This document shows positions 1 to 64,000 of a DNA stretch of 64,000 bases, one piece after another. The stretch lies in assembly GCA_033286805.1 (NCBI GenBank), contig GCA_033286805.1_4727.1. One strand, given 5' to 3'. Origin of the DNA: a phage. A program made the position numbers and the translations under genes. Under the pieces are notes generated by a model. The model ran no database searches. It had not been told where the DNA came from and saw only the letters and a program-made list of their open reading frames with translations. Positions within the stretch are counted from its first letter, which is position 1. Each line of letters opens with the position of its first letter.

Positions 1-54
1 TGCTTCTTTAAGAAGCCATAGCGAACAGCCTCATCCGGCATGAGCGTCCACGCA

Positions 55-375
55 TTAACGGGTTGCTTTACGAGTTCCATGTAACACCTCATCAAGATTA
101 TCACTTACACCTGGCGGTACCACGATACCGGTACGAATCACAGCAGCAACTTCCTGCATGCCTTTACCCTTCAACGCATAGGTTTCATATACCTTATTAC
201 GTCGCGTCGTTAATCCAACAAATTTACATACGACCATGTTGTTTTCTGAAAGGTAGGCGGTGTCGAGTTCACCATGCAACAATTCTTTCTCTTTGGTATC
301 AATACCCAATAACGCAATTTGATAAGCTGAAAGTTTCCAATAGCGCATGTTATCACCCAAACTGTTAAGAAGCAT
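55..375 (-). CDS. hypothetical protein (start uncertain; internal ATG near 348 avoids overlap)
   Basis: 106-aa ORF on dominant minus strand; no recognised motif. Confidence 0.35.
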   Translation of the reverse strand: MLLNSLGDNMRYWKLSAYQIALLGIDTKEKELLHGELDTAYLSENNMVVCKFVGLTTRRNKVYETYALKGKGMQEVAAVIRTGIVVPPGVSDNLDEVLHGTRKATR

Positions 376-781
376 CCTGTTTAATGTCGATGAGTATTTC
401 CGTTCGAACCGGATTAGTCAGCACAGCACGCATGCGTTCAAGCATCATTGGGTTATCCGTAACCACCACATCGGCGTAACACAATGGATGACTTTCGAAT
501 GCTTCGGTGTCACTTACTAACATAACGCCCATCACATTTACGTATTGCGGTATGCGTCCACGGATGCGCTGCCACATGTCTTGAGTAAGGTCTTCGTTTT
601 CTAATGCAACCACGATGACAGGACTGATATTTACCGGGAAACGCGGATGCGCCGTGCGGCGAAAGGTCACCCAGCTTTCGACGTGGGATAATGCAAGTTC
701 AAGAGAACAGCACTTTGGAGAAATCTGTATGTTTATTTGCTGAATCAATGAAAGGGGGTTTTGTACAGTCGCTTCAGCCAT
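365..781 (-). CDS. hypothetical protein
   Basis: 138-aa ORF, minus-strand gene array. Confidence 0.5.
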   Translation of the reverse strand: MAEATVQNPLSLIQQINIQISPKCCSLELALSHVESWVTFRRTAHPRFPVNISPVIVVALENEDLTQDMWQRIRGRIPQYVNVMGVMLVSDTEAFESHPLCYADVVVTDNPMMLERMRAVLTNPVRTEILIDIKQDAS

Positions 782-1759
782 TTACTTTTTCCTGAAAATT
801 AATGTCGGTAAGCCATTTCTTACAGCATAATACAACACTAAGAGGTTAATCTTGCCTGCGGATACCGTAAGCATTTTACGACGACGTGGTAAACTAACCG
901 GTACGGTAGATGCCATCGTCGCACTGTTCTTGAACGTTTGGGAATAACGTCGCAGCGATGCTTCACCTAACAATGGAAGGAACAGATCCTCAGTAAGAAT
1001 ATCATCGCAGATATACGTAATCGCAAGTAACGGCGGATTCCACTCGTTCAGGAACTCGAAAATCTCGTTTGCGATACCCAGCGCGTTATTGGGAAGCGGA
1101 ACCTCACGAACGTATTTCTGATTGCCTTTATCCAGCAGGATTCTTGACATACAGTAATCGTGGATTATACCCGAAATATCATCCGCTGTTTCTGCGCTCT
1201 GCATCAACGCCTGTGCTTCTTCCCAGGTCAGTTGACGTTTTGTTTCGTAGTAGGTTGGTTTCAAAACCGCGTAAAAATCGTGGATTAAGCGACCAACGTC
1301 CCCACGGGTTTTCTCTGCCAACGCGATTGCGTACGCTTTCTTCTCCGCATCCGTTAAGATCTGATTACGCCACAACTCGTATTCGTCTAACAGCTCGGTG
1401 TATTTGGCTGTCCATTCAGAGGAAAGATAATAACCAATACTGTCAATCAATGCGTGCGTTAAAACACCCAGACGCTCGCGTCTTGGATCGACCGACGGCT
1501 CATAAACAAAAGGTAGCTTCGGTTTTTCAAAGCCGCTGGCTACAACGGTATCTGAAAAAGCGTTAGCGAAAACACCCATCGGTTTCCACGACGTAAGGAG
1601 ATCCTGATACAGCATCGGATGAACATTATTAATCGCTGTGAGTTTATCATCGAAAAGACTCACGCTTGGATGTTCGGCATTCGCAAGCTCAAAATAAATT
1701 CTTTCGAGCAACGCCTTTACCGCATCGCGTGTCTTATCGATTGGGCCAACAGAAGCCAT
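782..1759 (-). CDS. hypothetical protein
   Basis: 325-aa ORF abutting downstream gene; no recognised motif. Confidence 0.55.
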   Translation of the reverse strand: MASVGPIDKTRDAVKALLERIYFELANAEHPSVSLFDDKLTAINNVHPMLYQDLLTSWKPMGVFANAFSDTVVASGFEKPKLPFVYEPSVDPRRERLGVLTHALIDSIGYYLSSEWTAKYTELLDEYELWRNQILTDAEKKAYAIALAEKTRGDVGRLIHDFYAVLKPTYYETKRQLTWEEAQALMQSAETADDISGIIHDYCMSRILLDKGNQKYVREVPLPNNALGIANEIFEFLNEWNPPLLAITYICDDILTEDLFLPLLGEASLRRYSQTFKNSATMASTVPVSLPRRRKMLTVSAGKINLLVLYYAVRNGLPTLIFRKK

Positions 1760-1773
1760 GTAAATTATCCTCG

Positions 1774-2040
1774 TTAAAAAGTACCCATGATCGATAGGGC
1801 AATATGGTCTTTGTTCGCACGCGCTTGTAACGACATATCAAGACCGCTTTTCTTAATATGCCAGCGTGCCACCAGTTCCGGTTGGTCAACGGAATACAGC
1901 CCTTCTCGATGTTGATTCAACCATTTAGCAATCGGATGCAATTTATCGGGATTGACCACACCCAATTCCAAGCCGCCAGGTGTTAATGGTTTAGAATAAA
2001 AGTCAAGTGCGTTCCGTAAAAAGTCATCCTCGATGCTCAT
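1774..2040 (-). CDS. hypothetical protein
   Basis: 88-aa ORF; start overlaps stop of upstream small ORF (ATGA). Confidence 0.45.
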   Translation of the reverse strand: MSIEDDFLRNALDFYSKPLTPGGLELGVVNPDKLHPIAKWLNQHREGLYSVDQPELVARWHIKKSGLDMSLQARANKDHIALSIMGTF

Positions 2041-2153
2041 CGTAGCATACCTACCATGCCAATTACGGCAAACAGTACGCCGACGGCGCTATACGCAAGC
2101 AGCGCTTTAGCAGCCCAAGATTTTATTTCCGTAAGCTCGTCATTATTCACCAT
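2037..2153 (-). CDS. small hydrophobic (single-TM) protein, 38 aa, not in ORF track
   Basis: ATG at 2153 preceded by GAGGTG SD; translation MVNNDELTEIKSWAAKALLAYSAVGVLFAVIGMVGMLR; ATGA overlap with next gene. Confidence 0.4.
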   Translation of the reverse strand: MVNNDELTEIKSWAAKALLAYSAVGVLFAVIGMVGMLR

Positions 2154-2204
2154 GTTTCACCTCGTTCGGTTGTTGTCTGATCTCATACCTTTACTTAAGC
2201 GTAT

Positions 2205-2224
2205 CCCCCGTCATTAAGACGGGG
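2205..2224 (-). terminator. stem-loop downstream of gene 2231-2605
   Basis: CCCCGTC / GACGGGG stem with ATTAA loop immediately after the stop codon. Confidence 0.4.
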
Positions 2225-2230
2225 TGCTTA

Positions 2231-2605
2231 TCACCAGAGACGATTACCTTCCTCGTCCCACCAAGCAATCGCTTGTGTCGACTCGAATGTGTTAGGGCGT
2301 AATGTCATACCCTTGCGGTCAACGATTAACCGCAACTCGGTACCGAACCATTCAATCGAGATAAACAAACCCTTCCGAATGATTGCTTGATAACCTGATA
2401 GCCGCTCAAAGAGTCGTTGAAAGATCTCATCATGCCCACACGACACTAATGCTTCTGAATAGCGTCGCATCGATTTTGCATCGCTAGGTAAGCGTGTTTT
2501 ACAGTCCCACCATAACACAGCGTACATCAATGCGGCATTACGCAATCGTAACGATTGAACTGGTGTTAGCTGTCGTCCTTCAACATCATCGATAATAACG
2601 TACAT
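2231..2605 (-). CDS. hypothetical protein
   Basis: 124-aa ORF. Confidence 0.5.
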   Translation of the reverse strand: MYVIIDDVEGRQLTPVQSLRLRNAALMYAVLWWDCKTRLPSDAKSMRRYSEALVSCGHDEIFQRLFERLSGYQAIIRKGLFISIEWFGTELRLIVDRKGMTLRPNTFESTQAIAWWDEEGNRLW

Positions 2606-2838
2606 TGCGTCTTATTCCGCGTTTGTTTCCTTAACATGGACACATTCCGCATCGATAGTCACACCGGTAGAACGATGGGTCTCGCTGGTAGAATCAAATC
2701 CGCTGTTGAACAACATGGCGAACGTGTTATTATCCATACGAGCAAAGGTCTCCGCAATACGATCGGGATGAAAATCGGTGCGGTTGATGGTCGATTTCAC
2801 AAAAACTCCTATAAACAATTTAATTATTGGTATTAAGA

Positions 2839-3324
2839 TTAAAGCAGAATCTGCGGACAGCAGCATGATTCGTAACCACCTTCATGTGGTAACGTATTGC
2901 TGGTGTCAGGCCAAACAAGCTGGATACCTGCAACTTTTTTACCATAACGAGCGAAAGCCGATATCGCATACACTTCGTTGAAGGATTCAATATCCTCAAT
3001 TTCGCGCACGTCAAGACGCAAGGTTTCACCCGTACCCTTCAAAGTCAGATTGCCATCGAACGCGCCTAACGGGATGGTCTTTGCCTTCACCATGAAGTTA
3101 CCCAGTTTGTTGATTGCTGAACCAAGGGCAGGGCAGTAACCGGATACGAAGATTTCCGGCATTCCGTGTTCGGTTAGACCAACAGTATACATAAAGCCAG
3201 GCTCGTCGCTTCCCTCATCAGGAGCGACACTGATAATAGCCCATTGCTTTTTCTCGATATATTCTTCGATAAAATCGTCCAGTTTTGAAAAATTGTTTTC
3301 ATTAAGCTTAACTGTGTTACTCAT
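2839..3324 (-). CDS. hypothetical protein (possible DUF4262-like)
   Basis: 161-aa ORF; FMYTVGL...PEIFV segment recalls DUF4262, unverified. Confidence 0.5.
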   Translation of the reverse strand: MSNTVKLNENNFSKLDDFIEEYIEKKQWAIISVAPDEGSDEPGFMYTVGLTEHGMPEIFVSGYCPALGSAINKLGNFMVKAKTIPLGAFDGNLTLKGTGETLRLDVREIEDIESFNEVYAISAFARYGKKVAGIQLVWPDTSNTLPHEGGYESCCCPQILL

Positions 3325-3610
3325 GTTCTTTATCCTTTAATGCATTTTCTAACCAGCGGACATAACTTTCACGATAAAGGTGAATATGTCTTTTACCGTC
3401 GCGAAAGTTAGGGTCAATAAGATGAATCGCAGCATGGGTTGAAGTCATCGCATGCTGTAAATGTTTTCGTGTTAATCGCCCAAGTTTTACCCAGCGTTGA
3501 ATATACCGTGCGTCTGCCGCTAAACAGGTACGTTCATCGATGAAAGGTACCAATACCTGAACGATACTACCGTAATACACCATCGAACTGTTGAACATCT
3601 GCGTCTCCAT
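3317..3610 (-). CDS. hypothetical protein
   Basis: 97-aa ORF. Confidence 0.45.
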   Translation of the reverse strand: METQMFNSSMVYYGSIVQVLVPFIDERTCLAADARYIQRWVKLGRLTRKHLQHAMTSTHAAIHLIDPNFRDGKRHIHLYRESYVRWLENALKDKEHE

Positions 3611-3628
3611 GCAAATGGATGGGGCGGA

Positions 3629-3937
3629 TTAGTGAAGAATTACTGTTTGCGACCCTTTCTCGTATTCGGTAAGTAACTCGTCGTACCGACGATCGACTGC
3701 CTTGATTGCATTATCGATCTCCGACATATCTGATACAACAGATCGTTTCGCTTCCAGTCGATATACTAACGCATCACGCATACCCTCGGCTGCAGCGAGT
3801 TCGCAAGTTGCTTGATGTTTATTATCCGAAAAGACGAAGAATGGTTTGTTCTCTTCATCAGCCAGGAAGTAGTTACGAATCTCAACCAACCTTTCTTCTG
3901 GAACCAGTTCACAATTGTTTTCGTTCATTTTCATCAT
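3629..3937 (-). CDS. hypothetical protein
   Basis: 102-aa ORF. Confidence 0.45.
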   Translation of the reverse strand: MMKMNENNCELVPEERLVEIRNYFLADEENKPFFVFSDNKHQATCELAAAEGMRDALVYRLEAKRSVVSDMSEIDNAIKAVDRRYDELLTEYEKGSQTVILH

Positions 3938-3942
3938 CTCTC

Positions 3943-4275
3943 TTAAAGTTTTAACGTATTGACGCCGCTTATAAAGGCGTTGATTTCATTGTCGATGTTA
4001 CCGGTTTGCTCGATAATCTTCTCCACCATCAATCTTGGTTTGTTATAAGCAATACTTACAGCATCGGGACCATTCCCATACATGCTCGCCACGTAAATTC
4101 GAAGTTCTTTTAAACGATCAAGTAACAACTGCGCGATTTCCAGAACTTCTTCTGTAGCGGTCTGTACGTTGCATTCGCGTAACTTGTGCTCTAACAGCGA
4201 TGTCGCGGCATCGAGCATGGATGTGTATTTACGATAGTTATAAATATCAATTATAGCTGTCTGATTCATATACAC
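3943..4275 (-). CDS. hypothetical protein
   Basis: 110-aa ORF. Confidence 0.45.
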   Translation of the reverse strand: MYMNQTAIIDIYNYRKYTSMLDAATSLLEHKLRECNVQTATEEVLEIAQLLLDRLKELRIYVASMYGNGPDAVSIAYNKPRLMVEKIIEQTGNIDNEINAFISGVNTLKL

Positions 4276-4280
4276 GTTAT

Positions 4281-4649
4281 TTATTTATCGGGGTCTGGAA
4301 AATAGTAAAATCGCCAATGCAACATAGAGATCGCATTTCTTATTTGATTCGCACGAACACAGCGTCCGAGAAAGGACTTGTAGCAAGAATCGCAATCCAT
4401 GAACAACTCATGGCTCGATTTCATCAGAACCACGATGTCTCTTATATACGAATTGCAGTACTCGATAAACGGGTCTGTATCGTACGTATATTTCCTCGCA
4501 CTACCTATCCCCAACTCTCTATTTAACTCACGACAATTTATCATGAGCTTCACATAACGGATAAGCCGAACGAAGTCACGTAAATTACGATTAAACCAAT
4601 ATCGATACCAAAATGACTGTATACTCCGAACAGTTCTATTTAACTTCAT
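4281..4649 (-). CDS. hypothetical protein
   Basis: 122-aa ORF. Confidence 0.45.
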   Translation of the reverse strand: MKLNRTVRSIQSFWYRYWFNRNLRDFVRLIRYVKLMINCRELNRELGIGSARKYTYDTDPFIEYCNSYIRDIVVLMKSSHELFMDCDSCYKSFLGRCVRANQIRNAISMLHWRFYYFPDPDK

Positions 4650-5280
4650 TGATACCTTCTATTAGTTGTACAGCAACTTCTTTTTCGGTGCTATAAAAGA
4701 ACTTGCGGTGGAACTGAACAAGAAGCTTTTCGAATTTACATTGAACGATCTTTTTGCGTTCGATATGACCCAGGGAGAGCAAAGCACCCATGCAACGTAC
4801 CGCTTGTTCGAGAACCTGTTTCGCGGTATCGTGATCGTCCGGTAACGGTAAATCTTCCTCGTCATCTTTAGCGATAAGACGTCTAATGATGTTATCGATA
4901 CGTATCTCATCACCGTTAATGAAAGCGCCTTTCTCCCATTCATCAAATCGTTGATGGATTCGACGTTGTAAGTTGGCCCTGTCTTCCGTTAACTCTTTCA
5001 ACTGGCTTTCTAAGTGGGATACGGTACGGCGGTCGGTTTCAGTGAAGTTTTCCGATTCTTTGTACCACCAATCGTTACGCGCTTGTAAGTCATTAATGCG
5101 AGAAATCGTCCGACGACACTCGTTAACAAACGCATCGCCGTTCGATAGCTCCGTACCGAAATAGCATTTGTATTTATAACGCATAACACGGATTAAACGT
5201 TTCGTTAGAAAACCTTGTTTCTCCAGTTTCTTCTTCAGTTGGGTGTATTTCTCTTCTTTTGTTTCCGCGATATCTTTCAT
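4636..5280 (-). CDS. hypothetical protein
   Basis: 214-aa ORF, charged/coiled-coil-like composition. Confidence 0.5.
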   Translation of the reverse strand: MKDIAETKEEKYTQLKKKLEKQGFLTKRLIRVMRYKYKCYFGTELSNGDAFVNECRRTISRINDLQARNDWWYKESENFTETDRRTVSHLESQLKELTEDRANLQRRIHQRFDEWEKGAFINGDEIRIDNIIRRLIAKDDEEDLPLPDDHDTAKQVLEQAVRCMGALLSLGHIERKKIVQCKFEKLLVQFHRKFFYSTEKEVAVQLIEGINEVK

Positions 5281-5627
5281 GCCATATTCTCCGTTATATG
5301 CTTTAAACTGTTACGTATACTTTTCAATCGGTGGTTAAATCCGGAACGATAACATTTCCGTACAACCCTTGGCGCTCGCGCTTTATTCGCCTGATGAAGC
5401 TGTTCATTCACCTGCGACGCTATACGTAAACGCTCTAATAAAGAGCTCAACCGAATGACAACCAACGGTTGTTCTTTCACCTTCTCTAGTTTGAGTAAAG
5501 AGTCAATATGAAACTTTATATCGATAATCTGATTCCTGTTTTTGCGGTACTGATGAATATACCAGCATCGACGAAAATAGGCGATGCTAAGCATAGGGTG
5601 GATCCTCTTCAACGCTATCTCCAACAA
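5277..5627 (-). CDS. hypothetical protein
   Basis: 116-aa ORF. Confidence 0.45.
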   Translation of the reverse strand: MLEIALKRIHPMLSIAYFRRCWYIHQYRKNRNQIIDIKFHIDSLLKLEKVKEQPLVVIRLSSLLERLRIASQVNEQLHQANKARAPRVVRKCYRSGFNHRLKSIRNSLKHITENMA

Positions 5628-5812
5628 TACATCGGATTAGGTGATTTATGGCATTTATAAATACCTACTTTCTTCTGTCTACCTTTACCTGGGCCTCGTT
5701 TAACGCGTTTGTTATAAACACGACCCAAATATCGAGTGACGATAGATCGGGATAAATACATCGGATCGATATAATCCAGAGTACCCGCTTCTGTTTCTTC
5801 GAGGCATTGCAT
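5615..5812 (-). CDS. small basic protein, KxGxxKGK-motif paralog 1
   Basis: 65 aa; VKRGPGKGRQKK motif shared with two neighbouring small ORFs. Confidence 0.4.
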   Translation of the reverse strand: MQCLEETEAGTLDYIDPMYLSRSIVTRYLGRVYNKRVKRGPGKGRQKKVGIYKCHKSPNPMYCWR

Positions 5813-5838
5813 GCGTAACTCCTCTTTCCTCTAAGAAG

Positions 5839-6045
5839 TCAATCCAGCATAAGCCACGGCATCGCTTTCGCGATAGAATCCACCGCAGCATTTGCGATCC
5901 TTCGTTCAGTCGTTGGTACCACGTGCGCCACGAACCGTTTCCCTTTATTGCAACCTTTCTTGTGTTTTCCTTTGACCAAACGAACACCAATCATGTCGTT
6001 GATAACATGATTTAGTATGTGGCGCTGTAGAGAATTAATCATCAC
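5839..6045 (-). CDS. small basic protein, KxGxxKGK-motif paralog 2
   Basis: 68 aa; VKGKHKKGCNKGKRF motif. Confidence 0.4.
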   Translation of the reverse strand: MMINSLQRHILNHVINDMIGVRLVKGKHKKGCNKGKRFVAHVVPTTERRIANAAVDSIAKAMPWLMLD

Positions 6046-6181
6046 TTTTACTCCAGGCAGAGAAGATTCTCGGTTTTAGTTCTATCTGTCCGCATATCCA
6101 GGTGTATCTCCATTTACCTTTACGAGGACCTTTCTTATTTTTAACACCTATCAGAATACGATAGGGGTACGACCAAGTCAT
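6035..6181 (-). CDS. small basic protein, KxGxxKGK-motif paralog 3 (48 aa, not in ORF track)
   Basis: ATG at 6181 with AGGAG SD 7 nt upstream; translation MTWSYPYRILIGVKNKKGPRKGKWRYTWICGQ... Confidence 0.35.
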   Translation of the reverse strand: MTWSYPYRILIGVKNKKGPRKGKWRYTWICGQIELKPRIFSAWSKSDD

Positions 6182-6210
6182 TGTAAACTCCTAAATAAAT
6201 CTCAATGTTC

Positions 6211-6537
6211 TTAATGCAGTTGCTTCTTAAAACCTAATTTAAGAAGCGTCATTCTCTTGTCGATGGTATCTAATGCTTCCAGCAAGGATTCACGCTGTTC
6301 TTTCGTAAGCATATCGACGCGTAGACGTTCGTTAATTTCTGCTTTAAGCTGTATAGGAAGGGTTTGTGTAAGTATGCTATCAGCCTCCATCTCGTAACTA
6401 TTTTTCGGTGTGGGTAATGCTTCAGTAACACCGGTGAGATAAAAACCGATAGTGGTTACTCGTTCATCCATTGCTTCTAGCAGTTCAGAACTTACTTCAT
6501 CCACGATAGTTCTCCGTATTAGGGTGGGCGTACCCAC
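6211..6537 (-). CDS. hypothetical protein
   Basis: 108-aa ORF. Confidence 0.45.
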   Translation of the reverse strand: MGTPTLIRRTIVDEVSSELLEAMDERVTTIGFYLTGVTEALPTPKNSYEMEADSILTQTLPIQLKAEINERLRVDMLTKEQRESLLEALDTIDKRMTLLKLGFKKQLH

Positions 6538-6551
6538 CCTCGGTTGTTAAT

Positions 6552-7571
6552 TTACACCGCCACCTTAGCCTTGATAGCGGGGTGTGATTGATATCCGACG
6601 AACACAAAGTCTTCGTAACGGTAATCCGTAATACTTTCCGGTTTACGTACGATTGTTAGCTTCGGTAATGGGTACGGCTCACGGCTGAGCTGCTCTTTAA
6701 CCTGTTCGAAGTGGTTATGATAGATGTGGCAATCTCCACCCGTCCACACGAACTCACCAACGTCCATATTCAGCTGTTGGGCAAGCATATGCGTCAGCAA
6801 CGAATATGAGGCGATGTTGAACGGTGTTCCGAGCAACACGTCCTGTGATCTGGCTAACAGCATACAAGACAAGGCACGTGTTGGTACGTTATGCGCATTC
6901 AACCAAAGTTCCGTTTCACTATGTCGTACATCATCCGTAACCCACTGGGTTCTTAATACGTCGTTGCGTTGAACATAATCAACGCGTTCATCGACTGTGA
7001 GTTCGTGGGTATAGAACTGATAGAAACTGTGGCATGCTGGAAGCGCCATATCGTCTAAATCGCCTACGTTCCACGCGCTAACGATGATCCGTCGAGAATC
7101 AGGATCTTCTTTAAGCTGACGCATCACGTTTGCGATTTGGTCGTGGTGTTTAACATACAAGAGATGTTTGACCATACCGGCGTCAACAACACCGCAATAC
7201 TCATAGCCGCGTTGCATCAACTCACGAGTACGTTCTGTATCGTGCGGGACAACCATTTTGTAGTCGATCCATTCCCGCCATTGTTTGCCGTAAATAGGTC
7301 CTAGATTCCCTTCTTCGTCAGCCCACTCATTCCAGATGCGAACACCGTTATCCTGAAGATAAGCAACGTTTGTATCACCATTAAGAAACCAGAGCAGTTC
7401 GTGGATAACGCTCTTAAGGTGAATCTTCTTGGTGGTTACCAGCGGGAATCCTTTCTTCAAGTCAAAACGCATCTGACGTCCGAATACGGAACGGGTCCCG
7501 GTGCCTGTACGATCAGCTTTATCACGACCATTATCCATGATGTCTTGCAAAAGGTCCAAATACTGTTTCAT
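6552..7571 (-). CDS. thyA: thymidylate synthase (ThyA) with two internal insertions
   Basis: MKQYLDLLQ...DRTGTGT...FPLVTTKK...[20 protein letters not shown], catalytic-Cys region PACHSF all align to bacterial ThyA; GAGGA SD before ATG. Confidence 0.9.
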
Positions 7572-7771
7572 TTTAATCCTCTAAGTGTTTCAAGTAGTTC
7601 CTGAAATTTATAACGATATTTAGGATCGCTTAACGTGTAGCAGCAACCATGTAACACGTTATACGCGAAATCGGCTTGTAAACCACGAACCTTCGGATCC
7701 AATGATAGATTCAACGGCGCATCATCAAAAATCCACGCCTCAATGTTCTTCTTGGATTCCTTCGTTAACAT
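7568..7771 (-). CDS. hypothetical protein
   Basis: 67-aa ORF, 4-nt overlap with thyA start. Confidence 0.4.
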
Positions 7772-7902
7772 CGTTGTTCACCTCGTCGTAAAAGTAAATA
7801 GAGTTTTGTCGAGACGCCCTAATTACTTACAACGTCGGTTCTCCCGGCTTCAGAGAATTCTTAAAATCCGTTAGTTTTGATAGATAGGGTAAGACGGCAT
7901 AA

Positions 7903-7923
7903 AAGCCTCCCATTACGGGAGGC
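7903..7923 (-). terminator. GC-rich hairpin followed by TTTATGCCGTC motif
   Basis: AGCCTCCC-ATTAC-GGGAGGCT stem-loop just after stop of 7937-8485; recurrent motif family. Confidence 0.5.
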
Positions 7924-7936
7924 TCCATCAATCAAC

Positions 7937-8485
7937 TTACTTCACGAGAACAGCGAATTCGAGAACGTAAATAGTCTCGTCATCCATCGGATTTGTTGTG
8001 GTATAGCCAGCAAATTGATAGCCCATATCCACGATAAACTCGCTAAGTTTATCGATGACTGATACCCCGATACGATCGTCAACAGACAGACGACATTTAC
8101 GGGTTATGTTTTGCCCGCGAGGAACGCCAGCTAACACGGATAGGAAATGTACGATCCGGTTATTGGTTGCGAACTGCTTGAAATCGTCGTAGTGTTTAAG
8201 GTCTTTCATCGCAGACTCTACAGTCATCCGGCGACCAGGTGATACATACTCAGAATAAGAATAAGCTGCAATCGTGCGGCGGTCTTCAGTGAGGTAAGTG
8301 TTCCCATCAGGATGATAACTTTCGATTGTTCCGTCTTCATAGGCGACGGTCACAACAGGTGCGCCGTATTCGTCGCGACCGAAATCAACTTTACATTTGT
8401 CCGAAAGCGGTAGAATCGTACAAGGCTTTGCATTGTTCTCATCAGGGAGATCGTAACCACTCATCATTTTCAAGAACATAGACAT
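7937..8485 (-). CDS. hypothetical protein, tandem paralog A
   Basis: 182 aa; shares ENNAKPCTILP / FGRDEYG segments with 8572-9105. Confidence 0.55.
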   Translation of the reverse strand: MSMFLKMMSGYDLPDENNAKPCTILPLSDKCKVDFGRDEYGAPVVTVAYEDGTIESYHPDGNTYLTEDRRTIAAYSYSEYVSPGRRMTVESAMKDLKHYDDFKQFATNNRIVHFLSVLAGVPRGQNITRKCRLSVDDRIGVSVIDKLSEFIVDMGYQFAGYTTTNPMDDETIYVLEFAVLVK

Positions 8486-8537
8486 AATAGAACCTCATGA
8501 TAATAGATAATAGAAATGATAGATAGTACAGCAAAAT

Positions 8538-8561
8538 GAGGGGGTATTATCCCACCCCCTC
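8538..8561 (-). terminator. hairpin downstream of 8572-9105
   Basis: GAGGGGGT / ACCCCCTC stem then ATTTTGCTG on minus strand. Confidence 0.45.
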
Positions 8562-8571
8562 GCAGGGATTA

Positions 8572-9105
8572 CTACTTAACGATCGCGATGATTTTACCGC
8601 CCGCACCGGCGTAATATGCCGTTAAATTACCAGTAAACAACTCTTGTAAAAGACGATTTACGTGACTAACAAAGTTAGGATTGTCTGATTTTACAAACTC
8701 GATGTGACGCGTTTGTTTTATATCACGATCGATTAAGCGTATTTCCAACAACGCACGAATGAGGTTATCGTCAAGTTTACCACTTGCATCCAGCACTTCC
8801 CCATACGTCGTAGCACGGACGTCTGCATACATACGGTCAACATCATCCTTCCCAAAACCACAGGAATAGGCATACGTTGCGATGGTATTACCATTATCCA
8901 TCACGTAAACGTTACCGCCTGGGTAATCGATAAATCGTTGATCCTTATCACCATGAGCGACGAACTCCAGTGTCGGTCTACCTAGTGAATCACGATTGAA
9001 TTCGATAGTTGTCAAACGGTCAGGCACCACATGTAACGTAAACGGTTTTGCATTGTTACGATCGCTAGTATCGCAGTTGCCCATTACTTTTACGATAACA
9101 CTCAT
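8572..9105 (-). CDS. hypothetical protein, tandem paralog B
   Basis: 177 aa; DRNNAKPFTLHVVPD / FNRDSLGRPTLEF similar to neighbour. Confidence 0.55.
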   Translation of the reverse strand: MSVIVKVMGNCDTSDRNNAKPFTLHVVPDRLTTIEFNRDSLGRPTLEFVAHGDKDQRFIDYPGGNVYVMDNGNTIATYAYSCGFGKDDVDRMYADVRATTYGEVLDASGKLDDNLIRALLEIRLIDRDIKQTRHIEFVKSDNPNFVSHVNRLLQELFTGNLTAYYAGAGGKIIAIVK

Positions 9106-9179
9106 GTTTTATTCCTTAGTAGTCCTAGTAGTAGTATTGAGGAATTTCACCTCATTAGATAGTCTATTTTGGTAATGTT

Positions 9180-9512
9180 TTACTGAAACAAGACATTAAA
9201 TTCGACGAGATACCCATCGGATCTATCACCACGATATCTGTTGCAGAAAACACCGAATTTCATCAAAAACACACATAACTCTTCGGCTTTGTATAGCGGA
9301 ATACGATTTTCGTCGAGCAGGGGGCACTTATGGCTAACCCGCTCCGACGAATCAACACAACACAAATAAAGAAGGAACCGAACGATGGCTCGGTTCTTAG
9401 TGAAGCTCTCGAATTCACCTGCGGTTCTGAACTCATCGAGGAGCTTTGTCGTTTTCTTCAATCGTTCACGATCAAGCATGTTAACCTCAATACGAACATA
9501 ACCCTCCTCCAA
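9180..9512 (-). CDS. hypothetical protein (track start is TTG; ATG at 9479 more likely)
   Basis: 110-aa ORF; track start overlaps hairpin 9502-9533. Confidence 0.4.
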   Translation of the reverse strand: MEEGYVRIEVNMLDRERLKKTTKLLDEFRTAGEFESFTKNRAIVRFLLYLCCVDSSERVSHKCPLLDENRIPLYKAEELCVFLMKFGVFCNRYRGDRSDGYLVEFNVLFQ

Positions 9513-9533
9513 CCCGTCAGGGAAGGAGGAGGG
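9502..9533 (-). terminator. hairpin after 9543-9857
   Basis: CCCTCCTCC / GGAGGAGGG 9-bp stem. Confidence 0.4.
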
Positions 9534-9542
9534 GATATGCCG

Positions 9543-9857
9543 TTATTCTGTTTTCGGTGTTGAACCGTTCTTCTTGAAGTCGGATTCGTATTTCACGTTA
9601 GAATCGAGAACCTCACGAACGGTTTTATCCGTACAACCACGGGCGATGTATGCATTAAGATCGTCGCGTAATTTACGCATCGTTGTTTTATCCGCATCAG
9701 AAACATCTGACTTGGTAAGACGGAATGCGATTGCATCACGAATTTTATTCAGCGTTGCTGGGTTATTACGCTGCTCTGCAAATACCGCTTTGATGAATGT
9801 ACCGCTATCTTTCGAAGCGATGGCTGCATCAAGAATCTCAATATGCTTTTCAGACAT
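9543..9857 (-). CDS. hypothetical protein
   Basis: 104-aa ORF. Confidence 0.45.
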   Translation of the reverse strand: MSEKHIEILDAAIASKDSGTFIKAVFAEQRNNPATLNKIRDAIAFRLTKSDVSDADKTTMRKLRDDLNAYIARGCTDKTVREVLDSNVKYESDFKKNGSTPKTE

Positions 9858-9908
9858 CTTCTTTCCTTTAATAAACGATCATCGTCATATTCATTGCGCA
9901 GGACGCTA

Positions 9909-11138
9909 TCACTTCGGAAGCTTAGACACCGCCATGCTTCGCGCCATCGCAACGTCATACGCATCCATGATTGCATCACCGATAGCGGTATGACGGATCA
10001 ACGGAATACCCATATCTGGATACTCTTTGGTGCCTAAGATGGATACCGGTTTGTCTTGATATGCGGCAATCATCGAACGAATATCCTGAACCTGGTTATA
10101 ACGGCAGATTGGTTTGAAGCCTGCCTTACGGAACCAATGTTCTAATTGAGGCCAATCTGTTTCACCACGAGCAAGATAATAGAAGGTATCCTTACCGTAG
10201 TAATCAGTAAGCACATCACGAATTGTGTTAACAAACACGTTTACTTCGGTGATGGCTTCTTTATAACCCACCACCTTACAATGTTGAAAACAATAGTCAC
10301 GCGCTTCCTTCGGTGCTTTGGTTTGCCACCATTCTACTGTTGATTCACTGATGCGACCACCGTCAGCGATTTGACCATGAATGTCAGGGAAGATATCTAT
10401 ACGCGGGCCGTTAATAACAGATTCTGGGTTAGCTAGATCGAAGAACACCATACCGATTTCCAGCAGTACCCCGTTCTTTTCCAGACTGAGATTCTCAACA
10501 TCCAGACAAAAAGCGGGCTTCTCTACCGTTGAAAAATCAAAGCGTCCCTCATATCGTGGTGCTAGCTTAGCACCAAGGAACGTCTCTTGGATGAACTGGG
10601 AGAATGTTATATTCTCTGCTACTAAATCAATACCCAATTTACTTAGCAAAGGTATAAGTTCACGGTAGTTCTGCTTAATTAGCAACATTACTTGGTCGTT
10701 GACACAACAACTAATTGAGTAAAAGATATAAAAGATATCTAACGGTTTGTATGGAGCCTCAAAAATATGTTCCTGGAACGATTGGGCCAGCGCTTTATGT
10801 GTTTCCTCACGATGATTCATCAGTCGGTAAATAGCGCAACGCAGATAATGTCGAAGTGTTATCTCGTGAAGATGCGACGTATCTTCTTGAAATAACGTCA
10901 TGAAACCGTGATACGTATAATACTCTCCTCTTTTAATTTCTTCGTGGAGTTCTTTGTTCCCCTTTATTTCTTCTGGTGTTATCGGGTCGATCTGATCATG
11001 GATAATGTTGAGTAGATCGTCGCTGTGTACCTTAAACAGTTTTTCAGCGTCAAGATTAGGTAATGTCGCAATTGCTGCGTACATTAATGTTTCTGCGGGA
11101 TTAAGTTCTTTATTGTCGATTGTGATGGTTAAAGCCAT
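9909..11138 (-). CDS. DEDDh-type 3'-5' exonuclease domain protein with unknown N-terminal domain
   Basis: C-terminal half has Exo I LDVEN and Exo III HTAIGDAIMDAYD (H-x-A-x-x-D-A) motifs; ATG at 11138 with GAGGT SD (track start 11162 is TTG). Confidence 0.55.
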   Translation of the reverse strand: MALTITIDNKELNPAETLMYAAIATLPNLDAEKLFKVHSDDLLNIIHDQIDPITPEEIKGNKELHEEIKRGEYYTYHGFMTLFQEDTSHLHEITLRHYLRCAIYRLMNHREETHKALAQSFQEHIFEAPYKPLDIFYIFYSISCCVNDQVMLLIKQNYRELIPLLSKLGIDLVAENITFSQFIQETFLGAKLAPRYEGRFDFSTVEKPAFCLDVENLSLEKNGVLLEIGMVFFDLANPESVINGPRIDIFPDIHGQIADGGRISESTVEWWQTKAPKEARDYCFQHCKVVGYKEAITEVNVFVNTIRDVLTDYYGKDTFYYLARGETDWPQLEHWFRKAGFKPICRYNQVQDIRSMIAAYQDKPVSILGTKEYPDMGIPLIRHTAIGDAIMDAYDVAMARSMAVSKLPK

Positions 11139-11163
11139 TTTATTATACCTCATCGAAATCAAA

Positions 11164-11505
11164 TTAGTTCAGTTCTGGTTTATTAGCAGCCAGACCAAGT
11201 CCAGCTAATATCACGTAGTCGTACCAAGTTTTTACTTTTGCTTTCGCTTCATCTAAACTATCTGCGTTGATGTGCTGAAACTCATCGTTGACTGGGAAAG
11301 GTAAATCGCAGTCGTAGCTGGTATAATCCTTCCAACCTTTCCATTCGATAGTTAAAGAACCAAAAACGGTCTCAGCGACAACATGGTTATAGCGACAGTT
11401 TTCACATGGCGTACGCTCTTCCGACCAAACAAGCTCATGCTGCGCTAAAAGTTGTTGTACGACCGATAACGGCTGCTCTTCATTAAGTTCGATACTGTCT
11501 ATCAT
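11164..11505 (-). CDS. hypothetical protein
   Basis: 113-aa ORF. Confidence 0.45.
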   Translation of the reverse strand: MIDSIELNEEQPLSVVQQLLAQHELVWSEERTPCENCRYNHVVAETVFGSLTIEWKGWKDYTSYDCDLPFPVNDEFQHINADSLDEAKAKVKTWYDYVILAGLGLAANKPELN

Positions 11506-12098
11506 CGCATACCCTCCTTTTCCTTATCGTAATCACTGCAAATATTGACAAACGCCGTATTATCAGACAGCCTGCTGACCATCTGACGGATTGCGGCCAA
11601 CGGTTCAAGTTTAGGATTGATTGATTCACCGGTCAACGCGCTTATCGCTCGTGTGATCTCAACCAAATCAACGTTCGGGTCTTTGTCATCAATAATGAGT
11701 AAACTCTTCGCCGGTTTCTGACGACGTTTGATGATCAACAAATACGTGATGAGGTTCTCACGCCAAGCGTCAGAATCCAGATTGCGTATCAGGGTTAACG
11801 CACGACGTTCTTCCGCCCACGATGGTTTCTCACGGATAACAGGCATGTAAGATAATTGCTCAGCAAGCCCTTTCAAGCTGACACGGTTGGTGCCGCCAGG
11901 ATGCTCGCTAATCCGCAACATCTCGGTTAACAGACGGACATAGGCGGCTGTTGTCGAAACACCCCTCAGCGGCAGAAACACATTATGTCCTGGAACCCCA
12001 TCGTGACTCAGCGGTGCGATATACGCCATGAATCGCCGAATATCATCATCGGTCTGTTCTCCAGCAACGAACTTAAACGCTTCACGTAAAACGCTCAC
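11502..12098 (-). CDS. hypothetical protein
   Basis: 198-aa ORF. Confidence 0.5.
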   Translation of the reverse strand: MSVLREAFKFVAGEQTDDDIRRFMAYIAPLSHDGVPGHNVFLPLRGVSTTAAYVRLLTEMLRISEHPGGTNRVSLKGLAEQLSYMPVIREKPSWAEERRALTLIRNLDSDAWRENLITYLLIIKRRQKPAKSLLIIDDKDPNVDLVEITRAISALTGESINPKLEPLAAIRQMVSRLSDNTAFVNICSDYDKEKEGMR

Positions 12099-12384
12099 TA
12101 TGAAGTCTCCTTAATGTTTCTTGCATACGTAGTCTCTCCGGCAGGTACAGACGTTTGTATAGATCAATTAACAGATAACGCATAACAGAAGCGACCACCA
12201 GGTATTCACCTTCAGCTTCCGAATAACGTATCATGTTAATTGGGTAATTCAAATAAGAATAAGAAAAGAGATCATCGTTGGTAAGGTGATGATCTTCAAG
12301 ATACTGACGAAACAATTTTGCTAAGGCATCGTACTCCATTCCGTAGTAACACAACGACACCTGTCTTGCAGATAGTCGTTTCAT
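12082..12384 (-). CDS. hypothetical protein
   Basis: 100-aa ORF. Confidence 0.45.
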   Translation of the reverse strand: MKRLSARQVSLCYYGMEYDALAKLFRQYLEDHHLTNDDLFSYSYLNYPINMIRYSEAEGEYLVVASVMRYLLIDLYKRLYLPERLRMQETLRRLHSERFT

Positions 12385-13223
12385 GCTGGGTTACCTTTTA
12401 GTTTTCCACGTAACATGTCGACAACGCGTGAGGGATCAGAAATAACATTGGCGATAAGATGATCGATAGGTAGGTCGAGAATGATATTCTTCAGCTGGAA
12501 AGCCGTATCTTTACGACGCACGCCGTAGAACACGCCATCTTTAAACACAACCTCGTACGAAATGGGGAGCTGGCTAATAACCGTGTTAGCGTAATCACCC
12601 AACCACATCGACCCCGCCATCAGATGCGCACAAACAGCATGACTAATACGCACATCTTTGTTCTTCCGGTTAACGTCTTTGGTTTTCGACATGGTAACCA
12701 GAAGCTCACCGATCTTACTCAGCATATCGTCGTATACCCCAAAGAACTTAATCAGTTGTCGGGCACCTAACGATATATATGTTTCTCGTGGTAAGACACA
12801 ACACACCTGCGGTAACGTTCCAACACCATAGACACAACTGTGTGGTGATAATGGAAGCAAATCAGCAACCGCGTTCTTGATGTTGTTATACTCAACGATA
12901 TCGTTGAACGGTGAAAGACCTTTCGTAATCGGTTTATCAATCGCCACATCGAACTCCGCGAACGTCCATGCTGCTTTACGCGGTTCCCCTTTCTGGTACG
13001 GTGGAGCCAGTACCGCGACAACACGAAGTCGATGTTCATGGGTATCACGTAGCTTAAGTTGGATACCCTCACCGTCACCCTCACGCACAAGTGAGTAGCG
13101 GCTTGCGCAGTCATCACATACCACCGTTGGTTCGTGTTGACCGTATGCTGCAAGCATCGGTTTACTAAGATCTTTATCACAGTGTTTACAGCGATGATCC
13201 TGTTCCTGATAACTGATTTTCAC
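12381..13223 (-). CDS. zinc-ribbon-containing hypothetical protein
   Basis: 280 aa; N-terminal CKHC...CDDC pair. Confidence 0.5.
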   Translation of the reverse strand: MKISYQEQDHRCKHCDKDLSKPMLAAYGQHEPTVVCDDCASRYSLVREGDGEGIQLKLRDTHEHRLRVVAVLAPPYQKGEPRKAAWTFAEFDVAIDKPITKGLSPFNDIVEYNNIKNAVADLLPLSPHSCVYGVGTLPQVCCVLPRETYISLGARQLIKFFGVYDDMLSKIGELLVTMSKTKDVNRKNKDVRISHAVCAHLMAGSMWLGDYANTVISQLPISYEVVFKDGVFYGVRRKDTAFQLKNIILDLPIDHLIANVISDPSRVVDMLRGKLKGNPA

Positions 13224-13238
13224 ACCGAGACCCCTTTG

Positions 13239-14195
13239 TTAATGCAAGACACGATCTGCTGGAATTATCGAGGCATTGCTGTCGGACAGATTCGTCGCTT
13301 TACGATCAGGACTGAATCGACGAGCGTTCTCTTCATGGTAGTTGACGGGGTTATCCTGTTTTAACAGTTCCATTGCCTCATCAAACGTTAGTTCCCGAAA
13401 TCCTCTTGGATAGAGGAACAGGGGTTCATCAACATCCAGCCCTTTAACAAACCCGTGTGACAACCAGACGCTACCATCAGCACTGTAAAGAACCGGCTCA
13501 ACGTCATAATCCAAGACGTATTGATACCAGTAATTAAACAGTTGGGCGATCCATCGATTACGTAATAAATAATCGATTACAACCGCACTACGCACGCTGT
13601 GGCACCAGCCGATCTTACCATCAACTTTCTGCAACAACGTACCCTCATTTGCTTGATGAATAACCGCATTAAATAACCACGCGAGATCGGTTGCGAAAAG
13701 TGCGGCTTCTTGAATATCGCTAATGTAACGCACGGGTATCGTCAGATGCGTGCGGTAATGCGACATCGCCTCTTCGTAGTTGTCTCCTTCGATGCAGAGA
13801 GTCCCGTTTGGTGACAGATGTCCCTGATTCAACGACTGACCAATATAAAGATCAGCGATCGCGTTAATATATTCGACGGTGCCCAAGGTTAACTCAGACA
13901 TAAAAGAATCGACATCAACAGCCATCGATGTGCTGGAAACAAACGGATTGGTTGGGCGAGTTGTATTAGAGAAAATAATCGACCAAATCGCTTCGTGTTT
14001 TTCATCCGATGGCATAAACGAAATATGGCGTTCCGCGCTATTATCGACAACAAATACCTTTACGGTTTTCAAGCAGTTAGTACAAACATAGCACGTGTTC
14101 GGCAACGGCATATCCGAAAACATATCGTAACGAATAGATGCCAGCGAAATGTCATGTCCGCAATGAGGGCATGTCGTATCAATAAGCGTTTTCAT
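13239..14195 (-). CDS. zinc-ribbon-containing hypothetical protein
   Basis: 318 aa; N-terminal CPHC...CYVCTNC. Confidence 0.5.
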   Translation of the reverse strand: MKTLIDTTCPHCGHDISLASIRYDMFSDMPLPNTCYVCTNCLKTVKVFVVDNSAERHISFMPSDEKHEAIWSIIFSNTTRPTNPFVSSTSMAVDVDSFMSELTLGTVEYINAIADLYIGQSLNQGHLSPNGTLCIEGDNYEEAMSHYRTHLTIPVRYISDIQEAALFATDLAWLFNAVIHQANEGTLLQKVDGKIGWCHSVRSAVVIDYLLRNRWIAQLFNYWYQYVLDYDVEPVLYSADGSVWLSHGFVKGLDVDEPLFLYPRGFRELTFDEAMELLKQDNPVNYHEENARRFSPDRKATNLSDSNASIIPADRVLH

Positions 14196-14458
14196 TATTG
14201 AATTCCTTTTGATAAGAATAACTGAATATCGGTAAACTGTTCTTCAGGAACATCGTCAGCAGCCGTTAGAACCTTAGAGCCATGTTCATTGAGGTAAGCT
14301 TCCCGTAGACAACGATGACGTCGATTGGCTTCCTGGAACTCAGTGTCCGTCATGTAAACCAGCGTAAACTTCGAACGTTTATTCGGATTGTATCTCTTAT
14401 TACGTTTCTTTGGTTTCTTCGCCATAATAGCCTCGTGAAGGTGGATGGATACACCCAT
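14195..14458 (-). CDS. hypothetical basic protein
   Basis: 87-aa ORF with KKPKKRNKRYNPNKR stretch. Confidence 0.4.
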   Translation of the reverse strand: MGVSIHLHEAIMAKKPKKRNKRYNPNKRSKFTLVYMTDTEFQEANRRHRCLREAYLNEHGSKVLTAADDVPEEQFTDIQLFLSKGIQ

Positions 14459-14473
14459 CCACCTTCCTCCATG

Positions 14474-14995
14474 TTAAAGTGCGTTCAATTCTTCAGGTGT
14501 ACGTACAGTACGCGTGTTGGGATCAACCATTGCTGGCACACCCGCTGGACATTTACGGACATCGATCCGCATCTCCGGTTCGATCGGACGAACGCGATAC
14601 GTTTTGCCATCATCGGTTAACACCGAAATGGTCAACGCTTGGTTCAATTCACTAACGAAGTTCACCAAACGTTGTTGTCCGCCCTTCGACCAGAAGTTAA
14701 GATCGGTTTCTCCATTGAAATAACTGATTCCATCAGCGGTTCCAATCGTGATTTTAACGATACCCGGATAGTCACGAAGAAGAGGTGCCTGATAACCTTC
14801 ATCTTCCGTATCCAGTTTTACCCACACGCCTCCCGTAGACAAACAGTTAACTTCCAAGGCGGTTGGTGCGCTGACTTCCGCCGATGACCAGGTATACATC
14901 GTGCCTAGTTTAGCGTGTCCGGTTTCCAGCTCGCTGTAATCCCAAGCATGTGCTGATGCCGTAACAAATAAAGCCGCAAGAAACAACTTTTTCAT
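14474..14995 (-). CDS. secreted/periplasmic protein (Sec signal peptide)
   Basis: N-terminus MKKLFLAALFVTASAHA with AHA-W cleavage-type site; 173 aa. Confidence 0.6.
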   Translation of the reverse strand: MKKLFLAALFVTASAHAWDYSELETGHAKLGTMYTWSSAEVSAPTALEVNCLSTGGVWVKLDTEDEGYQAPLLRDYPGIVKITIGTADGISYFNGETDLNFWSKGGQQRLVNFVSELNQALTISVLTDDGKTYRVRPIEPEMRIDVRKCPAGVPAMVDPNTRTVRTPEELNAL

Positions 14996-15050
14996 TCTTT
15001 TCGATTCCTATTAAAAGTGACCGATTTCTGTGGTCGAGATTGCTAATAAA

Positions 15051-15512
15051 TTAATTCCGGTTTTGTTTCCGTATTGCACGGTTACGTTTACGTTCTTGGT
15101 CTTTGACTGTACCAAGAAACTTCTTTAATTCTGACGGTTCGAGTGTACCCTCACGTACCACACCGTTTTGTTCGATATGGTACGACCAATAACCAACTTC
15201 AGCCGTTAAGGATAACGTTGTCGGTTGTTCGTCAGGTAACGATCGGGGTGAGAAAATAAAGAGTAATTCAAAAGGCGTTTCTCGGCTGATGGTGGGACGG
15301 ATACTAACGTCAAGACCCTCCCATCGCTGAGGTTTAAATATTCCTCCAGCAGCAATGATTGTCTCCGAGCGTTGATCTACAAGCTCGGCTAATTCACGAT
15401 CATCGTTGAAATAAATATCGTGAAGAATATCTGTGTCGATAAAAAACCCGCGTTCCAAATCGTGACGAACAATGGAATTCTTCATTCTGCTGCCTTTGTT
15501 GTTTGTTTTCAT
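15051..15512 (-). CDS. hypothetical protein
   Basis: 153-aa ORF. Confidence 0.45.
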   Translation of the reverse strand: MKTNNKGSRMKNSIVRHDLERGFFIDTDILHDIYFNDDRELAELVDQRSETIIAAGGIFKPQRWEGLDVSIRPTISRETPFELLFIFSPRSLPDEQPTTLSLTAEVGYWSYHIEQNGVVREGTLEPSELKKFLGTVKDQERKRNRAIRKQNRN

Positions 15513-15561
15513 GTCCTATACGAACACGAAAAACCGTTAATTTTTACCATAACCACATGCG

Positions 15562-15837
15562 TTAAAATTCCACACCGCGACCCGTCATCGACGAAGGAAC
15601 CGCGCGATAATAGAAGTAGATGTAATGGTCACGATGGCTAAAATAGTTTTTGCAAGCATAGAACTCTCCAGATCCAATGAATGATTTAATACGTGTAACT
15701 TGAGGGTGTCGTGCGATTAACGCCTGTATGACGATTTCCATTTGGTGTGCGCTCAAACCAGGTCGAGCTGCAACATGATAATGAAGCTCCCTAAGAAATC
15801 GTTTCCAGGGATCAGGTTGTGTCGATGATCGAGACAT
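15562..15837 (-). CDS. hypothetical protein
   Basis: 91-aa ORF, AAGGAG SD. Confidence 0.45.
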   Translation of the reverse strand: MSRSSTQPDPWKRFLRELHYHVAARPGLSAHQMEIVIQALIARHPQVTRIKSFIGSGEFYACKNYFSHRDHYIYFYYRAVPSSMTGRGVEF

Positions 15838-15875
15838 CTTTATCTCCTTAACGGTTGCTGGTAACGCGGCATAAA

Positions 15876-15893
15876 CCCTCCCCGAAGGGAGGG
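15876..15893 (-). terminator. GC-rich hairpin followed by TTTATGCCGCG motif
   Basis: CCCTCCC-CGAA-GGGAGGG immediately after stop of 15904-16461. Confidence 0.5.
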
Positions 15894-15903
15894 TGATTAA
15901 CGA

Positions 15904-16461
15904 TTACTCCATCCATACTTCTTCGTCGTAATGATTTTCTATCGCATTACGCCAAAAACGCACGGTGTCCAAACTAATCGGCGCATAAAAATGCTGATCA
16001 ACGCCGACATTAAGTCCGTTGGCCTTCGCTAACATACAGCGATGAATATGACCGAATAGATTGAAGTAGCCTGGGTTTCTTTCGCTGGGCTTATGGCATA
16101 GCCAGTAGGATTCGTCATTGCTAATCGGCAACACCAACGGATGTTCATAAACCGCAGCAAACCCCATACCGAGCAATTTATCACGCCATGCTTCAAAGCT
16201 TAATCCTGTTGCTTTGTATGCGTCTTCGTCCCAATTCCCCAATACCAATTGAACCTGGATATCAGAACGAATGGCTTCCACGAACTCGAACTTACCCCAA
16301 TCACCTAAATGCCATAACACACTGTTCTTTGGAAGCTTGTTGATGGCTTTCAGCATATGCTGGTTCATATCGGCGACGCTTGCGAACGGACGGCGTGAAT
16401 ACGTCCATGTACGCTCGCTATCAAAATGGGTATCCGACATAAAGAAGATGGACGGGGTCAT
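15904..16461 (-). CDS. calcineurin-like metallophosphoesterase
   Basis: Ordered motifs MSDTHFD, LGDWG, GNWDE, GHIH typical of metallophosphoesterase fold. Confidence 0.65.
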   Translation of the reverse strand: MTPSIFFMSDTHFDSERTWTYSRRPFASVADMNQHMLKAINKLPKNSVLWHLGDWGKFEFVEAIRSDIQVQLVLGNWDEDAYKATGLSFEAWRDKLLGMGFAAVYEHPLVLPISNDESYWLCHKPSERNPGYFNLFGHIHRCMLAKANGLNVGVDQHFYAPISLDTVRFWRNAIENHYDEEVWME

Positions 16462-16940
16462 TGATCTAATTGCTCCAGAAATGCACGACCCGATTTACTT
16501 GCTTTTAAATGCTGTTCTGCGGAAGTAAGCAGAAGATCGGTTGGTGTATATGCAGCGCTACCTTTCCACGCTGTTTTCAGTTTACCCTTTTCGATACTGA
16601 ACTGAATCAGTTGTTGGGTACCGAAGTTAAGCGTGTTCGTCGCGGCGCTAAATACACCACCCATCATGCTGTAACCAAAGACTTTCACGTTTTCCGTGTA
16701 GAAGTCATTGTCGATCAATTTGTTCTGGAGCTCGAGTTGGTCGGACGGCAGCAATCCCCCATCGAAGACGCTTAAAATACCAGCCAGGCGATACATACTC
16801 ACCTTTCCTGAAACGCCCACCACGTAGTTGCCGTACACGGTTTCTTCCAGTTTAGCAACAACGGTGCGATCGTCGGAGGTTTTCATCGAAACCTCAATAC
16901 CATCACCAACTTCTGTTAACGTTAAATCAACGATACTCAT
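16458..16940 (-). CDS. hypothetical protein
   Basis: 160-aa ORF. Confidence 0.45.
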   Translation of the reverse strand: MSIVDLTLTEVGDGIEVSMKTSDDRTVVAKLEETVYGNYVVGVSGKVSMYRLAGILSVFDGGLLPSDQLELQNKLIDNDFYTENVKVFGYSMMGGVFSAATNTLNFGTQQLIQFSIEKGKLKTAWKGSAAYTPTDLLLTSAEQHLKASKSGRAFLEQLDQ

Positions 16941-16962
16941 TCATTATTCTCCGCTTTCATGT

Positions 16963-17649
16963 TTAACACATGATTTCACCATGTTTCTTTTCAACATACG
17001 TATAAACGTCATCCAAATAAGCAATGAGTTTATCACGATCCGCACAGAGCGATTTAATCATCGCAATCTCTTTCATATAAAGCTGCTGACCTAACGCCGG
17101 ATAGGTAATCCAAGCGTAGCCGTCAGGCGCAAATTTAGAAATAAGATAATCGGCGGTTTCCTGTAATGCGAACTCTTTGCTCATCTGGCCGTAACGATGT
17201 TCGATTGCACGGATACCAAAACGTTCGCTATCGAGACGACCCATATCCGCCAGACGAAGCACCTGAGAAGCAACAGAACTACGTGGACCAGAGTGCGAGG
17301 CACGATGTTCAGCAATAAGTACGCGTATCTCCTCGATGTCTTCCGGTGTGAAAATATCCTGCTCGTTACGAAGCAGGATAACCGATGCACGAATACCACC
17401 GATAAGGTGGTGGTATGTTCTGTTTTCGTGGCAAGCGATATCATGCATAAAAGCAGCGGTTAATAGACGACGACGTTCCGTGGGTCTGATGATCCCAACC
17501 ACATCAGCAAGTTCATTTGCCAGTTCAACAACAGCAAGCACATGTTCTTCTTGATGTGCAAGATCGTTCTTCCGAATATTTTCAATTACTTCAGCGCGAG
17601 TTTCCTGAGATAAGAAATTTAAACAATCCAACGAATATAAAGATTTCAT
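16963..17649 (-). CDS. HD-domain phosphohydrolase-like protein
   Basis: H...HD...H...D pattern (EEHVLAV ... AAFMHDIACHE); preceded by early-promoter-like motif. Confidence 0.45.
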   Translation of the reverse strand: MKSLYSLDCLNFLSQETRAEVIENIRKNDLAHQEEHVLAVVELANELADVVGIIRPTERRRLLTAAFMHDIACHENRTYHHLIGGIRASVILLRNEQDIFTPEDIEEIRVLIAEHRASHSGPRSSVASQVLRLADMGRLDSERFGIRAIEHRYGQMSKEFALQETADYLISKFAPDGYAWITYPALGQQLYMKEIAMIKSLCADRDKLIAYLDDVYTYVEKKHGEIMC

Positions 17650-17690
17650 CGCACGTACCTCTTTGAATCTATTAATAAATTTTCTTTACT

Positions 17691-17716
17691 CACGTAAGTA
17701 ATATAGCCGTGAAAGG
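17691..17716 (-). promoter_or_regulatory. early-promoter-like motif copy 1
   Basis: Minus-strand TTTCACGGCTATATTACTTACGTG ~48 nt upstream of ATG 17649; four near-identical copies in window. Confidence 0.45.
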
Positions 17717-17793
17717 ATTTGTGTTGGTCCGTTTCGATGCCCATCGTATTTTATGGATTGTCGAATGACGTCATTTTAAGGGACATCCCCGGC

Positions 17794-17827
17794 CTCCTCC
17801 CCAGGAAAGGTGTGGGGAGGAGTTTTT
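17794..17827 (+). terminator. plus-strand hairpin plus T5 run in leader of helicase gene
   Basis: CTCCTCCCC / GGGGAGGAG 9-bp stem followed by TTTTT. Confidence 0.4.
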
Positions 17828-17857
17828 ATCATACATTCTATTAAATCGAGCGCGATT

Positions 17858-19939
17858 ATGTTGGATAGAATCAATCGTTTAATGAACCGAATAACGGTTA
17901 AAAATCAGAGTAACAATACCGTGCATATCGGGGGTATCGATGCCTGGCGTCTTTCAGATGACATTCAGCGAATATGGGGTACCTCCCGATTTATGAAACA
18001 TATGTTTCGTAATTTCTCTTCTAGTGGACTCAGTCTCCACAATTTTTACCTTCCCGATTTCGTTTATATTCTCGAAACGATCATCGAAGCAAAGAATACC
18101 CGCAGTAATAAACGCATGCTGAAACACCTTATTGAGGTACTGCTGCAGGAAACCTGGTTGCAAAATACCACAATCGAGCAACCTGCAATCCTCGATAAAG
18201 CACGCATGAACAAAATGCTAACGCTCTCCCTGTTCGATTATCAAGATGAGTTTATCGACATCTATAACCGTAACGTACCTAAATATCGACTGAAAGGATA
18301 CGTGTGTGCGATGGGTGCGGGTGCTGGTAAAACAATCACCGCATTGGCTTTAAGCGCCGCAATGAACGTCGACGTATTTGTGGTCTGCTGTCCTAAGAAC
18401 ACCATGCGTTCAGCATGGCAATCCGATGTAAACAAAGCCATCGTTGACCCCGCAACAGAAACCGCATTCTGGTCAGATACAATGCCACCATCACAGCTGC
18501 AGAAAAGCGATAAGTATTATTTTCTGCATTACGAGTCGATGGGTTTATTAAACGATGTAATGATCAAGCATAAACGCACCGCGAAGCGAGTTCTTATTGT
18601 TGTTGACGAAAGCCATAACTTCAACGACAAGAACAGCCAACGTTCCCAACGACTGGTTGATCTCGTACAGACGATGCGTCAGACCATGAATGCTGATGTT
18701 CATGTCTTGTTTATGTCGGGTACGCCTGTTAAACAAATGGGTTCTGAGATGATCCCGTGTTTAGGTTGTATTGACCCAATGTTCCAAGGACAGGTGGTCG
18801 ATAGCTTCAAAGCAATTTACGGTTTAACCAGCAGTCGCGCTAACGATATCCTCAGACATCGTCTTGGGTTCATGATGCATGTCGTACCTAAAGAGGCTTA
18901 TCGTAAAACCCGTCCGGAAGTTCAGGACGTTTACGTGAAGCTCCCTAACGGTAGCGATTATACCATCTCAAGTATCCGCGACGACATGGCGATATTTGTA
19001 CGCGATCGGGCAAAGTATTACAAGGATAACTGGGGGCATTACAGAAAGATTTTTGATGACGCCTTGGACTACTATCGTAAGACTATTCGTACCGATGGTG
19101 AACGTAAAGAGCTATCTCGATACGAATCGATTGTTGCTCGTTTCCAGAAAGGTTACGACCCCGTCAGAGACAAAGAAGATGCGATGTTCTGCAACGCGTT
19201 TGAAAAACGTTCCATCATGCCGGTTCTTCCTTCCGATTTAAGGGTTGCTTTCAAAGACGCCAAGAGCGTCATCAAGTACGTTGGGTTGAAAATTCAGGGT
19301 GAAGCGTTGGCACGTGTTCTAGGTGCAGCCCGCATTCGGTGTCATGTCGACATGGTGGAGTACATCGACTTCGAAGGGTACATCAATAACGCCGAAGCCA
19401 AAGTGTTGATCTTCACGTCGTACGTTCAGGTGGTTGAACGCGTCGACAACATGCTTCGTGATGCGGGTTTCTTACCTGAACCCATTTACGGGAAGACCAA
19501 CAAGAACATCAACCAAATACTTGCTCGTCTACGCGATGATCCTGACAGCGGTCCCGCTATCGCAACATTTGATAGCTTAGCTGAAGGGGTTCCGATGCTG
19601 ATGTGTAATGTCGGCCTTTTCCTGAACAATCCATGGCGTTCATCCGATGAAATCCAAGCCATCAGCCGTCTCGATCGTGTAGGGCAAACGCAGCCCGTTC
19701 GGATTTATCGTTTCATGTTGGATACAGGAAGCGAGGGTAACGTTTCTACACGTAGCCACGAAATCATGGAGTTAAGTCGACAGCTTGTTGAAGAAATCAC
19801 GGGTGTCAAATATGTAGTGAACAAGCAAGACGATGTTAACTTGCAAGAAACGTTGGCGATGGAAGGATACGATCAATACGTTACCGTAAACACCACGGAA
19901 TACGATATTAAACCGCGACCTGCATTCTTGGAATGGTGA
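17858..19939 (+). CDS. SF2 (SNF2/DEAD-like) helicase
   Basis: Walker A AMGAGAGKT, DExH box VVDESHN, MSGTP, motif VI QAISRLDRVGQ; track start 17810 is GTG inside hairpin, ATG 17858 preferred. Confidence 0.7.
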   Translation: MLDRINRLMNRITVKNQSNNTVHIGGIDAWRLSDDIQRIWGTSRFMKHMFRNFSSSGLSLHNFYLPDFVYILETIIEAKNTRSNKRMLKHLIEVLLQETWLQNTTIEQPAILDKARMNKMLTLSLFDYQDEFIDIYNRNVPKYRLKGYVCAMGAGAGKTITALALSAAMNVDVFVVCCPKNTMRSAWQSDVNKAIVDPATETAFWSDTMPPSQLQKSDKYYFLHYESMGLLNDVMIKHKRTAKRVLIVVDESHNFNDKNSQRSQRLVDLVQTMRQTMNADVHVLFMSGTPVKQMGSEMIPCLGCIDPMFQGQVVDSFKAIYGLTSSRANDILRHRLGFMMHVVPKEAYRKTRPEVQDVYVKLPNGSDYTISSIRDDMAIFVRDRAKYYKDNWGHYRKIFDDALDYYRKTIRTDGERKELSRYESIVARFQKGYDPVRDKEDAMFCNAFEKRSIMPVLPSDLRVAFKDAKSVIKYVGLKIQGEALARVLGAARIRCHVDMVEYIDFEGYINNAEAKVLIFTSYVQVVERVDNMLRDAGFLPEPIYGKTNKNINQILARLRDDPDSGPAIATFDSLAEGVPMLMCNVGLFLNNPWRSSDEIQAISRLDRVGQTQPVRIYRFMLDTGSEGNVSTRSHEIMELSRQLVEEITGVKYVVNKQDDVNLQETLAMEGYDQYVTVNTTEYDIKPRPAFLEW

Positions 19940-19945
19940 TTAAGA

Positions 19946-19971
19946 AGCTCTGCCTGACATCAGGCAGAGCT
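19946..19971 (+). terminator. palindromic hairpin after helicase gene
   Basis: AGCTCTGCCTG-ACAT-CAGGCAGAGCT. Confidence 0.5.
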
Positions 19972-20038
19972 TCATGCTGTATTTGTTGCAAGATCGTATG
20001 ACGTATATGCGTTGTACTTATTTAATAAGGCAGAATAA

Positions 20039-21490
20039 ATGAAACTTAAACAAAGCTGGAAAGACGAACTTCTCGCGTTAGTAAATAGCAAAAACAGTTT
20101 ACAGCTGACATTAGCCGACGTAAAATTTGAGTTAACTGAACCGGTAAGCGAAGTGCCCGGAACGGTTGTTGTTACGATCAAACCGAACGATGATAGCCGT
20201 TACTTTAACGAGCAGTCTCTGACCTACATTCGTCGAGACATCGCTAAAAACTTCACCGGGATCCCGTTACGGGTTATCGTTAAAAATGATACCGCCGTAA
20301 GGGATATCATCAACACGATCGCTGAACGTTACGGATTGGTATTTGACACAACCGTCGACTTCCTCGAATCCGAACTGAATAAACAAATTACGTTCGAAGA
20401 CACCGGTATTAAAGACATTACGGTTCCGGTTGCAAACACGTCTTATGTTTGGGCTGGTAATCTTCAGTTCAATATCGCTAACGATACGTTGAGCTTGATT
20501 ACGATCATCAAGCAAACCAATCTTACGAATCTGGTTTATCTGGATGGTGTTGAATCTAACACATCGGGTTCGTTACTATTAGCAACGACCTCGGTTATCG
20601 GCGAAAACGGAAATGCCGAAACAACTGAAGGTGTCCTTGACGCCGCGTACTTCCAGAATATCCTGAACGTCATGGTTCGTTATGGTGATATTACCAGCGA
20701 ACAAATGCAACAAGCAATGCAGACAATTAACGGAAGCGAAGACGCTCGTAGAGTAGAGGTGCGGTCATACGGTGACGCCGAATTATTGGTAACCACCAAG
20801 AAAGATTGGGTTATCGGTAGCCTTAAGGGTGCTATGGTTGTTGGTCACGCTTCACCTAAACCAATCCAATACGTTCTTAAAACAAAAGGCGGCACCATTA
20901 TATTGTCATTAGATGGTTGGACAAATGTCAATATCGATTGGGGTGATGGGAATAAGACGACGCAGGACTCCGGCGATAATGAATATCAGCACAATTACGC
21001 GGACACTACAGAACGTACGATCGTCGCTACGGGTACCCCTACCAACGTTGAAGATACAGACGTACAGCAAAGCTTCACCGGTGGTAACATCACTGAAATC
21101 GTTGACTGGAACAACGGATTACCTAAGGCCCCATCATTACTTGCGGCGAACAGTTTAATTAAGGTTCCCGATTATATCCCGGCATACTGGACATCGTTAG
21201 AAGGTATGTTTACGCGATGCAGCGCTATTAACGACGTGAACATCACCAAATGGAACACCCGCAACATTACTTCAATGAAGGACCTCTTCTACGGTTGCGC
21301 TACGTTCAACCAACCGATCGGTTCGTGGGATGTTTCGTCTGTTAAGAATGCAGACAATATGTTGTCTGGGTGCTTCGCGTTCAATCAGGATCTGAGTGGT
21401 TGGACATTCCCGGCAGGCACTTCACACATCAACTACGACGCCATGACCGCCGCATGGCAGGCTGGTTATAAACCACACTTCACCGAGTAA
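20039..21490 (+). CDS. DUF285/BspA-like repeat protein
   Basis: C-terminal repeats MFxxCxxxNxxxxxxWxxxxV x3 (e.g. LFYGCATFNQPIGSWDVSSV); 483 aa. Confidence 0.55.
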   Translation: MKLKQSWKDELLALVNSKNSLQLTLADVKFELTEPVSEVPGTVVVTIKPNDDSRYFNEQSLTYIRRDIAKNFTGIPLRVIVKNDTAVRDIINTIAERYGLVFDTTVDFLESELNKQITFEDTGIKDITVPVANTSYVWAGNLQFNIANDTLSLITIIKQTNLTNLVYLDGVESNTSGSLLLATTSVIGENGNAETTEGVLDAAYFQNILNVMVRYGDITSEQMQQAMQTINGSEDARRVEVRSYGDAELLVTTKKDWVIGSLKGAMVVGHASPKPIQYVLKTKGGTIILSLDGWTNVNIDWGDGNKTTQDSGDNEYQHNYADTTERTIVATGTPTNVEDTDVQQSFTGGNITEIVDWNNGLPKAPSLLAANSLIKVPDYIPAYWTSLEGMFTRCSAINDVNITKWNTRNITSMKDLFYGCATFNQPIGSWDVSSVKNADNMLSGCFAFNQDLSGWTFPAGTSHINYDAMTAAWQAGYKPHFTE

Positions 21491-21513
21491 AAAAAAAAAA
21501 ATAGATAGCATAT

Positions 21514-21546
21514 CTTCCTCCCTACCCATAACGGGCGGGGAGGAAG
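21514..21546. terminator. bidirectional hairpin between convergent genes
   Basis: CTTCCTCCC / GGGAGGAAG stem flanked by A12 upstream and T-rich downstream. Confidence 0.55.
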
Positions 21547-21563
21547 GTTTATGTCAATTTAAT

Positions 21564-21902
21564 TTAGAACCAGAGTTCTTTCATGAGGTAAGCTTCCATA
21601 TCGTAGATAAGCCACTCGTCAGGGATTTCTAAAGGATCGTCTTCGGTTAAGGTCAGCATGTGCAGGGCGAACGCACGCTTAATATCGTTCAGCAGTTTTT
21701 CGTCGTCGTAACCTTCTGGTAGTTTACGGTCTACCAGCTGGGTTTGTTTATAGACATCGCGGAATGCTTCAGGGCTGTGTTTGTCCATCGGAAATTGTTC
21801 AGCAGCCTGAACCATAGAAAGCGTCCAGCTTACAACATTGTAACGCTCACCGTTAATTTCACTGAACTGATCATCGATTAAACAGATTTGTTGTACATTC
21901 AT
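21564..21902 (-). CDS. hypothetical protein
   Basis: 112-aa ORF. Confidence 0.45.
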   Translation of the reverse strand: MNVQQICLIDDQFSEINGERYNVVSWTLSMVQAAEQFPMDKHSPEAFRDVYKQTQLVDRKLPEGYDDEKLLNDIKRAFALHMLTLTEDDPLEIPDEWLIYDMEAYLMKELWF

Positions 21903-22792
21903 TCATTTTCTCCATTCTTATCTTGGTCGCAATCACACTCTTCGACGTCTTTCTTACTTAAACGTAAGACGCCGAGTGCGGCATGCTTGAGTTCTTGCAA
22001 CGCGCTTTTCAGCTGACCTTCTTCATCGAAATCAAAATACTTCTCGTTGTAGCTTAACGCTGGAATCATATTTACGAGAGGTTCGATGGCGGGCATCAGC
22101 ATTTCAATGACGACCTTAGGATCAACAAAGCGTTCGAACCCTTCAGGAAGTTTGCTCGCTACAACCTTATCGTTTTTGATGTAGAATTTGTTCTTGAACA
22201 AATCGTCAAGAATAGCATTCTCTTCATCCGTACGTTTTGCGTGAGGACGATCGATCATCTGCACAAACACATCGCTCAACGCTTCAGGCAACGTCGGATT
22301 TTCACGAAGATAAGTTCCGGCTGGAATTTCAATATCGATCTTCGTCCACTCAACAACCTGGTGGTCTCGCGTATAGATGACGTCAACTTCCCATGCCAGG
22401 CCATCAGCGCTTTCTACGGTGTAACGTGTTTTCGCCTGGCCTTCAGGAGCCATGCGTTCGATCGCGTCAAACATCTCGACTGGGATTTCGACTTCGCTTT
22501 CCGTCGCATCACCTGGACCACGATACACCTTCGTGGTCATGATGTATTTCGGCTCTTCGTTATCGATCTGGATCGCACGTGCGCGCACCTGACCTTTCAC
22601 GCCACCAACGGCCGTGTTATCAAACAACCACTGATGTTGCACCATATGTTCGATTTTTGATGCGACTTGACGAAGACGTTCAACACCGTCTTCAGCCAGT
22701 TTACCAAAGAAGACCAGCTCACGTTCCTGCTGTGTCTCACCACTTAACATCATTAAATTGGCGATTTGTTTCACGCCTCTTACTTGTGACAT
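21899..22792 (-). CDS. hypothetical protein
   Basis: 297-aa ORF. Confidence 0.5.
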   Translation of the reverse strand: MSQVRGVKQIANLMMLSGETQQERELVFFGKLAEDGVERLRQVASKIEHMVQHQWLFDNTAVGGVKGQVRARAIQIDNEEPKYIMTTKVYRGPGDATESEVEIPVEMFDAIERMAPEGQAKTRYTVESADGLAWEVDVIYTRDHQVVEWTKIDIEIPAGTYLRENPTLPEALSDVFVQMIDRPHAKRTDEENAILDDLFKNKFYIKNDKVVASKLPEGFERFVDPKVVIEMLMPAIEPLVNMIPALSYNEKYFDFDEEGQLKSALQELKHAALGVLRLSKKDVEECDCDQDKNGENE

Positions 22793-22860
22793 ACATGCTC
22801 CGGTTATAAGGGCCTACATCGAGGCCCCTCATTGATTTTTGATTCCACCAAACGCTATCG

Positions 22861-25491
22861 TTACAATTCAAAATCTTCATCGATAACACGCTGGGTAAGC
22901 ACTTTGTCGCTGAAGAACTCCACCTTGCGCTGATGGTATTTACGGTGCGCTTCGATAGAAGTACATACCAGATACCAGAACGTTGGCGTCATTCCTTCAA
23001 ACTTCCCTTTCAGCTGACGCAGTCGTCCCAACACCTGAATGTTGCCGGTTCGTGACCCCATCGCTAACGTCATGAACGTCATCACCAAGTCAGGAAGGTC
23101 GATACCGGTACCTGCCGATTTCACGGTTGTAACGCTAATATCGTTATCCAGCAAGACCATGAAATCTTCTTCAGCAGTATAAGGACCGATCTCTAGCTCA
23201 GGAATACGTTCACTGAGATAATGCGACAACGACTTACACATATCAACGGTTGCACAATACACCAGCATCTTCATACCTTCCTGATACTGGTTCATAAAAC
23301 CTTTGATAATAACGGTATAGATGAAGTTAAAGTACGCGAGTTTGAGTTGCTTGTTCTTCATGATAGACTGTTCAAATATCGTGTGCGAATAAGCTCCACC
23401 AAACCCTTTGTATCTGACTTTATCTGTACTGCGTAGTCGATATGTTACCGCATTTACCGCAATGTATTTCTTGTATTCGCCTTTCGCATAACGGGCTTCT
23501 TTCGGATACATCAAATACAGCATCTGTTCGATAAACGGATCATCGGATACCGCTGTTGCCGACAGATAAATGATTTCCGGAATATTGGCGTAACACTTGA
23601 CCTTAAACAAGAAATGCAATGCTTCGTGACACTCGTCATGAATCAGCAAACCTATGCCGGTCTTTTCCCAAAACTCAGCGGGATGGAAGGCATATGGCGC
23701 AACGCAGTTATTCTTCTCGTAGTCCGCAATATAACGTTGGAACATGTTCAAGGAGAACAATGCGATTTTGAAGTCGAGTTCACCCTGTTCAACCAAGGTT
23801 TGAAACTCCAGCATGCTGTAACGAGGAATGTCGGGATGCGGTGGATCCTCCTTAGCGTTCCCGCGTATCTCGATAACATCCCCTGGTTCCATCCCGAAGA
23901 AGTTCAGCAGCGAGCTTCGCCAACCTGGCATATACCGTGGAGAAAGTATAATGCCTGTGCGCACACCCCGTCTAAACACGATTTCCTGCGACATCGCGGT
24001 GTTGTGTGTGACGATAAAGTCTTTCACCACAAACAACGCTGAAGGATCATCGATCGTAATGCAACGTGCATCCGCAACACGGGAAGGTTTGATTGACAGT
24101 ACACGCAGCATACTTTCGAAGTATTGTCCGTCGACAGGACAACGTTCCAGCTTCTTCGGAAGTGTAACGATTTCATGTGGACGTTTATACCGTATCGTAA
24201 CCATGTACGCCAATCGTCCCTTATGTCTTTCCCCCTTGTAGGTGTAATACGGTTGTTTAATACGTAGACGAGCATATCCACCGATCGAACGAACCAAGTA
24301 GATAACGTCATCTGAAAGCTGTTTGCTCGAAGTACAGAAAACAATAGATCCGCCTTTATCTACCGTTCCGTCGGTATCGATAAGACCTGCAAGTATTTCG
24401 CAACGCTGTCTATGCGACGCCATCATGTACTGTTTCGGAACAAACTTCTCCCAGGCTCGTTTACCCATCAACCCCAACTGATCAAGCGCGGATGCTGTCT
24501 CCGACCGCCCACCGTAATTGATTAACGTTGCGGCAGGCGTCTTCGTTACCGCATAGTCGTATTTGTCACGGTACTGTATTTCACAGTCATCAGGAAGACG
24601 ACTTAACACCTTATTCAAGATGAAATCGTCAGGAGTTGTAATGATTGGAGATGTCGTTAAATGACCGTCCCCTAACAGAACACCAAGCACGTACGGATCA
24701 AGCGGTAAATCTGCATCAGGAGTATCCTCAGACTCACAATACGGAATGTAAAGTCGTTTATTGGACAGCTCCAGGATACGAATCATCTCAAGTGTATTGA
24801 TAACCCGCATGGGATAAGGATTGTTTTTGTCCCATCCCCAGTTAGGTCTCATGCACGCCCAGAGATGCTCGCCGCAGGCTTCAACACGACGACCGTCAGC
24901 AAAGACAATCTCATAGAGCTGTTTTGCTTTATGGTCGAAGATATTGGTTACCTTCGTTGGTCGGCCATTAGCAGCCGTGATGGTATCACCTAGCTTCAAA
25001 TCGCCTAATTGACGCCATCCGCCAGGGACTTTTACGAGCGTGGTAAGCGGATTCGCTTTACCAGACCCCGTTTGAGCGGTGTTTAGGCTCATTCTGAAGG
25101 GGGTATCCTTACCCCCGTTCATGTACTCCAGCCATTCTTGTTGATCTTCACGCCACGGAAACTTCCATTTCTTTACGAACTCCACTTCCTTACCTGGTAC
25201 CGGATCGTGATAAACGATTTCCAACCACTCTTTTCGGATTCCTCGAGAGAAGATAAAATCCAAAAACGATTTCAACTGTTCGCGGAGTAAGTATACCTCG
25301 CTATAATCGCTTCTCGCTGCGGCGTAGGTGTTAATGGTATCGGTGACCATTCTCCGTGTACGAGGGTCGCGTCGTTTCCGTAGATGCAAACAACGGTCTC
25401 GAAGGTAATGGCCAATCAAATGGGCAAATCGAAGTCCGTATCCGCTCAGCCTCATGCCATGCGAGAAGACGTCGATACGAGCTAACTTCAT
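22861..25491 (-). CDS. DExH-box SF2 helicase precursor containing an intein
   Basis: Walker A split as TGSGK|...|TAM; after the insertion: DExH LLIHDECHEA, VKSAGTGIDLPDL, motif VI LGRLRQ; ATGA overlap with upstream gene. Confidence 0.75.
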   Translation of the reverse strand: MKLARIDVFSHGMRLSGYGLRFAHLIGHYLRDRCLHLRKRRDPRTRRMVTDTINTYAAARSDYSEVYLLREQLKSFLDFIFSRGIRKEWLEIVYHDPVPGKEVEFVKKWKFPWREDQQEWLEYMNGGKDTPFRMSLNTAQTGSGKANPLTTLVKVPGGWRQLGDLKLGDTITAANGRPTKVTNIFDHKAKQLYEIVFADGRRVEACGEHLWACMRPNWGWDKNNPYPMRVINTLEMIRILELSNKRLYIPYCESEDTPDADLPLDPYVLGVLLGDGHLTTSPIITTPDDFILNKVLSRLPDDCEIQYRDKYDYAVTKTPAATLINYGGRSETASALDQLGLMGKRAWEKFVPKQYMMASHRQRCEILAGLIDTDGTVDKGGSIVFCTSSKQLSDDVIYLVRSIGGYARLRIKQPYYTYKGERHKGRLAYMVTIRYKRPHEIVTLPKKLERCPVDGQYFESMLRVLSIKPSRVADARCITIDDPSALFVVKDFIVTHNTAMSQEIVFRRGVRTGIILSPRYMPGWRSSLLNFFGMEPGDVIEIRGNAKEDPPHPDIPRYSMLEFQTLVEQGELDFKIALFSLNMFQRYIADYEKNNCVAPYAFHPAEFWEKTGIGLLIHDECHEALHFLFKVKCYANIPEIIYLSATAVSDDPFIEQMLYLMYPKEARYAKGEYKKYIAVNAVTYRLRSTDKVRYKGFGGAYSHTIFEQSIMKNKQLKLAYFNFIYTVIIKGFMNQYQEGMKMLVYCATVDMCKSLSHYLSERIPELEIGPYTAEEDFMVLLDNDISVTTVKSAGTGIDLPDLVMTFMTLAMGSRTGNIQVLGRLRQLKGKFEGMTPTFWYLVCTSIEAHRKYHQRKVEFFSDKVLTQRVIDEDFEL
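24001..25056 (-). mobile_element. intein (352 aa) with LAGLIDADG homing-endonuclease domain, Ala-1 / WCT-type (class 3-like)
   Basis: Begins ANPLTTLVKV after GSGK, ends FIVTHN before T; LLGDGHL and ILAGLIDTDG motifs; block B GEHLW, block F Cys (RCITIDD), Thr before HN. Confidence 0.65.
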
Positions 25492-27494
25492 AACGTGATT
25501 ACATCCTCCGGTTTAGGTTCTTTACGCGGTAAAAGCATGTAGTCGATCGGATGATCCGGCTTCATGGTTGGGATATAACTGTTCGGGTTTTGGAACGCAT
25601 CCAGTTGCTCTTGGTGAGCGAACTTCATACTCAAGGAGCGCATGTTCATGTTCTTCTTGAAGGTACTGAAGTATCGTGTTGTTCCCTGTTTCGGCATGCG
25701 ATAATCTTTCGTGTGTGGCGAACGAATCATGCTGGCGTAGAGAATAACGTCGAGATGCGAAAGGTTCATTCGCAGACGCTGGGCACACAGGCGATGCCAA
25801 TAATACAGCACGTTTGCAACTTCTTCCGGTGTTGCTTCGTCTTCCGAGAGGAATCCGGCACTGAAAGAACCTTTCCCGAATTTGAACTCACGTTCGATTT
25901 CTTTTGCGTATTCCATCATGTTTTTGTGGATTAACGGCATCTGGAATAACGTACGTGAATTGTCCCAATGTTTCAAGTCGAAAATCACAATCCCGTCAGA
26001 CGTCACTTCCCAGCTATGGCGTTTAAGATAACGGATAAACGCTTTACTCGGGACGACGGGACGTCCACAGAAATCGAAATTGACTTTGAGCTTACGATAG
26101 CTTTCATCTTTCCTGTCGTAAATCTCCATATCACAAAGCGTCATGTTAAACAGACGTTGCGGTATCAGCGAACTGATTTCTTCCGCTTCGGCTACATCGT
26201 ACAACATGTTCGCAAGACCTAACTTCATCTTAATCAGCACGTGTTTACCTTTCAGCTCACGTGCGAGTTTGATGTCGTTCATGTTCTGGCTGTAGCGAAG
26301 GATATGTTGATATTCCGGCGGGATTGGTGCTGTGGATACCGTTGACGAACCATCGTGGTGTTTGGTGGAAAGAATGTTCTGCGTTACCTGTTGCGAACAG
26401 GTACGCGCTGCGCCATCGCCAACATTATCGGTTAGTGCGAAGTTATGACTTAATTCACCATAACACGTTGTACATACCCCAGCAGGATCGGGATGATGAC
26501 AATAGTTAACGGAGCGCATGCGTACCGTCGTGCCGATCAATTCTTTCATGTGTGGTTGTATAGCTACCAACGAACCGTCATCACGAATAATGAATCGACC
26601 ATGGAAGCCACGCAGGTCGGTCTCATCGCGGATTGGCATCGGGATGGTCTCTTTACTACCACAATCACCAGGATGAAGTCGTTGTACAACCGCTGTCGCT
26701 ATCTGAAGTTCACGACCGAAATATTCAGACTTTTTAATCTGCTCTTTGTTGAACAGCAACGATTTCGCCGCAGAACGACTTTCTTTCAAGCTGTCGGGAA
26801 GAGAGATCAAACCAGCTGCGTATGACCGCATTACTGGATCACGGAATATCTCGGAGTTAATATCAGTCAAGAATCCACGCATCCCAATACACTGTAGCAC
26901 CTGCCCAATCGAAACGTGTTCGGTTCTTACCGCACGTGCAATAGGGTTTGCATGTAACGTTTTATCGGTGCTCAGTACCTTCGTCAGTTTCTTGTATGCG
27001 CTTTCGATACCTTCGCGGGTGGGTTCCGCTTCAGCGATGATTTTCTTAACTTCAGGGTGTACAGTAATCTGATAAAAATCATCCGCACAAATAGTTGTTA
27101 CGTATTCCTCCAACGCATACGTAAAGAAGTTATACACATTGTTAAACATATCGAACAATGCTTTCCAGAGAACCTCGCGATTCTCTTGTGGGTAAGCATA
27201 CATACATTGACGATACGCTGCGCTTTGCAACGCAACCGACGAACCAGCAGTAAACTTGCGTTTATCGACCAGGTTCTCTTTTGTCAACGGTGTCTCAGGA
27301 TACATGCGATGCACAGACCAATGCATGTAACTAAAGAAAATGCGTCGCGCACGTAATTCATGAACGCCATCGTCCATCTCGATATATACACGGTCATTAG
27401 GCTGTGCCCATTCGAACACCTCATCAACCGGCCAGTGCATAAGCTCGCGTGCCCTCACACGACGTTTCGTGGTGGTCGTCTGTGTTGTATTCAT
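25488..27494 (-). CDS. multisubunit RNA polymerase beta-prime subunit, C-terminal fragment
   Basis: IGMRGFL (cf. bacterial AGMRGLM) and YCHHPDPAGVCTTCYGELS (cf. SCDTDFGVCAHCYGRDL) in correct order. Confidence 0.65.
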   Translation of the reverse strand: MNTTQTTTTKRRVRARELMHWPVDEVFEWAQPNDRVYIEMDDGVHELRARRIFFSYMHWSVHRMYPETPLTKENLVDKRKFTAGSSVALQSAAYRQCMYAYPQENREVLWKALFDMFNNVYNFFTYALEEYVTTICADDFYQITVHPEVKKIIAEAEPTREGIESAYKKLTKVLSTDKTLHANPIARAVRTEHVSIGQVLQCIGMRGFLTDINSEIFRDPVMRSYAAGLISLPDSLKESRSAAKSLLFNKEQIKKSEYFGRELQIATAVVQRLHPGDCGSKETIPMPIRDETDLRGFHGRFIIRDDGSLVAIQPHMKELIGTTVRMRSVNYCHHPDPAGVCTTCYGELSHNFALTDNVGDGAARTCSQQVTQNILSTKHHDGSSTVSTAPIPPEYQHILRYSQNMNDIKLARELKGKHVLIKMKLGLANMLYDVAEAEEISSLIPQRLFNMTLCDMEIYDRKDESYRKLKVNFDFCGRPVVPSKAFIRYLKRHSWEVTSDGIVIFDLKHWDNSRTLFQMPLIHKNMMEYAKEIEREFKFGKGSFSAGFLSEDEATPEEVANVLYYWHRLCAQRLRMNLSHLDVILYASMIRSPHTKDYRMPKQGTTRYFSTFKKNMNMRSLSMKFAHQEQLDAFQNPNSYIPTMKPDHPIDYMLLPRKEPKPEDVITL

Positions 27495-27639
27495 TATTGC
27501 TTTCCGATTTAAATGGTTTTATCATACGGTTTACCAAATCCGTTGGACTTTACTATCGTTGTGATAGCATCGGGAATCCCTTCCCTTAGGTTATGTAGGT
27601 GTTAATATATCTCCACTGCTGGCCTTTATGTCGGCAGCA

Positions 27640-28125
27640 TTATCCAGCTTTCTGTTGTAAAGCGTATGGATCCATAGCGTCAGACATATCCGCAAAAACG
27701 GTGAGAATAAACCCCTTTATCTGTCTCACCTCGGTTACACGAAGCCCTTTATCATTGCGATATACGTTTTCTTCACCGACCAACTTTGGTCGAATAACAT
27801 AAACTCCATCAACAAGCGGGAATGTCGGATACGGATAAATACCGATACGAATGATGTTTGGGTGATCGCCTAGAAGGTCACGTCCAAACTTATCGACTCG
27901 ACCATAAATCGCCCCATCCACACCTTCCACTTCAATGAGATCGTTTCGAATATCCTGAAATAGCTGCTCTAACGTGTCGGCGGGGTACGTATATGCGACA
28001 CCTAACGCTGGATCCTCAATGGTTTTGACACTGAATCCGTTAAGCCAAACAATCTGTTCATCCGCCCATGTTTCTTCATATACCGTTAATCCATCGCCGT
28101 ATATGTTGGCGTGTGCTATCTCCAT
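27640..28125 (-). CDS. hypothetical protein
   Basis: 161-aa ORF. Confidence 0.45.
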   Translation of the reverse strand: MEIAHANIYGDGLTVYEETWADEQIVWLNGFSVKTIEDPALGVAYTYPADTLEQLFQDIRNDLIEVEGVDGAIYGRVDKFGRDLLGDHPNIIRIGIYPYPTFPLVDGVYVIRPKLVGEENVYRNDKGLRVTEVRQIKGFILTVFADMSDAMDPYALQQKAG

Positions 28126-28239
28126 AATCTCATTTCCTCTTATACGTTAGGATAGATGACATGTTGGATATACGTTGCCTTTGCATATATTGCTTTATTT
28201 CCGTCAGAAATAACGGAAAATAAAAACAACGACATAATT

Positions 28240-28269
28240 CCCTCCCACCTCCACATGGGAGAGGGAGGG
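28240..28269 (-). terminator. hairpin after 28283-28645
   Basis: CCCTCCC...GGGAGGG imperfect stem followed by T-rich tract on minus strand. Confidence 0.45.
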
Positions 28270-28282
28270 TTATTCGTGTTTA

Positions 28283-28645
28283 TTATTCTACGCTGTCTTC
28301 TTCCGTATCTTCCTCTTCGGAACCATCGAATGTTTTCATTGTGACGGTGGTATCCCAGTTAGCCGCGTAATCAGCCATCGCTTCACGCAGCGCTTCTTCA
28401 CCAGCATCACCAGCCAGGTCAAGTACAACCAAACCCTGTGCGACGTTTTGAGCAACGGTATCAATAACGGTTGCATCTTCTTCAAAACTACGTACGGGTT
28501 CAATGGTACCTACATCAACAGCGTAGTTCGTGGTTGCTGTAAACACGGCGACTTGTAGCGCATTGCTATCTTCATCATGCAGTGCTGCTTCAATACCGAT
28601 CGGACGAGCCAGTTCTTGTAGTGTTAATTTGCGAATTAAGTTCAT
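28283..28645 (-). CDS. hypothetical acidic protein
   Basis: 120-aa ORF, acidic C-terminus. Confidence 0.45.
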   Translation of the reverse strand: MNLIRKLTLQELARPIGIEAALHDEDSNALQVAVFTATTNYAVDVGTIEPVRSFEEDATVIDTVAQNVAQGLVVLDLAGDAGEEALREAMADYAANWDTTVTMKTFDGSEEEDTEEDSVE

Positions 28646-28677
28646 TATGTTTTCCTCAGGTGAATGTTAGCAATCGT

Positions 28678-29103
28678 TTAAAACTTTAAAACTTTTTCGA
28701 TACGATGGTTGACGAGTTCATTGAACGACTCTTCAGCTTGTTCGATGATTTCATCAACGTCGATATCTAATTGTTGGGGTTGGATAACATGCTCTTTCAT
28801 GGTTTCCAGCCAGTATTCGGCTTTAATCATGACGTTAGCGACGTGTTCGACCTGGCTGCGTATGTCGACGATCTGGCAGTCAGGATTGTTAATATCGATG
28901 ATGTGTCCGTGGTGGTTGATAAAACCTAGCTTATTTGATGCCCTTACCGCATCGCGGGTAAGTTCTTGCAAGATTAAATTATTAACGTAGTTCACTGCTA
29001 CGGAACGATTTTCGTTATCACTCATACCAGGGATCCTCTTTAAGTCATCACATTCTAGTGTTAAGCAGTTAAAATAAACCGTTCCTTTTATCAGCATAAA
29101 CAT
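28678..29103 (-). CDS. hypothetical protein
   Basis: 141-aa ORF. Confidence 0.45.
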   Translation of the reverse strand: MFMLIKGTVYFNCLTLECDDLKRIPGMSDNENRSVAVNYVNNLILQELTRDAVRASNKLGFINHHGHIIDINNPDCQIVDIRSQVEHVANVMIKAEYWLETMKEHVIQPQQLDIDVDEIIEQAEESFNELVNHRIEKVLKF

Positions 29104-29132
29104 CCTCCTCCCACCACATGGGTAGGAGGAGG
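29104..29132 (-). terminator. hairpin followed by TTTATGCTG variant
   Basis: CCTCCTCC / GGAGGAGG stem after stop of 29144-29554. Confidence 0.45.
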
Positions 29133-29143
29133 CGTAATATGCA

Positions 29144-29554
29144 TCAGAAAGGAGGACGATCTTTAAATTCTAGCAACGTGTCTTCGAAGCAAGCGATGAG
29201 TTCAGACTGCAATTCGGTACGGCCTTGTTCACCGAAGAGTTCCAGCAACATTAACCCCCGAGCGGTCTTCGTAGCAACCTCTTCGCAGATGCGGAGATCG
29301 CGAACTTCATCATCGCCGACATCTTTACGTAACTGCGCTGCAATGGGCTTAAGATTACCGTTTTCATCGTGTTCGTCACGAAATGCATCATAAGCCGCAT
29401 CGATGTTCGCGATCCGTGTCAACCCTTCAGAATCCCGCCAGTCTCGATATAATCCAAGCAGACGGTTATGATTCTTCGTTTTGACGTTCGGTGCTGGAAG
29501 GTTGCGCAACAGATGTGGTGTAATCATTGCTATCACGCTATCCGAATGATCCAT
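29144..29554 (-). CDS. hypothetical protein
   Basis: 136-aa ORF. Confidence 0.45.
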   Translation of the reverse strand: MDHSDSVIAMITPHLLRNLPAPNVKTKNHNRLLGLYRDWRDSEGLTRIANIDAAYDAFRDEHDENGNLKPIAAQLRKDVGDDEVRDLRICEEVATKTARGLMLLELFGEQGRTELQSELIACFEDTLLEFKDRPPF

Positions 29555-29565
29555 CGTATACCTCG

Positions 29566-31734
29566 TTAGCTTTCGCAGTCATCTGCGTCGATGATTTGTC
29601 CGCCAGCAACGTTCAGTTGATGATACAGAATCCTCAACGCACGGTTGCCGCCAATGGGATACTTCTCGAAGTTGGTCGCAATAGGAATCGCTGACGGTTT
29701 ATCGGTCGCATAGATGCTTTCAGTGATGCTATCCACCTGTTTTGGATTGTTCGCATAATCCATAAAGACGCTTGCGAACCATCCGCCAGCAAAGGCGGTA
29801 ACTTCGCGATGTTCAGATTCACCACAGTAACGAGTTGGTTGCTCTTTACCCGGAGAACTGTATTTATCGCTATTACTGAGTTTCGACGGTAATCCATGCG
29901 CTTGCAGTTTAGGGATGCCCACCGCTGACCAGTCGTTCGCCGTCTTCTCCAACATCATGATGTACGTGTCACCGATCGCAATATCGTTCTTGGTTGTCCG
30001 CCATTGCCCAGAACGTCCACGATACCGTACAGGACCTTTCTTCAACGGGAACTCACGAATCAGATTCTCCATACGTTCTGAACCTGCTGCGATACTGTCC
30101 GTCGGGATATAAACTTCCGTACCGTGGCGCTGTACGTACCGTAAATGATCCCATTTATCCTCATCCGTGATACAGTATTTTTCAACAACCTGTTCCACGA
30201 ACTCAGGACTGACGATATAGTAGTAGCGCATCAGTGTGTTCCAAGCGGTCTCCAGATCGCCTGCATCCATCACCGGTTTCAGTTCACGCATGATCTGATC
30301 ACCAACGCCGTTGATGTACGGTGCGTTAACACGACTTAAACTCATCCTTTTGATTACCGTACTATCGTCGAACATGAAGTCCGCAACGTTACCCCATTGG
30401 TCGACCGGCATTTCATCGTCTTCCATGATGTCGGTTACGACGAATTTATCACCCGCCATACCGGTGAATTTAAACCCGATACCTGGAACGACGTCGTACG
30501 TGTACGTGATGGTCACACGCCAATCATCGAGATTCTCTTTGCGGTAATCGCGAGTCGGTAGCACATGACGTAGCTGTCCGTTGGGATTGCGGATATCAAT
30601 ACCATGTTCAGCATCAGCCAGGTTCAACCACCACATCACCGTTTGATGATGACGTATCGGCGTACCAACGCGTTCACGTTCGTACTTACGAACAGCATCC
30701 TGAATCCGGGTGTAAAGCAAACCGATTGCGTTCTCGTATTTCAGGAATTGACGATACGGAGGACGCATCTTCTCTTCCATCATAATCGCACGCTCGCGGG
30801 CTTGACGTCCAGAACGACGATGTCGATCGCTGACAACATCGATATCCGTTACACGCGCATTCGGTTCCGCGTAAGTGAGGTCATCGTAAACATAATCCAC
30901 GCGCTGAAGATTACACGTCATCATGTCAACAACGCTAAGGATAGGATCGATTTCGCGTGTTGCTGCGAGTAACCCATCCTTACGAATACGCTCACCGTTC
31001 TCGGGTATTGCTTGATATACCTCGTCATCACCGTAGAGATTGATTGGGTATCGCGATTTACCTGACGTGATTGTTCGCTTCTCAATACCGGTACTGGTGA
31101 AATGCTTCAATACACCACGACGGGCAACGCCACCATCTTCAATACACTGATAGAAGCTACCGAAACACACCTTGCAATCGCGACCGTAGCCCCACTCGCG
31201 CGTTTCTTGATTGATCGCTGGGCTTTCCATCAAACGAGAATATCGCGGTACGATCTGGCCTCGACGGAGGGAATGGAACAAGTTGGTTGGTCGAAAACGG
31301 AAACCGTACTGCTGATGCATGATGTGATGCTCAGGCACTTCGAGCAAACGCAGTTCGTGACGGTTACCATCCTCTTGGTTTTCATACAGCACGTAATGCA
31401 TCGTGTTTGTTTTGATGCTGTTTGCTGTATGCCCCGGTTGGAAACGTGGGATGATATCTATGATGCGAGATTCAACTGGAAACTCTACTGACCACGTGTT
31501 CTGTCCGTACTGGTATTCGATCCCCGTCGTCAGTCGGGACGGTTTCGCATCTTTGATAACCAACGCTTGGCTAAGATGTCCACCAAACATCGCAGCGCGC
31601 TGTGCTGAGTTATAATGCAATAGCCCGTTAAGTCCTGTCCCTACGCCAGTATACTCCTGTTTAATGGGAATGATTTTACCTTCAGCGATTGCCTGCTTCA
31701 CAGATTCATAAAGAGGTTTTTCTTTATAATGCAT
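29566..31734 (-). CDS. multisubunit RNA polymerase beta subunit, C-terminal fragment
   Basis: NSAQRAAMFGGHLSQA (cf. ANRALMGANMQRQA), GDKFVVTD...EMPVD...SRVN (cf. GDKMAGRHGNKGV...EDMPYD...SRMN), RYCGESEHREVTAFAGGW (cf. QRFGEMEVWALEAYGA); ATG 31734 with AGGAAG SD, alternative 31899. Confidence 0.65.
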   Translation of the reverse strand: MHYKEKPLYESVKQAIAEGKIIPIKQEYTGVGTGLNGLLHYNSAQRAAMFGGHLSQALVIKDAKPSRLTTGIEYQYGQNTWSVEFPVESRIIDIIPRFQPGHTANSIKTNTMHYVLYENQEDGNRHELRLLEVPEHHIMHQQYGFRFRPTNLFHSLRRGQIVPRYSRLMESPAINQETREWGYGRDCKVCFGSFYQCIEDGGVARRGVLKHFTSTGIEKRTITSGKSRYPINLYGDDEVYQAIPENGERIRKDGLLAATREIDPILSVVDMMTCNLQRVDYVYDDLTYAEPNARVTDIDVVSDRHRRSGRQARERAIMMEEKMRPPYRQFLKYENAIGLLYTRIQDAVRKYERERVGTPIRHHQTVMWWLNLADAEHGIDIRNPNGQLRHVLPTRDYRKENLDDWRVTITYTYDVVPGIGFKFTGMAGDKFVVTDIMEDDEMPVDQWGNVADFMFDDSTVIKRMSLSRVNAPYINGVGDQIMRELKPVMDAGDLETAWNTLMRYYYIVSPEFVEQVVEKYCITDEDKWDHLRYVQRHGTEVYIPTDSIAAGSERMENLIREFPLKKGPVRYRGRSGQWRTTKNDIAIGDTYIMMLEKTANDWSAVGIPKLQAHGLPSKLSNSDKYSSPGKEQPTRYCGESEHREVTAFAGGWFASVFMDYANNPKQVDSITESIYATDKPSAIPIATNFEKYPIGGNRALRILYHQLNVAGGQIIDADDCES

Positions 31735-31765
31735 AGGACTTCCTATTATCGAATTGAGGTACGTC

Positions 31766-32119
31766 ATGTCTAACACGCCCCTGAACGACTTTCTTAAGAC
31801 AAACCCCGATGACCTCATCCACGATCTTGATTTCAGGAACGTTGTTGAGATGCATCTGGAATATTTCAAAAATGCCGGACTGGTCTCTACGATAGACATA
31901 CCACCCGAACGCGCCTACGAATTCGATGGTAACTTTTATGGATTGTGTCGTGTTCTGCTCGGTGAGGGCAGTGAACCAATGCACTGGATAACCATGAGAC
32001 TCAATGGTTATCGCGACCCTACGGAATACACCGCCGATGTTCTAACCATGAGGATTGTCGATACAAGCGCAATCAACACATTAAAACAACAGTACCGCAC
32101 AATCCACTACAGCGCTTAA
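31766..32119 (+). CDS. hypothetical protein
   Basis: 117 aa from ATG 31766 with GAGGT SD; followed by plus-strand terminator hairpin. Confidence 0.4.
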   Translation: MSNTPLNDFLKTNPDDLIHDLDFRNVVEMHLEYFKNAGLVSTIDIPPERAYEFDGNFYGLCRVLLGEGSEPMHWITMRLNGYRDPTEYTADVLTMRIVDTSAINTLKQQYRTIHYSA

Positions 32120-32124
32120 GATAA

Positions 32125-32153
32125 CCCTCCCACAGCGTAAAGCGTAGGGAGGG
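32125..32153 (+). terminator. plus-strand GC-rich hairpin followed by TTTATGCCGTCG
   Basis: CCCTCCC / GGGAGGG stem; same motif family as minus-strand copies. Confidence 0.45.
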
Positions 32154-32184
32154 CATTTATGCCGTCGTTCGATGACTTAATACA

Positions 32185-33465
32185 TCAGAAACGATTCACA
32201 GTACGTCCTGTCCACGCGCTCAGGATGTTGTTACGTTCCATCTCAGCACGACGACGTAAACCGTTTGGCGACTGCGGTGCTTGCGGCATCCCCCATCCAG
32301 CCGGTTGCATACCCATGCCCGGCCAAGCAGCGTTATTGAACATCGTACCGTTACGTTCCGCAACACGGTTCATCAGCGCATCAAACGTGCTATTACCTGC
32401 CGGTTGGTTACCGCCGCTTTCCCACTGATTAGGTTGGACAGGTGCGGTTTTACCTAACAGGTTATCGATCACACTGCCTGTTGAAGCAGGACGCGGTTGC
32501 ATACCTTCATGTGCAGCTGCTGATGGATTTGGCTTAACCGTCGGCTGCGGACGACTGTTCAGCGTTACACCCATGTTGTATTTCGCTGGCGGAATCTGAC
32601 CACGATGTTGATTGATCGGTTCAAAATCCTCAACCCAGGTAACATCACAATAACCGTTCTCTTTACCGTCGTACTTATCACCAAACAGTTTGATGAGATT
32701 GTTCAGCGGTTCCATCAGCTTAGCGAAGCTGTGGATAAGACAATCGAAATACGGAGCATGAGGATCGCTTGACCCAGCGTTGTACGTTTCGCTTACTTCA
32801 CCCGCGTGCGGGATAACGTACTCAACCAGGTTTCTCAGCATGTTAAGATCTTTCTTGGAAATCTCAACACCACACCAGTACGTTTTCTTATCTTTCGTGC
32901 TGATATGTTCTTCTTCCATGAACGGGAAAGTAACGACCGCAACACGGGTCATCTTCTTACCCATGTAGGTTGCACCAGTACGACGAAGATAAATTTTAGA
33001 CAACGTATACGGTGTGTCACGTTTCAACCAAACGGTGACCAGTTTACCTAACGTCGTTAGCGTTTTATCGCTGGCGTCCGCAAGGATGTTGAAGAACTCT
33101 TTTTGCTTCGGTCCGAAACGTTTTGCTTCTTTAGGGTTGATTGCGGTTTCAACCATCCAAATCAACATGGAGCACAGCGTGGCATTAAAACGAACAACCA
33201 TCGCACGACGCAGGAATTGAAGGACTTCCGATTCGCCGTTCATCACGTCTTCACTTAGCGGATGGAACAGCACACGTTCAGCCAGCTGATTTCCGGTACG
33301 GACTTCGGAAACCGGCATAAGCAACGGCATGCTTTCCACGGTAGCGGCAACTGCAACAACTTTACCATCCCCATCCGTAAAACGATATTCTAATTCGTGG
33401 GCGTCATTCTCAAAATAGTTAACGCTCTGTAGTGCTTTGCGATAAGCTTCGATAAGCTTCGACAT
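32185..33465 (-). CDS. hypothetical protein with low-complexity G/P/Q-rich C-terminus
   Basis: 426-aa ORF. Confidence 0.5.
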   Translation of the reverse strand: MSKLIEAYRKALQSVNYFENDAHELEYRFTDGDGKVVAVAATVESMPLLMPVSEVRTGNQLAERVLFHPLSEDVMNGESEVLQFLRRAMVVRFNATLCSMLIWMVETAINPKEAKRFGPKQKEFFNILADASDKTLTTLGKLVTVWLKRDTPYTLSKIYLRRTGATYMGKKMTRVAVVTFPFMEEEHISTKDKKTYWCGVEISKKDLNMLRNLVEYVIPHAGEVSETYNAGSSDPHAPYFDCLIHSFAKLMEPLNNLIKLFGDKYDGKENGYCDVTWVEDFEPINQHRGQIPPAKYNMGVTLNSRPQPTVKPNPSAAAHEGMQPRPASTGSVIDNLLGKTAPVQPNQWESGGNQPAGNSTFDALMNRVAERNGTMFNNAAWPGMGMQPAGWGMPQAPQSPNGLRRRAEMERNNILSAWTGRTVNRF

Positions 33466-33520
33466 ATTGTATTTCCTTTTCTTTACGTCAACGGTCCCCC
33501 TACAACAGGGGACCTATGGA

Positions 33521-35107
33521 TTAGAAGTTGCCTTTGGTAGTTACCGCATCCACCAGGTTAAACAAATCAACGCTCAGCTTATACACCTCCTGCTGGCTAC
33601 GGTTGAGCAGCGGACTGTATGCAGATGGGTTGATGTTCGGCATGGTGTACGGAATCGGTGCAGAACCGTCAACGCTGATCTTGAACTGGCTGTCCAGGAA
33701 CAGGTTAATCGCGCCGCTCACCATAACCGCATTCGGGTTGTTGCCCAACATGGAGGGTAGGATATTGGTAATCATGTCAGAACGCATTTGTTCAGCAGCA
33801 CGGTTACAATCGTATCCTTTAATGAACGGTACTGCGTCGGTAACCGCAACCGCCCACTGACCTGGCATGATACCGAGTTCTGGGTGACCATGGTTGTCAG
33901 CAATGAAACGGAACGATTCCAACATGCGATACGTCATCGCAGCAGGCATCATTGCAGCAAGCGATGAACAATACAGCGTTGGATAATCGATCACATCCCA
34001 GCTCTGGCTGTCGGTCGGCATCCAACCAAACTCGGTGGTTGCTGATGTACCACGACGAGCTTCCACATACGGGAATAACGTTAAGACGTCACGGATATGT
34101 TCACCGAACATCCGTTTCATGTCAGCCCAACTCAGGCTACCGCTGAAAGCGAATCCTTCATCACGCATAATCGCACCGAATACCGGATGCGCAACCAACG
34201 GTTCTTCACGAACAGCTTGAGCGGCTTCCACGTAAATATCCTCGTTCTCTGCGCTACCTGGATGAGACCCGCTTTCGTACGTCTGACGAATAGCTCCAAC
34301 ATTATCGAAGGCTTTTCTCAGATAGATGGTTGGGATGTTCGTATCGGCACTAGCGGGTTTGATTTTCTCTGTCGCGAAACACATTGCTGCTTCCACACCA
34401 CGGAAAACCGGTTCCGGTTGCGGTGGATAGGATGTACGATGAACCACATCAGCGTAGGCTGGATCGAACTGTTGCATCACGTTCTGCATGGCTGGGTCCA
34501 TGAACTGGTTATCAAAACCACCATTACCTACCCAACGTGCTGTTGATGCATAGGTCAGCGTATCCTGAACACGAGTACTGAACTGAACATCACGATTAAC
34601 AGGGTCGTATGCGCCGGTCAACAGGTTCGTTGCGTCCATCGGGGTCGCGCGAACGATTTGCTTACCGAACATATCTGTCGTGGTTGTTTCGGTTACCTGG
34701 ATTACGTTCGTGAAGAAGAACACCAGTTCATTCGGCAGATCGATAGCACGCGTTGTAAACGCATCGAGGCTTACAGAATGGTCGGTGTATCCAGAAATGT
34801 AATGGACACGCTTGGTTCCTGGTGCAAGGGCCAAGGATTCTTCTACCGCCATCATGAAATGGAAACGGCGTGTGCCCCAACCATTCGCAATCTCCGAAAC
34901 CCCCTCAGGTTCTGCAGACTGCTGCAACAAACCGGTTGCAAGCTTATTGATTGCTGATGGTGTTGTTGCCGTACCGAACCGCGTCGTGTTAATAAAGTCT
35001 TCGATGCTACGCATGCTATCTGCGTGGAATCGTAGTGGACGACGTTGTACGTTGTTGTACGGTGCGGTTTCAACCATCAGTATTTCACGAACATTCATCG
35101 GGATCAT
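33521..35107 (-). CDS. hypothetical protein
   Basis: 528-aa ORF, no recognised motif. Confidence 0.55.
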   Translation of the reverse strand: MIPMNVREILMVETAPYNNVQRRPLRFHADSMRSIEDFINTTRFGTATTPSAINKLATGLLQQSAEPEGVSEIANGWGTRRFHFMMAVEESLALAPGTKRVHYISGYTDHSVSLDAFTTRAIDLPNELVFFFTNVIQVTETTTTDMFGKQIVRATPMDATNLLTGAYDPVNRDVQFSTRVQDTLTYASTARWVGNGGFDNQFMDPAMQNVMQQFDPAYADVVHRTSYPPQPEPVFRGVEAAMCFATEKIKPASADTNIPTIYLRKAFDNVGAIRQTYESGSHPGSAENEDIYVEAAQAVREEPLVAHPVFGAIMRDEGFAFSGSLSWADMKRMFGEHIRDVLTLFPYVEARRGTSATTEFGWMPTDSQSWDVIDYPTLYCSSLAAMMPAAMTYRMLESFRFIADNHGHPELGIMPGQWAVAVTDAVPFIKGYDCNRAAEQMRSDMITNILPSMLGNNPNAVMVSGAINLFLDSQFKISVDGSAPIPYTMPNINPSAYSPLLNRSQQEVYKLSVDLFNLVDAVTTKGNF

Positions 35108-35108
35108 T

Positions 35109-36695
35109 TTATTTTTTTCCTCTTAAATTTACTACGTGTTCATTTAATCGAACAACTAATTGCACAAGCTGCTGACGGATATCTGCTGGACAAAGCATCA
35201 ATCCTTTACGATCAGCTGGGACTTTCTCAAGGATTTCCGGGCCTGCTGCTGAAACATCCCAGTCCCATTCACAAAACGCATCGGCCACCATGTTAATACC
35301 GACAACCGGTAAAGTTGTACGTTCATCTTCATACATGGCGTGTGGATACAATTTATTGACAGTAATGATCTCCTGTGGTTTTAATTGGTGGATAATCTGA
35401 TAAACATCGTCGCGTTTAACCTGGATACCTACGGTCAGCGCTGCTAGTTGAGGAAAACCCCAATGGTCTAATAAGCAAGCTGCGATCGCTAACGCTTTTG
35501 CTTGATGCACGGCTTCAATCGGTGCCAGACTTCTCGCCGGAAGATGGCTATCAAGCAACCATTGTGCCAGTGCTCGGCATCCACGGTTGATTGGTTTTAA
35601 CTCAACGGTGTCATCATGTTTAGCGTACGTGTATCCGTCGTAACGTTTTGCGATACGCGCATACATGTCTTCAACTTTACCGTAAGGTGCTGTTTCGTCG
35701 ACGTCGTGTAACACACGTTCCATCTGGGTAAGATACGCAATGTCGAGAATGAGTACACGTGGTGAACGTTTATCTTTCACCATCAACGCATCAATCACGC
35801 CTTGACTATCTTCATCTTGCGCGTTCCCTCGCGGGGTTTTCTCACGAATCGGTCCGCTGAAACGTCGTTCCGTACAAAGGTTATTCACATAGCTAAAGAT
35901 CAGTGTTACCAGATGCGTACAACTCACCAACACCCCATCTTTAACGACAGGCTGTACGGCTTGGTCCAAGTCGCGTACGGCGAGGCGGCGGACGATGGCT
36001 TGTGAACGCAACCAGCCGGGCACTTTCTCCGTCGACATGTAATCCACGGTCATCGACAGTGTGATCTTTTTATCACCCGTCTGTGCGCGGATATAGTCTT
36101 CCAGTCGGTCGTAAGCGGCGATATCATGGATGCGTGTTTTATACATCAACGACATGGCCACTTCTTCTTTACGGACTGTCCCGTACGTTTTCCCTGCGTC
36201 AATCAGAAACTCTGCCCAAATCGGCACCATCAGACGGACGTAGATCGCTAACGCTGTTAACTCAACGTAATCATTTCGTAAATAGGTTTTCTCAGGTATG
36301 TCATCCTCACCTAATGTTGTTTTCATGTCTGGTGGTAATTTTACCCAACCTGGGGTATTACACAACGCCAGAATCTCTTCATACACAACCGGTTTGTAAA
36401 TTTCACCAACAGCGCGACTCAACTCCTCCATTTGTTGTTGTGGAGCAATGTAGTTATCCATCGCTTCACGTGCTTTAACGAACCCTTCGAAGATGTCGTC
36501 AATTCGACGTGGGTTCTTTTGTTCTATCCAGGCGAGATACTTGTTAATCTCCCGCATCTGATTGCTAGCCATATCCCCATCAATCTTGATGTAACCCTGA
36601 CCTGAAAATTCTACAGTACGTCCATCACGATGTTTGATGAGATAGTGATCCAGCTTTTCTTTTCCTTGCGTCGTAATGACGGGCACTATGTGCAT
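35109..36695 (-). CDS. hypothetical protein (early-promoter-driven)
   Basis: Start set to ATG 36695 (MHIVPVITT) with AGAGG SD; track N-terminal extension would lie upstream of the promoter motif. Confidence 0.55.
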   Translation of the reverse strand: MHIVPVITTQGKEKLDHYLIKHRDGRTVEFSGQGYIKIDGDMASNQMREINKYLAWIEQKNPRRIDDIFEGFVKAREAMDNYIAPQQQMEELSRAVGEIYKPVVYEEILALCNTPGWVKLPPDMKTTLGEDDIPEKTYLRNDYVELTALAIYVRLMVPIWAEFLIDAGKTYGTVRKEEVAMSLMYKTRIHDIAAYDRLEDYIRAQTGDKKITLSMTVDYMSTEKVPGWLRSQAIVRRLAVRDLDQAVQPVVKDGVLVSCTHLVTLIFSYVNNLCTERRFSGPIREKTPRGNAQDEDSQGVIDALMVKDKRSPRVLILDIAYLTQMERVLHDVDETAPYGKVEDMYARIAKRYDGYTYAKHDDTVELKPINRGCRALAQWLLDSHLPARSLAPIEAVHQAKALAIAACLLDHWGFPQLAALTVGIQVKRDDVYQIIHQLKPQEIITVNKLYPHAMYEDERTTLPVVGINMVADAFCEWDWDVSAAGPEILEKVPADRKGLMLCPADIRQQLVQLVVRLNEHVVNLRGKK

Positions 36696-36750
36696 AACAA
36701 CCTCTTTTCGCGGTTCCCTGTTAAAACGTCTTCTGTGACGTCTACCACAA

Positions 36751-36772
36751 AGGTAATATAAGCGTGAATAAT
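36751..36772 (-). promoter_or_regulatory. early-promoter-like motif copy 2
   Basis: Minus-strand ...CACGCTTATATTACCTTT ~56 nt upstream of ATG 36695. Confidence 0.4.
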
Positions 36773-36899
36773 TTTGGATTCCGGCTGAGTTATCGCTCAG
36801 CATGCAAGGCATCCCGCCGAAGCGAGACACCTTGCACTAACGGAAAATATTCGCGTTACCTTCTGAATCGAAGACTCAGAATGCGATACTAAAGCATCA

Positions 36900-37688
36900 T
36901 TAGAATGCTAAACCATCAAAGGCGATTGACGGATCATCGTCGTCATTTGCGCTAGGCGCGTCCCAACGTGTGTCAGGGGCTGCTGAAGCCGAACTTGAGG
37001 CATTAGAGTTACCGTTGTACTGGCCGTTACCAGCATTACGGTTACCGCCACCGTTGTTATTGTTACGATTGTAGCTGTTGTTACCATTGCTTACGCTACG
37101 ACTTTCACCGTCAAAGTTGGTTGCGAGGATGCTTGGTAACACCGCACGATGGATACGTACGAATTCCAGCGCACAAAGCGGAGAAACAACACCGATCTGC
37201 AAAGGTTGTCCAGACTCATCAACCAAAGCGTGGAAACGCGGCGGTTTGAACACGAATTGGATGTTCGGTTTTTGGTACGCGGTTACCGCGATGTACACCG
37301 AACCATCGTCATTCTTACCCACCCACGTTGTGCTCTCGGTAATCTGCTTTTTCTTACCTGGGTTATTGCGATCATCGATAACCTTTTCGTTCTTCATCGC
37401 AAAGCGTTGACCAGGTTTACCCTTAGCAACCTGCTCGAGGATCGCAAGCAGGTTATAGAACGCGTATGAGCTCATGCGTGCCCAAATGCTTTCAGCGCGA
37501 CCCTGCTGGTCTTTACGACCGGTGTAAACCGTGATACGCGGTTGATTCTTAGCAACGCTAATTTTCAATGAGGGGACTGAATTACCGCCCTCAACCTTTT
37601 CGTCCGCCCACAGTTTCCAGTTGTTGTCGTCATACGCTGTAGGAATAATGTTTCCTTGTGGTTTACTGCCCGAATTCCAATTGCTCAT
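36900..37688 (-). CDS. putative ssDNA-binding-like protein (N/G-rich linker, acidic C-terminal tip)
   Basis: C-terminus NGNNSYNRNNNNGGGNRNAGNGQYNGNS...DDDDPSIAFDGLAF resembles SSB linker and acidic tail; fold unverified. Confidence 0.35.
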   Translation of the reverse strand: MSNWNSGSKPQGNIIPTAYDDNNWKLWADEKVEGGNSVPSLKISVAKNQPRITVYTGRKDQQGRAESIWARMSSYAFYNLLAILEQVAKGKPGQRFAMKNEKVIDDRNNPGKKKQITESTTWVGKNDDGSVYIAVTAYQKPNIQFVFKPPRFHALVDESGQPLQIGVVSPLCALEFVRIHRAVLPSILATNFDGESRSVSNGNNSYNRNNNNGGGNRNAGNGQYNGNSNASSSASAAPDTRWDAPSANDDDDPSIAFDGLAF

Positions 37689-37761
37689 TTTCAGCCTCGT
37701 TACGTAGTGTGAATCAATTTCTGGTTCAGATGATAGTTAATATTAGTTAAAAATTACAGCC

Positions 37762-38595
37762 TCAGCGGAACATGTCCAACAGAAAACGTTTTGCAAAGGG
37801 GTCACGTAACTGGTTGACGCCAAAGCGCGTACGGTCTTCCGTTGTTAATGGATTCCACTGACTCTGTTTCGCAAGATCTAACAGCATCCTTTTTATTTTC
37901 ACCGGCCCACTGTTAAACTGTACGGCTTGGTCACCGAACGTTCCCAAGGTCATCTTTGTAAATGGAAGATTCGCAACCTCTGGACGATCCCCACCAGTAA
38001 GTTTAGTCGACCACTGATGTTTTCGTTTCAAGGTTCCGGTATGGCTCTCTACCAAAATAAGTTCACCAAAACCGGTTCTTGCCAACAAGTCAGAAACATA
38101 GTGCGTGGTGATATACGATGTCTTGGTTATCGCGGGTAATTTACAATCCATCGATTCGATATTAGGGAGTCGATCTACAGACGCCATTAACCCACGATAA
38201 AGTGTCGCGAGTCCTTTTTGTTTTTCGGTGTGTGGCTCCTTATGTATAGCGTGCGGATAAACACGCTTTATTGATGCGTAGGTTGGCGCATATATCCGCA
38301 AGCGAATATGAGGAACGAGTTCATTCACCAGCTGCCTTAGCTGCAGTAATTCGTTTTGAAAATCCCCCGTTATCGTCGACAACGGTAATTTATGTTGTTC
38401 AACGTCTTCAAAGCTTTCAACGAAATTGCGTGCTAAAGTACGCAGGTTGAACAACCAATCCATCGGTGTTTCTGGCTGTTGCTGCACTGCGGATAGTGTT
38501 GCTGATGTCCCTACCGATAAAGGATAATCACCTAACGTGCGGGCGTACATATCGCTCATACCCCACAACTCCTTCTTATCATGGCAACGTATCAA
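37762..38595 (-). CDS. hypothetical protein
   Basis: 277-aa ORF. Confidence 0.5.
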   Translation of the reverse strand: MIRCHDKKELWGMSDMYARTLGDYPLSVGTSATLSAVQQQPETPMDWLFNLRTLARNFVESFEDVEQHKLPLSTITGDFQNELLQLRQLVNELVPHIRLRIYAPTYASIKRVYPHAIHKEPHTEKQKGLATLYRGLMASVDRLPNIESMDCKLPAITKTSYITTHYVSDLLARTGFGELILVESHTGTLKRKHQWSTKLTGGDRPEVANLPFTKMTLGTFGDQAVQFNSGPVKIKRMLLDLAKQSQWNPLTTEDRTRFGVNQLRDPFAKRFLLDMFR

Positions 38596-39721
38596 GCCAA
38601 GCAGAAACCTTTAAGGCGTCAACGTTCGGGTATTTATTACGGATGCGTTCAACCAACAAACGCTTAACGTTGTCCTTTGTCAAGTCCCCACCTTTCTCGA
38701 TAACGTTATTGACAAAACTGTTCTTTAATAGCGACTGGTTGTTCTTGGCATCCGTTTTAATTGACCAGACAAAGCCCGGATACAAAGAAGGGATAGAACG
38801 AAACGTTTTCGCTGCGTCGTCTTCCTTATCGCAGCGTATTCGAATATGATCGCCCTTCTTCAATGGAGCCAATTCCCGTTCCAACACACGGACAATTTCA
38901 TCTCCAACAAGACCATGCAGTTTTATCGTCTTATAGACATCTGCTTTCTTGTTCTCAACAAATTCCCACTGGTCGTTAAACGATTCTGTTAACGTATAAC
39001 GGAGATACCCCTTTGGACCTTCTTCGCCATGCGCCAAGCGACCAAACGAACCGCCAACCATGATACGTCCTTTCTGGGATTGTAAGTGGATATGCCCGCT
39101 CACAATCCATCCCTGGGTCTTCTCTACCATTGAGTTATACGCATCACTGCTATGAACACATGTTGCTTTTAACGCTTCTGGTGGAAGCTGATATTCAAAC
39201 GCACCGTGCATCAGAATGAAGTCTGGCGATCCCTTCTCATCAATAAGTCGGTTCACGGCCGACAACGTCACATCCGGATCGTGGCTGTAGTTATCTGGAA
39301 GATAAAGCACTTTTAAACCAAAGTCTTCATCAACCATGCAGAGGTCATCGTAATAACGAACTTTCGCTCCTATCTCCATGACCTCGTTCTGTTCAACGAA
39401 CCACTGACTTTGCTTCTGGTCGTGTAAATTGGTACCCTCAAGAAAGATCAACGTAATATCGTGTTTTCTCGCATACCGTAACAACCAGGTACCCCAGGCA
39501 CGAACAGCAACCACATCACTCGTCACAAATGTCGTAATACGATCGAAGACATCGCCACTGAACGTAATCACATCAAGCAGCGCAGGATCTTCTTTTGTAA
39601 TGTAATAACGCAGTTGGCTAATCAGGTTTACTGTCGGTGTTTGACGATGGATAAAGTGAATATCCGACAAATTGATTCCACGTAATACCCCAGGCGTTTT
39701 ATTTCGACTGAAGTCTCGCAT
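38579..39721 (-). CDS. SbcD/Mre11-like metallophosphoesterase nuclease
   Basis: Motifs INLSDIHF, FSGDVFDR, LEGTNLHD, LMHGAF, VSGHIHLQ in canonical order. Confidence 0.55.
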   Translation of the reverse strand: MRDFSRNKTPGVLRGINLSDIHFIHRQTPTVNLISQLRYYITKEDPALLDVITFSGDVFDRITTFVTSDVVAVRAWGTWLLRYARKHDITLIFLEGTNLHDQKQSQWFVEQNEVMEIGAKVRYYDDLCMVDEDFGLKVLYLPDNYSHDPDVTLSAVNRLIDEKGSPDFILMHGAFEYQLPPEALKATCVHSSDAYNSMVEKTQGWIVSGHIHLQSQKGRIMVGGSFGRLAHGEEGPKGYLRYTLTESFNDQWEFVENKKADVYKTIKLHGLVGDEIVRVLERELAPLKKGDHIRIRCDKEDDAAKTFRSIPSLYPGFVWSIKTDAKNNQSLLKNSFVNNVIEKGGDLTKDNVKRLLVERIRNKYPNVDALKVSAWLDTLP

Positions 39722-40503
39722 CAGAATTCCTCTAGGTTGCTGCTGCTAATAGTCCCCGTCGTAGACGGCATGTTTCTACTGCTCGCTGACGCAGTTGTTG
39801 AAGAAGTTCTGGCTAGATTCAATCCATTTAATAACCCACGCTCTTTTACTGTACGACGTGAACCATCACGAACGTCGTAAAGGGGTACGTTATAATGGTC
39901 AAAAATCCGAAGCCATTGCACGTAATCAGCAACAACATGGTCTTTGCTTTCATTCGGGGCAAAGCGATCAAGCTGATGGTCGACGTAAGCTTTAGCGCTT
40001 TCAGGATTGAAGTTATACTGTCGACGTGCTTTGTCCACCATCGCGAGGAAACACGTGTTGGGGTCACGATTGATGTATGAACGCGTCCTGATAAAGATAG
40101 CCGGTACCGTAAACAGAACCTTGTTGTTATTCCCATCAGCAACGATGTTAACCGCACGATGTGGTTGGCCTGCTATCTTGCACCAATCGTGAACAATGGT
40201 GCTATTACTCAGCATCTCCGCGTATTCAGGATCCTGCGAAAACATTCCTGCGAACGGATACAAGAAATGTTTAACAAACAGCGACTCAGGCAGGATGTTG
40301 GGACGCGTCATCTCCTGTAAACCTTTTCGTAGAAGCTCGCTGTTGTCTACCAGCTCCTGCCACATGTCCGGTCGTGTTTTCGGGATGGACGGATCCTGAG
40401 CGCGGCGAATGCGCTCTTCCTCATTTACAACCACTACCCCAGCCGGATACCCCAATAAATCCGTTCCTTCGCTAACGTTGCTGTTAGTTTGGCGCGCCTT
40501 CAT
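39721..40503 (-). CDS. hypothetical protein
   Basis: 260-aa ORF. Confidence 0.5.
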   Translation of the reverse strand: MKARQTNSNVSEGTDLLGYPAGVVVVNEEERIRRAQDPSIPKTRPDMWQELVDNSELLRKGLQEMTRPNILPESLFVKHFLYPFAGMFSQDPEYAEMLSNSTIVHDWCKIAGQPHRAVNIVADGNNNKVLFTVPAIFIRTRSYINRDPNTCFLAMVDKARRQYNFNPESAKAYVDHQLDRFAPNESKDHVVADYVQWLRIFDHYNVPLYDVRDGSRRTVKERGLLNGLNLARTSSTTASASSRNMPSTTGTISSSNLEEF

Positions 40504-40891
40504 TTACTTCCTCCTGCCACTTGATAAAATTACCACGCTCGGATCGCAGAACACCGCCCAAATCGTACGATATACCTTTCTCTGTGACAATCCCACCAAT
40601 CTGGAGATCAACACGTTCCGTCGTCGGATCGATATACTTGACACGGACTTTCAATTCCACGCGATCGTAATAACGCATTAAATAATCATACAACATCCGG
40701 TATGTCGCATCTTCCAATTTGGGTGCGCTATACTGCGATGTTGCAATGAGGTACGGTAGTGAAACGATAGAGCCTTGGTAGCAATACGACTGGGAATAAT
40801 TCGATATTGCAAAATTGGTCATTAATCCATCCAGCTTTTTTCCCGACGCGGTTAAAAAGCTCGACAGTCCCGGTAACGGATTCGATGCCAT
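40484..40891 (-). CDS. hypothetical protein
   Basis: 135-aa ORF. Confidence 0.45.
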   Translation of the reverse strand: MASNPLPGLSSFLTASGKKLDGLMTNFAISNYSQSYCYQGSIVSLPYLIATSQYSAPKLEDATYRMLYDYLMRYYDRVELKVRVKYIDPTTERVDLQIGGIVTEKGISYDLGGVLRSERGNFIKWQEEVNEGAPN

Positions 40892-40904
40892 GAGGAACTC
40901 CTCT

Positions 40905-41444
40905 TTAAGCGTAATTCATTCCAACCAATCTATCGTAGTTAGGCATATGCCCTAACTCCAGTTCGACGGGCATGGATACATTGGTGCGTGGCGCGTAAAA
41001 TGTTCGCGTATGCATATCGATATACCCACAGTCCAAATAAACAATATCGGACAACTCCGCTGGATGTTTAGGTGCGGGAATCTTTAAGCGATTGTAACAC
41101 TCAAGCTGCCACCAGGCATGAAAAAAGTTATTGTAGGCGTACGATTTACTGTTGGCAACTTTAAGTCCGTAGATCACCCATAACGCCGCCATGAAGTTGG
41201 TCGCGTTAATTCGCATCGGTTGTTCATTATTGAGCATGTGCGTGTAGGTAAACAACGGTGTGTTACCATCACCGAAACGTCCGACTAAGGTATTGTTCGT
41301 GTGTTCGACCTCAAAGGAAAAATGCTGGCTGCTATTGCCATCAAAATGGATCATTCCGTTCTCCTCAAGCTTTTTCATTTCATAGAGTGGTGGAAATTCG
41401 TAGAAAGTTACAAAAATAAAAAAGAATGGGCAGCCCCTCCCCAC
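40905..41444 (-). CDS. hypothetical protein
   Basis: 179-aa ORF. Confidence 0.45.
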   Translation of the reverse strand: MGRGCPFFFIFVTFYEFPPLYEMKKLEENGMIHFDGNSSQHFSFEVEHTNNTLVGRFGDGNTPLFTYTHMLNNEQPMRINATNFMAALWVIYGLKVANSKSYAYNNFFHAWWQLECYNRLKIPAPKHPAELSDIVYLDCGYIDMHTRTFYAPRTNVSMPVELELGHMPNYDRLVGMNYA

Positions 41445-41460
41445 CCGAAGGTAGGGAGAG
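41436..41460 (-). terminator. hairpin after 41474-41938
   Basis: CCTCCC...GGGAGAG stem followed by T-rich run on minus strand. Confidence 0.45.
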
Positions 41461-41473
41461 ACCGCAAATATAC

Positions 41474-41938
41474 TTAAACCAAAGCTGCGATAACGTCGTT
41501 AACATTACGGCCTCGCAACTCTGCCGCTAAACGAATAACCTCATCCAGGGAACGGTTTGTACGAATCTTGGCCACTTTCCAATTTTCAGGATACTGTTCG
41601 AAGTTAAGCAACCAAGTCATTACCTTTGCTTGTTCCATACCGTTGAGTTTGATTGTCGTGCGCGGATTGGCTTTGAACCACTTCTTGCTCAGCTGCGCCA
41701 TACGGCGAACAGGGTAAGCGTAAGCGCGAGTCCAGTCTTTGGACAGATTGTCGAGTAATTCACGGTAGCTGCTGTCGTAGTCTTTGTTGATACGACGTAA
41801 TAACCAGTTGGCGGTCATCTGGTAAAGTTTATCATCTTCACGTAACCGCATACCCGCTACTGCTAAATAAATGATAAGACCTGCGCCCAGGATGAGAGAC
41901 AGGATAAACAGAATTTGGGTTTCTTGTGCTAAAGTCAT
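41474..41938 (-). CDS. membrane protein (N-terminal TM helix)
   Basis: ILFILSLILGAGLIIYLAVAG hydrophobic segment; early-promoter-like motif upstream. Confidence 0.5.
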   Translation of the reverse strand: MTLAQETQILFILSLILGAGLIIYLAVAGMRLREDDKLYQMTANWLLRRINKDYDSSYRELLDNLSKDWTRAYAYPVRRMAQLSKKWFKANPRTTIKLNGMEQAKVMTWLLNFEQYPENWKVAKIRTNRSLDEVIRLAAELRGRNVNDVIAALV

Positions 41939-42024
41939 TTTATTATCCTCGGATTTCGTTAGGATTTAATTTCCAATATAAGGGCAATGTGATATGCCTT
42001 ATACAGTCGATTGATGTTGTACAT

Positions 42025-42050
42025 CACTTAAGTAATATAGCCGTGAAAAA
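42025..42050 (-). promoter_or_regulatory. early-promoter-like motif copy 3
   Basis: Minus-strand TTTTTCACGGCTATATTACTTAAGTG upstream of 41474-41938. Confidence 0.45.
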
Positions 42051-42057
42051 TGTTGGA

Positions 42058-42855
42058 TTAACGTGTTCTCCTATCACGATGCGTATACGACTGAAGACCG
42101 ATGTCCATATGCGGTAACGTCAGCGTCTGCCAGATCTGTCGTGCGTAGCGATCGAGCGTATGATCATCAGTAACACAATCGACGGGTTCGATGAGGTGAG
42201 TCGTATACTGGCTTTTCTCAGAGAAAGGTTCGATGTTAGCTGTATCTCCTAATCCGCTTTTCACCGTGAAGACAAGACGTGTGACTATCATCGCCTTATG
42301 TTGCTGTTCGTTATAACGAAGGCTGCGGTATACGGCATAGCTTCCTCCTTTTAGGCTTCGGGTATAACGAAGGTCGGAGGTCGTCTCGGAAATCTGATAC
42401 AGCATCCAGTCCAACGTATCACGCCAGTACGCATCATCCACATCAGGAACCGTGATACCGTATCGCGTAGGCAGCAGTTCTAAAAGCAATTTATAAAGTC
42501 CGCGACGCAGACCATGCTCTTCTGTTTCCGATAAACCGTTTCCAACGTAACGTGAAATACGCGTACGTAAATACGTACGGATGAACATATTCGCCATCAG
42601 TGTTTTCACTCTGCTACTTGTATCCTCAAAGCGATCAACGCTGAAACTCGTTTCAATCAGCCGTCCATTAAAATACAATGCGGCAACATACATCGCGTTA
42701 TTGCTATCACGTTCAATGTTTAAACGACCGCAGATATTGGCTGCGTCGTTCATGGTAAATTCTAATTTATCGTGTTCGATACGATAGATAATATCCTCTT
42801 GGGTTGCCAGGCTCGCAATGCGACGGTAGCCCGGAGAAGTACGTTTTACACTCAT
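42058..42855 (-). CDS. hypothetical protein
   Basis: Start set to ATG 42855 (MSVKRT) with GAGGA SD; track start 42894 is the ATG inside the TTTATGCCG motif. Confidence 0.5.
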   Translation of the reverse strand: MSVKRTSPGYRRIASLATQEDIIYRIEHDKLEFTMNDAANICGRLNIERDSNNAMYVAALYFNGRLIETSFSVDRFEDTSSRVKTLMANMFIRTYLRTRISRYVGNGLSETEEHGLRRGLYKLLLELLPTRYGITVPDVDDAYWRDTLDWMLYQISETTSDLRYTRSLKGGSYAVYRSLRYNEQQHKAMIVTRLVFTVKSGLGDTANIEPFSEKSQYTTHLIEPVDCVTDDHTLDRYARQIWQTLTLPHMDIGLQSYTHRDRRTR

Positions 42856-42897
42856 GATTGTCCTCGTTTTCAATTTTAAGATTGCATGCGGCATAAA

Positions 42898-42922
42898 CCC
42901 TCCCCGCCTTATGCAGGGAGGG
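42898..42922 (-). terminator. GC-rich hairpin followed by TTTATGCCGC motif
   Basis: CCCTCCC / GGGAGGG stem after stop of 42938-43576. Confidence 0.5.
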
Positions 42923-42937
42923 TAGCCATTAAATGGA

Positions 42938-43576
42938 TTAACCTAATTTACCACCGGCGATGTTGGTGAAATCTTCGCCATCAGGAACTTGCAGTAGGAT
43001 ACGTGCCATGTCCCAGTTGGTTAATGTAATTGCTTTATCATCGATACTCAGTTCTGGTAGGTCGAGTTCATGATCATCAAACTCGTAGGAAATACTCCAC
43101 GTTTCGTCTGTTTTAGGATCGGTTATCAACACACCGTCTGTTACACGCATGTAGTCCGGATGCAATTCATTACTGAATGTGCTGAACGGATCGGTGTAAC
43201 ACTCAGCATACCCCTCGATCTGCTGACGCTGTGCCTTCGTACGTAATTCAGGGCACGCCATGATCAGTTGTCGAGATATGCCGTTTGCAGCACGGAAGTC
43301 TTCCACGGTGTTACATGGCATAACCACATCGTCATGGAAGATGTTCTCCGATTGTCTCAGCAAAGTCTTACGGAGTTCAGCATAGTTTATCTGATTGAAT
43401 GCATCGAACGTTGCTAACGATTCAGCGTAAAAATGCTTTACGTGTTCGCTCGCGCCGCCGAGGCTATTCATCAACTTGTGTCCATACTCCATGAAGCTTT
43501 TATCGAGACCGGAGGACATTTCTCCGAACCTCAGTGCACGATAACTGTCTCGTCCACCTGTAAATATTTGCGCCAT
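42938..43576 (-). CDS. hypothetical protein
   Basis: 212-aa ORF. Confidence 0.5.
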   Translation of the reverse strand: MAQIFTGGRDSYRALRFGEMSSGLDKSFMEYGHKLMNSLGGASEHVKHFYAESLATFDAFNQINYAELRKTLLRQSENIFHDDVVMPCNTVEDFRAANGISRQLIMACPELRTKAQRQQIEGYAECYTDPFSTFSNELHPDYMRVTDGVLITDPKTDETWSISYEFDDHELDLPELSIDDKAITLTNWDMARILLQVPDGEDFTNIAGGKLG

Positions 43577-43591
43577 TACAGGCGTCCTCCT

Positions 43592-43816
43592 TTAGCAATG
43601 GTTGTTAGTTGCTTCTATTTCGTCAAGATAAGGTTCTACGTCATCGCCCTCCACGAATTCGTTGAACCAACAGTCAATGGTAGAAATAACCGGTGACTGG
43701 TGTTCACATTTCTTAGATACCTTAAAAGGTACGTTATTATCCATCATACCGAGTTCGGGTCGGAATCTCCCGAAATGTTTCGCAGTCCAAATGTCTGGGA
43801 CGATATGGTTGTTCAT
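43592..43816 (-). CDS. RNA polymerase beta-prime N-terminal fragment, proposed exon 3
   Basis: Translation MNNHIVPD...GMMDNNVPF matches the bacterial beta-prime segment directly after NADFDGD (QMAVHVPL...ALMMSTNNILSP). Confidence 0.5.
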   Translation of the reverse strand: MNNHIVPDIWTAKHFGRFRPELGMMDNNVPFKVSKKCEHQSPVISTIDCWFNEFVEGDDVEPYLDEIEATNNHC

Positions 43817-44173
43817 CAATATCTTCAATACGAATCGCTACTTCGTATCCGCAGCATTACCTGCAGCTCCTGGTGTTACCAGGATGTTGAGAGTATATCA
43901 TGTCCATATTCCAAATGGAACGTAGGACTTCCGCGCTGGATCTCGCTTGAGACCGCTTACTCGTTGAACGTTCTCCTAAACGGAGCTTCGCTGCTGATTG
44001 GACATTGTTACGTACGGTAGGCGTCCCATTAAAGGGATTTTCATTGAAGCCGCGTACATCCGTTACCTTGTTTCTACCTTATCGGTTCCTCTTACGAGGC
44101 GTAACGGCTTTAGCCTATTCCAGCAATTCACGGAATGCATATTCTCCTTTTCAGGAGATAAGGCCATGGCTCT
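43817..44173 (-). ncRNA. intervening sequence 2 (putative self-splicing intron, group I-like; boundaries approximate)
   Basis: Paralog of IVS1: shared 3' end ...CCTGGTAACACCAGGAGCTGCAGGTAATGCTGCGG...GAAGATA..G and hairpins with compensatory changes; ends in G. Confidence 0.4.
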
Positions 44174-44191
44174 GGCATCACCGTCAAAGTC
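44174..44191 (-). CDS. RNA polymerase beta-prime proposed micro-exon 2 encoding DFDGD(A)
   Basis: Minus-strand GAC TTT GAC GGT GAT GCC; in-frame TGA three codons upstream so it cannot be reached by read-through from exon 1. Confidence 0.45.
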
Positions 44192-44541
44192 CACGTATCT
44201 TCAGTATGGTTCGCTACTCCATACCCGCAGCATTACCTGCAGCTCCTGGTGTTACCAGGACGGAGAGATCATCTCATCACCCACGAAGGGTGTTCCGCGC
44301 TACCCTCAGCGAATTCGAGGGACATGATCGTTGAACCTTCCACCGATAATCGGCGGCTAGGCTGCTGATTGAACATTGTACGTTGGGGTGGCATCCTGGT
44401 GCAGGACTGTCGTTGAAGCCTCCCAACATCCACTCACTTATTTCCGCCTTATCGGCTCCCACAAGGGCAGAGTGGCTTTAGCCCGTCTCAGCAATTCACG
44501 GAATTCAAGCTCTTCCTTTCGGAAGGCAGGGCCTCATTTGA
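44192..44541 (-). ncRNA. intervening sequence 1 (putative self-splicing intron, group I-like)
   Basis: 350 nt between ...GYNA codon (ends in U) and DFDGD codons; ends in G; multiple hairpins conserved by covariation with IVS2. Confidence 0.45.
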
Positions 44542-45792
44542 AGCGTTGTATCCCTTAAGGATCATCACGCTTAACCCGATGGTGTTATCCTGCGGATCGC
44601 GTTTAACCTTGGTGATTTCAAGACATTGGTTACTGCTTCGGTCAAGTGATGGGTTTCGAACAAAGCCGCACACAATCCCATCGAACGGTGTATCAGCAAT
44701 AAGCTCATCGTGCAGCTCGCTCATCATCGGATGATAATTACGGACATGTTCCGCAACGAACGCACGTGCCGCTCTTGGCGAATAACCACGATGGAATAAC
44801 TTGGATTGGATATGTTCTTTATTGGTTAAAGTAAATGGTGCGTATGGGAAATGCAGATGATAATAACGATGGTTCGCTGTTATCGAACTGATTACAGTAC
44901 GCGTGGTGAATGGATGTAATGTACCTAATATGTTTTTACGTGTGATACCTTTCTTCTTACCGATGAACTCATCGAAAATTGCTGCGTGGTATTGCAGTAG
45001 CTTCAGTTGTACTTTCGCCATCCAGTTTTCTTTCTTTCTGGCGCTCAAAGGTGTTGTTGGGTGATAGATACTATTCAACGTACCGATAGCATCGATCGCA
45101 CCTTCCATTTTGCTATCTGCATAACGACCGGTCGGCGTATTTTCGATAACGAACATCATGGCCGCAGGAAAGCTGATATACTGACTGAAGAACTTATCAC
45201 GATGGATACGGATGAATTCTCGTAGCGTGTCAACTTTCTCCGTGTTCTTCGGTCCACGTAACGTGGGTCCTTTATACAAGATCTCCATGATACGATCGAA
45301 GTTCTGTATAAAGCTATTTACGCCACGTCGTATCCCGAATGCATCAAATTGCTGCTCTAGATAGTTCTTGAGTTCAATGGGTCGTTTTACATTTGGACGG
45401 TAACTGGCATCAATGAGCCACGTCATCGTTTCAAAGCTTTTGATATTCAACTCGCTTGCCAGCACGAGATGGACCAACGGGTTAATGAACGCATCGATTC
45501 CTTCAGGGACACGCGCCCAGACCGTCGAACGAATCTCTTGTTCTGCTGGGTAGGTTACAACCGTTTTACAGTTTGGACACACCGTGCCGAGTAGCTCACC
45601 ACGATTGTAGAAACCACAACCACATTGTGGTGTGATATCCAACGTATCGCTGGAGTAAACACGGGTGATAAAACTGTTTAATTTCTTCTTCTCTTCGACG
45701 ACTTTTGTATCGTAATCATTCAACAAAATCGGCGTAAAAGGAAGTTCTGCGAGCTGTCTATCGAAACTCACGATATCGAGCATGATGGCCAT
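44542..45792 (-). CDS. RNA polymerase beta-prime N-terminal fragment, exon 1
   Basis: Zinc-binding CGCGFYNRGELLGTVCPNCKTVV (cf. [23 protein letters not shown]), GKKKGITRKNILG...TRTVISS (cf. [23 protein letters not shown]), ends ...VMILKGYNA; AGGAG SD. Confidence 0.65.
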
Positions 45793-45834
45793 GGGGTATC
45801 TCCTACAAATGAAAAAGAACGTTAGGACGTATAA

Positions 45835-45858
45835 GGGAGGGAGGTTGCCCTCCCTCCC
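45835..45858 (-). terminator. hairpin after 45885-47780
   Basis: GGGAGGGAGG-TTGC-CCTCCCTCCC 10-bp stem. Confidence 0.5.
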
Positions 45859-45884
45859 GTCAGATTACATCGAACGTTCTTCCA

Positions 45885-47780
45885 TTAGAACAGGTTGAAT
45901 GCCCCACCCATGTTGTTAACGCCAACATTCGGACGATCGCTACGTGCGTAGATGTTACCGGAGATGTTACCCAGACCACGAGCACGTGCTGCCATGTTAC
46001 CACGAACGGCGGTACCTGCCAGATGCTGGATGTTCTCAGGACGGATGGTGAAGCCAGCATCAGCCGCAGCTTCGATCAGCGCCTGCAGTGCTAACGGATC
46101 GAAGTCGTAACGCATTGCCCAGCCGGTTTGTTCCCAGCTACCAGACAGAACACGATCGATGATTTCGTGACGAGCGACAACACGCTGAGACATCGTCATA
46201 TCGGTACGGTCGAAGCTGTCTTCCCAAGCTTCTACGGTATCCGGGTTAGTGATGTTCATCATGTACAGATCGTCCATATCACGAATATCGTGACGGTGAC
46301 CATCCTGGTGGTTGTAGTAACCCAGCGGGATACGGTTACCGGTAGCGTAGACCAGCGGTTGGCCGTATTGATATTTCTTGCTGAAGCAACCCAGGGTAGT
46401 ATCATCGAAGGCACGGTAGAGTGCTTTGTAACCTTCGGAGATTTCCCGGACTTCACCTTCAACTTTGCCCGTAAAGATCTTCTCAGCCGCCGGGATCATA
46501 CGCAGCAGCCAGCTATACTCGCCTTCTTCTGGTACGTCGATAGAAATCAGCAGAGACGGATACAGAACCTGTTGCAGGAACTTGTAAATCTGCTCGTTGG
46601 TTTGCGTAGACAGATCCAGCGGTGCAGTCACTTCAGGATCCAGCACCATCGCCAGAGCACCTGGGTTATGCGGACCAATACCACGAGCCGCGTTGCTGAT
46701 TAAAGACTGTGCCCATGCCATGCCGCTGTTCAGCGTAGCGATGGTACCAATCAGACCCAGCACGAAGCTGTTCGGTGTGAACGCATCCAGCTCCAGCGGG
46801 TAAACGCTGGTCATCACGTAACGCGGCTGGTATTGTACAGTCGGCGGTACCGGATAGCCGTTAACCAGAACAGGGCCTTGGTTGAAGGTCGGGTTCTGCG
46901 GGCTGTAGGTCAGGTCAATGTAACCGGTGGTGGCGACCAGACGCTGTTGACTATCGTAATCGCTCATCGCTTGACGGATGCGGTTAGAGATAGTTACAGT
47001 GATGTCAGAACGCACAGGGTTACCAACAATATCGCTGTCCTGCATACCGCTGGTGTTGTACTGAACGCTGCTGATTGGCTGATCGCTTGCCATCATGCCC
47101 AGGTTGAACTGCGGCAGACCCAGTTTATCACCGAGACGGATTTCGATCGCGGTTTGGATTGCGTTATCTGCAGCAGACAGCAGGGTGGTTGCCAGATGCG
47201 CAGATTCAGCGGTGATTTCATTGGTCACCACAGCCAGACCAGCGATACGAACAGTACCGTTAGACTTACCGCCAATAGCTGAATACATTGCCGCCATGAC
47301 TTCGTTGATGAACGTACCGTTCAGGTTATCAACCCAGGTACGCGGTACCAGAATGTTACCATGCGGACCTTGTTCTTCACGACGCGGCAGCGGAGCCAGA
47401 CCAGCAACCAGCGGCAGGACGTAACCGAAGAAGTGGTTATGATCACCAACTTTTGCACCGCTCATAACAACCAGGGTCGGATACGGTACGCTGTACTGGT
47501 TCGGGTCAACCGCAACAAAGATGAAGTCGTCTTTGAACTGGGTATCTTCCAGATATTTCTCCATCAGACGACGGAGATTCAGTACCTGCTCGGAGCCGGT
47601 ATTACGGCTGATACGACGGCTCAGTGTACGGTTGATCGTACGCATCGTATGAGTTACTTTAGGACGGTCGGCAAAATCTGCAGCGGTTTCCAGCGCCTCA
47701 TCAGCACGTTGTGCGGTGCGGGTTTCAGCTGCACGAATTTCTACATTATCGTTACCGTTATTACGTACGTCTAAGCCCAT
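45885..47780 (-). CDS. candidate chimallin (phage nucleus shell protein ChmA) or other major early protein
   Basis: 631 aa; early-promoter-like motif upstream; about 11 genes from PhuZ, matching my recollection of Goslar layout; no sequence-level confirmation possible here. Confidence 0.4.
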   Translation of the reverse strand: MGLDVRNNGNDNVEIRAAETRTAQRADEALETAADFADRPKVTHTMRTINRTLSRRISRNTGSEQVLNLRRLMEKYLEDTQFKDDFIFVAVDPNQYSVPYPTLVVMSGAKVGDHNHFFGYVLPLVAGLAPLPRREEQGPHGNILVPRTWVDNLNGTFINEVMAAMYSAIGGKSNGTVRIAGLAVVTNEITAESAHLATTLLSAADNAIQTAIEIRLGDKLGLPQFNLGMMASDQPISSVQYNTSGMQDSDIVGNPVRSDITVTISNRIRQAMSDYDSQQRLVATTGYIDLTYSPQNPTFNQGPVLVNGYPVPPTVQYQPRYVMTSVYPLELDAFTPNSFVLGLIGTIATLNSGMAWAQSLISNAARGIGPHNPGALAMVLDPEVTAPLDLSTQTNEQIYKFLQQVLYPSLLISIDVPEEGEYSWLLRMIPAAEKIFTGKVEGEVREISEGYKALYRAFDDTTLGCFSKKYQYGQPLVYATGNRIPLGYYNHQDGHRHDIRDMDDLYMMNITNPDTVEAWEDSFDRTDMTMSQRVVARHEIIDRVLSGSWEQTGWAMRYDFDPLALQALIEAAADAGFTIRPENIQHLAGTAVRGNMAARARGLGNISGNIYARSDRPNVGVNNMGGAFNLF

Positions 47781-47845
47781 TTGGGATTCCTCTTTTCTTA
47801 AACTTTATTAAATGACGTCATTGAATCAGCTTCTACTCGCTCATT

Positions 47846-47870
47846 CACCTAGGTAATATAACCCTGAAAT
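47846..47870 (-). promoter_or_regulatory. early-promoter-like motif copy 4
   Basis: Minus-strand ATTTCAGGGTTATATTACCTAGGTG ~73 nt upstream of ATG 47780. Confidence 0.45.
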
Positions 47871-48034
47871 TTTTTTCAATATTGGTGTAACCACATTGAA
47901 CGATATAAACCCCCAGGCGAACGCTGCCGAGAAGCAACATTCTTTCTACATATAATCAGGATATGTCTGTAAACTTTTACTTCTCTTATTGAGAGTAAAG
48001 TCATATCCGTTTACCATCTTCTTACGGAGTTCGT

Positions 48035-49129
48035 ATGTTTCGTGTTTTAAATAACCTCCCGCGAACATCATCGGGTGTGCAACCCGTCCCTCAGAAAGAC
48101 TATCTAATACGTGAAGTTCAAAGAAACCTACAGACAATCCAGAACCACTATCAAGGTTTTACCTTCGCGGTTCAGAGCGATCACATCCTTGCATTGCTGC
48201 TCGCACAGCTCCCTATGAGATACGACATCTCAGTACAAACTTACTACGACATGATTCTCGATCTTACGCCAGAATTGGGTAATCGTGTCAAGTTGACAAC
48301 ATCAAGATACGCGGGTAAGTTATTCGACGGTGCTTTCTATCCGGGATTGCACGAAGCTATTATCGCAACCGGTGAAAGTCGTCTTATTTCACGTGATGTT
48401 CTTGACAACTGGCGTAATTGGTCACCAGTTAGAATCGTGACGCACCCATACGCAAATCTTCGTTACATTCCTCTTCACCAAAAGCAGGTTGAAGAAGGAC
48501 GAGGTTTTGCGGTCATTATGGTTGACGTACCTTTATTAGCGCTACAGTATCGAATGTGGTCTTTGGTCATGGGTCATAACGTCGACGGTAAATGGGTGGT
48601 TAAAGAACCGGTTACAAGCTTCCTTGCGAGTTTTCCGTTGGTTAACGTATTATACTCACACAACGATGTTGTTATACGTAATCGTTGTTTGTGGGTATCT
48701 CCGGCTAAGAATCCACTCAAATCACCAATTTACGTTAACGACCTTGATAACGTATTCAGCCAAGTCGTTCTGTCCGTACAGCATCATTTATTACGAAGAA
48801 GACGAAGCTACACCGACATGCTTAAACAGATACCGAGTTTATACGGGGATCAGTACCAAGCAACCCGGATGGGCTATACCGTCGATCTTCGACAAACACG
48901 ATGGGCAAGGGATCTGGGTTGTCTGTCATTATGGCAACAACTCGTCACACTACAAAACGTATCTGAAAGCGTCGGGTTCAGCAGTCAAATCGATAACGAC
49001 CTGTATCGTGCCGCCGACCGAAGTCTAAAAGAAGGTAACTGGGAATCCTCTCCGTTACCTGGCGATTTAAGACGTGAAGTTATCGCACAGGTTGCCGACC
49101 TCTTAAAAATTCTTCCTGCTGGTACATAA
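48035..49129 (+). CDS. hypothetical protein
   Basis: 364-aa plus-strand ORF with GGAG SD; CCGTTTACCATCT motif upstream. Confidence 0.55.
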   Translation: MFRVLNNLPRTSSGVQPVPQKDYLIREVQRNLQTIQNHYQGFTFAVQSDHILALLLAQLPMRYDISVQTYYDMILDLTPELGNRVKLTTSRYAGKLFDGAFYPGLHEAIIATGESRLISRDVLDNWRNWSPVRIVTHPYANLRYIPLHQKQVEEGRGFAVIMVDVPLLALQYRMWSLVMGHNVDGKWVVKEPVTSFLASFPLVNVLYSHNDVVIRNRCLWVSPAKNPLKSPIYVNDLDNVFSQVVLSVQHHLLRRRRSYTDMLKQIPSLYGDQYQATRMGYTVDLRQTRWARDLGCLSLWQQLVTLQNVSESVGFSSQIDNDLYRAADRSLKEGNWESSPLPGDLRREVIAQVADLLKILPAGT

Positions 49130-49149
49130 TCACCTCCCTCTTCCCTTGC

Positions 49150-49180
49150 ATCCTCCCAACCCGTAAGGGAAGGGAGGATG
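49150..49180. terminator. hairpin between convergent genes
   Basis: CATCCTCCC / GGGAGGATG stem within longer imperfect palindrome. Confidence 0.45.
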
Positions 49181-49195
49181 GGGTGGTGGATTATG

Positions 49196-51349
49196 TTACT
49201 CTGCGGTTTCTCGCTTCGGTAAATAACTTGCTGCGATGTCTTGGGCCAACAATGTATTGTTTTTATTCGAGATGAAAATACCGTAACTTTCCATTAACGC
49301 GTAATACGAACGCACGAGCGTAGAGATCAATCGACGAATATCCATACCTTGAATAAAGATATCGGGAAGCCCGGAGGCTTCGATCACCGGTAATGGTATC
49401 GTTAAGTTGCTTATCGTTTTCTTATCGTTACGTACAATCCAATCACGGAAACGTTGTTGTAACCCTTTATCCTCCCAGGAATCAATCCAATCGTTAAGAA
49501 GCGTTTTGTTCTTCGTCGCCAACGGCACACGAACCCCAACATAGGGTGGTTCCTGGCAATGGCCGTACGATTGAGCAAACACCTCTTCCCACATATCGTA
49601 AGACTGTTTCGTTACTGCAACATGCGGTTTCACTTTAACACGTGTTAAGAAATCAGGATCACCACGTTTCATGGACTCAACGATTTCGTTTTCTAACGAG
49701 ATAATATCATCAAGAACCAATCGAATGCTGATCTTCTCATTACGTAACAGCTTATCCATGATACCACACATCATGCGTTCAACACGTTTGACGATCATTT
49801 TTGGTGCTGACGCATCGCGCATAACCGGACCTTTCAATTCCAGCTTCGGTGGATTGATAGGAACCCCCTCACGCATGGTCATGTAACCGTAATAGTTTTT
49901 ACCCATCGAGGTTAACGACAGAATCAAGAACATATATTCGTTCTTCATTTCCATTACGTACATATGCTCTTTCGCCACACCGATATTACCAGAACACATC
50001 GCCATCAGATGGACTGTAATCTGCGTAACCAGATAGATAAGCGTGTTTGCTAAGCGCGTCGAAACTGGATTGATCTCCATATTTCCAAATCGCCACTGAA
50101 CCCACTCCTGGCAGGTAAACACCGTCGAGTCGGTATCAGACAACACGCCCACTTCACGGATTGCTGATGGGAAAGCATAAACACCAGCCGGTTGGTTCTC
50201 GGTACGCCAGAACGCCATAATCAAATCAGCATAGCTTTGAATACGCTGTAGCATTAATTTTGTCGTTGCTGCAGTAAGACGATAACCAAGCTCATTTCCT
50301 TTTTCTAGCGCTACGTAAATCGCTTCCCCATTCAAGAACTCCGTACATTGTGCTGTAATCCAAGCGACCGTGTTGTTATCCATGGAAGCAATAATGGCTT
50401 TAGCCTCTTCCATCGTTTCAACAGGTTCGGATGCCAGCTCGCATAACGAATCAAGAAAATCTCGAACAAATTCAGGATTAAGCTCACGTAACGAGTACAG
50501 GTTATTGCTGTACATGTAGCAGGCGCGTTCCAGTGGGGTTAAACCGGTAATTAACTCCCGGATAGTCAGTTCTTTCTCTGGGTCGAAAGTATACCGATGC
50601 AAGCATTTCGATACGTTAGCCCAAACCTCTTCCGGCGTAGGGTAATGTAGTTTGTATTTTACCATTACCTGTTCAATGGCTTTACGATCGCTGTTGCGGA
50701 CAATACTCACGATGTTTTCAATTGCGATATCACAATCGTAATAATGGAAATTGCCCGCAAGGAAGCGTTCGTTGTTCGCATTGGCTGAACCTGAAGCACA
50801 GCGACATGTTGTCGTTAAACTTGGATGTGCGATCGGATTATAAAAAGGGTTAAACTTGGACGCCTGGGTTCCTGACAAACTGTTGTTATCTAACTTGGTG
50901 TTGGTTTGTCGTTTATCGTGTAACTCAGCTTCATCTTTACGTCCGTGTGCTTGTGCTATCGACATTTGTTTCTTTTGTTTCTTACGCAACTTACCGTTTT
51001 CAACCGCGAAATCGCTTAGCACACTGGAACGTGTTTCACGTGGATAACAGTTAGCCCATACCGGCGTGATAATTAAATTATTTTCTTTAATATCATTGAA
51101 GTATTGGCTGAACTTAATGACTTCTTTTTCTCGATTTCCTTCGGTACGCTGTGTTAATACAAGACAGTCGGGATCAACCATCCCGTATTTTCCACCGGGA
51201 CGAACCGTATCAAGGACAAACTGTAACGCTTCCTGCTGTGATATCCCACGCATGCGCATTAAGAACAGGGTATAATCCTGTACCGCTTCTTTGGTCATAT
51301 CCAACGTACGACCATATCCGTTTTCATCGTAAAAGAACGGATTTTCCAT
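49196..51349 (-). CDS. large hypothetical protein (717 aa)
   Basis: Long ORF; YAFPSAI and LSDTDS segments noted but no confident family assignment. Confidence 0.55.
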   Translation of the reverse strand: MENPFFYDENGYGRTLDMTKEAVQDYTLFLMRMRGISQQEALQFVLDTVRPGGKYGMVDPDCLVLTQRTEGNREKEVIKFSQYFNDIKENNLIITPVWANCYPRETRSSVLSDFAVENGKLRKKQKKQMSIAQAHGRKDEAELHDKRQTNTKLDNNSLSGTQASKFNPFYNPIAHPSLTTTCRCASGSANANNERFLAGNFHYYDCDIAIENIVSIVRNSDRKAIEQVMVKYKLHYPTPEEVWANVSKCLHRYTFDPEKELTIRELITGLTPLERACYMYSNNLYSLRELNPEFVRDFLDSLCELASEPVETMEEAKAIIASMDNNTVAWITAQCTEFLNGEAIYVALEKGNELGYRLTAATTKLMLQRIQSYADLIMAFWRTENQPAGVYAFPSAIREVGVLSDTDSTVFTCQEWVQWRFGNMEINPVSTRLANTLIYLVTQITVHLMAMCSGNIGVAKEHMYVMEMKNEYMFLILSLTSMGKNYYGYMTMREGVPINPPKLELKGPVMRDASAPKMIVKRVERMMCGIMDKLLRNEKISIRLVLDDIISLENEIVESMKRGDPDFLTRVKVKPHVAVTKQSYDMWEEVFAQSYGHCQEPPYVGVRVPLATKNKTLLNDWIDSWEDKGLQQRFRDWIVRNDKKTISNLTIPLPVIEASGLPDIFIQGMDIRRLISTLVRSYYALMESYGIFISNKNNTLLAQDIAASYLPKRETAE

Positions 51350-51424
51350 AAATCCTCCAAAAGTTATTTAGTCTGTCTACATCATCTCGTATATCTGTTA
51401 AAAAAGAAGGACGGCATAAAAAAG

Positions 51425-51452
51425 AACCGATCCAGCCGAAGCCAGATCGGTT
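51425..51452 (-). terminator. hairpin followed by TTTTTTATGCCGTCC motif
   Basis: AACCGATC / GATCGGTT stem. Confidence 0.45.
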
Positions 51453-51648
51453 AAAAAAGGATAATAACTGACAGAAAGATATCGATGATGTTCGTGAAAC
51501 AAGATCTTCTCTCGTGTACAATGATGCTAGATCAGAGGGAGGTTGTAACACGAGAGGTGGTCCGCCAAAGAAGGAATAAAAACACGAACCTATCTTATTT
51601 CACTGATGGCACTAACCACTCAAAATATATAGTACCGTATGTAAAAGT

Positions 51649-52062
51649 TTACTGATTAATCAAGTCGTTAGCAACAATCTTGGTGTAACCTGCTTGATTA
51701 AGAATTTGATTAATTTTCGTCACGTCGGTCGCATCCTCAATAACGATGCTGGGTTTATAGATCAGCGTCTTGGTAACGACGATTGTACTCTCCTTAATCC
51801 AAGGAATCCCTAGAATCACATACTCACCATCGGCTGTAATGACCTCGACGTAATTGTATTTCGTCGGATCGTTCGGTACACTAGACGGGAGCCGGGAATA
51901 AATCTGTTGGTGAATGGCATCTACATCACGACCGTTACGTACAGCTGTGCGATAATTGTACACAGCGCTAATTTCTACTCCGTTGAAGTTAACCCCAAGT
52001 TCTGGGGCGTACACATCAAAACTCACAACAGAGCCAATCTTTTCTAAATCAGAAGCTGGCAT
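51649..52062 (-). CDS. hypothetical protein
   Basis: 137-aa ORF. Confidence 0.45.
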   Translation of the reverse strand: MPASDLEKIGSVVSFDVYAPELGVNFNGVEISAVYNYRTAVRNGRDVDAIHQQIYSRLPSSVPNDPTKYNYVEVITADGEYVILGIPWIKESTIVVTKTLIYKPSIVIEDATDVTKINQILNQAGYTKIVANDLINQ

Positions 52063-52077
52063 AATAGCATCCTTTAT

Positions 52078-52596
52078 TTAAAAAATGTATTCATATCCGA
52101 AAGTCGTCGCTGACCAGACCCGGATAGATGATAGTGTTCCGCCACGATAAAACGTTTTTGTGAATTCCATATCCTGGACAACACGATAATAAACACGTCC
52201 GATAATACGTACGATAAGGTTTCGTGATAACGATCTCTCCTCGCAGTATTCATCGATAAAGTCATCGTCGATATCCGATAAGACAACATCCGCAATTTCT
52301 TGCAGTAGATTCCTCATCAGCATCTGCCTTCCTTCGGTACCCCACCCAGACAAACAGTAATCGTCTTCTGCCTGACTATAGATGTCGTTAACCGCCTGTT
52401 CGAGCAGTTGCTCAAGATAGTAGTCATCGCGTTTTATAACGTGGCGACGGCGCTCAGTGGCGTATTTTTCCATCCTGTGTTTCTCTTGTTCGGCGTATGT
52501 ATTAACGACGCCACAGTCTTTTCTGGATCGTCCCACAATGCACGACGAAAACTGGATACTACCATAACGGTAGGATAGATTTGTACAACCTCCCAT
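52078..52596 (-). CDS. hypothetical protein (start uncertain)
   Basis: 172-aa ORF overlapping next ORF by 162 nt as drawn. Confidence 0.35.
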   Translation of the reverse strand: MGGCTNLSYRYGSIQFSSCIVGRSRKDCGVVNTYAEQEKHRMEKYATERRRHVIKRDDYYLEQLLEQAVNDIYSQAEDDYCLSGWGTEGRQMLMRNLLQEIADVVLSDIDDDFIDEYCEERSLSRNLIVRIIGRVYYRVVQDMEFTKTFYRGGTLSSIRVWSATTFGYEYIF

Positions 52597-52922
52597 CCGT
52601 AACGATGTGCGTTAGTCGTACGTCCGACATTGAACAGACATAGCTGATTTAAGAAACAGAGCTGCATCTTCGTAAATAACACCATGTCTTCACGTTTAAC
52701 GTATCCGAGGATATACGCATTCTCGAACGCCTCGCGCGACAAGACGGGACGATTAAGATACCGCAACGACAGTACCAACAACGTTGTTATACGCAACGGA
52801 TCTTCTGGGTCATTCATGGTGCTCAGCTCTGCTTGTAACCAGTCAGGGATAGTAACCGTCAGACGATAGGTATCTGTTCCACGATCAACCACATTCAATG
52901 TTGAAAAAGGCAACATATCCAT
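52434..52922 (-). CDS. hypothetical protein
   Basis: 162-aa ORF. Confidence 0.4.
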   Translation of the reverse strand: MDMLPFSTLNVVDRGTDTYRLTVTIPDWLQAELSTMNDPEDPLRITTLLVLSLRYLNRPVLSREAFENAYILGYVKREDMVLFTKMQLCFLNQLCLFNVGRTTNAHRYGWEVVQIYPTVMVVSSFRRALWDDPEKTVASLIHTPNKRNTGWKNTPLSAVATL

Positions 52923-53379
52923 GAATTCCTTCTAGCTCGAGGTTATTCTCGCCCGTCTTCGGTAATAACCCACTGGCCGTTAACATCTGCGTCATCGAGT
53001 AGTCAAAGCACGGAAATATCAGGTTAACGGTTTCCTGGATCGCGTCAACATAACTATAAATGGCTTCATAATACTCACCGTCATGATCTACACTAACCAG
53101 TTCCTGACACAGTTCTTCGCTTATCATTTCATATACCGGTGGATACCATGATTGAAATGGTCGCTGCATACGTAACGACCAATACTCGTACGTCGTATAC
53201 TGAAGCACGTCGTAAGCCGATACGTTAATGCGGTCGAAGAAAGCATACTTGTCCATATGCTGATACAACATCGCCAGCACGGTTTCCAAGCACACCGATA
53301 TCCGCACGCCGTCATCTTTCCCGTTAAGAAAATTAGGTTTCTGCCGATAACGCACAAATGCCGACGGCTTTGATTGCAT
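52885..53379 (-). CDS. hypothetical protein (start trimmed to ATG 53379, TAATG overlap)
   Basis: Track ORF 52885-53460; internal ATG gives 1-nt overlap with upstream stop. Confidence 0.4.
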   Translation of the reverse strand: MQSKPSAFVRYRQKPNFLNGKDDGVRISVCLETVLAMLYQHMDKYAFFDRINVSAYDVLQYTTYEYWSLRMQRPFQSWYPPVYEMISEELCQELVSVDHDGEYYEAIYSYVDAIQETVNLIFPCFDYSMTQMLTASGLLPKTGENNLELEGIHGYVAFFNIECG

Positions 53380-53930
53380 TATTCCACCACCAACCATAAC
53401 GTCATACTCGTATCTAACGTAAAATTGAAATGCCACCAATCTTCTACACGTGGAATCCACGTACGAAGGATTTGGTTAACTTCGCTTCGCATCACCGATA
53501 AACGACAACGAAAATCGAACTTCTCATCATGACCGTAGTCTTCATGCATGAAAACTTCATCCAAAACGAACTCAAGTTGCATGTCGACATCACGACCAGA
53601 GATATTCCGTTTGTACAAATACAACTCAATCGTGTCGTAAAGCAACGTATGAATATCATAATTTCCGTTCGGTGAGAAATAAGGTAATCGCTCATCGAAC
53701 ATCGAAAACAGATATTCGCTGTAGTTTAATAACGGGATGATGTACCGACGCCCTGTCTGTGGTGTGCGAATATGTATCGAAACCTGACTTGGGCGCGGAA
53801 TAACCGACGGCTTAGAATCGTCTCTCTGAAATTGCTCTAAAGATCGCAACAAAGGTGGCCGCATTGTAACTCTCCAACGCCCAATTGTAAGGCCCTTCCA
53901 ACATGTGTTCCCATACGTGAATAAACTCAC
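53379..53930 (-). CDS. hypothetical protein (start uncertain)
   Basis: 183-aa ORF. Confidence 0.4.
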   Translation of the reverse strand: MSLFTYGNTCWKGLTIGRWRVTMRPPLLRSLEQFQRDDSKPSVIPRPSQVSIHIRTPQTGRRYIIPLLNYSEYLFSMFDERLPYFSPNGNYDIHTLLYDTIELYLYKRNISGRDVDMQLEFVLDEVFMHEDYGHDEKFDFRCRLSVMRSEVNQILRTWIPRVEDWWHFNFTLDTSMTLWLVVE

Positions 53931-54441
53931 TACCGAAGACAGGCTCTAGCGCCATAGTGAGATTCGTAAGTTCTGACGCGGCCGCATGGTAAGCATCAAC
54001 ATGTCTTTCCATTGACGGATCGTCTTCATTGAAAATACGTTCTGTATCGCCAGCGCGCTCAATAAGTTCGGTAATGAGATCTGTCCATGTCTCGTGACAC
54101 GTCATCATTTCCTGTTCTCGACTTAGTATGCCGATGTCTGCGTGGACGCTGGACTCGAACCGGTCTAAAAGGACCCGAAGAACGTGCACCTTGTCGATGT
54201 ATTTCACCGTTATCCAAGAAAGCGGTTGCCACCGACTCAGCATCCATCCGGTACTCGGGAACCCCAAACTCATATAGTACGGGTTGCACCGGACCGAAGA
54301 CGGAGCGACGTTGTTTAAATCGCTCCTTAAGGGCAAGGCCTTGTTTAATATAAACGGGTTCATTGGCGAGTTGTTCCGCTTTTCGTTTTGCGTGAGCCAA
54401 TCGAAGTTCTTCCAATTGCCCAAGCCATTCAAATTGTTCAT
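53812..54441 (-). CDS. hypothetical protein (start uncertain; likely internal Met)
   Basis: 209-aa ORF overlapping 54059-55036 by 383 nt as drawn. Confidence 0.3.
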   Translation of the reverse strand: MNNLNGLGNWKNFDWLTQNEKRNNSPMNPFILNKALPLRSDLNNVAPSSVRCNPYYMSLGFPSTGWMLSRWQPLSWITVKYIDKVHVLRVLLDRFESSVHADIGILSREQEMMTCHETWTDLITELIERAGDTERIFNEDDPSMERHVDAYHAAASELTNLTMALEPVFGSEFIHVWEHMLEGPYNWALESYNAATFVAIFRAISERRF

Positions 54442-55036
54442 CTGTTAGCTCCTGGGGACGTTCAACAATCGCGCCAGACGGGCAGATATTGATCGTAATG
54501 TTAATTGACGGCATCGCCATCACTCGAGGATTACTATTACGTACGCGGACAACGTGTTCGGTTGCTGATTTACGATCGACGCAATACTCTGTTTCTTGGA
54601 ACTCAAATGCTTTTAACGGCGCTGGTTTTGTTTGACGTTTAGGAACGCGACCAAGATCAACAATATAGGCATAATCGCACACACGTTCTATTCCGTAAAT
54701 ACGGTTATCCGACCAGTTCTTACCAAACAGCTTGTTGTGATGATAAGACAAATATTCGGTTACCATACCCTGGACAACATCGAAGTCTTCTCGAAATTCG
54801 GGTTGGTACCAAATCGGGCCGAGAATATCTGCGAACGATTCATGACGATATCGAGGATCATGTCGAGTCCAGGTCATTCTCTGGTTAAGATCGAAATCCA
54901 CCAACAACTCGGTTAATTGCAATTTTTCCTTCGGAGAAAGCTGGCGTTGATGATGCAAACTCAGGCAATCGATAAGCGGTAATGAAACCCACGATGCTAA
55001 TGTGTACAAATCGATCCTGGCTAATCTCTTGGTCAT
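54059..55036 (-). CDS. hypothetical protein
   Basis: 325-aa ORF. Confidence 0.5.
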   Translation of the reverse strand: MTKRLARIDLYTLASWVSLPLIDCLSLHHQRQLSPKEKLQLTELLVDFDLNQRMTWTRHDPRYRHESFADILGPIWYQPEFREDFDVVQGMVTEYLSYHHNKLFGKNWSDNRIYGIERVCDYAYIVDLGRVPKRQTKPAPLKAFEFQETEYCVDRKSATEHVVRVRNSNPRVMAMPSINITINICPSGAIVERPQELTDEQFEWLGQLEELRLAHAKRKAEQLANEPVYIKQGLALKERFKQRRSVFGPVQPVLYEFGVPEYRMDAESVATAFLDNGEIHRQGARSSGPFRPVRVQRPRRHRHTKSRTGNDDVSRDMDRSHYRTY

Positions 55037-55127
55037 ACTCTTTTCCTAAGTCCCCATTGTTTATACACACGATATCTGGGAATAGTTAAAATATACGGCG
55101 TAAAACGAAGCAGGAGAGTTTCTGACG

Positions 55128-55448
55128 TCATTTTCTCCCTCTTCGAATACCACCGATACCTCTTTCGTCTAAGACGTCCCAAGCACGCTTTATTTCATCC
55201 TCCGTTGCTCTGGTATCTGGAGGGACAACCATAACACAGTCGTGGAATGGCCAATGTGTAGGTCTGGGGTTAGCGAACAAATCATCCCATTCAAATGTCC
55301 ATTCTTTCTTTGAGCGATTGTAGTAGAGCGTAAGGTACGTGTTGGTATACGCCGGATAACCGCGCATAACTTCAATATCCTTACGATCTTGCCGTTCCTG
55401 ATTCCAATCGTTAAACCGCTTTCTTATTTTCTCCCACCACTTTCCCAT
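55128..55448 (-). CDS. hypothetical protein
   Basis: 106-aa ORF; AGGAG SD; TTTATGCCGTC motif 20 nt upstream. Confidence 0.5.
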   Translation of the reverse strand: MGKWWEKIRKRFNDWNQERQDRKDIEVMRGYPAYTNTYLTLYYNRSKKEWTFEWDDLFANPRPTHWPFHDCVMVVPPDTRATEDEIKRAWDVLDERGIGGIRRGRK

Positions 55449-55470
55449 GCTTTCTCCTAGACGGCATAAA

Positions 55471-55492
55471 AGCCTGCCCCGAAGGACAGGCT
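55471..55492 (-). terminator. hairpin followed by TTTATGCCGTC motif
   Basis: AGCCTGCCC-CGAA-GGACAGGCT stem after stop of 55502-55702. Confidence 0.5.
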
Positions 55493-55501
55493 CGATAGAA
55501 C

Positions 55502-55702
55502 TTAACGACCATCCAATTTCAATGAAGGATGGTTGACGATATGTGCGTGTTTTGCTGGGTCATATAGCTGATATGGAAAATAGCCATGCCATTGACGGCC
55601 TTGGCATTTCGTACACAGGAACTGACCAACACCTTGTCGATTCTCGTAAGCGAGTTCGGTACTATCAACATGTCCGCAACGTTCGCAGATAAACAGCGAC
55701 AT
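55502..55702 (-). CDS. small zinc-ribbon protein
   Basis: CERCGH...CTKCQG, 66 aa. Confidence 0.45.
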   Translation of the reverse strand: MSLFICERCGHVDSTELAYENRQGVGQFLCTKCQGRQWHGYFPYQLYDPAKHAHIVNHPSLKLDGR

Positions 55703-55739
55703 AGCGCATCCCCATTCACTTGAACCTTTTGGTTCGGCA

Positions 55740-56720
55740 TTAGAAAAGCAAGAAACCGCTATTCTTCGCTTCCGCTACAGTTTCGTCACCAACTTTCGGT
55801 GCTTGTTGACGTGCGTTACGATGTTCGATGTAACGTTTCGCTTCGTCCGCGATCTGTTTGATAATACCCCCTAAACGATCGGTACTTAAAACAAACGACG
55901 TCGCTTCACGAATCGGGCTGCTTTCAGGCACAAAACCATCACAGCTATAAATAGCGCTAACACCCATGACTTTTGTCGCGTCTTTCGGATAAAGCGTACA
56001 GAAAGCAATCGGGCTATCGTTCTCTTTCGTCCAATCGTATCCCATGAACGTATTCAGTTCGGTGATCGTTGGTTCCAAACCGGTAACACGTGGATGGTTT
56101 AAGAAGTTTTCCAGGTCGGCGCTGTCAAGACGACGGTTCTCGCCAGAAAACAGAACACAAAGCTGGCTAATAACAACCTGGACGTCCAGGTTGACATCCT
56201 GCTCCGATTTCCCATTTTCGCCATTCATGTGATAGCTAACAATCACCGGACGTTTCAATCCTTCTGCGGCTGCCATCAGTCCTTTGAAGGTGCGATCGGC
56301 GTTGATCGTCTGGCGCTCATCATCGAACGAGGCAACGATACAACACACCACACGTTCACCGCGTTCCAGCAGGTTAGCAACCAACGCAGGACCGGCAACA
56401 GAACCTGAACCACCGCTCAAACTAAAGACCACGATATTAAATTTACCCGGCGTATGCTTATTGAGAATACCTGGGATTTGTGAACAGATCAGTTCAGCGT
56501 TCTCATCACGCTTCTTACCAGAACCGTCTAACTCACGACCAGCTGCATCTTTAAAGATGTAAATATGATCGTCGCCCAGTGTGCTATCGCGTAGGTTAGC
56601 GCGGCTGGTATCAACATACGTCATGCTGTGTAATCCTTTCGCGACTTCGCCTTCAAATGCTGAGCCGATTTCGCCACCACAACCACCGACAGCCCAAATA
56701 TGTACTTGGTTCTCTTGCAT
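55740..56720 (-). CDS. phuZ: phage tubulin PhuZ (tubulin/FtsZ-like GTPase)
   Basis: N-terminal IWAVGGCGGEIG and T4-loop-like FSLSGGSGSVAGPALV closely parallel recalled PhuZ (IFAGGTGMNV...YSLGGGSGSVLGPLI); 326 aa; AGGAG SD. Confidence 0.75.
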   Translation of the reverse strand: MQENQVHIWAVGGCGGEIGSAFEGEVAKGLHSMTYVDTSRANLRDSTLGDDHIYIFKDAAGRELDGSGKKRDENAELICSQIPGILNKHTPGKFNIVVFSLSGGSGSVAGPALVANLLERGERVVCCIVASFDDERQTINADRTFKGLMAAAEGLKRPVIVSYHMNGENGKSEQDVNLDVQVVISQLCVLFSGENRRLDSADLENFLNHPRVTGLEPTITELNTFMGYDWTKENDSPIAFCTLYPKDATKVMGVSAIYSCDGFVPESSPIREATSFVLSTDRLGGIIKQIADEAKRYIEHRNARQQAPKVGDETVAEAKNSGFLLF

Positions 56721-56784
56721 GTGAACTCCTAACTTAATATGTATTTAACGCACAATGAATCTTTCTTTGCTAAAGGGGTGACCC

Positions 56785-57627
56785 ATGGGTGCTATTGACT
56801 ACAGTGTAGATCGTATCTGTCGTACAATACCGGCAGATATCCTACAGTATTGCTATATCGATCGTTACGACTGGCGTAATCGCTATCCTCGTTCCGTAGA
56901 AGACATCATTACCGATTGGGTAATCCGTAAACGGGTTATCGGCGACATCGATATATACGGGGGACTACAAACCGTTATCCCCCTTGATGATGCCGGTGTC
57001 ACTATCGAAGAAGTCACCATTAACTGTTATGTTTTCCACATCCCGTTGGAAGCCACACAGGGACGTTATATCACGTCTGCATTATCCATTATTTCAGGGA
57101 GCGTGAACAACTACGGAATAAACTATAACGGGCAATGGGGTGCTTTCAACCAAACCCAGTTTCAACGTCAGCTTTGTGGGTGGAACCCTGCAAGCAACAC
57201 GTTACAGCAGGGGATGAACGCGTTCGGTCCTATGAACGTTCTTAGTACAGCCAACGTTGATATCATCGCCCCTAACACCATCATGGTGAACAACGTCACG
57301 CCGGTACAATTTCCCCTGAGCCTACGTTGTTTCCTTGCCCACGATCCGGAACTTACTAACCTCAGCATGGAGGTTTGGAACGACTTCTACAAACTCTGTT
57401 TATACGCCACACAAAGTGACATCTATAACAGAACCGTTATCCGTCTCGATAGAGGTGTTACAGCACAAGGACAAGAAGTCGGTGCATTCAAGGAATACAT
57501 CGATCGCTTTGCCGATGCTGAAAACACATATCAGGAATTCCTCAACGAAACGTGGGCAGGCGTTGCCGCCTGGAACGATCCGCAAACTAAACGTCGCGCC
57601 ATTCGACTACAAACCGGTTACTTCTGA
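56785..57627 (+). CDS. hypothetical protein
   Basis: 280-aa plus-strand ORF, AAGGGG SD. Confidence 0.55.
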   Translation: MGAIDYSVDRICRTIPADILQYCYIDRYDWRNRYPRSVEDIITDWVIRKRVIGDIDIYGGLQTVIPLDDAGVTIEEVTINCYVFHIPLEATQGRYITSALSIISGSVNNYGINYNGQWGAFNQTQFQRQLCGWNPASNTLQQGMNAFGPMNVLSTANVDIIAPNTIMVNNVTPVQFPLSLRCFLAHDPELTNLSMEVWNDFYKLCLYATQSDIYNRTVIRLDRGVTAQGQEVGAFKEYIDRFADAENTYQEFLNETWAGVAAWNDPQTKRRAIRLQTGYF

Positions 57628-58151
57628 TTAACGACAGCTTCCTCCCTCGGAGTTTTCGAGGGAGGTATTTGCCGCTTGAACACTTTCAGCATGTTCGCAA
57701 AATCAGCAGCAATAATACAGGCCGAGGTTGACAGCTTATTGCTGAAAATGAGATCGTCCGGTAAACAATCGAACTGAATACCGTATTGCGTCTTTGTCTC
57801 ATCAACGATCAATGATGGTGTCGATCTTGTCTTCGCGATGTCGGTGATATACAAACGTAAAAATAATTCACCGTCTTCGCTATCCATAAAACGATAAGCG
57901 TTACCAGAAAATGCAGCATGTGGCGTAACGATAAATTGAACACGATCGTCGGTCGGATGGATATTTAACCAACGTTCGATATCACTGCTACTCACATTTT
58001 GCATATTTACTACGGTAAAAGCAAATAGCGTATCGTGATGTTTGGAATAATGCAGCACATACGCCGCATCTTTCTTTCCGTGAATCCCTTCAATGTATTC
58101 TATTGTCGTATAGCCGGATTTATATAGCTTTACTTGCGGTTTATCACTCAT
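57618..58151 (-). CDS. hypothetical protein (start trimmed to ATG 58151)
   Basis: Track ORF 57618-58235; ATGATGA start/stop coupling with upstream gene. Confidence 0.45.
   Translation of the reverse strand: MSDKPQVKLYKSGYTTIEYIEGIHGKKDAAYVLHYSKHHDTLFAFTVVNMQNVSSSDIERWLNIHPTDDRVQFIVTPHAAFSGNAYRFMDSEDGELFLRLYITDIAKTRSTPSLIVDETKTQYGIQFDCLPDDLIFSNKLSTSACIIAADFANMLKVFKRQIPPSKTPREEAVVNQK
57641..57665 (+). terminator. hairpin after 56785-57627, lying inside 3' codons of convergent minus gene
   Basis: CCTCCCTCG-GAGTTTT-CGAGGGAGG 9-bp stem followed by TATTTGCCGC. Confidence 0.45.
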
Positions 58152-58450
58152 CATAACAACCCTTCCCGTTTCATCGCAGCACGCATACTTGCGTAAAGCG
58201 CATTCCTCATTGCACCCGGACGCAACGGATAACAAATCTCATATCGACGTCCTTGTTTTACAGCAATTTTCCTTCCATTCAGAAACAACGTGCCATTATC
58301 CAGCAACAACTCACCTTGTAGTACCATGAGTCCTGCTTTAACATGACGTCCTTCTTCTTTAGTTAAGACCTTATAGCCGTGTTTATCCAATAACCACAAT
58401 TCGTAGATACCATGCGCAGCCTTCGGCATTACTTTCTTCTTCGTCGTCAT
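58151..58450 (-). CDS. hypothetical protein
   Basis: 99-aa ORF. Confidence 0.45.
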   Translation of the reverse strand: MTTKKKVMPKAAHGIYELWLLDKHGYKVLTKEEGRHVKAGLMVLQGELLLDNGTLFLNGRKIAVKQGRRYEICYPLRPGAMRNALYASMRAAMKREGLL

Positions 58451-58462
58451 GGAAGATCCTCC

Positions 58463-58837
58463 TTAAACTCCTTGTCGGATCATCACCAACCGGAGCATGT
58501 TGTATTCCAATGTAGCGCTTTCTAATTCGAATTCATATCGATACCAGAAATTCGGCTCTAATTGACCTACAACACATTTACGAACATCTGTCTGCACCTT
58601 CCTCGACAACACCTGTAACAGTTGTGTTATCTCCGGCTTGAAGTAATGCGCCAAACCTAACTGATCAGAATAAAACAGGCCACAATCAAAGATGGCCTGT
58701 AAAATAACATATTCAACCATCAGGTGACGCGCATCGGGGTCAGGGAATGGCGAACGTAAAGCGAGGTCTAACACATCGACAATTGGGCCGACATAAATGG
58801 CGGCACGGTACTCACGAATAACACTGATGTTATCCAT
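58463..58837 (-). CDS. hypothetical protein
   Basis: 124-aa ORF. Confidence 0.45.
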   Translation of the reverse strand: MDNISVIREYRAAIYVGPIVDVLDLALRSPFPDPDARHLMVEYVILQAIFDCGLFYSDQLGLAHYFKPEITQLLQVLSRKVQTDVRKCVVGQLEPNFWYRYEFELESATLEYNMLRLVMIRQGV

Positions 58838-58850
58838 GATAACCTATTCG

Positions 58851-59675
58851 TTAACTGTCGCTTTCTGACGTATCGACGTAGTTGAAAATACGATCCCGCA
58901 AACACTCATAACGAGGCAACGCACTAAGAATGATCATCTTCAACTGCATCGCGATCGATACACGTTCTTCATCCGACGCATCGTCTCCCCATTTACCTGG
59001 CTTAACCTGAATAGGTTCGTGCGGATCCTGCGGGAATATAAAACTTAACAACAGATAATCCGTACGGAACTCCCATACTTCTCGACCGTTGTTATCGGTT
59101 TCTTTACGCAACGTGAAGAGTTGGCGTTCGGTGGTTGGATCCAGCATCAGCGGTCGGCCACGAACAATCTCCAGTTTACGTGGGCTGACGAACGTCGTAC
59201 GTTCAGGAAGGTATTTTTCAACATCATCCGTATCCAACAAGAACAAAATGATGTCGTCGAAATACTTCGGTGCGTACGTGTGTATCGGTTCGCCGTCGCT
59301 ATACGAAGAGATCTCTTGAAGTATTGGTGTCTTACACGAAAAGTTCTGGCACGAACCACGGGTGATCGGTAAGGTGGTCCATTGATGTTCTGTAGACAAT
59401 TCAACAGGCACCAACGGATAATCATCGATGAAGACCACGCACGTTGTGCTAATGGGTATTCTTCCATCATTACCTGGTTCAAAAACCAAACGTATCTTAC
59501 CAGTAATCAGCGCCATCTCATCTGGCATTAAATGGCTTGCTGAACGAGCAAGTCTGAAACCGGCCGCCTGTTTATAAGGTTCGGGTTTATAGCCACGGAC
59601 AATAAGAGAGACATCCGCAAGTTCAACGCTCACGAACGCATCTTTGGTGTCTTCATTGTTCGTCGTTAACGTCAT
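58851..59675 (-). CDS. hypothetical protein
   Basis: 274-aa ORF. Confidence 0.5.
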   Translation of the reverse strand: MTLTTNNEDTKDAFVSVELADVSLIVRGYKPEPYKQAAGFRLARSASHLMPDEMALITGKIRLVFEPGNDGRIPISTTCVVFIDDYPLVPVELSTEHQWTTLPITRGSCQNFSCKTPILQEISSYSDGEPIHTYAPKYFDDIILFLLDTDDVEKYLPERTTFVSPRKLEIVRGRPLMLDPTTERQLFTLRKETDNNGREVWEFRTDYLLLSFIFPQDPHEPIQVKPGKWGDDASDEERVSIAMQLKMIILSALPRYECLRDRIFNYVDTSESDS

Positions 59676-60690
59676 TGCTCATTTTCTCCACTGCAACAAA
59701 TCGTTCAAGCTCGCGTAATAAACGCTCTTTTAACGCAGGATCAACTTCCGGAGCATGTTTATCACGATACCATTCGGTCCCGTTGTATTGCAGGCTAACA
59801 TGCCATGTTCCTAACGGGCTTTCCTCTGCAGCGGCGATGAAATTCTTAACGCCGGTTTTGGTAGGATACTCCATGATAGGAACAGCCTGCTTCAGATCCA
59901 TTACGGTAAGATCCTGGAAGTTGTAGTCCAGGAGCGTTAATGCACGTTTGTCGCGTAGCAGTAACCCGCAATCCAAGATGGTGAAATCAATACCCCAGAA
60001 ACGTAACTTACCTCCAACCCCAACAGGAGTGTGACCACGATAAACCGCGAGATAAATCTCACCTTTATCGGTTTCTTTGTTGTATCCAGCAATGAAAGCG
60101 GCTGTGATTAATGGTTGGTGTCCTTTCGCTAAGAAGACAGGGTGGTTATGATACAACCAGTCACTACGAATCAGATCGGTAACCTGACCTAAACGTGCTG
60201 TTGGTACCATCACCGATCCCAGAGTTTCATCAACAGGAACCTGGTAATATTCAAACAGAACACCATCGATTTCTTCGGTAGCGTAAGGGGTACGTGCTGG
60301 ATCGTTAAGGAGTTTACGGAGTTTTGTGTCGATTTCGTTAACACGGCTACCCTGTTCTTTCTCGCGACTACCGATCACAAAAGCAACAAGATTGCGTACG
60401 CTAACAAAAACATCATCTTTCTCGGTGTCGCTGAGATCAGCTTCATCAGGCATTGTTGTCCAATGTAACGGGCCTTCAACAACCTTAAGCCATCTATCTT
60501 CACGTCCCGGATAAACAAAAGGCTTATGCACAGGAACACTGGTATGCTGAACCCGTAATAACAGGCTACATAACGGTGGTAATGTTTTCTCTAGAGGAGG
60601 AACAATACCTGATGTAACAGCGATGACGTGACGGTTAAGAACAAGAGAAGCTGAATAGGTGATGTTATCTAATCCTGGTAATTGATCCAT
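59653..60690 (-). CDS. hypothetical protein
   Basis: 345-aa ORF; AAGGA SD; AT-rich region upstream. Confidence 0.55.
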   Translation of the reverse strand: MDQLPGLDNITYSASLVLNRHVIAVTSGIVPPLEKTLPPLCSLLLRVQHTSVPVHKPFVYPGREDRWLKVVEGPLHWTTMPDEADLSDTEKDDVFVSVRNLVAFVIGSREKEQGSRVNEIDTKLRKLLNDPARTPYATEEIDGVLFEYYQVPVDETLGSVMVPTARLGQVTDLIRSDWLYHNHPVFLAKGHQPLITAAFIAGYNKETDKGEIYLAVYRGHTPVGVGGKLRFWGIDFTILDCGLLLRDKRALTLLDYNFQDLTVMDLKQAVPIMEYPTKTGVKNFIAAAEESPLGTWHVSLQYNGTEWYRDKHAPEVDPALKERLLRELERFVAVEKMSNDVNDEQ

Positions 60691-60998
60691 GATAGGAATC
60701 CTTAGTATGTTTGATATGTTGTTTAATTGACATATTAAGTTTAAAAGAGGTTATGTTTTACGTATGGTTAATAAAGTATTCTTATCTCTATTAAGTTATA
60801 TTCTATCTAAAGATAGTAAACAGATATAATGCTCCCCACCTCCCCATTCTCCCAAGTAATACTGGCCTACCGGCCCTCTCCTTTTTAAGGGAGAGAGTAA
60901 GCATTCAGTATTGCTCAAATGAATAAGCAAAACAGTATAAACTTACCGTCTCGAGTCGTCTCGAGACGGCGTAGTAGTATCTGTTTATCTCTTTTATG

Positions 60999-61352
60999 CT
61001 AACAGCCTATTTCTGCATGAACCTTTAACGATTCGAATACATCTTCCTTCTTTGTCATCGTCTTGTATAAACGTGATTGAGCAATGATCTTTATCCATTG
61101 TTGTGGATCGCGTAAATTCACATTTTCAAAACGGGGTGGGGTATTATCTCCGTCGAGTCGGATATACCCTAAGAGCAATCCTTCATGGTCTCCTCGACGG
61201 ATTTCGATATGCGGTTTGAGGAAGACACGATTGTCTGGTGGATACCAGCTTACGGTGTAGTAATGGTTTCCTGAAACAACGAATTCGTGAACGGTTTTTG
61301 TCTCATCGTCAATGACCGCATTTACGCTGGGAATCATTAATTTTTGAAGCAT
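60999..61352 (-). CDS. hypothetical protein
   Basis: 117-aa ORF. Confidence 0.45.
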   Translation of the reverse strand: MLQKLMIPSVNAVIDDETKTVHEFVVSGNHYYTVSWYPPDNRVFLKPHIEIRRGDHEGLLLGYIRLDGDNTPPRFENVNLRDPQQWIKIIAQSRLYKTMTKKEDVFESLKVHAEIGC

Positions 61353-61936
61353 GGGACATAAACCTCCATCAACATCGCATAAAGCGCACCAAGCCCATGC
61401 AGGACTTGGTTAGGTGCAAAGGTCGGAGTGTAACATACTTGTTCGGTTGGTGCTTGTTGACGTAAGTCTAACGGATCTCCGTTGATAAGCATCTGCAGGA
61501 GATCAGCATCATCTTGCAATGTGTCTTCATCGATATACGCATCAACACAAAGCAGTCGGTGTAACTGTTCGGGTTTAATTGAAATACCTACAACCATGCA
61601 GTTGTTGTAGGTGGCGTTGTCCAGAAAGAAGTGGATGACGCCCGCTTGAGGATCGCCACCGTAGTGAAGCCAACGCGTAAAACCAGCCGACATCATCCAT
61701 AGCGGGTTGTGTTGTAACGCACTGACGACACGGGTCTCGAAATCCAAACCAAACTTCTGGAAGATTGCACCCATCTGGAAACGATCTTCATCGAGACGGT
61801 AGCGGAATATACAGGCATCCGATCCCGTTGAGTTATCGTACACCGAAAGATACCCACGATGGATTTCCACAGTAACATTGTTGTCGTCAAGCGTAGCGCT
61901 CGCAACGCCGTTAGAAAAGGTTGGAACAAAGCTCAT
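61337..61936 (-). CDS. hypothetical protein
   Basis: 199-aa ORF. Confidence 0.5.
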   Translation of the reverse strand: MSFVPTFSNGVASATLDDNNVTVEIHRGYLSVYDNSTGSDACIFRYRLDEDRFQMGAIFQKFGLDFETRVVSALQHNPLWMMSAGFTRWLHYGGDPQAGVIHFFLDNATYNNCMVVGISIKPEQLHRLLCVDAYIDEDTLQDDADLLQMLINGDPLDLRQQAPTEQVCYTPTFAPNQVLHGLGALYAMLMEVYVPCFKN

Positions 61937-62484
61937 CTTGTAATCCTTAATTTACCTGAATGAATTATCGTTGACGGGTCCACGACGCGACCGTATTTCG
62001 CGTTACGTAATACACGATGCCCAAAGAAGTCAGCGGTTTCCAAAACAACCGTATAACAACCCAGCTGATGTTGATGTCCCCAAAACCGTTCAATGGGAAT
62101 CCAGCAGGGCGACATGCCTTTGTGTCGCCAATCCGTAACACAACCGAATTCAGCAAACTGTTCAGTAAACCACTCGTCAATATCGGTATCCGTAAAGAGA
62201 AACACGTGGTTTTTAACCAGATAAGCGAACCCAGGATAAAAAAGCTGAGGGTCATCCGGGTCACGGAGATAAACACGAAGTTTGTCTAGCGTACCCTCGA
62301 CAACGATTGTATCGGGTAATCCTGGCGGCGTGAACCGAAGTTGGAAGTTATCCTCGTTTGCCGAGGCGTTAACCAAATACCCCAGTTGAAGGGGTCGATG
62401 CAGTTCGAAAAGGTTAAACGTTAATGCATATTCGATATACTCTAATCCTATATTCATGTCTGGCCTATGTGGTATGGACGGCAT
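61933..62484 (-). CDS. hypothetical protein
   Basis: 183-aa ORF. Confidence 0.5.
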   Translation of the reverse strand: MPSIPHRPDMNIGLEYIEYALTFNLFELHRPLQLGYLVNASANEDNFQLRFTPPGLPDTIVVEGTLDKLRVYLRDPDDPQLFYPGFAYLVKNHVFLFTDTDIDEWFTEQFAEFGCVTDWRHKGMSPCWIPIERFWGHQHQLGCYTVVLETADFFGHRVLRNAKYGRVVDPSTIIHSGKLRITR

Positions 62485-62589
62485 TGCATTGCCTTCCGCG
62501 AGTGTAATCAGGAAGGTAATGTAGGTTTATTTTAATCTCCATTTCGCGATGATATGACAGTCTTTATTACGTTTACCATCTGAGGGAGC

Positions 62590-63834
62590 ATGCTCATGTC
62601 TTCTATTTTACAGGTGTTTAATGCGCATGCGGAAGGCATTGACATCGACGAGTATTTTGTTAATCAGGTTATCCGTTACGCGACACGCTTCCGTACGCAA
62701 GACCAAGAACACATGCGTTTTTTCGGTGGGGTTCTGTTAGGTGTACAGAAAATCCGATTCACAACAAGACATAACGATACATGGTTTTCCGACGTCTTGA
62801 TGATGGATGAAGAAAGCTTACGGCGCGATTTGAGTAAACTGCCCTTCTACAATACGCAGACCAACCGTGTTGCCTCAAACGCCTTTAACCTAAGTTGCTG
62901 TTGGTTGCTTTATGCGATCTTCCACAGCAAACAAATCAAAAAAGAAAAGGTTCGTGAAGCCGGGATGCTTGCAGCAATGCAAGTCCTCCATTATAAATTC
63001 ATTTGTGGTCTGGTAGCACGACGTTATCCTTATAACGCCGATCCGGCTATCGCCATTAAGGCGTACGATGAGTTAACACTCAAATCAGGCATCAAGCGCA
63101 TGAATAGCTGGAATGAGTACATCGACGAACGCTGTAACGCCATCATCGCGCGTAATAGTACACATTTCAGTCGTTGGTCAACCCTGGAACCTGATAGCGT
63201 CGCCGAACGTTTTGTGCGTGATGTGAATACCGGAATCCGTAAGGTTATCAACCGTATCACCGATACGTACTACGCGATGTACGAAGAAGGTAAGAAGATA
63301 GGCACGTCTTCTCAAACTGTAGAATTAGACGATGGTCTCGCTGTCCGCGATATTAAACGCAACGAAACCACTTATCGTCAATATCTGTTCGAAATCGCTT
63401 ATGACCGAACGAGTTTCGTTAAACGTGAACTCATGATCGTCATCCTCGACGTGCATCATACTACCAATCTTTTATCCCTTGAGCGAGCGTTAAGCTATAT
63501 CAGCGCTAACGTAGAACGACCGACAAGAGACGGAAAACAGGTCTCTCAGATGTTGCGGCTTGTAATGGAGCATGCTATCGAGTATATCATCTTGAATAAG
63601 GTCGATATGCGCGATCTTACGTTCTTATTCTACATGCGTAACGTGTACACGTCTAACCGCACTAGCAACCCGAAACTGTTAGAACTGCGTAAAATTGGCT
63701 CTGAAGTCATTAAGAAAGCAACCAATGCGAGAAACGACGCTGAAGCTGCAGCGACACGTACTGGTGTCTTTCTGTATATCCTACTTCGTGTGTTTAGCCG
63801 TAACTATTACGTTCGACGTGCGATGTCACGTTAA
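62590..63834 (+). CDS. hypothetical protein
   Basis: 414-aa plus-strand ORF; GAGGGAG SD; CGTTTACCATC motif upstream. Confidence 0.55.
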   Translation: MLMSSILQVFNAHAEGIDIDEYFVNQVIRYATRFRTQDQEHMRFFGGVLLGVQKIRFTTRHNDTWFSDVLMMDEESLRRDLSKLPFYNTQTNRVASNAFNLSCCWLLYAIFHSKQIKKEKVREAGMLAAMQVLHYKFICGLVARRYPYNADPAIAIKAYDELTLKSGIKRMNSWNEYIDERCNAIIARNSTHFSRWSTLEPDSVAERFVRDVNTGIRKVINRITDTYYAMYEEGKKIGTSSQTVELDDGLAVRDIKRNETTYRQYLFEIAYDRTSFVKRELMIVILDVHHTTNLLSLERALSYISANVERPTRDGKQVSQMLRLVMEHAIEYIILNKVDMRDLTFLFYMRNVYTSNRTSNPKLLELRKIGSEVIKKATNARNDAEAAATRTGVFLYILLRVFSRNYYVRRAMSR

Positions 63835-64000
63835 CAATGTAACGGTAAAACTTTACTGACGTTGGTTATTATTTGAAGCATAGGGCTTCACCCAGGAGTA
63901 CCATCCCTTTAAGTCGTTTGTCCTCTCCTGGTTAACTGTCGTTCTCTCACAGTGCTCGACAGACCAAAAATGCTCAGGCCTCATAGCCTCCTCTGGGAAT

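Follow-up and report, generated by a model that had tools for sequence, protein, structure and literature searches.

Three putative accessory hydrolases, one carrying a dimorphic N-terminal domain, in an early leftward gene run of a Goslar-like jumbo phage

The locus and its early promoter

The window (the whole stretch of 64,000 nucleotides analysed) is 96% identical to the nucleus-forming Escherichia coli phage Goslar, and its source is a Goslar-like jumbo phage, a chimallivirus. An HD-domain protein, a calcineurin-like metallophosphoesterase (MPE), and a DEDDh exonuclease are encoded in one predicted early operon, by three of 14 co-oriented genes on the minus strand (Table 1), and purifying selection acts on all three (dN/dS 0.02-0.17). 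The domain calls are not new: the Goslar RefSeq record (NC_048170) annotates the exonuclease as gp147, the MPE as gp157, and the HD protein as gp159. What is new is the orphan N-terminal domain of the exonuclease and its dimorphism.

Table 1. Features of the leftward gene run, in order of transcription
Feature	Coordinates	Strand	Remarks
phiKZ-type chimallivirus early promoter motif TTCACGGCTATATTACTTACGTG	17691-17713	-	41 nt upstream of HD ATG
HD-domain phosphohydrolase, 228 aa, Goslar gp159 ortholog, YedJ/YpgQ-like	16963-17649	-	PF01966, phrog_3921, profile matches
Hypothetical protein, 160 aa, gp158 ortholog	16458-16940	-	Goslar-like phages only
Small metallophosphoesterase, 185 aa, gp157 ortholog	15904-16461	-	aq_1665/COG4186/phrog_547 family
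Nine co-oriented hypothetical genes, MPE to exonuclease	11164-15837	-	ORF list
First five of the nine	15562-15837, 15051-15485, 14474-14995, 14195-14458, 13239-14195	-	
Last four of the nine	12381-13223, 12082-12384, 11502-12098, 11164-11505	-	
DexA-family exonuclease with orphan N-terminal domain, gp147 ortholog	9909-11138	-	PF16473, phrog_255
Orphan acidic N-terminal domain of exonuclease, aa 1-204, form A	10527-11138	-	Core of dimorphic recombination cassette ~10510-11190
DexA-family DEDDh 3'-5' exonuclease domain, aa 205-409	9909-10526	-	PF16473, phrog_255, 8KEL profile
Hypothetical gene, 104 aa, gp146 ortholog, downstream of exonuclease	9543-9857	-	Last clearly co-oriented gene of run
Intrinsic-terminator-like hairpin after gp144 ortholog	8538-8561	-	Goslar terminator annotated at equivalent place

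The early promoter motif that the sequence-only reading had assigned to the HD gene is real, but it rests on an extended 23-nt motif, TTCACGGYTATATTACYTNNGTG, and not on the bare 8-mer TATATTAC. The latter is not enriched in the window (4 seen, 2.5 expected), whereas the extended motif, allowing at most one mismatch, is present in four copies against 0.01 expected, located 41-86 nt upstream of ORF starts. The features of a phiKZ-type early promoter are all there (the TATATTAC core, TTTCARR upstream, and GTG downstream), and the motif agrees with the published consensus of the phiKZ/201phi2-1/OBP/N1M2 type (PMC7058600). Sigma-70-like sites are depleted, with 7 seen and 21 expected. Published RNA-seq of Goslar found 175 of 249 genes expressed by 5 min.

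The region would then lie next to the promoter in a single early unit of leftward transcription, in which a promoter of the virion RNA polymerase type is predicted to drive 14 tightly packed genes, HD through exonuclease. No strong minus-strand terminator was found before the hairpin listed last in Table 1, where leftward transcription, in one unit or several, likely ends. The gene between HD and MPE, the gp158 ortholog, gave no match in Pfam and PHROG searches; Goslar was its sole tblastn match, and the genes that follow HD in RisingSun and SA002 are not homologous to it. The nine genes between MPE and exonuclease are arranged in Goslar and L009/L011 as they are here, and all are under purifying selection (dN/dS 0.03-0.28); family searches, Pfam and PHROG among them, returned nothing informative. 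The product of the gene at 14474-14995 has a signal-peptide-like N-terminus.

The three hydrolase genes had been described as a cluster. They are indeed all present, but their linkage is kept only in Goslar-like genomes, and the idea of a conserved functional cluster was rejected because the linkage is absent from distantly related phages. In RisingSun, ACP1, pTD1, Miami, Yoloswag, EFDG1, X1, and IME-SM1 these genes stand apart, none with the others nearby; in SA002 the exonuclease and HD genes are separated by 7 kb, and the "phosphohydrolase" of that phage is no relative of the MPE.

The exonuclease and its two N-terminal forms

The exonuclease ORF spans 9909-11162, but translation most likely begins at the ATG at 11138, which has a GAGG Shine-Dalgarno sequence and agrees with the 409-aa form-A homologs, Goslar gp147 included. 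A DEDDh exonuclease fused to an N-terminal part of about 200 aa had been proposed and is borne out: PF16473 matches aa 219-401 (E 3e-15; 56.8 bits, cutoff 27), phrog_255 is also matched, and a Pfam search with the first ~204 aa gave no match. The DEDDh residues (D213/E215, D328, and H383/D388 in the 409-aa protein) do not vary, or hardly vary, among 15 Goslar-like homologs and are invariant in seven distant phage relatives. Against T4 DexA (8KEL) the exonuclease profile scored E 8.4e-36, with profile positions 1-187 aligned to chain residues 1-207, and by this measure the catalytic domain is a clear member of the T4 DexA family. Its dN/dS is 0.07-0.17. Motifs II and III have been lost from a natural variant, P0010, and the nuclease is therefore dispensable.

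An action on RNA, trimming or degrading cytoplasmic transcripts of host or phage, is suggested by names, PF16473 being called after the Rv2179c domain and labelled a 3'-5' exoribonuclease, and the RefSeq product being named "3'-5' exoribonuclease"; DEDDh enzymes also commonly accept RNA. We nevertheless judge this role very unlikely, as T4 DexA, a DNA exonuclease matched over its full length, is by far the best characterised relative, whereas RNase T and other RNases were reached only at E 0.07-0.1. The 409-aa protein is instead most likely a T4 DexA-type 3'-5' exonuclease, which would trim DNA ends to dNMPs. Such an activity could serve scavenging of the host chromosome, which fits because Goslar degrades it, and/or resection in recombination or homing. 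DexA-like genes are absent from phiKZ and other such host-DNA-degrading chimalliviruses, so the exonuclease is not the general explanation of host-DNA degradation in the family.

The N-terminal domain recovered its own family only, and nothing outside it, in a profile search of 1.84e9 representative proteins. It exists in two forms, A (204 aa) and B (~235 aa), with pI values of 5.3 and 4.7, both of them common. The forms are 17-24% identical, compared with 90-93% in the adjoining nuclease domain, in genomes that are otherwise 87-98% identical, and the edges of nucleotide identity around the cassette are sharp; aligned with each other by hhalign, they gave E 7.5e-5 at a probability of 62%. These are two ancient allelic cassettes swapped by recombination in the Goslar-like population. 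The most likely role of this acidic, helical domain is targeting or partner binding, or else regulation; binding of nucleic acids is less likely.

This dimorphism also bears on whether the exonuclease might serve as a weapon and not in salvage, destroying host DNA to silence defence genes or attacking the DNA of a co-infecting phage. We think this unlikely, and equally so its corollary that the N-terminal cassette sets which partner, compartment, or target is engaged. A sharp local replacement hotspot with two old and common alleles, in an acidic orphan domain, is what such a weapon might show, and there are precedents: early phage hydrolases that damage host DNA as counter-defence (mycobacteriophage A10ZJ24 gp48 has been proposed to turn off the expression of defence genes by destroying host DNA), nuclease-mediated interference with selective nuclear import between related chimalliviruses, and DexA homologs that bacteria use against phages. 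However, the two forms are not partitioned by host genus, form A is under purifying selection (dN/dS 0.29) and positive selection was not seen, the nuclease has been lost in one natural lineage, and neutral mosaicism could equally give the dimorphism.

The HD protein, the metallophosphoesterase, and immune signals

The HD-domain protein was called correctly from sequence: PF01966 is matched at E 4e-8 (33.9 bits, cutoff 22), phrog_3921 is also matched, and H32/H36, H69-D70, H80-H81, H115, and D135 are invariant across eight phage homologs of ~30% identity. The best PDB profile matches were 2PQ7 (E 6e-7) and YedJ, 3GW7 (E 1.4e-5), both below curated cutoffs, and four of the eight phage family members matched PRK10119 (NCBIfam), again with scores below curated cutoffs. 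The SpoT, YfbR, and HD-GYP models were not matched, and YpgQ itself was not recovered. The gene has a dN/dS of 0.03-0.10, and homologs are found in 94 phage records, mostly of 230-290 kb jumbo phages. In Vibrio phage pTD1 it is flanked by DHFR and ThyA, and thyA also lies near it in SA002 and in the present block. YpgQ and YedJ are Mn-dependent (d)NTP pyrophosphohydrolases, converting (d)NTP to (d)NMP and PPi, although substrates in the subfamily vary and include (d)NTP, arabinoside-5'-monophosphate, and cGMP; a 5'-nucleotidase and a plant cGMP phosphodiesterase are among its members. Membership of the YpgQ/YedJ group, and thus a housekeeping-type enzyme, is likely but not proven.

The MPE call also held. 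PF12850 (E 3.7e-8) and phrog_547 (E 1e-30) are matched, the five motifs of the calcineurin-like superfamily are present (DxH, GDxxD, GNH(D/E), H, GHxH), and the metal ligands D10, H12, D54, N76, H123, H138, and H140 are all conserved in 82 homologs. Close to 1XM7 (aq_1665) in both sequence and structure, the protein is assigned on these grounds to the uncharacterised aq_1665/COG4186/phrog_547 family. Elsewhere its neighbours are replication or nucleic-acid genes, namely primase, exonuclease, and SSB in Yoloswag and RNase H in EFDG1.

The sequence-only reading was right on the folds, the N-terminal fusion, and the promoter, but its suggestion that these enzymes degrade cyclic-nucleotide immune signals gained no positive support. 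Clear orthology to a housekeeping enzyme, which it had named as evidence against that suggestion, was found for one of the three, the DexA-type exonuclease. PADLOC models gave no match to the exonuclease and MPE, and nothing for the HD protein but a marginal Cas10 HD-domain match (E 0.017). Identity with Acb1, Apyc1, or AcrIII-1 was rejected, as their folds (2H-phosphoesterase, MBL, and DUF1874, respectively) differ from the DEDDh, MPE, and HD folds seen here. That the HD protein and/or the MPE hydrolyse cyclic or NAD-derived second messengers early in infection is doubtful, and no less doubtful is that CBASS, Pycsar, Thoeris, or type III CRISPR effectors, which act outside the phage nucleus in the cytoplasm, would thereby be disarmed; the odds on both seem to us slightly poorer than on the weapon and slightly better than on RNA. 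Consistent with signal degradation are the predicted early expression, the plant cGMP phosphodiesterase of the YpgQ/YedJ subfamily, and the cyclic-nucleotide phosphodiesterases of the MPE superfamily, among them the 2',3'-cNMP phosphodiesterase D29 gp66; moreover, no member of the family to which the MPE belongs has a known substrate. The phage nucleus gives no protection from signalling systems that kill the cell.

The three hydrolases look, from their sequences, like ordinary accessory enzymes of metabolism and not like destroyers of immune signals. We favour, as moderately probable overall, an early leftward operon with three accessory nucleotide or nucleic-acid hydrolases in the roles given here. 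Independent of one another and catalytically intact by motif, they would most likely reshape the pool of nucleotides and nucleic acids in the infected cell. The HD protein, by family membership, would be a YedJ/YpgQ-like metal-dependent (d)NTP/(d)NMP phosphohydrolase conditioning the nucleotide pool, and the MPE a binuclear-metal phosphodiesterase. The substrate of the MPE is probably a phosphoester of a nucleotide or nucleic acid, but this is a guess because its nearest relative is itself uncharacterised.

Comparison with known systems

The HD protein resembles YedJ (3GW7, E. coli), 2PQ7, and B. subtilis YpgQ in its size class of ~220-240 aa, and shares D-x-A-H-x-x-x-H, HD, H...R-x-S, and A-D-R with 2PQ7 and YedJ over ~120 residues. 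The match is weak and confined to the N-terminal two thirds of the protein, and unlike the YedJ/YpgQ group the phage family has a conserved C-terminal KF..GYxW..P motif, an extra invariant HH pair, and a Cys. Aquifex aeolicus aq_1665 keeps GNHD, whereas the phage family has Tyr in place of the histidine, and the present MPE has Trp. The only published family of phage anti-defence MPEs, that of cluster A mycobacteriophages (A10ZJ24 gp48, D29 gp66, Bxb1 gp47), likewise consists of early-expressed phage metallophosphoesterases, one of which is reported to damage host DNA and counter defence, and another to cleave 2',3'-cyclic nucleotides. Those proteins belong to phrog_221 and have 255 aa, the hhalign probability was 0.3%, and there were no mycobacteriophages among the 133 tblastn matches of the MPE; membership was rejected, and the present MPE is unrelated to that family beyond the superfamily.

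T4 DexA is likewise the product of a phage accessory gene in a phage that degrades host DNA; the C-terminal 205 aa of the exonuclease align with it end to end and have the DEDDh residues and an STxxWW motif in common. The exonuclease is only 19-28% identical to DexA-like proteins of phages. Two residues of the DexA tetramer, S87 and D90, align in a weak pairwise alignment to Gly and Glu here, and the temperature-switch behaviour of DexA therefore cannot be assumed for the Goslar-like enzyme. T4 DexA and all the relatives found in phages that are not Goslar-like are stand-alone proteins of ~170-230 aa, whereas the Goslar-like protein has two domains and 409 aa.

A predicted early operon shared with phage Goslar

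The stretch from 9909 to 17649 shares 96.2% of its nucleotide sequence with the nucleus-forming Escherichia jumbo phage vB_EcoM_Goslar (NC_048170), and its tightly packed minus-strand genes correspond one-to-one with Goslar gp159-gp146. The Goslar counterparts of the HD-domain protein, the metallophosphoesterase (MPE) and the exonuclease carry corresponding annotations, and the three domain calls are therefore already in the databases. The sequence-only reading had treated the three genes as a cluster. The order HD, 160-amino acid protein, MPE, nine genes, exonuclease is perfectly kept across the Goslar-like genomes compared (one Salmonella isolate assembly together with public sequencing-run and metagenome assemblies), but not beyond them, and the three are unlinked in the other phage genomes examined that carry homologs. 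From this we infer that the three enzymes were acquired separately and lie in one early operon by chance. The genes adjoining HD show no homology between the phages compared. The gp158 ortholog was considered as a conserved HD partner, but it is not similar to its RisingSun and SA002 counterparts and has no other phage matches; the "phosphohydrolase" near HD in Salmonella phage SA002 is likewise unrelated to the MPE. The supplements of the core-genome paper list no phosphohydrolase or phosphoesterase, and we could place none of the three enzymes among the chimallivirus core genes.

Relative to Goslar and two other Goslar-like genomes, all three hydrolases and every intervening gene are under purifying selection (dN/dS of 0.03-0.10 for HD, 0.02 for the MPE and 0.07-0.17 for the exonuclease catalytic domain), and the three are thus taken to be functional genes. 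PADLOC, NCBIfam on single proteins and Rfam across the whole window returned nothing informative. Many assemblies of E. coli, Salmonella and Shigella isolates contain near-complete Goslar-like genomes, as contigs of 235-250 kb (clusters of library proteins P0001-P0023; locus L009), in line with recent reports of virulent phage genomes in bacterial assemblies.

An early promoter motif had been assigned to HD, and this holds in an extended form. The bare 8-mer TATATTAC is not enriched in the window (4 found versus 2.5 expected), whereas the 23-nt context common to all four copies, TTCACGGYTATATTACYTNNGTG, occurs four times at no more than one mismatch in 64 kb, against 0.01 expected; only the extended motif is significant. 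All four copies lie on the minus strand, 41-86 nt upstream of ORF starts (50-86 nt for the three further copies), and the motif agrees with the consensus published for promoters of 201phi2-1, OBP/N1M2 and phiKZ, which was read there as early (PMC7058600). Matches to sigma-70-like promoters are strongly depleted between 7500 and 18000 (7 found versus 21 +/- 5 expected from shuffles), which fits a phage not relying on host RNA polymerase, and there is no convincing minus-strand terminator in the block before 8538-8561. Motif, depletion and lack of a terminator are most simply accommodated by a single predicted early transcription unit running from HD through the exonuclease. Published RNA-seq data have 175 of the 249 Goslar genes on by 5 min.

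Other products of the operon can be described briefly. The 173-amino acid hypothetical protein has no family matches; it starts MKKLFLAALFVTASAHA, which resembles a signal peptide, and it may thus be exported, or reside in the periplasm, early in infection. Two hypothetical proteins of 280 and 318 amino acids, encoded side by side, both open with paired, zinc-ribbon-like CxxC motifs (CKHCDK...CDDC and CPHCGH...CTNC) and gave only marginal family matches.

Positions of features in the window and annotation of their Goslar counterparts
Feature	Position	Strand	Goslar counterpart
23-nt motif upstream of HD	17691-17713	-	
HD protein	16963-17649	-	gp159, HD domain-containing protein
160-amino acid protein			gp158
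MPE	15904-16461	-	gp157, metallophosphoesterase family protein
Nine genes			gp156-gp148, hypothetical
173-amino acid protein	14474-14995	-	
318-amino acid protein	13239-14195	-	
280-amino acid protein	12381-13223	-	
gp148 ortholog (phrog_33319)	11164-11505	-	gp148, hypothetical
Exonuclease	9909-11138	-	gp147, 3'-5' exoribonuclease
N-domain segment resembling P0119 repeats	~10560-10650	-	
Region compared with P0010	9749-10200	-	
Out-of-frame ORF	9749-9979	-	
Last gene of the block			gp146
23-nt motif, upstream of ORF starting 36695	36746-36768	-	
23-nt motif, upstream of ORF starting 41938	42025-42047	-	
23-nt motif, upstream of ORF starting 47780	47846-47868	-	

The HD protein and the metallophosphoesterase

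Both domain assignments made from sequence proved sound. The HD protein matches PF01966, and its residues H32, H36, H69-D70, H80-H81, H115 and D135 are invariant in eight phage homologs of ~30% identity; these were tblastn matches in phage genomes, a word-indexed search having given just one near-identical cluster. Tblastn places homologs in 94 phage records, the majority from jumbo phages of 230-290 kb whose hosts are Erwinia, Aeromonas, Vibrio, Klebsiella and Serratia. Among solved structures, the family profile best matches 2PQ7 (E 6e-7) and E. coli YedJ (E 1.4e-5), and four of the eight members match NCBIfam PRK10119 at scores under the curated cutoffs, while none matches SpoT-, YfbR- or HD-GYP-type models. 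YpgQ and YedJ are Mn-dependent (d)NTP pyrophosphohydrolases (PMC6692503), but their subfamily also includes the nucleoside 5'-monophosphatase PenF (PMC11592144) and a plant cGMP phosphodiesterase, and specificity is thus not fixed by membership. Gene context is a modest pointer to (deoxy)nucleotide metabolism: thymidylate synthase lies near HD in SA002 and in the window's block, and in Vibrio phage pTD1 (L005 2393-4657) the HD homolog sits directly between dihydrofolate reductase and thymidylate synthase, the clearest contextual hint of such a role.

The MPE matches PF12850 and phrog_547. In an 82-sequence alignment, its ligands D10, H12, D54, N76, H123, H138 and H140 vary little or not at all; the sole deviation is GNH to GN(W/Y) in motif III. 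Homologs were found in 133 records, in a patchy spread quite unlike that of HD, taking in Erwinia Yoloswag-like jumbo phages and phages of Enterococcus, Bacillus, Streptomyces, Flavobacterium, Sinorhizobium and Xanthomonas. Some Enterococcus phages have two tblastn places, suggesting paralogs. In Enterococcus phage EFDG1 (L020 3467-6172), RNase H is followed by two adjoining "phosphoesterase" genes, the first a phrog_547 homolog, and then by a NinI-like Ser/Thr phosphatase.

A DexA-type nuclease with a dimorphic N-terminal domain

The most likely start codon of the exonuclease is an ATG at 11138: it comes with a GAGG Shine-Dalgarno sequence and yields 409 amino acids, as in form-A homologs (see below), Goslar gp147 among them. 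A TTG further upstream, at 11162, is the less likely start. It had been described as a DEDDh domain fused to an uncharacterized N-terminal portion of ~200 residues, and so it is: residues 219-401 match PF16473 (E 3e-15), the protein matches phrog_255, and for its first 204 residues Pfam gave no match. Close and distant relatives alike keep the DEDDh residues (D213/E215, D328, H383/D388). A catalytic-domain profile including six distant phage relatives aligned end to end with T4 DexA (PDB 8KEL) at E 8.4e-36, as against E 0.004-0.17 for RNase T and other DEDDh enzymes; kinship of this DexA type is what the sequence-only reading had named as counting against a role in degrading signalling nucleotides.

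The full-length protein is restricted to Goslar-like phages; stand-alone nucleases from phages of Stenotrophomonas and Xanthomonas, Salmonella phage SA002 and several siphoviruses resemble it in the catalytic domain only. Goslar, unlike RAY and PCH45, has been reported to degrade the host chromosome (PMC10299810), which means that there is material for a scavenging nuclease to act on. Phages of the phiKZ type likewise degrade host DNA but lack DexA-like genes, and the exonuclease is therefore at most a contributor. In one Goslar-like lineage, moreover, the variant protein P0010 (360 amino acids, on a 247-kb contig) changes frame after about residue 310 and enters that of the window's out-of-frame ORF. 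A deletion of ~0.3 kb removing DEDDh motifs II and III is implied, and the nuclease is thus naturally dispensable.

Goslar-like exonucleases fall into two forms, A (window and Goslar; 409 amino acids) and B (433-441 amino acids, with an extra acidic linker). Their nuclease domains are 90-93% identical, but their N-domains only 17-24%; in one comparison genome, L011, the exonuclease is 54% identical to that of the window, versus 87-98% for other block proteins. Nucleotide identity is 90-98% up to about 11190, only 30-50% from there to about 10510, and back at 95% exactly where the nuclease domain begins. Comparison of the two forms gives a dN of ~0.9 and a saturated dS, and within form A dN/dS is 0.29, giving no evidence of ongoing diversifying selection on the N-domain. 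The pattern is one of old alleles swapped as a cassette, each still constrained, and not of recent hypermutation. The forms are probably homologous, with moderate confidence, since their profiles align collinearly over 180 columns (E 7.5e-5, probability 62%). Both are common, in clusters of up to 228 members; host genus does not explain them, as both were co-assembled with E. coli, Salmonella and Shigella isolates. After the exonuclease, the gene that diverges most in the block is the gp148 ortholog directly upstream (73-87% identity, dN/dS 0.17-0.28). Its 3' end lies inside the recombination tract, and its divergence is therefore probably a side effect of cassette exchange and not co-variation.

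Among 1.84 billion representative proteins, the two-form profile matched just its own family and, weakly, one repeat protein. The latter, P0119 (1076 amino acids), is unrelated, and its ~10 tandem repeats (LSDENIAKELQNAGIDLGDLTVxDIFTK) weakly match the short N-domain segment LIPLLSKLGIDLVAENITFSQFI; the likeness may stem from a small helical motif common to both, or be a chance match that the repetition has magnified. An AlphaFold2 model of the full exonuclease (15-sequence alignment) had a mean pLDDT of 43.6 and was unusable for fold searches, but in that poor model the N-domain is mostly helical. Helicity and acidity (pI 5.3 and 4.7) favor a role in protein interaction, targeting or regulation over nucleic-acid binding. 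It is even conceivable, though we think it improbable, that the cassette is a specificity module tying the nuclease to a strain-variable partner, the two ancient alleles being held by balancing selection and the nuclease serving as a weapon of conflict and not of salvage. Such a partner may belong to the phage itself (its machinery for nuclear import or exclusion), to a rival at co-infection (the genome of a competitor phage, in interference competition among Goslar-like lineages) or to the host (a variable factor of repair or defence).

Interpretation and comparison with anti-defence enzymes

Taken as a whole, we consider it rather probable that the early operon carries three independent accessory hydrolases of nucleotides or nucleic acids: a DexA-type nuclease that would serve host-DNA scavenging or resection, a YedJ/YpgQ-like nucleotide phosphohydrolase, and a putative small phosphodiesterase. 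Nucleus-forming phages shield their DNA yet depend on a cytoplasmic nucleotide supply, and nuclease, YedJ/YpgQ-like hydrolase and nearby thymidylate synthase make this operon a candidate route from host chromosome to precursors in Goslar. With all three domains already annotated in Goslar and within known families, the original finding is largely ordinary, and what is really new is confined to the orphan, dimorphic N-terminal cassette. When two alleles that have diverged deeply recombine in an otherwise near-identical phage population, they often mark an interaction interface, and since CRISPRi-ART opens Goslar to genetic work, what the N-domain binds and does can be tested directly.

The folds, the fusion and the promoter of the sequence-only reading thus stand, but its suggestion that the hydrolases may degrade immune signals is unsupported. 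Nothing positive speaks for that activity; we think it unlikely for the MPE and somewhat more so for HD. Strong purifying selection and high conservation in Goslar-like phages are unlike arms-race loci, and ordinary families with no sign of signal degradation save the effort of an anti-defence screen with weak priors. None of the three proteins resembles known defence components in PADLOC, and their folds differ from those of the known signal-degrading anti-defence enzymes Acb1, Apyc1 and AcrIII-1. Mycobacteriophage A10ZJ24 gp48 is a host-DNA-damaging metallophosphoesterase with a counter-defence role, and its relatives include D29 gp66, a 2',3'-cNMP phosphodiesterase, and Bxb1 gp47 (PMC12287305). 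Kinship of the window MPE to these enzymes was considered and rejected, as they belong to phrog_221 and it to phrog_547 (hhalign probability 0.3%); by this comparison, the mycobacteriophage precedent holds at the level of the superfamily only.

What the first reader, a model, noticed from the sequence alone, without database searches (positions are those of the whole stretch)
14474..14995. Phage-encoded protein with a classical Sec signal peptide
MKKLFLAALFVTASAHA followed by W is a textbook signal peptide. An exported or periplasmic protein in a lytic jumbo phage could act in superinfection exclusion, receptor masking or envelope remodelling.
Basis: seen in the sequence. Interest (0 to 1): 0.45.

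Follow-up and report, generated by a model that had tools for sequence, protein, structure and literature searches.

The report
Goslar-type phage exported periplasmic protein gp154
A small gene of a Goslar-like nucleus-forming jumbo phage of E. coli really does begin with a conserved, textbook secretion signal. Its product is almost certainly sent to the host periplasm, but it has no recognisable relatives and its job there is unknown.

Summary
Window 14474-14995 (minus strand) is a 173-codon ORF starting MKK-LFLAALFVTA-SAHA|W. The window is a 96.6% relative of Escherichia phage Goslar, and the ORF is Goslar gp154, annotated "hypothetical protein".

The gene is real. dN/dS is 0.035-0.087 across Goslar-type genomes, and its protein was detected by LC-MS/MS in Goslar preparations.

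The signal peptide is more than chance:
- It is the only real-looking signal-like N-terminus among 87 ORFs in the window; about 0.1% of shuffles reach its score.
- A syntenic homologue only 43-44% identical, in a divergent chimallivirus, has a different signal sequence with the same architecture (MKHVVK-SVIAAALVFSS-SAFA|W).
- Positions -3 and -1 are always Ala, position -2 varies (H/Q/F), and +1 is always Trp.
- There is no lipobox, no twin arginine and no later transmembrane segment. Two cysteines in the mature part are invariant.

The mature protein is 156 aa, pI 4.6 and beta-rich. It has no Pfam, PHROG, NCBIfam or PADLOC family, no cellular homologue and no confident fold match. Function is therefore inferred only. 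My best guess is a periplasmic binding protein acting on the envelope, for example in superinfection exclusion. This is an ordinary kind of phage gene in an interesting phage; interest is modest.

The parts
14474..14995 (-). CDS, 173 aa precursor; orthologue of Goslar gp154 (HOV27_gp154, YP_009820839.1, 'hypothetical protein')
   Evidence: ORF list and sequence. 98.8% aa identity to Goslar. Annotation. dN/dS 0.035-0.087. Protein detected by LC-MS/MS in Goslar.
15006..15009 (-). Shine-Dalgarno-like AGGA, 10 nt upstream of the ATG
   Evidence: Read from the sequence. The divergent clade has AAGG 7 nt upstream.
14945..14995 (-). Predicted Sec signal peptide, residues 1-17: n-region MKK (14987-14995), h-region LFLAALFVTA (14957-14986), c-region SAHA (14945-14956). 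Predicted SPase I cut between Ala17 and Trp18.
   Evidence: Heuristic scan. No lipobox and no RR. In all homologues -3/-1 are always Ala, -2 is H/Q/F, and +1 is always W. The NCBIfam Asr model (positions 1-24 of 119) weakly matches residues 1-24 of the homologues P0003/P0006, a stretch that contains their predicted 21-aa signal peptides. hhalign against F TraK aligns only the two N-termini.
14477..14944 (-). Predicted mature periplasmic domain: 156 aa, 17.2 kDa, pI 4.6, beta-rich with one longer helix (residues ~107-118). The best conserved segment is residues 45-94 (64% identity between clades).
   Evidence: No family hit.
14843..14845 (-). Cys51 codon, invariant (motif VNCLSTGG); proposed disulfide partner of Cys149
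   Evidence: Alignments. These are the only two Cys in the protein. The disulfide is an inference.
14549..14551 (-). Cys149 codon, invariant
14477..14551 (-). C-terminal tail, residues 149-173. It is modelled with low confidence but conserved (48% identity between clades; G152 P154 A155 M156 V157 P159 T163 P167 E168 E169 invariant). The last residue is always hydrophobic (L/F/M).
   Evidence: A role as a linear binding motif is an inference.
14437..14466 (-). Perfect 12-bp hairpin starting 7 nt after the stop codon (GAAGGUGGAUGG-loop-CCAUCCACCUUC). Likely a terminator or 3' stabiliser that closes the transcription unit at this gene.
   Evidence: dG -23.4 kcal/mol, z -4.25. The stem is invariant in 10 Goslar-type genomes, while the loop varies in sequence and length. 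The sequence is unique in the window. Function is inferred.

Best explanation
The gene encodes a soluble protein that the infected E. coli cell exports to the periplasm.

Proposed steps:
1. Host ribosomes translate the 173-aa precursor in the cytoplasm.
2. The N-terminal 17 residues (MKK / LFLAALFVTA / SAHA) target it to SecYEG.
3. Signal peptidase I (LepB) cuts after Ala17 and releases a 156-aa, acidic, beta-rich protein starting with Trp18.
4. The two invariant cysteines (C51, C149) are probably joined by DsbA.

Steps 2-4 are inferred from sequence rules and conservation. None was shown experimentally.

What the mature protein does in the periplasm is not established. No catalytic family is detectable, the domain is small, and the C-terminal tail is conserved although modelled with low confidence. 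I therefore think it most likely acts as a binding or blocking protein on an envelope component. My single best guess (about 0.3) is that it protects the infected or persistently infected cell against secondary infection, or shields progeny from cell debris. That would be superinfection exclusion or receptor/entry masking, analogous to T4 Sp or T5 Llp. The confidence given below refers to the export claim plus 'acts in the envelope', not to that specific role.
For: - Canonical n/h/c architecture with Ala at -3 and -1, no lipobox, no RR, and no further hydrophobic segment.
- It is the only real-looking signal-peptide candidate among 87 ORFs; the shuffle false-positive rate is about 0.1%.
- The architecture is kept while the sequence diverges. 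The 43-44% identical syntenic homologues have MKHVVKSVIAAALVFSSSAFA|W. Within Goslar-type genomes the substitutions are L9F, V/I11 and H16Q, which sit in the hydrophobic core or at the tolerant -2 position.
- Both Cys are invariant.
- The gene is under strong purifying selection, dN/dS 0.035-0.087.
- It is better conserved between the two lineages (43-44%) than gp151-153, gp155, gp158 and gp159 (24-39%), though less than the gp157 phosphoesterase and the gp160 helicase.
- The protein is made: 2 peptides, 15% coverage in Goslar LC-MS/MS (bioRxiv 10.64898/2026.04.21.720040, Table S4).
- Goslar-like phages are mostly known as persistent infections of bacterial isolates, 59 of 60 genomes (bioRxiv 10.1101/2024.12.31.630880). 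In that setting an exclusion function would make sense, but this is inference.
Against: - No dedicated predictor (SignalP) and no experiment was available.
- The signal is short, at 17 aa with a 10-residue h-region.
- Trp at +1 is unusual.
- The protein was found in purified virion preparations at about 7-17 copies per virion-equivalent. That is 6-30 times more than its immediate neighbours gp151, gp152 and gp155. A purely periplasmic protein would be there only as a contaminant.
- Nothing supports the specific exclusion or masking role: no hit to any PHROG or PADLOC family and no informative neighbour.
Confidence: 0.72

Rival explanations
1. It is a virion-associated, possibly injected, low-copy protein. 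The hydrophobic N-terminus would then not be a Sec signal. It could be a membrane-interacting or packaging segment, for example for the early-infection (EPI) vesicle, or a propeptide removed during head maturation.
For: Goslar gp154 was detected in purified virions at about 7-17 copies, similar to vRNAP subunits and the gp160 helicase. Several genes of the same block are clearly virion-associated: gp158 ~930 copies, gp157 ~75, gp147 ~59, gp146 a capsid 'latch'. Its immediate neighbours gp151, gp152 and gp155 are 6-30 times lower.
Against: The same table contains proteins not thought to be virion parts at higher levels: chimallin ~126, PhuZ ~171, ChmC ~78, thymidylate synthase ~20. Detection at ~11 copies is therefore within contamination range. 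The N-terminus obeys every SPase-I rule, and does so in a divergent homologue too. The uncharged stretch of 14 residues is too short for a stable membrane anchor. A conserved Cys pair fits an oxidising compartment.
Confidence: 0.12
2. It is a periplasmic lysis-control or lysis-accessory protein. It might be a sensor or antiholin-like factor for lysis inhibition upon superinfection, or an outer-membrane-disrupting helper.
For: It is predicted to be periplasmic. PhiKZ shows MOI-dependent lysis delay and has a lysis regulator (PMC12894885). Goslar-like phages persist in colonies. The gene is followed by a strong hairpin and may be the last gene of its unit.
Against: It is not adjacent to any endolysin, holin or spanin gene. 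Goslar gp148-gp156 and gp158 are annotated only as hypothetical proteins, and in the window no ORF between 2,866 and 41,474 other than the gp160 helicase and one 573-aa ORF has a transmembrane-like segment. It has no lipobox, so it is not an o-spanin, and no TMD, so it is not an i-spanin, u-spanin, holin or SAR protein. No PHROG lysis family hit.
Confidence: 0.1
3. It is not exported at all. The hydrophobic N-terminus is a buried element of a cytoplasmic protein, and the resemblance to a signal peptide is fortuitous.
For: The h-region is short. No predictor or experiment was run. In the 247-kb contig of a Shigella flexneri assembly (GCA_031658775.1), the A5 run after the ATG is A6. The gene is therefore called from TTG as MFLAAFF..., without the basic n-region. 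This may show that the n-region is dispensable, or it may be an assembly error.
Against: A chance match is expected in about 0.1% of proteins. Two lineages at 43% identity keep n, h and c regions with different residues, and -3/-1 Ala and +1 Trp are invariant. AlphaFold leaves residues 1-16 unstructured at pLDDT <50 rather than packing them into the domain.
Confidence: 0.06

Closest known systems
Goslar gp154 (HOV27_gp154, YP_009820839.1)
   Same: It is the orthologue: 98.8% aa identity, the same position between gp155 and gp153, and an identical upstream region and downstream hairpin.
   Different: There are two conservative substitutions (I11V, A57V). Goslar's entry is only 'hypothetical protein', and no publication I could find discusses it.
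Phage-encoded Sec-exported periplasmic proteins that block secondary infection, such as T4 Sp (spackle) and P1 Sim (recalled from established knowledge)
   Same: All are small phage proteins with a cleavable signal peptide, made by a virulent or persisting phage and acting outside the cytoplasm.
   Different: There is no sequence relationship: no PHROG hit at E<=0.1. I recall T4 Sp as helical, whereas this protein is predicted beta-rich. No functional test exists.
IalB, invasion-associated locus B protein (PDB 3dtd; Pfam PF06776)
   Different: There is no Pfam hit even at E<=10. The model has only pLDDT 59 and a second model failed. Foldseek against the PDB finds nothing. IalB's own function is unknown.
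F-type TraK / VirB9-like (TIGR02756, PF06586)
   Same: The divergent homologues give weak sub-threshold hits: 15.6 bits against a cut-off of 124, and 13.6-14.4 bits against 24.8. One BFVD structural neighbour is annotated TraF/TraO/TraN.

Membership tests
Sec-type (SPase I) signal peptide | Positively charged n-region without acidic residues | tested here: met
   MKK (+2) here; MKHVVK or MKHAVK in the divergent homologues.
Sec-type (SPase I) signal peptide | Uninterrupted hydrophobic h-region of about 7-15 residues | tested here: met
   LFLAALFVTA is 10 residues with a mean Kyte-Doolittle value of about 2.6. The homologues have SVIAAALVFSS.
Sec-type (SPase I) signal peptide | c-region with small residues at -3 and -1, and no Pro at +1 | tested here: met
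   A-H-A|W here. A-Q-A|W and A-F-A|W occur in relatives. Positions -3/-1 are invariant and -2 is free.
Sec-type (SPase I) signal peptide | A dedicated predictor (SignalP) calls it; cleavage and export are shown experimentally | not testable with these tools
   No SignalP here. The published MS table gives only protein-level data.
Lipoprotein (SPase II) signal / o-spanin | Lipobox L-x-x-C at the cleavage site | tested here: not met
   There is no Cys before residue 51 and no lipobox pattern in the first 40 residues.
Tat signal | Twin-arginine motif in the n-region | tested here: not met
   No RR in the first 20 residues.
Holin / i-spanin / SAR or membrane-anchored exclusion proteins | At least one transmembrane helix of about 19 residues | tested here: not met
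   No 19-residue window with mean Kyte-Doolittle >=1.6.
IalB (PF06776) | Match to the Pfam model at or above the gathering score | tested here: not met
   Zero Pfam families for the window protein at E<=1 and E<=10.
IalB (PF06776) | Shared fold with PDB 3dtd | tested here: inconclusive
TraK / VirB9-like | Match to TIGR02756 or PF06586 above the cut-off, or a profile-profile match of the mature domain | tested here: not met
   14-16 bits against cut-offs of 24.8 and 124, and only in the divergent homologues. hhalign aligns only the signal peptides.
Known phage superinfection-exclusion, lysis or anti-defence families (PHROGs, PADLOC) | Significant HMM match | tested here: not met
   No PHROG at E<=0.1 and no PADLOC model at E<=1.

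The most novel reading that the evidence does not exclude
In a nucleus-forming phage that mostly lives as a persistent infection, gp154 could be a dedicated periplasmic factor. It might sense or block incoming phage (exclusion or lysis inhibition). More exotically, it might be delivered through Sec translocons into the lumen of the membrane-bound early-infection vesicle, which is proposed to derive from the inner membrane and, if so, would be periplasm-like in topology. That would explain why traces co-purify with virions. Either case would make it the first exported effector described for Chimalliviridae, with a fold that has no characterised relative.
Probability: 0.08. Interest if true: 0.7.

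Novelty: new member of a known kind. Interest (0 to 1): 0.3.

Why it matters
Work on chimalliviruses has centred on the cytoplasmic phage nucleus, the EPI vesicle and injected proteins. In the papers I searched I found no description of what these phages do to the envelope or periplasm beyond lysis.

This gene is a conserved, expressed, Sec-targeted protein specific to the Goslar lineage, whose members are overwhelmingly found persisting in bacterial isolates. It is a cheap and well-defined candidate for testing whether such phages exclude competitors or modulate the envelope.

If it turns out to be an accessory protein of no measurable effect, nothing changes. It is one ORFan among the many hypothetical proteins of this genome.

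Tried and rejected
- **Family searches.** Pfam, PHROGs, NCBIfam and PADLOC gave nothing for the window protein.
- **Exhaustive HMMER over 1.84 billion representatives.** This found only the Goslar cluster and one divergent cluster. The two other hits (P0004, P0005) are long ankyrin-repeat proteins matched in multiple stretches, to residues 94-132 in the best stretch. I rejected them as repeat or composition noise.
- **Profile search of 5.8 billion proteins, IMG/VR, JGI metagenomes and GTDB genomes.** These returned only Goslar-type phages and the one divergent lineage. There was no cellular homologue. tblastn of both clades against 50,697 phage records found only Goslar.
- **PDB sequence and profile searches.** Marginal matches to FlgK (E 0.035) and a designed ubiquitin fall in the same helix plus DG-hairpin segment. 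I rejected them as chance.
- **Structure prediction.** The first AlphaFold model is marginal (pLDDT 59, pTM 0.58, the other four models 31-44). A mature-only run failed (pLDDT 38).
- **TraK lead.** Tested by hhalign against F-plasmid TraK and rejected.
- **Promoters and terminators.** The sigma-70/terminator scan showed nothing near the gene.
- **Composition.** Base composition gives no sign of recent acquisition: GC 0.48 against 0.456 for the window.
- **Literature.** 'gp154' in a chimallivirus paper refers to Erwinia phage RAY, not Goslar. No paper discusses Goslar gp154.

Full report
**Observation.** Window 14474-14995 holds a 173-codon ORF on the minus strand (ATG at 14995-14993, TAA at 14476-14474). 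It translates to MKKLFLAALFVTASAHAWDYSELETGH.... An AGGA lies 10 nt upstream of the ATG.

**Origin.** A 4-kb stretch around the gene is 96.6% identical to Escherichia phage vB_EcoM_Goslar (237 kb, Goslarvirus, a nucleus-forming chimallivirus). The ORF is the orthologue of Goslar gp154 (HOV27_gp154, YP_009820839.1, 'hypothetical protein'), with 98.8% aa identity. It lies in a long minus-strand run. The order is: gp159 HD hydrolase, gp158, gp157 metallophosphoesterase, gp156, gp155, gp154, gp153, gp152, gp151. The run is divergent from the gp160 SNF2 helicase.

**Is it a real gene?** Yes.
- Between the window and Goslar there are 16 synonymous and 2 non-synonymous differences. Across five Goslar-type sequences dN/dS is 0.035-0.087.
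- Goslar gp154 was identified by LC-MS/MS with 2 peptides, 15% coverage and 5 spectra (Table S4 of bioRxiv 10.64898/2026.04.21.720040).
- Base composition is like that of its neighbours.

**Is the signal peptide more than chance?** SignalP is not among the tools, so I used the classical rules. The n-region MKK has a charge of +2. The h-region LFLAALFVTA has 10 uncharged residues. The c-region is SAHA, with Ala at -3 and -1. There is no Pro at +1, no lipobox, no twin arginine and no later transmembrane-like window.
- Of 87 non-overlapping ORFs in the 64-kb window this is the only one that passes.
- Only 25 of 24,600 shuffled proteins reach its score.
- The stronger argument is comparative. All Goslar-type genomes with an intact start keep MKKLFLAA(L/F)F(I/V)TASA(H/Q)A|W. 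The changes fall only in the hydrophobic core or at the tolerant -2 position.
- The only distant homologues (P0003 and P0006, 43-44% identity) have a different 21-residue signal of the same design, MKH(V/A)VKSVIAAALV(F/L)SSSAFA|W.
- The NCBIfam Asr model (positions 1-24 of 119) weakly matches residues 1-24 of those homologues, the stretch holding their predicted signal peptides. hhalign against F TraK aligns nothing but the two signal peptides.
- The only two cysteines of the mature part, C51 and C149, are invariant. That fits a disulfide formed in the periplasm, which is an inference.

**Distribution.** The family is tiny.
- A word-seeded search of 5.8 billion proteins, an exhaustive HMMER pass over 1.84 billion representatives and a profile search found only two groups. 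One is the Goslar-type cluster: two 90% clusters, one with 201 member sequences. The other is a single divergent lineage.
- IMG/VR and JGI metagenomes add only further Goslar-type genomes of 237-249 kb.
- GTDB genomes hold no relative. Among 50,697 phage records only Goslar matches.
- The divergent lineage is a chimallivirus as well. It has DUF7941 proteins and the same gene order (SNF2 helicase, HD, gp158-like, phosphoesterase..., gp154-like...).
- Between the two lineages gp154 is 43-44% identical. That is more than gp151-153, gp155, gp158 and gp159 (24-39%), and less than the phosphoesterase (50-51%) and the helicase (56-58%).

**The mature protein.** It is 156 aa, 17.2 kDa and pI 4.6. No Pfam, PHROG, NCBIfam or PADLOC family matches the window protein.
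- AlphaFold with the five available sequences gave a marginal model: pLDDT 59, pTM 0.58. It has eight beta-strands and a helix at residues 107-118, with the signal peptide and residues 152-173 at low confidence. A mature-only run failed.
- Foldseek finds nothing in the PDB. In BFVD it finds only uncharacterised phage proteins with TM about 0.45-0.5.
- Weak hits to FlgK, TraK and ankyrin repeats all fall on the same helix plus 'DG' beta-hairpin segment. I treat them as noise. The TraK lead was tested by hhalign and failed.
- The most conserved stretch is residues 45-94, at 64% identity between clades.
- The C-terminal 25 residues are modelled with low confidence yet are 48% identical between clades, with ten invariant positions and an always-hydrophobic last residue. 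That pattern suggests a linear binding motif, which is an inference.

**Mechanism.** The sequence shows a precursor with a Sec/SPase-I-type signal. From this I infer SecYEG export, LepB cleavage after Ala17, DsbA oxidation and a soluble periplasmic protein.

The role in the periplasm is open. The gene is not in a lysis cassette and is not next to any membrane-protein gene. The only transmembrane-like N-termini in the window are far away, at 2612-2866 and 41474-41938. No catalytic family is detectable, and the tail is conserved although poorly modelled, so I favour a binding or blocking protein acting on an envelope component. Goslar-like phages are found almost only as persistent infections of bacterial isolates, 59 of 60 genomes. 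My best single guess is therefore exclusion of secondary infection or masking of the entry route, at about 0.3. A lysis-inhibition role is the next option; phiKZ shows MOI-dependent lysis delay.

**The main complication.** In the Goslar virion proteome gp154 is estimated at 7-17 copies per virion. That is similar to vRNAP subunits and well above gp151, gp152 and gp155 (0.3-1.8). Several genes of the block are genuine virion proteins, for example gp158 at about 930 copies and gp157 at about 75. A virion-associated role therefore cannot be excluded. However, chimallin (~126), PhuZ (~171), ChmC (~78) and thymidylate synthase (~20) appear in the same preparation at higher levels. Detection at ~11 copies thus proves expression, not packaging.

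**Verdict.** The 'Sec signal peptide' reading is well supported but unproven. The functional ideas are untested. This is a lineage-specific ORFan of a familiar kind, a phage-encoded exported protein, already annotated as hypothetical in Goslar. Interest is modest (0.3). It would rise if the protein proved to be an exclusion or lysis-inhibition factor, or an EPI-vesicle lumen protein, of a nucleus-forming phage.

Noticed in passing
window 14437-14466 (minus strand), with 14423-14458: A perfect 12-bp hairpin (dG -23.4 kcal/mol, z -4.25) starts 7 nt after the gp154 stop codon. Its stem is invariant in 10 Goslar-type genomes, while the loop varies in sequence and in length. It contains the annotated ATG of gp153 (14458-14456). 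The loop indels would shift that reading frame, so the annotated gp153 start is probably wrong. The true start is likely the ATG at 14425-14423 (MAKKPKK..., preceded by GAGG). The hairpin is absent from the divergent clade and looks like an unannotated terminator or 3' stabiliser (tblastn of gp153 aligns from residue 12 in L004).
   Followed up: partly
L008 2991-3013 (Shigella flexneri assembly GCA_031658775.1, 247-kb Goslar-like contig): The A5 run directly after the gp154 start codon is A6 in this genome. The ATG-KK start is therefore out of frame and the gene was called from TTG as MFLAAFF..., without the basic n-region. This could be a real start-disrupting mutation in a persistently infecting phage or a homopolymer assembly error.
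   Followed up: partly
window 16458-16940 (-), 15904-16461 (-), 17810-19939 (+): The homologues of Goslar gp158, gp157 (metallophosphoesterase) and gp160 (SNF2 helicase) are reported in Goslar virions at about 930, 75 and 11 copies. gp158 is one of the ten most abundant unmodelled virion proteins of unknown function. This block is therefore partly a packaged-protein block.
   Followed up: no
window 41474-41938 (-) and 2612-2866 (-): These are the only two ORFs in the window with an N-terminal transmembrane-like segment and no cleavage motif: AQETQILFILSLILGAGLI in a 154-aa ORF at the position of Goslar gp182, and MLLSADSALILIPIIKLFI in an 84-aa ORF. They are possible membrane proteins and were not examined further.
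   Followed up: no
window 14477-14551 (-), residues 149-173 of gp154: The C-terminal tail is modelled at low confidence but conserved between clades (CxxGxPAMVxP...TPEE), and its last residue is always hydrophobic (L/F/M). It may be a short linear motif for a periplasmic partner such as a PDZ-type protease or chaperone. That idea is speculation.
   Followed up: no
L002 63-4522 and 18233-19117 (Logan SRR33371454 contig, 49 kb): The divergent gp154-bearing phage carries two DUF7941+DUF285 proteins next to its SNF2 helicase and an AcrVA2-like (PF26125) gene. It appears to represent an undescribed chimallivirus lineage that is syntenic with Goslar but only 24-58% identical in protein sequence.
   Followed up: no

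Follow-up and report, generated by a model that had tools for sequence, protein, structure and literature searches.

The plus-strand region at positions 17858-21490 of a 64,000-nt stretch of phage DNA (contig GCA_033286805.1_4727.1 of assembly GCA_033286805.1; hereafter the window) is the already annotated two-gene unit gp160-gp161 of Goslar-like jumbo phages, the nucleus-forming chimalliviruses of enterobacteria. Nucleotide identity to Escherichia phage Goslar (Chimalliviridae) is 97.2% over 4.1 kb. Taken as a whole, the region is probably a middle/late unit dependent on the phage nucleus, which encodes a virion SNF2 ATPase and a DUF7941-LRR protein, is delimited by terminators in the style of the family, and carries a hairpin in the 5' UTR of the helicase gene (Table 1). 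A preliminary description of the sequence had called it a plus-strand island, and its two open reading frames (17858-19939 and 20039-21490) do lie between minus-strand genes; however, their G+C content (0.446-0.459) is that of the neighbouring DNA, and the unit is an island in orientation and timing only. An origin as foreign DNA is rejected. The window contains three other plus-strand genes (48035-49129, 56785-57627 and 62590-63834). In Erwinia phage RAY and in phiKZ the helicase gene is likewise strand-switched, divergent from its upstream neighbours and followed by another gene on the same strand. The partner gene differs, being the DUF7941-LRR gene here, the hypothetical gp130 in RAY, and the virion structural genes gp202 and gp201 in phiKZ.

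Table 1. Features of the gp160-gp161 unit and its borders (window positions; a dot marks features without strand).
Feature	Position	Strand	Basis or remark
Early (virion RNA polymerase type) promoter, HD-hydrolase operon	17690..17722	-	core TATATTAC at 17698-17705; left edge of the unit
TATG, candidate late promoter/start for the non-virion RNA polymerase	17752..17755	+	G17755 = +1; putative, from the phiKZ rule
Perfect palindrome ATGACGTCAT	17765..17774	.	inside the putative leader, +11 to +20
Leader hairpin, 10-bp stem CTCCTCCCCA/TGGGGAGGAG, then T5	17794..17827	+	terminator-like; annotated terminator in Goslar
SNF2-family ATPase/helicase, 693 aa, Goslar gp160 counterpart	17858..19939	+	Pfam, phrog_62, PDB matches, motifs
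Terminator hairpin after the helicase gene, 13-bp stem, tail TTCATGCTG	19944..19981	+	annotated terminator in Goslar
Two TATG motifs, candidate own late promoter(s) of gp161	19997-20000, 20006-20009	+	39 and 30 nt before the gp161 ATG; putative
DUF7941-LRR virion protein, 483 aa, Goslar gp161 counterpart	20039..21490	+	domains and synteny
gp161 DUF7941 module	aa 4-209 (20048-20665)	+	PF25613, E 8.9e-25
gp161 beta-rich middle domain	about aa 238-358	+	
gp161 DUF285/PARCEL LRR region	about aa 340-483; Pfam match aa 385-456 (21191-21406)	+	
Convergent, probably bidirectional terminator	21489..21548	.	A13 21489-21501 (T13 on minus), small hairpin 21503-21515, main hairpin 21512-21548

By its sequence, the product of the first gene is an SNF2-family SF2 ATPase and a predicted dsDNA translocase, which upholds and narrows the earlier assignment to the SF2 helicases. 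It scores above the Pfam cut-offs for ResIII (47.4 bits, cut-off 22.5), SNF2-rel_dom (31.9, cut-off 24.9) and Helicase_C (30.1, cut-off 23.5), it matches phrog_62 (E 1.1e-88), and the best PDB sequence matches of its C-terminal lobe are all SNF2-type remodellers (SWR1, ISWI, SNF2 and Rad54-type chains). The catalytic motifs GAGAGKT (Walker A), DESH, SGTP and QAISRLDRVGQ (motif VI, QxxxRxxRxGQ) are intact in the translation. The protein is 99.1% identical to Goslar gp160, and full-length relatives are found in 202 of the 205 matching phage records, one match per record (coverage 90-100%, E 1e-84 to 1e-150); those of RAY (gp131), phiKZ (gp203), OBP and N1M2 show 31-39% identity. A GTG start at 17810 was rejected in favour of the ATG at 17858, since single-base indels between hairpin and ATG in related phages would break the GTG frame; independent gene calls on the relatives give 693 aa. 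Mass spectrometry of Goslar virions yields about 10.6 copies of gp160 per virion; the data also include chimallin, at about 126 copies, and low-copy entries such as the helicase could represent carry-over. RAY gp131-GFP co-localises with capsids (PMC10299810). The annotation of phiKZ gp203 notes it as a "structural protein", and the OBP, N1M2 and AP1 records label the relative as a virion-associated SNF2 helicase. gp160 may be co-injected with the virion RNA polymerase and work on the entering genome after the manner of RapA or of a remodeller. Bacterial RapA and poxvirus NPH-I/VETF are SNF2-like ATPases that act alongside a multisubunit RNA polymerase or are packaged together with it; the likeness lies in an SNF2-type ATPase in a virus packaging its own multisubunit RNA polymerase, and is an analogy only. 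A RapA-like role has been proposed for a different, Rad25-like helicase encoded next to RNA polymerase genes (Iyer et al.; PMC7824862), the counterpart of which lies at 22861-25491.

The second gene product (96.3% identical to Goslar gp161, YP_009820846, by tblastn) is only an allelic variant of that protein. The three C-terminal DUF285 repeats attributed to it earlier are borne out: the Pfam profile PF03382 matches with E 7.9e-22 (77.7 bits, cut-off 25), the PARCEL repeat TIGR02167 is reached narrowly (30.3 bits, cut-off 30), and three canonical MFxxCxxFNQ..W repeats can be read in the translation. In a structure model, the repeat region is a predicted LRR solenoid, with TpLRR 6mlx and BACOVA_04585 4fs7 as the best structural matches. 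The N-terminal DUF7941 module, however, had been overlooked (88.1 bits, cut-off 27), and it is the more informative of the two domains and specific to chimalliviruses. Nor did the view of DUF285 as mainly a mycoplasma feature hold: tblastn with the whole of gp161 matches 115 phage records, most of the matches listed falling in the C-terminal DUF285 part, and the family is widespread in large phages. With the BspA/TpLRR surface proteins of Mycoplasma, Listeria and Bacteroides (DUF285/TIGR02167), gp161 shares repeats of ~25 residues and the MFxxCxxFNxxIxxW signature, but it has only three canonical repeats plus one or two degenerate ones, lacks a signal peptide or lipobox context, and carries the repeats fused to a phage virion module.

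In Goslar, gp161 is one of ten DUF7941 "fibre cloud" proteins and combines DUF7941 with an LRR; mass spectrometry gives ~111 copies per virion (Basu et al., bioRxiv 10.64898/2026.04.21.720040). The protein described here shares this DUF7941-then-LRR architecture and its genomic position. The family has been proposed to form head-to-tail, baseplate-anchored filaments bearing host-binding domains; filament formation has been demonstrated for gp22 only (negative-stain EM), and phiKZ gp126-gp127 has been modelled (10.64898/2026.04.21.720040). The Pfam match spans positions 5-216 of the 276-position profile; gp161 thus seems to be without the C-terminal globular part of the family, which is missing from gp23 as well (10.64898/2026.04.21.720040). 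A single-chain model has low confidence over aa 64-175. Among related phages gp161 is a divergence hot-spot (59-70% identity, against 88-98% for neighbouring genes), with changes concentrated in the C-terminal half and 94-99% conservation of the N-terminal DUF7941 half; only the C-terminal domains look exchangeable. Other Goslar-like phages encode a 584-aa DUF7941-DUF285 paralogue inside the tail-fibre module.

The timing class is taken from Goslar RNA-seq at 30 min post infection, comparing chimallin knockdown with control (bioRxiv 10.1101/2023.09.20.558163, supplementary table 2). The log2 changes are -5.1, -5.3 and -5.8 for gp160 and -5.3, -6.1 and -4.8 for gp161, as against +0.7 to +1.1 for gp157-159 and +0.25 to +0.5 for gp162-164. 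Because expression collapses without the phage nucleus and the flanking minus-strand genes are unchanged, gp160 and gp161 form a middle/late unit between two early operons. The counterparts of the HD operon, gp157-159, remain expressed under the knockdown, and in early-arrested infection gp160 and gp161 collect 6-21 reads versus ~320-370 for gp159. Goslar has eight occurrences of the early motif TTTCAsGGyTATATTACyTAnGTGA, all of them on the minus strand, chimallin being among the genes that they precede; the early promoter of the HD operon is invariant across nine genomes.

The unit contains three hairpins, which have the features of the intrinsic terminators usual in this phage family. In phiKZ, 61 mapped terminators define the consensus BCCYCCCCHWWDGGGRRGGBYTTATKYYGT (PMC10914365), and in Goslar the sequence TTATGCYGT, equal to that consensus, follows at least 25 hairpins. 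As in phiKZ-type terminators, the stems are pyrimidine-rich in one arm and purine-rich in the other and are followed by TTAT. The preliminary description had listed two of the three hairpins, the leader hairpin with its T5 run and a terminator at 21514-21546; both are present, but the middle hairpin at 19944-19973 was missed. The GenBank record of Goslar already lists the leader and middle hairpins as terminators. The middle hairpin, which separates the two genes, folds with -26.7 kcal/mol (z -4.5), and 97% of its cells are paired across nine genomes, three of which show a compensatory change from U-A to C-G. Its stem GAAGCTCTGCC does not fit the phiKZ CCYCCCC/GGGRRGG consensus. Its tail is TTTATGCYG, canonical for the family, in seven of the nine genomes, and here, as TTCATGCTGT, has one mismatch to TTATKYYGT. 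At least one of the two TATG motifs before gp161 is kept in each of the nine genomes; in Goslar, TATGAC also precedes gp211 and the tail sheath gene.

The main terminal hairpin, slightly longer than first drawn, folds on both strands (plus, -29.8 kcal/mol, z -6.2; minus, -26.1 kcal/mol, z -4.4). After it come, on the minus strand, the small second hairpin and the T13 run and, on the plus strand, the tail TTTATGTC. Its stem CTTCCTCCC/GGGAGGAAG fits the phiKZ stem consensus, its tail TTTATGTCAA departs from TTATKYYGT at the last two positions, and 98% of its cells are paired in the nine genomes, with no covariation. The RAY helicase unit ends in the same design, an A-run and a GGAGG/CCTCC stem followed by TTATGCCGT.

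The leader hairpin (17794-17822, with T5 at 17823-17827 ending 30 nt 5' of the helicase ATG) most likely lies within the 5' UTR of the helicase gene, where it is a candidate premature terminator. In phiKZ, late transcription begins at the G of a TATG promoter (PMC4666361). Between the start of the HD gene and the helicase ATG, the plus strand has a single TATG, at 17752-17755; it lies 39 nt upstream of the hairpin, which would occupy +40 to +73 of a transcript begun there. The hairpin has the place of a 5' UTR terminator only if this TATG is the start site, a reading drawn from the phiKZ rule and from sequence conservation. In oriented upstream regions of Goslar, TATG[AG] is enriched only about twofold (42 observed, 19 expected, 24 antisense). 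The palindrome in the putative leader is found in exact form twice in the window, each time in a divergent region with an early promoter; the whole Goslar genome has three copies, two of them intergenic. The hairpin has a fold energy of -20.6 kcal/mol. Compared with shuffled sequences it reaches a z of only -1.7, owing to the C/G-rich local composition, but the pattern CCTCCCC-N-GGGGAGG has 0.00 chance occurrences expected in the window. A simple terminator scan omitted it, as its loop exceeds the 3-8 nt limit of the scan. The stem CCTCCCC/GGGGAGG fits the phiKZ consensus and is 100% paired across nine genomes, two of which show one compensatory change from A-U to G-C. In the leader hairpin as in the middle one, a single compensatory pair gives thin covariation support. 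The leader hairpin differs from phiKZ-type terminators, however, in its longer loop, its T5 run and the lack of the KYYGT tail: TTAT is present in TTTTTATCATAC, KYYGT is matched at one of five positions, and the distal GCYGT is absent. From the TATG to the end of the T5 run, the nine genomes are identical save for the one compensatory pair, and the flanking intergenic stretches vary. Because the invariant block spans both, TATG and hairpin may form one functional unit.

An attenuator role, raised in the preliminary description, is plausible by analogy with two relatives. T102, a terminator located in the 5' UTR of PHIKZ221 in phiKZ, cuts off more than 90% of transcripts and yields a 71-nt RNA, and eight small RNAs arise from 5' UTRs in 201phi2-1 (PMC11512511). 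The RNA predicted for the leader described here, ~70 nt, is close in length to the T102 product, and its hairpin likewise lies between putative start and open reading frame. Any such attenuation would be partial, because gp160 mRNA is fairly abundant at 30 min in Goslar (~1,060-1,310 raw reads, gp161 being similar). The RAY leader shows no obvious hairpin at the corresponding helicase gene, and in the phiKZ divergent region the canonical tail of the hairpin is on the other strand, with TATGAC downstream of the hairpin; since these counterparts differ, the arrangement is not conserved across genera.

The same hairpin could instead insulate the unit against stray plus-strand transcription (antisense to the HD operon or from spurious starts in the AT-rich early-promoter region), with the helicase promoter lying downstream of it, an account that seems rather unlikely. 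The near-silence of gp160 and gp161 in early-arrested infection fits it, as do the 9% of mapped phiKZ terminators that are antisense to genes (PMC10914365), the candidate TATGAC of phiKZ gp203 downstream of the divergent-region hairpins, and the TATGAC that follows a hairpin in the Goslar gp211 region. However, no TATG occurs in the stretch from the leader hairpin to the helicase ATG, in Goslar the closest plus-strand gene upstream (gp145) is ~8 kb away and has its own terminator, and the invariant block suggests that TATG and hairpin act together. It is less probable still that the hairpin serves mainly in RNA stability or processing, shielding the late helicase mRNA from 5'-end-dependent decay and not terminating. 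Same-strand leader hairpins do occur at other late plus-strand genes of Goslar (gp13, gp23, gp211 and gp232), that of gp23, the most abundant DUF7941 protein, beginning at the G of a TATG, and the helicase mRNA is not scarce; yet the gp160 hairpin begins ~40 nt from the putative start and so does not sit at the 5' end, a T5 run comes after it as in a terminator, and its stem composition matches that of mapped terminators.

A third account concerns the unit as a whole, which would be a horizontally acquired, moron-like cassette (promoter-gene-terminator) with a bacterial-type BspA surface protein outside the virion machinery. Opposite orientation and hairpins on both flanks are in keeping with this, single-gene units on the opposite strand of phiKZ have been discussed as moron-like, and DUF285 repeats have spread horizontally through bacteria, archaea and phages. 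The account is nevertheless highly improbable, given the unremarkable G+C content, the same strand-switched arrangement of the helicase in RAY and phiKZ, the detection of gp161 in virions, and its conserved N-terminal half, a domain reported only from chimalliviruses in the Goslar preprint; any exchangeable look is confined to the C-terminal domains.

Under the preferred reading, a nucleus-dependent unit with a terminator-like leader, gp160-gp161 would be transcribed by the non-virion RNA polymerase from the strand opposite to both bordering early operons. The leader hairpin would stop part of the helicase transcripts early, releasing the small RNA and limiting helicase dosage; the middle hairpin would end those that continue, gp161 probably having its own TATG promoter just after it, and the terminal hairpin would separate the unit from the converging early operon. 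The conserved DUF7941 module of gp161 would plug into the head-to-tail filaments proposed to hang from the peripheral baseplate, and the variable C-terminus, a beta-domain and a DUF285-type LRR solenoid, may bind a host-surface ligand and act as a host-range determinant. The unit is ordinary for its phage family, except for a possible small leader RNA before the ATPase gene.

The locus belongs to a known phage type: positions 17600-21700 align over their full length, at 97.2% identity, with 142695-146791 of Escherichia phage vB_EcoM_Goslar, a nucleus-forming jumbo phage of the Chimalliviridae. The two plus-strand genes, for a helicase and a DUF7941-LRR protein, correspond to Goslar gp160 and gp161 and are so named here. 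The Goslar GenBank record annotates putative terminators at the hairpin in the helicase leader (leader hairpin) and at a second hairpin between gp160 and gp161 (middle hairpin). Of the features treated here, that record already has gp160, gp161 and two of the three hairpins, and the locus is largely explained in the Goslar, RAY and phiKZ literature; the one element so far undescribed for this phage is the possible RNA derived from the helicase 5' UTR. The preliminary description placed a plus-strand island in a minus-strand genome. The window is indeed largely minus-strand, but it holds three plus-strand genes besides this pair, and the term island misleads: G+C equals that of the surroundings and only the skews shift with the coding strand. 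A foreign origin by base composition was rejected, as no deviation was found. The window also carries genes for chimallin, a divergent family-B DNA polymerase and RNA polymerase subunits. Known RNA families and tRNAs are absent from 17600-21650. A scan for sigma-70 promoters found 13 matches versus 15.9 expected, which is uninformative in phages that rely on polymerases of their own. Near-complete genomes of the Goslar type, as 235-245 kb contigs (homologues P0001-P0056), occur inside assemblies labelled E. coli, Salmonella, Shigella and Enterobacter, which points to frequent sequencing of such lytic phages together with bacterial isolates.

The gp160-gp161 pair is a late, nucleus-dependent unit between two early operons. 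Chimallin knockdown arrests Goslar at the early vesicle stage, where the authors infer that the injected virion RNA polymerase alone is active; in the rows of the published RNA-seq comparison with control at 30 min that cover this locus, gp160 and gp161 fall by log2 4.8-6.1, and gp157-159 (the HD-hydrolase operon on the left) and gp162-164 (on the right) show no change or a slight rise (bioRxiv 10.1101/2023.09.20.558163). Among the further table rows analysed, every plus-strand gene (gp5, 6, 7, 13, 23, 30, 36 and 43) is nucleus-dependent too. The minus-strand HD-hydrolase operon opens with a conserved early-type promoter (TTTCAsGGyTATATTACyTAnGTGA), in agreement with its unchanged expression in the knockdown; Goslar has eight copies of this motif, all on the minus strand and one before chimallin. 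The early-class, knockdown-insensitive products gp162 (112 aa) and gp163 (297 aa) appear in the Goslar virion mass-spectrometry table at ~127 and ~45 copies, either as packaged early-made proteins or as carry-over, as with chimallin.

Features of the locus and related elements elsewhere in the window
Feature	Position	Strand	Context
Candidate late promoter motif TATG	17752-17755	+	helicase leader
Palindrome ATGACGTCAT	17765-17774, 47812-47821		HD-hydrolase/helicase and chimallin/gp190-like divergent regions, each with an early promoter
Leader hairpin	17794-17822, then T5	+	upstream of gp160
Helicase gp160	17858-19939	+	
Middle hairpin	19944-19973		between gp160 and gp161
DUF7941-LRR protein gp161	20039-21490	+	
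Terminal hairpin	21512-21548		downstream of gp161
gp162 and gp163 counterparts	21564-22792	-	
Rad25-like SF2 helicase	22861-25491	-	adjoins RNA polymerase beta gene
Early promoter core TATATTAC	17698, 36753, 42032, 47853	-	inside longer motif
Terminator hairpins, CCTCC/GGAGG-type arms	7903, 9502, 15875, 28240, 29100, 32124, 42897, 45835, 55470		intergenic
Same-strand leader hairpin, T-rich tail GTTTATTTTAAT	62484-62524	+	divergent leader of gp211-like gene 62590-63834

The hairpins that bound this unit are best read against a terminator family. Goslar contains at least 25 intergenic hairpins whose 5' arm is rich in pyrimidines and whose 3' arm is rich in purines, each directly followed by TTATGCYGT, a pattern equal to the phiKZ consensus BCCYCCCCHWWDGGGRRGGBYTTATKYYGT, derived from 61 terminators mapped by ONT-cappable-seq (PMC10914365). 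Nine intergenic hairpins in the window have arms of this kind, most with a TTAT-type tail and several with the full TTATGCYG; their match to the consensus makes the motif common to phiKZ and Goslar-like phages. The arms also resemble anti-Shine-Dalgarno and Shine-Dalgarno sequences. The terminal hairpin, described as bidirectional from the outset, is present (~-30 kcal/mol) and agrees with the consensus in its stem and most of its tail. Because the minus strand carries a T13 run after it, it probably acts both ways, as the end of the late unit on the plus strand and of the early operon that converges on it; the helicase unit of RAY ends in a terminator of the same design. The strong middle hairpin, absent from the preliminary description, deviates in its stem and has a tail of the family type, with TTTATGCYG in seven of nine genomes; in three genomes a U-A pair is replaced by C-G as a compensatory change. 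TATG occurs twice just past this hairpin, 39 and 30 nt ahead of the gp161 start, and every genome keeps one copy or both. The phiKZ late promoter is TATG, with transcription starting at the G (PMC4666361), and oriented upstream regions of Goslar show an approximately twofold enrichment of TATG[AG]; taken together, these points indicate that a late promoter of its own probably serves gp161.

The leader hairpin was also found as described, at -20.6 kcal/mol. Stem and TTAT are those of the family, but the loop is longer, a T5 run follows and the GCYGT tail is missing. Since no T-rich tail follows it on the minus strand, it is a plus-strand element. The TATG 39 nt upstream is the only plus-strand one in the 208-nt divergent region. 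The 76-nt block that runs from this TATG through T5 does not vary across nine genomes, apart from a 2-nt insertion and a compensatory change of one A-U pair to G-C; the intergenic sequence on both sides of it is variable. The block also contains a perfect palindrome, ATGACGTCAT, with only two copies in the window and three in the Goslar genome (two intergenic). It might serve as a binding site for a regulator, but its copies are too few for a role to be assigned.

The function of this hairpin can be read in several ways. That it is a leader terminator has a chance approaching even. Under the phiKZ start rule, it would occupy +40 to +68 of a 103-nt leader, and termination there would release an RNA of ~70 nt. 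Just such behaviour was measured for phiKZ terminator T102, located before PHIKZ221, where more than 90% of transcripts are aborted and a 71-nt RNA is confirmed by northern blot. In 201phi2-1, eight small RNAs come from 5' UTRs (PMC11512511). Similar elements occur elsewhere in Goslar: same-strand hairpins with T-rich tails lie in the divergent leaders of gp13, gp211 and gp232, all lacking the canonical TTATGCYGT tail, and one lies directly past a TATG at gp23. A doubtful extension would make the gp160 hairpin a conditional terminator, at which most transcripts started at the TATG end as a ~70-nt RNA bearing ATGACGTCAT, thereby setting a low dosage of the ATPase; gp13, gp160, gp211 and gp232 would then form a leader-hairpin class of plus-strand late genes with T-rich tails, in contrast to the canonical 3' terminators with TTATGCYGT.

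A search of the leader for an alternative, antiterminator fold gave none that was convincing, and several observations argue against a strong attenuator. In the part of the published RNA-seq that covers both genes, the mRNA levels of the helicase and of gp161 are about equal at 30 min. The covariation amounts to a single pair. Beyond Goslarvirus, no such hairpin was seen in RAY, and the hairpin in the corresponding divergent region of phiKZ is oriented for the other strand, with its canonical tail there and TATGAC downstream. The rival reading, that the hairpin acts as an insulator, appears rather unlikely. The attenuator first suggested for this leader is a reasonable and testable idea.

The assignment of gp160 as an SF2 helicase holds: ResIII, SNF2-rel_dom and Helicase_C all score above threshold, and Walker A (GAGAGKT), DESH, SGTP and motif VI are intact. 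SNF2-family ATPase is more exact, because relatives with solved structures, as judged by sequence, are exclusively SNF2-type remodellers. The proposed GTG start at 17810 is wrong, and translation begins at ATG 17858; the GTG frame is broken by single-base indels in relatives, and the alignments of many relatives begin at residue 1 of the protein read from the ATG. Of 205 matching phage records, 202 hold a full-length relative; all come from large phiKZ-like phages, and each genome has a single match. In a scan of viral contigs, matches were limited to two near-identical Goslar genomes. In RAY, gp131 carries the annotation virion-associated SWI/SNF helicase and localises with capsids as a GFP fusion (PMC10299810), the record of phiKZ gp203 notes "structural protein", and gp160 is estimated at ~10.6 copies by Goslar virion mass spectrometry. 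Like gp160-gp161, RAY gp131 and one further gene form a strand-switched pair, and phiKZ gp203 points away from the genes upstream of it and has two virion structural genes after it; given these counterpart settings, the arrangement is old. In the preferred mechanism, gp160 would be a dsDNA translocase co-injected with the virion RNA polymerase and might aid early transcription on the freshly ejected, protein-laden genome. RapA and poxvirus NPH-I provide the analogy. A RapA-like role was proposed by Iyer et al. (PMC7824862) for another helicase, the Rad25-like one beside RNA polymerase genes. The window's Rad25-like helicase holds a 352-aa LAGLIDADG intein in its Walker A motif (GSGK|T), and Goslar gp164 (524 aa) has none; versions of 524, 753 or 876 aa in related genomes imply that intein presence and type differ.

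For gp161, the Pfam search recovered DUF285 (E 7.9e-22) over three canonical repeats, as anticipated; the PARCEL repeat model is barely above threshold. Calling the repeats mycoplasma-type is misleading, as DUF285 is common in large phages: tblastn with the whole protein matched 115 records, among them cyanophages, Lak megaphages and jumbo phages of Vibrio and Aeromonas, and the matches listed lie mostly in the C-terminal DUF285 part. A sequence search of the PDB gave no match. The N-terminal DUF7941 domain (E 8.9e-25; phrog_1037, "virion structural protein") had been overlooked. Goslar has ten DUF7941 proteins, among which gp86, gp92 and gp161 carry extra carbohydrate-binding, glycoside hydrolase or LRR domains; filament formation was shown for gp22, a DUF7941 filament "cloud" on the peripheral baseplate was proposed to serve host recognition, and gp161 is listed at ~111 copies per virion (Basu et al., bioRxiv 10.64898/2026.04.21.720040). 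Among 14 counterparts in Goslar-like genomes, residues 1-160 are 94-99% conserved and residues 180-483 57-79%. The protein is a local divergence hot-spot, with 59.5% and 69.8% identity in two related genomes whose neighbouring proteins reach 88-98%. A variable distal module on a constant attachment module usually marks a receptor-binding or host-range protein; gp161, with a near-invariant attachment module and a variable LRR half, fits such a role, which it may have. Other Goslar-like phages encode a 584-aa DUF7941-DUF285 paralogue (L005/L006, 6001-7755) between gp91- and gp92-like genes, adjoining a Peptidase_S74 tail fibre gene; Goslar lacks it and has a 205-nt gap at that position.

The pattern of conservation in gp161 also makes this protein a practical target for engineering the host range of Goslar-like phages. 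Should the leader RNA exist, small RNAs from 5' UTRs would be shared by the Pseudomonas phages phiKZ and 201phi2-1 and a chimallivirus of E. coli. The unit as a whole is a clear example of the interleaving of timing classes in chimalliviruses, a nucleus-dependent late pair amid early operons, fenced by family-specific terminators.
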